Both the position numbers and the translations under genes were made by a program. 5,096 nucleotides of DNA, taken from the IMG/VR virus record IMGVR_UViG_2531839237_000024. One strand, written 5' to 3'. Shown here piece by piece: positions 1-5,096 of the stretch. Source of the stretch: a virus (Duplodnaviria > Heunggongvirae > Uroviricota > Caudoviricetes). A model generated the notes under the pieces. The model was not told where the DNA came from and searched no databases. It saw nothing but the letters and a program-made list of their open reading frames with translations. Each line of letters opens with the position of its first letter. Position 1 is the stretch's first letter.

Positions 1-12
1 ATCGTTGAAGCG

Positions 13-2025
13 TTGATGAAAATGCCAGAAGTTAACGCCATGTATCCTGAACTTAAACTGCATGCCATCGGGTGGGTTAAGCATAAATGTGAGCCTGGCG
101 CTAAATGGCCTGAAATTCAGGCAGAGATGCGCATCTGGAAAAAACGTCGCGAAGGTGAACGCAAGGAAACCGGAAAATACACGTCTGTTGTTGATCTCAC
201 CCGCGCCAGAGTCAACCAACAGAACACTGAAAACGCTGCTGAAAAAACCGGGGCTGTCACTGTTGCCATTCGCCGCGAATACAAACAGACATGGAAAACA
301 CTCGACAATGAACTGGCCTGCGCCCTCTGGCCCGGTGATGTGGATGCAGGAAACATTGACGGTACCATCCATCGCTGGGCGACAAATGAGGTTATCGACA
401 AGGATCGCGAAGACTGGAAGCGTATCTCAGCATCAATGCGCAAACAGCCCGAAGCACTTGGCTATGACCGTCAGACTATTTTTGGCCTTGTTCGCGAACG
501 TCCGATCGATATTCACAAAGATCCCGTTGCACTGAACAAATATATCAGTGAATACCTGACGACAAAGGGCGTGTTTGAACATGAAGAAACAGACCAGAGC
601 TCTACTGATGCTCTCCAGCCGTCAGCAGCACAAACTGCTCCAGTGGAGACGGCAGAATCCGATACTCAAAAAAATGAAATCCTGGTGGAAGCTGAACCAT
701 CTGTAGAGCGTGAAGGACCATTTTATTTCGTCTTTACCGATAAGGGCGGGGAAAAATACGGCAGGGCAAACAAACTTTCTGGTCTGGACAAGGCGCTGGC
801 TGCCGGCGGTACCGAAATCTCAAAAGAAGAATATTTTGCCCGAAAAAATGGCACATACACGGGCTTACCGCAAAATGTGGATACCGCTGAAGATTCCGAA
901 CAATCAGAGCCGGTAAAAGTTACCGCTGACGAAGTAAACAAAATTATGCAGGCAGCCAATATCAGCCAGCCTGACGCCGATAAATTGCTTGCTGCATCAC
1001 GTGGTGAATTTGTTGAAGGGATTAGCGACCCGAATGATCCGAAATGGGTGAAAGGGATCCAGAGTCGCGACGCTGAGGACCAGAATCAGCCCAACGTGAA
1101 ACAAAATGAGCCAGAAGCGGAACAAAACAGCCCGGATACGCAACAAAACGGGCCAGAAGAACAACAACCAGAACCAGCAGTGCAACAGGAACTGGAAAAA
1201 GTTTGCACCGCATGCGGTCAGACCGGTGGCGGCAACTGTCCTGACTGTGGTGCGGTGATGGGGAACGCAACCTACCTGGAAACATTCGATGAAGAGAATC
1301 AGGCTGAAGCTCAGAAAAATGATCCGGAGGAAATGGAAGGCACTGAACATCTGCACAAGGAGAACACTGGCAGCGATCAGTATCACGCCAGCGATAATAA
1401 AACTGGCGAAACAGCAAATCCCTTAATTAAAGTGAACGGTCATCATGAAATCTCATCCACCAGCAGGTTGTGGCACCATCTGATGATTGACCTTGAAACA
1501 ATGGGAAAAAATCCTGATGCGCCAATAAACTCTATAGCCGGTAAGTTTTTTGATCCGGCAACCGGAGAGATGGGGCCAGAATTCAGCAAAACTATCGATC
1601 TGGAAACCGCAGGTGGGGTCATCGATCGGGACACCATTAAGTGGTGGCTGAAACAGTCACGCGAAGCACAATCCTCCATTCTGACCGATGAAATCACGTT
1701 GGATGATGCACTGCTGCAATTCCGGGAATTTATCGACGAAAACTCCGGTGAATTTTTTGTTCAGGTCTGGGGTAACGGTGCAACTTTCGACAACGTGATT
1801 TTACGCCGTTCATATGAACGGCAGGGGATCCCCTGCCCGTGGCGTTACACCAATGATCGCGATGTAAGAACGATGGTTGCTCTGGGACTGGTGATGGATT
1901 TCGACGCAAGAACGACTATTCCATTCGAAGGTGAACGCCATAACGCCCTGCACGATGCGCGTTACCAGGCAAAATACGTTTCAGCCATCTGGCAAAAACT
2001 GCTCCCGAGTCAGGCTGATTTTTAA
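13..2025 (+). CDS. Multi-domain prophage accessory protein: unknown N-terminal domain, acidic repeat linker, CxxC-x7-CxxC zinc ribbon, C-terminal DEDDh (DnaQ/RNase T-like) 3'-5' exonuclease domain
   Basis: Uninterrupted 670-codon frame. C-terminal region (about aa 485-665) carries DEDDh exonuclease motifs in the right order: MIDLET (nt 1483-1500), WGNGATFD, HNALHDA. The start is uncertain: the track uses TTG at 13, ATGs follow at 16 and 22, and the frame is open back to nt 1, so the gene may begin upstream of the window. Confidence 0.8.
   Translation: MMKMPEVNAMYPELKLHAIGWVKHKCEPGAKWPEIQAEMRIWKKRREGERKETGKYTSVVDLTRARVNQQNTENAAEKTGAVTVAIRREYKQTWKTLDNELACALWPGDVDAGNIDGTIHRWATNEVIDKDREDWKRISASMRKQPEALGYDRQTIFGLVRERPIDIHKDPVALNKYISEYLTTKGVFEHEETDQSSTDALQPSAAQTAPVETAESDTQKNEILVEAEPSVEREGPFYFVFTDKGGEKYGRANKLSGLDKALAAGGTEISKEEYFARKNGTYTGLPQNVDTAEDSEQSEPVKVTADEVNKIMQAANISQPDADKLLAASRGEFVEGISDPNDPKWVKGIQSRDAEDQNQPNVKQNEPEAEQNSPDTQQNGPEEQQPEPAVQQELEKVCTACGQTGGGNCPDCGAVMGNATYLETFDEENQAEAQKNDPEEMEGTEHLHKENTGSDQYHASDNKTGETANPLIKVNGHHEISSTSRLWHHLMIDLETMGKNPDAPINSIAGKFFDPATGEMGPEFSKTIDLETAGGVIDRDTIKWWLKQSREAQSSILTDEITLDDALLQFREFIDENSGEFFVQVWGNGATFDNVILRRSYERQGIPCPWRYTNDRDVRTMVALGLVMDFDARTTIPFEGERHNALHDARYQAKYVSAIWQKLLPSQADF
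1081..1185 (+). repeat. Five tandem degenerate 21-bp repeats inside the large CDS, encoding heptapeptides QNxPxxx
   Basis: Translation reads QNQPNVK / QNEPEAE / QNSPDTQ / QNGPEEQ / QPEPAVQ, with recurring caaaa(c/t)...cc(a/g)ga units in the DNA, immediately upstream of the zinc-ribbon codons. Confidence 0.7.
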
Positions 2026-2039
2026 TGTTCAACCCGGAT

Positions 2040-2067
2040 CGCCGCTAACGGCATATAGTTAGCGGCG
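2040..2067 (+). promoter_or_regulatory. Perfect 10-bp inverted repeat with 8-nt loop between the large CDS and the DUF4224 gene; possible RNA hairpin or dimeric protein-binding palindrome
   Basis: cgccgctaac (2040-2049), loop ggcatata, gttagcggcg (2058-2067); all 10 pairs are Watson-Crick. It is followed by gttgtgag, not a U-tract. Confidence 0.4.
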
Positions 2068-2083
2068 GTTGTGAGATATAGCT

Positions 2084-2287
2084 ATGAGCAGCATATTTTT
2101 AACCGAAAATGAATTGCAAACGTTAACGGGCTGCAAATATGCAAGCCACCAGCGCAACTGGTTAATAAAAAATGGGCTTCCGTTCTATACCAATCGTAGT
2201 GGAAAACCGATCGTCAGTCGGGAACTGTTTACCTGTATAAAAACTTTACCACCACGTGAGGCTGAACCTGATTTCGGTGCGATCTAA
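2084..2287 (+). CDS. Small DUF4224-family protein, putative excisionase/recombination directionality factor
   Basis: 67-aa ORF directly upstream of int. The N-terminal pattern FLTxxELxxLTGxK...WLxxNGLPF...GKPIV matches my recollection of DUF4224 proteins found next to prophage integrases. Its stop overlaps the int start (TAATG at 2285-2289), indicating translational coupling. The excision function is inferred from position only. Confidence 0.75.
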   Translation: MSSIFLTENELQTLTGCKYASHQRNWLIKNGLPFYTNRSGKPIVSRELFTCIKTLPPREAEPDFGAI

Positions 2288-3366
2288 TGGGAAGACGAAG
2301 GAAAAATCCCGAACACGAAAAATTACCGCCAAAGGTATACCCCAATAAATATAGTGTATGGAAACCGACATCCAGAGAATCTGTAACCTTAACTGCAATC
2401 GAGGATGGTTTAGCCGCATTATGGAAAAAGTATGAAGAAACGGTTAACCATCGCGATCGCGCAATGACATTTGGGCGTTTGTGGGAAAAATTTCTCGCCA
2501 GCGCCTATTACAGCGAGCTTAGTCCTAGAACTCAAAAAGATTATCTGCAACATCAAAAAAAGCTGCTGGCCGTATTCGGTAAGGTGCTGGCCGATTCTGT
2601 AAAACCAGAGCACATCAGACGATACATGGACAAAAGAGGCGAGCAGAGTAAAACGCAGGCAAACCATGAAAAAAGCAGTATGTCGCGCGTTTATAGTTGG
2701 GGGTATGAGCGAGGATACGTGAAGGCTAACCCATGTGCAGGTGTAAGTAAATTCAAGGCCAAAAACCGCGAACGATATGTAACCGACAAAGAATACCAGG
2801 CAGTATTAAGCGTTGCACCTCTTCCTGTTTTTATCGCAATGGAAATTGCCTATCTGTGTGCAGCGAGGGTTTCCGATGTGTTATCGCTGAAATGGGAGCA
2901 GATTGGAAACGACGGGATCTTTATCCAGCAAGGGAAAACAGGGAAAAAACAGATAAAAGCATGGAGTCCACGATTACAGGCGGCGATCGAAAAAGCAAAA
3001 CAGTTACCAACATCCGCCTATGTAATCAGCAATCAATACGGCAACCGATATATGTACAAAGGCTTTAACGAAATGTGGGTAGAAGCAAGAAATCACGCAG
3101 GCAAAATTTCAGGTATTTTAACCGACTTCACCTTTCATGATCTGAAGGCGAAAGGAATTTCAGACTATGAAGGAAGCAGCCGGGATAAGCAACTTTTCTC
3201 TGGTCACAAAACCGAAGGGCAAGTGCTAATCTATGACAGGAAGGTTAAAGTTTCACCAACACTTGATGTCCCGTTACCTGAAAATATTCCAAGAAAATAT
3301 TCCAAGAAAATATTCCAAGTAATTCCAAGTGTGATTTTTGTCACTGACTTAATGATGTGTAAGTGA
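2287..3366 (+). CDS. int: Lambda-family tyrosine integrase (site-specific recombinase)
   Basis: 359 aa. N-terminus MGRRRKNPEHEKLPPKVY resembles the lambda Int arm-binding N-terminus MGRRRSHERRDLPPNLY. Catalytic residues align with lambda Int at R194, K217, H284, H307 and Y316 with matching spacing, except that K287 sits where the second catalytic Arg is expected. Ends 8 bp from the tRNA-Ser 3' end. Confidence 0.93.
   Translation: MGRRRKNPEHEKLPPKVYPNKYSVWKPTSRESVTLTAIEDGLAALWKKYEETVNHRDRAMTFGRLWEKFLASAYYSELSPRTQKDYLQHQKKLLAVFGKVLADSVKPEHIRRYMDKRGEQSKTQANHEKSSMSRVYSWGYERGYVKANPCAGVSKFKAKNRERYVTDKEYQAVLSVAPLPVFIAMEIAYLCAARVSDVLSLKWEQIGNDGIFIQQGKTGKKQIKAWSPRLQAAIEKAKQLPTSAYVISNQYGNRYMYKGFNEMWVEARNHAGKISGILTDFTFHDLKAKGISDYEGSSRDKQLFSGHKTEGQVLIYDRKVKVSPTLDVPLPENIPRKYSKKIFQVIPSVIFVTDLMMCK
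3280..3329 (+). repeat. Three perfect tandem copies of 13-bp gaaaatattccaa plus a degenerate fourth copy, within the 3' end of int; candidate arm-type Int binding sites
   Basis: Perfect copies at 3280-3292, 3293-3305 and 3306-3318, then gtaattccaag at 3319-3329. They lie about 45-95 bp from the tRNA 3' end, comparable to the direct-repeat arm sites beside the lambda att core. The repeat is certain; the arm-site role is inferred. Confidence 0.8.
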
Positions 3367-3374
3367 TTGAATTT

Positions 3375-3464
3375 TGGCGGAGAGAGGGGGATTTGAACCC
3401 CCGGTGGAGTTGCCCCCACTCCGGTTTTCGAGACCGGTCCGTTCAGCCGCTCCGGCATCTCTCC
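3375..3464 (-). tRNA. serU: tRNA-Ser (anticodon CGA), class II tRNA with long variable arm, 90 nt
   Basis: Minus-strand reading gives GGAGAGATGCCGGAGCGGCTGAACGGACCGGTCTCGAAAACCGGAGTGGGGGCAACTCCACCGGGGGTTCAAATCCCCCTCTCTCCGCCA. A 5-bp anticodon stem (CCGGT/ACCGG) encloses the loop CTCGAAA, giving anticodon CGA, and the 3' CCA is encoded. Adjacency to mtfA and tRNA-Asn matches my memory of the E. coli serU locus. Confidence 0.93.
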
Positions 3465-3499
3465 GTTCAGATGGTTGCCATGATGCCAGGAAATTTGGC

Positions 3500-3508
3500 A
3501 TTTTAACA
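3500..3508 (-). promoter_or_regulatory. Possible extended -10 element (TGtTAAAAT) of the tRNA-Ser promoter
   Basis: Minus-strand TGTTAAAAT lies about 35 nt upstream of the tRNA 5' end. No good -35 hexamer sits at 16-18 bp spacing, so the call rests on the extended -10 alone. Confidence 0.3.
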
Positions 3509-3557
3509 GTCCCTGTCCGTGCAATTTTGTTCAAGTGACGAGTTTGCGAGCAAAACG

Positions 3558-4355
3558 ATGATTAAGTGGCCCTGGAAAGTACAAGAATCAGCACATCAAA
3601 CAGCCCTTCCCTGGCAGGAAGCACTATCGATCCCCCTTTTAACGTGTCTGACGGAACAGGAACAAAGCAAATTAGTCACTCTTGCCGAACGTTTTTTACA
3701 GCAAAAGCGGCTTGTTCCTTTACAGGGCTTTGAACTGGATTCATTAAGAAGCTGCCGGATAGCACTTCTATTTTGCCTACCCGTTCTGGAGTTAGGACTG
3801 GAATGGCTGGATGGTTTTCATGAAGTCTTAATTTATCCTGCGCCATTTGTGGTCGATGATGAATGGGAAGACGATATCGGTCTGGTGCATAACCAACGTA
3901 TTGTTCAGTCAGGTCAGAGCTGGCAGCAAGGGCCTATCGTTTTGAACTGGTTGGATATACAAGATTCTTTTGATGCTTCTGGTTTTAACCTGATTATTCA
4001 TGAAGTCGCTCATAAGCTGGACACCCGTAACGGCGATCGCGCCAGCGGAGTTCCCTTTATTCCGTTGCGTGAGGTTGCTGGCTGGGAACACGATCTTCAT
4101 GCTGCAATGAACAACATTCAGGAAGAAATCGAATTGGTTGGCGAGAATGCGGCGAGCATTGATGCTTATGCTGCCAGTGATCCTGCTGAATGTTTTGCCG
4201 TACTTTCTGAATATTTCTTTAGCGCCCCAGAACTTTTTGCTCCTCGTTTCCCTTCATTGTGGCAACGTTTCTGCCAATTTTATCAACAAGATCCTTTGCA
4301 GAGACTGCATCACGCTAATGATACAGACTCGTTTTCGGCGACGAATGTTCATTAA
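3558..4355 (+). CDS. mtfA: MtfA (Mlc titration factor A), zinc-dependent peptidase
   Basis: Protein from ATG 3558 begins [24 protein letters not shown] and contains the HExxH zinc-binding motif ([10 protein letters not shown]), matching my recollection of E. coli MtfA (265 aa). The track start at 3519 is a GTG that adds 13 residues; I prefer ATG 3558. Confidence 0.92.
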
Positions 4356-4408
4356 TTAACAACTTTGCAGATTAATTAACCAATTGAAATGACTTATGAA
4401 ATTTAGTG

Positions 4409-4437
4409 TTGACAGACAAGGTACCGCTAAGTAATAT
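4409..4437 (+). promoter_or_regulatory. Sigma70 promoter of tRNA-Asn: -35 TTGACA, 17-bp spacer, -10 TAATAT, followed by a GC-rich discriminator
   Basis: TTGACA at 4409-4414, TAATAT at 4432-4437, then gcgcccc at 4438-4444, typical of stable-RNA promoters under stringent control. The tRNA starts at 4456. Confidence 0.6.
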
Positions 4438-4455
4438 GCGCCCCGTTCACACGAT

Positions 4456-4531
4456 TCCTCTGTAGTTCAGTCGGTAGAACGGCGGACTGTTAATCCGTAT
4501 GTCACTGGTTCGAGTCCAGTCAGAGGAGCCA
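4456..4531 (+). tRNA. asnT: tRNA-Asn (anticodon GTT), 76 nt with encoded CCA
   Basis: TCCTCTGTAGTTCAGTCGGTAGAACGGCGGACTGTTAATCCGTATGTCACTGGTTCGAGTCCAGTCAGAGGAGCCA, anticodon loop CTGTTAA. E. coli has several identical Asn tRNA genes; the asnT name is assigned from the position between mtfA and yeeJ. Confidence 0.93.
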
Positions 4532-4620
4532 AATTCTAAAAATTCGCTTTTTTAGCGCAATGTCACTGACCTTAGTTGAACATTGTTTTTTAACGGATAG
4601 CGGGTTTTTAACATCTTAAG

Positions 4621-4651
4621 CGCCCTCGACCTTTATGGTTGAGGGCGTTTT
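4621..4651 (+). terminator. Probable intrinsic terminator downstream of tRNA-Asn
   Basis: GC-rich hairpin cgccctcgac / gttgagggcg (one mismatch in the stem) followed by tttt at 4647-4650. Confidence 0.45.
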
Positions 4652-4844
4652 GCTATGAACGCCATCACCATTTTCCCCTCGATTATAAAACTTGAGTTAT
4701 TCAGTAGTCTCCCCTCTTGCAACTCACATCCAAAACTGCCTAACGAAAAGTTATTAATTTTCAATCATATTGCTATCAGGATTTACATTTTTTCGCTGTG
4801 CTAGAAAGGGCGCATTTATGTTAGCTCGTTCAGGGAAGGTAAGC

Positions 4845-5096
4845 ATGGCTACGAAGAAGAGAAGTGGAGAAGAAATAAATGACCGACAAATCTTATGCGG
4901 GATGGGAATTAAACTACGCCGCTTAACTGCGGGTATCTGCCTGATAACTCAACTTGTGTTCCCTATGGCTGCGGCAGCACAAGGTGTGGTAAACGCCGCA
5001 ACCCAACAACCAGTTCCTGCACAAATTGCCATTGCAAATGCCAATACGGTGCCCTACACCCCAGAGCGCCGAATCCTGGCTGGCCCCCGTGGACTC
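4845..5096 (+). CDS. yeeJ: N-terminal part of a YeeJ-like inverse autotransporter adhesin (partial, runs off the window end)
   Basis: Open frame to the window end, translating MATKKRSGEEINDRQILCGMGIKLRRLTAGICLITQLVFPMAAAAQGVVNA..., which matches my recollection of the YeeJ N-terminus. A GGAAGG Shine-Dalgarno precedes ATG 4845; an in-frame ATG at 4818 is an alternative start. Not in the ORF track because it has no stop in the window. Confidence 0.65.
   Translation, partial: MATKKRSGEEINDRQILCGMGIKLRRLTAGICLITQLVFPMAAAAQGVVNAATQQPVPAQIAIANANTVPYTPERRILAGPRGL

Follow-up and report, generated by a model that had tools for sequence, protein, structure and literature searches.

In the attachment site of phage lambda, the record of which was checked here, the arm-type sites of the integrase (Int) comprise P1 (direct) and P2 (inverted) in one arm and P'1 to P'3 in the other, the latter being direct repeats spaced 10 and 11 bp, with P'3 overlapping the int stop codon. 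The IntS-TorI system of KplE1/HK620/Sf6, which acts at argW, has a tRNA-gene-integrating integrase of the two-site-binding type, as is predicted for the system analyzed here; in the KplE1 module the P' arm-type sites are located in attL beside the tRNA 3' end, where they overlap features of the int gene, and attL overlaps the int promoter, leading to autoregulation (PMC2951348). The attP of Salmonella phage ST64B, whose Int is 57% identical to that of prophage Sp14 of Escherichia coli O157:H7, has been recombined in vitro (PMC12455584); in 12 of 19 passages of that article matched for attP, arm and integrase, arm sites are not described. Likewise, literature searches for serU, attP and arm-type sites and for the repeat sequence found no description of the arm sites of Sp14-type integrases. 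Sp14 of strain Sakai makes circles at low level after treatment with mitomycin C (PMC2669165), and therefore its recombination module is active. Here, a tandem repeat array at the 3' end of the Sp14 int gene was analyzed, and we propose, with a probability of roughly 85%, that its ATTCCAAG boxes are lambda-type, P'-arm arm-type sites to which Sp14 Int binds through its N-terminal domain.

Results

The analyzed stretch of DNA (hereafter the window; 5,096 nt) matched E. coli O157:H7 strain TR01 at 100% and contains the right end of a lambdoid prophage, followed by serU, mtfA, and tRNA-Asn. The prophage sits between yodB and serU in TR01 and carries espJ and an EspF-repeat (tccP-type) gene, and the Sakai reference record labels the same element 'prophage Sp14, lambda-like phage'. 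The window shows prophage Sp14 at its int end, i.e., at the int-side junction of the integrated state (Table 1). The stop codon of the DUF4224 gene overlaps the start of int, and homologues of this gene were found upstream of int in all relatives, being named excisionase in mEp390 and Fostie. As for the truncated exonuclease gene at the other end of the window, a domain match was obtained only for the C-terminal 170 residues (Rv2179c-like 3'-5' exoribonuclease, E=2.5e-62), and the acidic and Gln/Pro-rich middle of the reading frame was without family match.

Table 1. Features of the Sp14 int end in the window; distances in the last column are counted from the centre of the anticodon loop.
Feature	Position	Strand	Remarks
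'Exonuclease' gene, part	13-2025		3' part of a 2,472-bp gene
DUF4224 protein, 67 aa, likely excisionase/recombination directionality factor	2084..2287	+	Pfam PF13986, E=3.8e-15
Tyrosine integrase of Sp14, 359-aa allele	2287..3366	+	Pfam PF00589, E=6e-11
13-bp units GAAAATATTCCAA, three	3280..3318	+	two in most carriers, one in some
Extra outermost ATTCCAAG box	3286..3293	+	-143; from unit duplication; missing in the common allele
Predicted arm-type Int site, P'3 equivalent	3299..3306	+	-130; distal box of KpF5, BUCT708, Chris1, ST64B, and Evi at the same position
Predicted arm-type Int site, P'2 equivalent	3312..3319	+	-117
Predicted arm-type Int site, P'1 equivalent	3322..3329	+	-107; within the 10-bp 'degenerate' copy
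IHF-like site, H' equivalent, ATTCAATCACTTA	3360..3372	-	one mismatch from WATCAANNNNTTR
tRNA-Ser(CGA) gene serU, reconstituted by the prophage	3375..3464	-	three-way junction alignment
Block common to phage and bacterial attachment sites	3375..3435	.	identity ends after GAGACC; imperfect similarity to 3360
Strand-exchange interval	3420..3435	.	holds anticodon loop TTTCGAG (3426-3432) and stem halves

The integrase family profile could be aligned to residues 1-342 of lambda Int (1z1b), starting at MGRRR..LPP..Y, with a whole-protein E value of 5e-20, which suggests homology over the full length including the N-terminus, and profile position 319, corresponding to the catalytic Tyr316 of Sp14 Int (nt 3232-3234), pairs with lambda Y342. 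An arm-binding N-terminus of the lambda type had been ascribed to Int in the initial annotation: the alignment from residue 1 speaks for it, whereas the Pfam models of arm-binding domains gave no match in the N-terminal 79 residues, and the assignment of this domain, which would correspond to residues 1-64 of lambda Int, is therefore based on the profile alignment to lambda Int. In the 359-aa form 43 residues follow the catalytic tyrosine. The repeats had been placed in the codons of this tail, which holds for the allele in the window, the long tail being exclusive to it. The array is translated in all three frames, giving the tail ...PENIPRKYSKKIFQVIPSVIFVTDLMMCK*. Homology of Int among the relatives ends at ...YDRKVKVSPTLD, residue 327 (nt 3267), before the array, and the tails beyond this residue, which are 3-32 residues long, are unrelated; thus, the array is not conserved coding sequence. 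Two imperfect tandem repeats were also noted in the int coding region, namely at 2560-2602 (21-bp unit, 2.1 copies, 86% identity) and at 2935-2958 (11-bp unit, 2.2 copies, 84% identity).

The presence of three perfect tandem 13-bp units and a degenerate copy, as initially described, was corroborated by Tandem Repeats Finder (3280-3319, period 13, 3.1 copies, 100% matches, score 80; second call at 3312-3330, period 10, 1.9 copies) and by a further repeat search, and boxes of the form ATTCCAAG(A/T) start at 3286, 3299, 3312, and 3322, i.e., with spacings of 13, 13, and 10 bp. All four copies of the 8-mer ATTCCAAG in the window lie within the array; shuffled versions of the window contained 0.33 matches on average and none of 200 reached four. 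The four-box array is located 46-95 bp from the serU 3' end, practically the distance given before (45-95 bp). In the common two-unit allele described below, translation of int stops at the TAA at 3320-3322. The near-consensus IHF-like motif that had been noticed on the minus strand between the repeats and the tRNA gene was recovered as well.

The position of strand exchange was derived from the comparison of both prophage ends with prophage-free K-12. At the far prophage end a partial copy of serU ends after GAGACC; its left flank is identical to that of K-12, and it has the K-12 bases, A and T, at the two variable-arm positions. The intact serU in the window has G3409 and C3419 instead, a compensatory pair in the variable-arm stem that replaces the K-12 A/T. 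The phage-type bases on the int side, together with the bacterial bases at the far junction and in K-12, imply that strand exchange took place within 3420-3435, and the int side up to at least 3419 is phage DNA according to this alignment. Contrary to the initial placement of the att core at the tRNA 3' end, the crossover is thus located in the anticodon stem-loop, about 54 bp inward of that end, and it follows that the boxes are approximately 100-143 bp from the crossover and not 45-95 bp. The portion of the tRNA gene present in attP reaches from the 3' end to the anticodon stem, and the gene is restored by the prophage. The anticodon stem halves flanking the loop are candidate core-type Int sites. 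The serU of the lysogen is a phage/bacterial hybrid, and the ARAGORN call for it stays tRNA-Ser(CGA).

The serU 3' flank of K-12 and O157 (locus L020, 192-266; identical in locus L002, 3721-3795) looks like a fossil P' arm: about 56 bp from the end of the tRNA gene it contains CCTTCAAGAATATTCTACG, which resembles a degraded ATTCCAAG array, and at the H' position its minus strand matches the IHF consensus perfectly (TATCAATGACTTA). The window has no counterpart of this flank since at the int-side junction the P' arm of the prophage itself lies beside the tRNA 3' end.

When the motif was sought in the opposite prophage arm, outside the window, it was found twice, inverted (TTTGGAAT) at +47 and in direct orientation (GAATATTCCAAGC) at +113 from the centre of the anticodon loop. 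This far arm is located at about 2574854-2575000 of TR01 (NZ_CP033605.1). The exact 10-mer ATATTCCAAG has only four copies in 49.9 kb of TR01, three of them in the array and one in the far arm. A diverged copy of the Sp14-type P arm, with both boxes at unchanged offsets, is present in phages ev099 and mEp332; the direct box of mEp332 has a point change (ATTTCAAG). In both phages (ev099, locus L008, 2230-2700; mEp332, locus L007, 2040-2510) the E. coli yodB-serU flank is followed by a serU 3' fragment and the Sp14-type P arm. They were rejected as relatives with an intact attP, the stretch being actually a prophage-chromosome junction of bacterial flank, core, and P arm, and it looks like a captured junction. 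The ev099 junction is 2.4 kb from an integrase that is absent among the relatives at E<=1e-30, the two being separated by a transposase and an AraC-type regulator, and no integrase is annotated in the mEp332 stretch examined. Hence, ev099 and mEp332 served solely as additional copies of the P arm.

Relatives were collected among free phage genomes by translated search with Int residues 1-327 (47-61% identity), and the attachment regions of Sp14 and seven phages were compared. Of the seven, three have serU as their target (KpF5, Chris1, and ST64B), two a tRNA-Ser(UGA)-like gene (BUCT708 and Evi), and two a tRNA-Leu(UAA)-like gene (ZF40 and mEp390). A repeated non-core motif was present in both attP arms in all eight, a number that counts partly non-independent phages, as the Int proteins of KpF5 and ST64B share 87% identity in each of the two regions compared. 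Six of the eight phages, Sp14 included, have three tandem direct boxes on the P' side, beside the tRNA 3' end, at -131, -118, and -108 (to within 1 bp), the spacing in the relatives being 13 and then 10 or 11 bp; the arrays of ZF40 and mEp390 lie farther out, behind a hairpin, with two exact copies in ZF40 and four boxes in mEp390. In the P arm, an inverted box is found at +46/47 and a direct box at +110 to +113, except that BUCT708 is without a good direct box and Evi without a good inverted one. In shuffled arms the probability of such a P-arm match is 0.1-1.3% per position, and matches were seen in seven of the eight phages at each position, the position windows having been set after the first two phages were seen. 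IHF consensus matches (<=1 mismatch), i.e., predicted bending-protein sites between the arm boxes and the core, were detected at -69, +24, and +79 in most of the eight phages; the position of the H'-like match is kept in six (-69/-68 in five, -82 in a sixth).

The box motif, in each of the eight phages the 8-mer with the most copies in the P' arm, differs between them: ATTCCAAG in Sp14, ATTCTAAG in BUCT708, TTTTCTCA in KpF5 and ST64B, TATACCAA in Chris1 and Evi, ATTAGGAA in ZF40, and ATGGCGAA in mEp390. The relation of the boxes to int is not constant either. They lie downstream of the int stop codon in KpF5 and ST64B, and in Evi (locus L013, 1920-2210) the whole attachment site is inverted relative to int, unlike in the seven other phages, so that the triplet is located beyond the tRNA fragment and a hairpin, on the far side from int and outside any int codon. 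As to whether the repeats are conserved independently of the int reading frame, the comparison of related phages showed that the architecture is kept, but neither the motif nor its relation to the int frame.

Identity of the N-terminal 58 residues of Int was 26-37% between groups with unrelated motifs, as compared to 44-64% for the remainder of the protein. The N-domain identity was highest in pairs with the same or nearly the same motif, namely 87% for KpF5-ST64B, 52% for Chris1-Evi, and 48% each for Sp14-BUCT708 and Sp14-Chris1. By contrast, the DUF4224 proteins of BUCT708 and ZF40 are 64% identical and the motifs of these phages differ, whereas those of Sp14 and BUCT708 are 37% identical and the motifs match in 7 of 8 positions.

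In the serU subgroup a further box, TGTCACTGA / GGTCACTGA / AGTCGTTGA / CATCACTAT, was noted between P'1 and the IHF-like site (about 3333-3350 in the window; -92 to -78 in KpF5, Chris1, and ST64B), which resembles the lambda arm consensus AGTCACTAT; the window sequence at 3336-3344 (TTTTGTCAC) is the inverted partner of 3203-3211. This GTCACT-like box at about -88 was considered as an alternative arm site and rejected because it is present in a single copy per site and in the serU subgroup only, where the whole stretch is alignable.

The number of 13-bp units was surveyed in 5,426 complete E. coli genomes, 1,153 of which carry the Sp14-type int 3' end. Two units were found in about 1,056 genomes (92%), including Sakai, three in about 26-33 (TR01, TW14359, EC4115, SS17, SS52, and others), and one in about 41; all three alleles occur within O157:H7. 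In the two-unit allele there are three boxes at spacings of 13 and 10 bp, in agreement with the architecture of the family. Three perfect units had been described initially; judging from this distribution the standard state is two units plus the short copy, with the third unit a derived, lineage-specific minority allele attributed to slippage. The set of three-unit genomes includes two non-O157 strains on a diverged int background, suggesting that this allele may have arisen independently more than once. The alleles appear to be common to strain groups (e.g., TW14359, EC4115, SS17, and SS52), which suggests that slippage events are rare.

Because 13 is not a multiple of three, each allele ends Int differently. 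With two units the protein ends ...PENIPRKYSK* after 340 aa, at a stop inside the array; with three units it is 19 residues longer and ends at TGA 3364-3366 (359 aa); with one unit it ends ...PENIPSNSKCDFCH* (344 aa). In strain 112 (locus L003, 301-1348) the automated annotation marks the two-unit int as a 'frameshifted' pseudogene, and the rarer alleles, with three units or one, appear in the annotations as intact genes; the label is an artefact of the reference protein compared.

Discussion

The initial annotation regarded the repeats as likely arm-type Int sites, and this view is strongly supported by the occurrence of the motif in both arms, the conserved layout, and the covariation of the motif with the Int N-domain, all of which come from comparison of sequences. 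The layout is that of lambda in most respects. Both sites have five predicted or known arm-type boxes in the same order and orientation, with a distal direct and a proximal inverted box in the P arm and three tandem direct boxes on the int side, spaced by roughly one turn of the helix; the boxes and the core are separated by IHF-like sites, and the outermost P' box overlaps the end of int, so that the overall order P1-H1-P2-H2-core-H'-P'1-3 is the same. Thus, the parallel to the three direct-repeat arm sites of lambda that had been drawn initially extends to box order and orientation on the lambda record. The differences concern motif, target, and dimensions: the motif is ATATTCCAAG in Sp14 and C/AAGTCACTAT in lambda; Sp14 targets a tRNA gene with the crossover in the anticodon stem-loop, unlike lambda; and the arm lengths are swapped in magnitude, the P' boxes being 100-131 bp from the crossover as compared to 55-84 bp in lambda, the inverted box 47 bp as compared to 103-111 bp, and the direct box 113 bp as compared to 133-141 bp. 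The triplet spacing is 13 and 10 bp instead of 10 and 11 bp and, unlike in lambda, where X/F follows P2 and precedes H2, no Xis or Fis sites were identified in the Sp14 site. In comparison to the KplE1 module, where the P' sites are similarly placed beside the tRNA 3' end, Sp14 int is transcribed towards the attachment site and the arm overlaps the int 3' end, and no promoter overlap would be expected. ST64B shares with Sp14 the serU target and identical box positions, but differs in its arm motif and in having its boxes downstream of the int stop codon.

Tandem direct repeats at intervals of roughly a helical turn are a typical feature of Xis-type sites, such as lambda X1/X1.5/X2, and directionality factors often bind tandem direct repeats in one arm. 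It might be asked, then, whether the boxes are bound by the excisionase-like DUF4224 protein rather than by Int: the spacing of the array would fit, the gene is directly upstream of int in every relative, and since both genes are co-inherited much of the covariation is confounded. We consider this unlikely, because the motif is not confined to one arm but present in both, once inverted, exactly in the topology of the lambda Int arm sites, and because its specificity does not follow the directionality factor, as seen from the pairs BUCT708/ZF40 and Sp14/BUCT708. Int is favoured as the binding protein because the motif tracks the similarity of its N-domain and not that of DUF4224.

The position of the repeats within the annotated int reading frame could point to conserved coding sequence for a functional C-terminal tail of Int, for which we see next to no chance: the 13-bp unit is read in three frames, the similarity of homologues is lost at residue 327, the commonest allele stops inside the array, the three alleles result in three unrelated tails, and the boxes lie past the int stop codon in KpF5 and ST64B and across the tRNA fragment in Evi. 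A functionless, slippage-prone microsatellite in a dispensable int 3' end would agree with the copy number of one, two, or three among E. coli strains, even within O157:H7, and with the lack of conservation of the downstream reading frame. However, such a microsatellite would leave unexplained the copies at fixed positions in the other arm as well as the three-box architecture of 13 and 10 or 11 bp that recurs with other motifs in other phages, in one of them in non-coding DNA, and it is therefore very improbable as an account of the whole array. The third unit itself may well be neutral, whereas the boxes are not random.

Taking the boxes as arm-type sites of Int, we propose the following model, in which the occupation of the sites by Int and IHF and the function of each site are inferred from the comparative data. 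On the int side, the attP of the free phage would comprise the int 3' end, the direct boxes P'3-P'2-P'1 spaced 13 and 10 bp, and the IHF-like site H'; the serU 3' half would come next, with strand exchange in the anticodon stem-loop, and the P side would hold two more IHF-like sites, at +24 and +79, with the inverted box between them at +47 and the direct box beyond them at +113. The N-domain of Int on the boxes and bending by IHF between them would deliver the catalytic domains to the core, and integrative and excisive complexes would be built as in lambda. In the allele of the window, replication slippage has added one 13-bp unit and thereby a fourth, outermost box, and the resulting shift of the int frame leads past the usual TAA to a stop 18 codons later. 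The extra box is probably tolerated, since in the three-unit allele neither the spacing of the three core-proximal boxes nor their distance from the core is altered. That the 13-bp unit acts as a heritable slippage switch, in which the number of boxes (2, 3, or 4) and the Int tail (340, 344, or 359 aa) change together and tune or disable the mobility of Sp14 across O157:H7 lineages, is a speculation to which we give little credence; if true, it would act on the mobility of an effector-carrying prophage (espJ, tccP).

Although the concepts of site-specific recombination are unchanged by these results, the copy number of the unit is a small marker that separates sublineages of O157:H7, and the 'frameshifted' label of the two-unit int in at least one genome is explained as an annotation artefact. 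Taken together, the Sp14 site is predicted to be a standard lambda-type attachment site of an integrase family for which the literature searches had found no site description, and by comparison alone a layout of five arm boxes, three IHF-like sites, and a crossover interval in the anticodon loop could be predicted. This layout would apply to a widespread family of enterobacterial integrases targeting tRNA-Ser and tRNA-Leu genes, which includes those of Sp14/CP-933U from E. coli O157:H7 and of Salmonella phage ST64B, and the N-domain/arm-motif pairs that occur naturally in this family, at least six in number, may be used to study or re-engineer arm recognition.

Follow-up and report, generated by a model that had tools for sequence, protein, structure and literature searches.

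An integrase gene that stops just short of a tRNA gene raises the question of which partner, phage or host, supplied which part of the tRNA, and where within it the two were joined. The window analyzed here (the whole stretch of 5,096 nucleotides) holds such an arrangement: the integrase stop codon TGA occupies positions 3364-3366, the encoded CCA end of a tRNA-Ser gene starts at position 3375, and between them lies an 8-bp phage spacer, ttgaattt (3367-3374), part of the stretch 3360-3372. A sequence-only reading of the window had pointed to these 8 bp, which the ARAGORN prediction and the open reading frame list confirm, and had argued that so short a distance forces the crossover into the tRNA gene. 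The conclusion stands but the argument fails, as the corresponding distance in strain Sakai is 52 bp; the crossover is placed within the tRNA because of a duplicated block of 61 bp and not because of the 8-bp spacing.

Four plus-strand open reading frames (13-2025, 670 aa; 2084-2287, 67 aa; 2287-3366, 359 aa; 3519-4355, 278 aa) were listed for the window, and ARAGORN identified two tRNA genes, one for tRNA-Ser(CGA) on the minus strand (3375-3464) and one for tRNA-Asn(GUU) on the plus strand (4456-4531). The tRNA-Ser gene is complete and corresponds to serU, as annotated by RefSeq in Sakai, EC4115 and K-12, which gives the gene order int, serU, mtfA, asnT. The 670-aa frame coincides with an annotated exonuclease gene in the matching genomes, and the 278-aa frame matches the Pfam family MtfA (Peptidase_M90). 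The 359-aa product is a prophage tyrosine integrase with Tyr316 as catalytic residue, identified by Pfam (phage integrase PF00589, E=6e-11) and by matches to lambda Int structures. Upstream of int and overlapping its start, in the position of an excisionase gene, lies the plus-strand frame of a small DUF4224 protein (2084-2287; Pfam PF13986, E=3.8e-15); the putative Xis of Sp14 was reported to be devoid of a DNA-binding motif (PMC2669165). A scan for terminators and promoters around the junction found none.

O157:H7 genomes of the EC4115/TW14359/RM6067W type match the window with 99.9% identity over positions 1-5075, and genomes whose match is 13 bp shorter do so with 99.2%. At its other extremity, the last ~35 bases of the window (5062-5096) do not continue into yeeJ, unlike K-12 or other O157 genomes, and instead match (97.6%) a prophage gene for a SASA-family carbohydrate esterase sited elsewhere in O157 genomes; this segment is either a chimeric end of the window or contig or a rearrangement breakpoint.

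The far end of the prophage lies beyond the window and was read from genomes 99.9% identical over the window. In EC4115, a prophage of ~44 kb sits between yodB and serU with its integrase gene at the serU end, and its far end carries espJ and a gene with EspF repeats (tccP-type). We looked there for a tRNA-derived core, since the sequence-only reading had made its proposal depend on one, and found a 61-bp copy of tRNA nucleotides 30-90 (L003 1618-1678) directly after the yodB-side host DNA and followed by unrelated phage DNA (tatgctatgg...). The matching block in the window spans 3375-3435 on the minus strand, and its second copy is present at the far prophage end in both EC4115 and Sakai, with two mismatches. 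A three-way alignment of the K-12 attB, the EC4115 far junction and the window located these mismatches at 3406 and 3417 only, the far copy carrying the K-12-type A/T and the int-proximal copy G/C. The 61-nt 'tRNA-Ser' fragment beside yodB is thus a displaced piece of the host gene and not a gene of its own.

The two positions that differ between the copies are also those that distinguish the window from the reference. Aligned to serU of K-12 MG1655 (NC_000913.3 2043468-2043557, between yodB and mtfA; 90 nt each), the window tRNA shows exactly two mismatches: tRNA nucleotide 59 (position 3406) is C here and U in K-12, and tRNA nucleotide 48 (position 3417) is G here and A in K-12. The A-U pair that the sequence-only reading had given for K-12, as opposed to G-C in the window, proved to be exact, and full identity of the reference gene, which would have spoken against the proposal, was not found. 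According to RNAfold, nucleotides 48 and 59 pair with one another in a six-pair helix of the variable arm (G48-C59 here, A-U in K-12), and the double change keeps the cloverleaf, with a minimum free energy of -42.6 kcal/mol compared to -40.6 for K-12. Either single change gives a worse structure or refolding, and the change at nucleotide 59 alone causes the molecule to refold. The K-12 allele is the commoner one: 4246 of 5426 complete E. coli genomes fall into the 95-99% identity band, in which, among the matches listed, the rows that span the whole tRNA align the tRNA part alone at 97.9%, equivalent to two mismatches, and 1178 of 5426 reach at least 99%.

To which side of these bases the exchange took place can be read from the excised form of the prophage. 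Asadulghani et al. 2009 (PMC2669165) amplified by PCR and sequenced the attP junction of circularised Sp14, the prophage of Sakai. In their Fig. S5, attP (P) reads '...cccccggtgg ag...ccactccggttttc gagacc tatgc', with G/C as in R and the right flank as in L, for which the figure gives '...ggt agag...tactcc...'; the Sakai L, P and R sequences contain the 61-bp core seen in EC4115 and the window, its two mismatches included. The figure was read as machine-extracted text in which some letters are dropped, the discriminating bases being clear (PMC2669165). As the excised attP combines the G/C of R with the 'tatgc' flank of L, the excision crossover lies to the right of 3417. Over positions 3225-3470 the sole difference between Sakai and the window is one 13-bp unit, and so the published Sp14 attP result applies to the window as well.

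A host with A/T and a phage with G/C place the crossover between 3418 and 3435, the left bound being the last phage/host mismatch and the right bound the end of identity. The anticodon loop (3426-3432) falls within this interval, together with the 3' strand of its stem and three nucleotides of the 5' strand, and the interval agrees with the earlier expectation of a crossover 5' of the variable arm, near 3421-3437. At least positions 3375-3417 of the working tRNA (minus strand) are therefore certainly phage DNA, namely the acceptor 3' strand with its CCA, the T arm and most of the variable arm, which bears out the suggestion that the 3' half is phage-derived: at 3406 and 3417 the window and the excised attP have G/C, and K-12 and the displaced far copy have A/T. 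The 5' part of the tRNA (nucleotides 1-29; 3436-3464, minus strand) is host-derived, being identical to K-12 and continuous with the host genes mtfA and asnT. Taken together, these results give us high confidence that the window contains the int-proximal junction of the lambdoid prophage Sp14/CP-933U with the chromosomal serU of an E. coli strain of the O157:H7 type, at which a 61-bp copy in attP was exchanged inside the anticodon stem-loop. The complete tRNA-Ser(CGA) gene at 3375-3464 is accordingly a hybrid; the two mismatches act as a natural marker by which the Sp14 crossover is placed within an 18-bp interval, and O157:H7 lysogens carry a serU allele composed of host and phage DNA.

The allele pattern taken alone is ambiguous. 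An ancestral O157 host with G-C, entered by a phage with A-T in its attP, would yield an identical junction if the exchange had taken place left of 3406, within the T arm or the acceptor stem; in that case the phage contribution would be limited to 3375 to ~3405, and the variable arm would come from the host. In line with such a mirror arrangement, a synthetic query representing an empty site with G/C returned 100% full-length matches and ~113 records at at least 99% identity, the free phages KpF5, P7641 and Chris1 carry A-T cores, and the working tRNA has A-T at a few occupied sites that share this int flank. The decisive observation against it is that the sequenced attP of excised Sp14 is G-C (PMC2669165 Fig. 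S5). In addition, six exact-match rows sampled among the matches listed all show the 8-bp phage spacer together with a G-C tRNA, and these lysogens belong to unrelated backgrounds (O157:H7, O145, pig ETEC and human isolates). G-C at an unoccupied site, by contrast, was found in only ~2% of all genomes, a count by allele and occupancy that is approximate, as the phage flank resembles the host flank and alignments run across it. Finally, the identity blocks of KpF5, P7641, Chris1 and ST64B end within 1 nt of the end of the block in the window, just past the anticodon loop, a coincidence left unexplained by an exchange 30 bp away. We therefore consider the reversed assignment of alleles very improbable.

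Regarding empty sites as such, a chimeric empty-site query for unoccupied serU in an O157-like background gave no 100% match, the best match being 99.3% and coming from unrelated lineages. One unoccupied serU with G48-C59 is that of KBN10P04869 (L013 1871-2650), in which the order is zinT, serU, mtfA, with neither prophage nor yodB; its serU-mtfA locus is 97.7% identical to K-12, indicating a divergent lineage at this locus.

Alternatively, the two differences might have arisen by mutation after integration, by host polymorphism or by gene conversion, in which case they would carry no information on the crossover. Such an origin would accommodate the small number of differing positions (two), the ability of tRNA stems to evolve compensatory pairs and the circulation of both alleles in E. 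coli. Against it, both bases of a single copy would have had to change in concert, unrelated host lineages share the identical G-C junction, and the excised circle carries G-C, so that the allele travels with the phage; the probability that we assign to this explanation is accordingly very small. As for a crossover that spares the tRNA, falling within the 8-bp spacer or at the 3' end, which would leave the tRNA wholly host-derived, nothing but the closeness of int and tRNA speaks for it, and we give it almost no credence, as a 61-bp tRNA-derived direct repeat bounds the prophage and phage DNA follows tRNA nucleotide 30 at its far end.

In the integration that best explains these findings, the phage attP carried a copy of tRNA nucleotides 30-90 of serU (61 bp), and the tyrosine integrase exchanged strands with the host gene in the anticodon stem-loop, within 3418-3435. 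The likeliest site of exchange would be the 7-nt anticodon loop itself (3426-3432), which could provide a 7-bp overlap and is flanked by a symmetric stem; the 5-bp inverted repeat of this stem, CCGGT/ACCGG, may represent the core-type half-sites. The working tRNA thereby became a hybrid with a host 5' part and a phage-derived variable arm, T arm, acceptor 3' strand and CCA, and the displaced 3' fragment of the host gene lies ~44 kb away beside yodB. With the G48-C59 of the phage copy taking the place of the host A48-U59, the serU allele expressed by the lysogen deviates in one compensated base pair. In such a reaction, the integrase would presumably bridge arm and core sites, and IHF would bend the DNA, in the manner of a lambda-like intasome.

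The integrase itself matches the lambda Int structures 1z1b/1z1g (E about 1e-9), and its residues R194, K217, H284, H307 and Y316 align with R212, K235, H308, H333 and Y342 of lambda Int. A lysine (Lys287, codon 3145-3147) aligns with the catalytic Arg311 of lambda (HDLK compared to HELR); this lysine is invariant in four aligned family members (Sp14, ST64B and Evi integrases), though Sp14 is known to excise. The N-terminal ~65 residues gave no Pfam match at E=0.001, and a weak match to Phage_int_M, the central domain, covers residues 67-153. In the family alignment, conservation ends near residue 327, and the rest of the tail is the translation of the arm repeats.

These repeats lie inside the 3' end of int (3280-3329, plus strand) and consist of three exact 13-bp tandem units and a fourth motif, which we presume to be the arm-type Int-binding sites of the int-proximal arm. 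By pattern search, ATATTCCAAG occurs at 3284, 3297 and 3310 (3 matches compared to 0.39 expected), and TRF reported the unit GAAAATATTCCAA with a period of 13 and 3.1 copies at 100% match (3280-3319); the fourth ATTCCAAG is found at 3322-3329. In the far arm, an inverted motif, TTGGAATA, is located 46 bp past the core, and a direct exact copy of the motif 105 bp past it (L003 1783-1792). The tandem ATTCCAAG repeats and their far-arm copies are presumed arm-type Int sites of a lambda-like intasome.

The far arm further contains an exact IHF consensus, AATCAATATATTA, 19 bp past the core. This consensus was matched three times in 4 kb compared to 0.43 expected, and one of the matches abuts the tRNA 3' end in host DNA. 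The stretch 3360-3372 is kept among related attPs and is similar to the host flank, and the spacer region 3367-3374 appears, by eye and allowing one mismatch, to be a near-match to the IHF consensus. Based on their sequence, the IHF and arm sites may be regarded as candidate binding sites. As a separate observation, the phage flank past the tRNA 3' end, GTAAGTGATTGAAT (3360-3372), resembles the host flank ATAAGTCATTGATA, the host version being an exact IHF consensus, and the exact consensus positions in the EC4115 far junction are L003 1602-1614 and 1697-1709.

What the hybrid tRNA means for the lysogen depends on whether the exchanged pair matters for function. What seryl-tRNA synthetase recognises in the long variable arm is its length and orientation, not its sequence. 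Since the enzyme reads the arm in this way, the change from A48-U59 to G48-C59 in the serU of the lysogen is probably neutral. That G48-C59 should be non-neutral, together with the related reading that the ~2% of unoccupied G-C serU genes are footprints of past lysogeny and not an independent polymorphism, appears improbable to us; if it were true, Sp14-type lysogeny would amount to a 'lysogenic conversion' of the only tRNA-Ser(CGA) of the cell, with consequences for stability, recognition by seryl-tRNA synthetase or sensitivity to tRNA-targeting nucleases. Insertion into serU, the core of 61 bp and the sequence of attP have all been known since their publication in 2009, and the mechanism is textbook material; the result matters little beyond correct annotation.

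The closest known system is the junction itself: it is that of Sp14 (Sakai)/CP-933U (EDL933) of E. coli O157:H7 at serU, and as such an already known feature. The insertion site serU is shared with Sakai Sp14 (PMC8190617), and the Sakai annotation places 'prophage Sp14' at 2668145..2712172, ending at serU. In common with Sp14/CP-933U are the location between yodB and serU, the int, DUF4224 and exonuclease genes and the junction sequence, as well as a serU regenerated at the int end, with yodB on the opposite side in EC4115 and Sakai. In EC4115 the far end of this prophage carries the effectors EspJ and TccP/EspFU. The window differs from Sakai Sp14 in having three full 13-bp units, as do EC4115-type genomes, whereas two are present in Sakai Sp14 and 689R5. 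Since 13 is not a multiple of 3, loss of a unit shifts the int frame and alters the C-terminal tail, and the integrase has 340 aa with its stop codon 52 bp from the tRNA in Sakai, compared to 359 aa and 8 bp in the window. The 8-bp spacing is consequently a lineage-specific feature, and the window represents the EC4115/TW14359-type variant of Sp14. As to the state of the prophage, the EC4115 copy is annotated as defective: its major capsid gene is truncated, the gene for the large terminase is frameshifted, and IS1203 has inserted into it (L002 19861-20124, 23840-25769 and 30146-31359). This defective state agrees with the literature, in which Sp14 is described as excising only weakly and as not being packaged.

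More distant relatives are ST64B (Salmonella) and the Klebsiella/Citrobacter phages KpF5, P7641 and Chris1, whose integrases are 55-60% identical to that of the window and whose free attP plan was read from their complete genomes. This plan is the same: int, three tandem repeats and a 62-nt 3' fragment of tRNA-Ser(CGA) that stops within the 5' strand of the anticodon stem, followed in the other arm by an inverted and a direct copy of the repeat at matching positions. Their identity block ends 1 nt further into the tRNA (62 nt, ...GAGACCG, compared to 61 nt, ...GAGACC, here). The cores of the Klebsiella/Citrobacter phages have A-T in the variable arm, and the ST64B core, though serU-like, is another sequence that differs at several further positions. 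The arm motif is phage-specific, namely TTTCTCA in ST64B, KpF5 and P7641, TATACCAA in Chris1 and ATTCCAAG here; a motif that co-varies with the integrase at fixed positions is the pattern expected of arm-type sites of a lambda-like integrase.

Several other candidates for a free attP were set aside. vB_EcoS-689R5 and 606R7, the closest matches to a reconstructed attP in the phage collection, are prophage-derived and include host mtfA and asnT, and PhiR70_1, mEp332, ev099 and SerU-LTIIb are not clean attPs but segments resembling the far junction with host flank attached. In PhiR70_1 (L005 1200-1580) and in a circular 64-kb 'plasmid' of E. coli MS 69-1 (L014 2700-3090), ~275 bp of host yodB-serU intergenic DNA is fused to a 62-nt serU 3' fragment with A/T, beside an AraC-family gene and IS remnants, and in mEp332 (L007) the ~57 nt examined correspond to this host flank too. 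The segment common to PhiR70_1, MS 69-1 and mEp332 has the appearance of a far junction that was captured, not of a minimal attP.

Compared to lambda Int, a heterobivalent tyrosine integrase that uses arm-type and core-type sites and IHF, and its attP, the catalytic domain aligns, arm motifs are found on both sides of the core, and an IHF consensus is present in the other arm; the three tandem arm motifs next to int recall lambda P'1-P'3. The systems differ in the core, which is 15 bp long and intergenic in lambda, whereas here a tRNA gene is targeted and the identity block spans 61 bp, in the arm sites, which lie farther from the core here (about 100-140 bp), and in the lysine at the position of lambda Arg311. 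With regard to integration into tRNA genes in general, the Islander description (PMC4383910) presents a tRNA gene that is split by the element and restored by the copy it brings, with a displaced 3' fragment at the far end. The identity block here likewise runs from the anticodon region to the tRNA 3' end, and features of tRNA-integrating elements are present in a tyrosine recombinase gene beside a regenerated tRNA, a 61-bp direct repeat and an attP with a tRNA fragment. In tRNA-targeting elements, the exchange site is expected in the region where this block ends, just beyond the anticodon loop. Integration into tRNA genes by phages and genomic islands has reportedly been catalogued by Williams in 2002 (NAR). 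Measured against these systems, the junction is a typical anticodon-region insertion into a tRNA gene, with nothing of substance that sets it apart.
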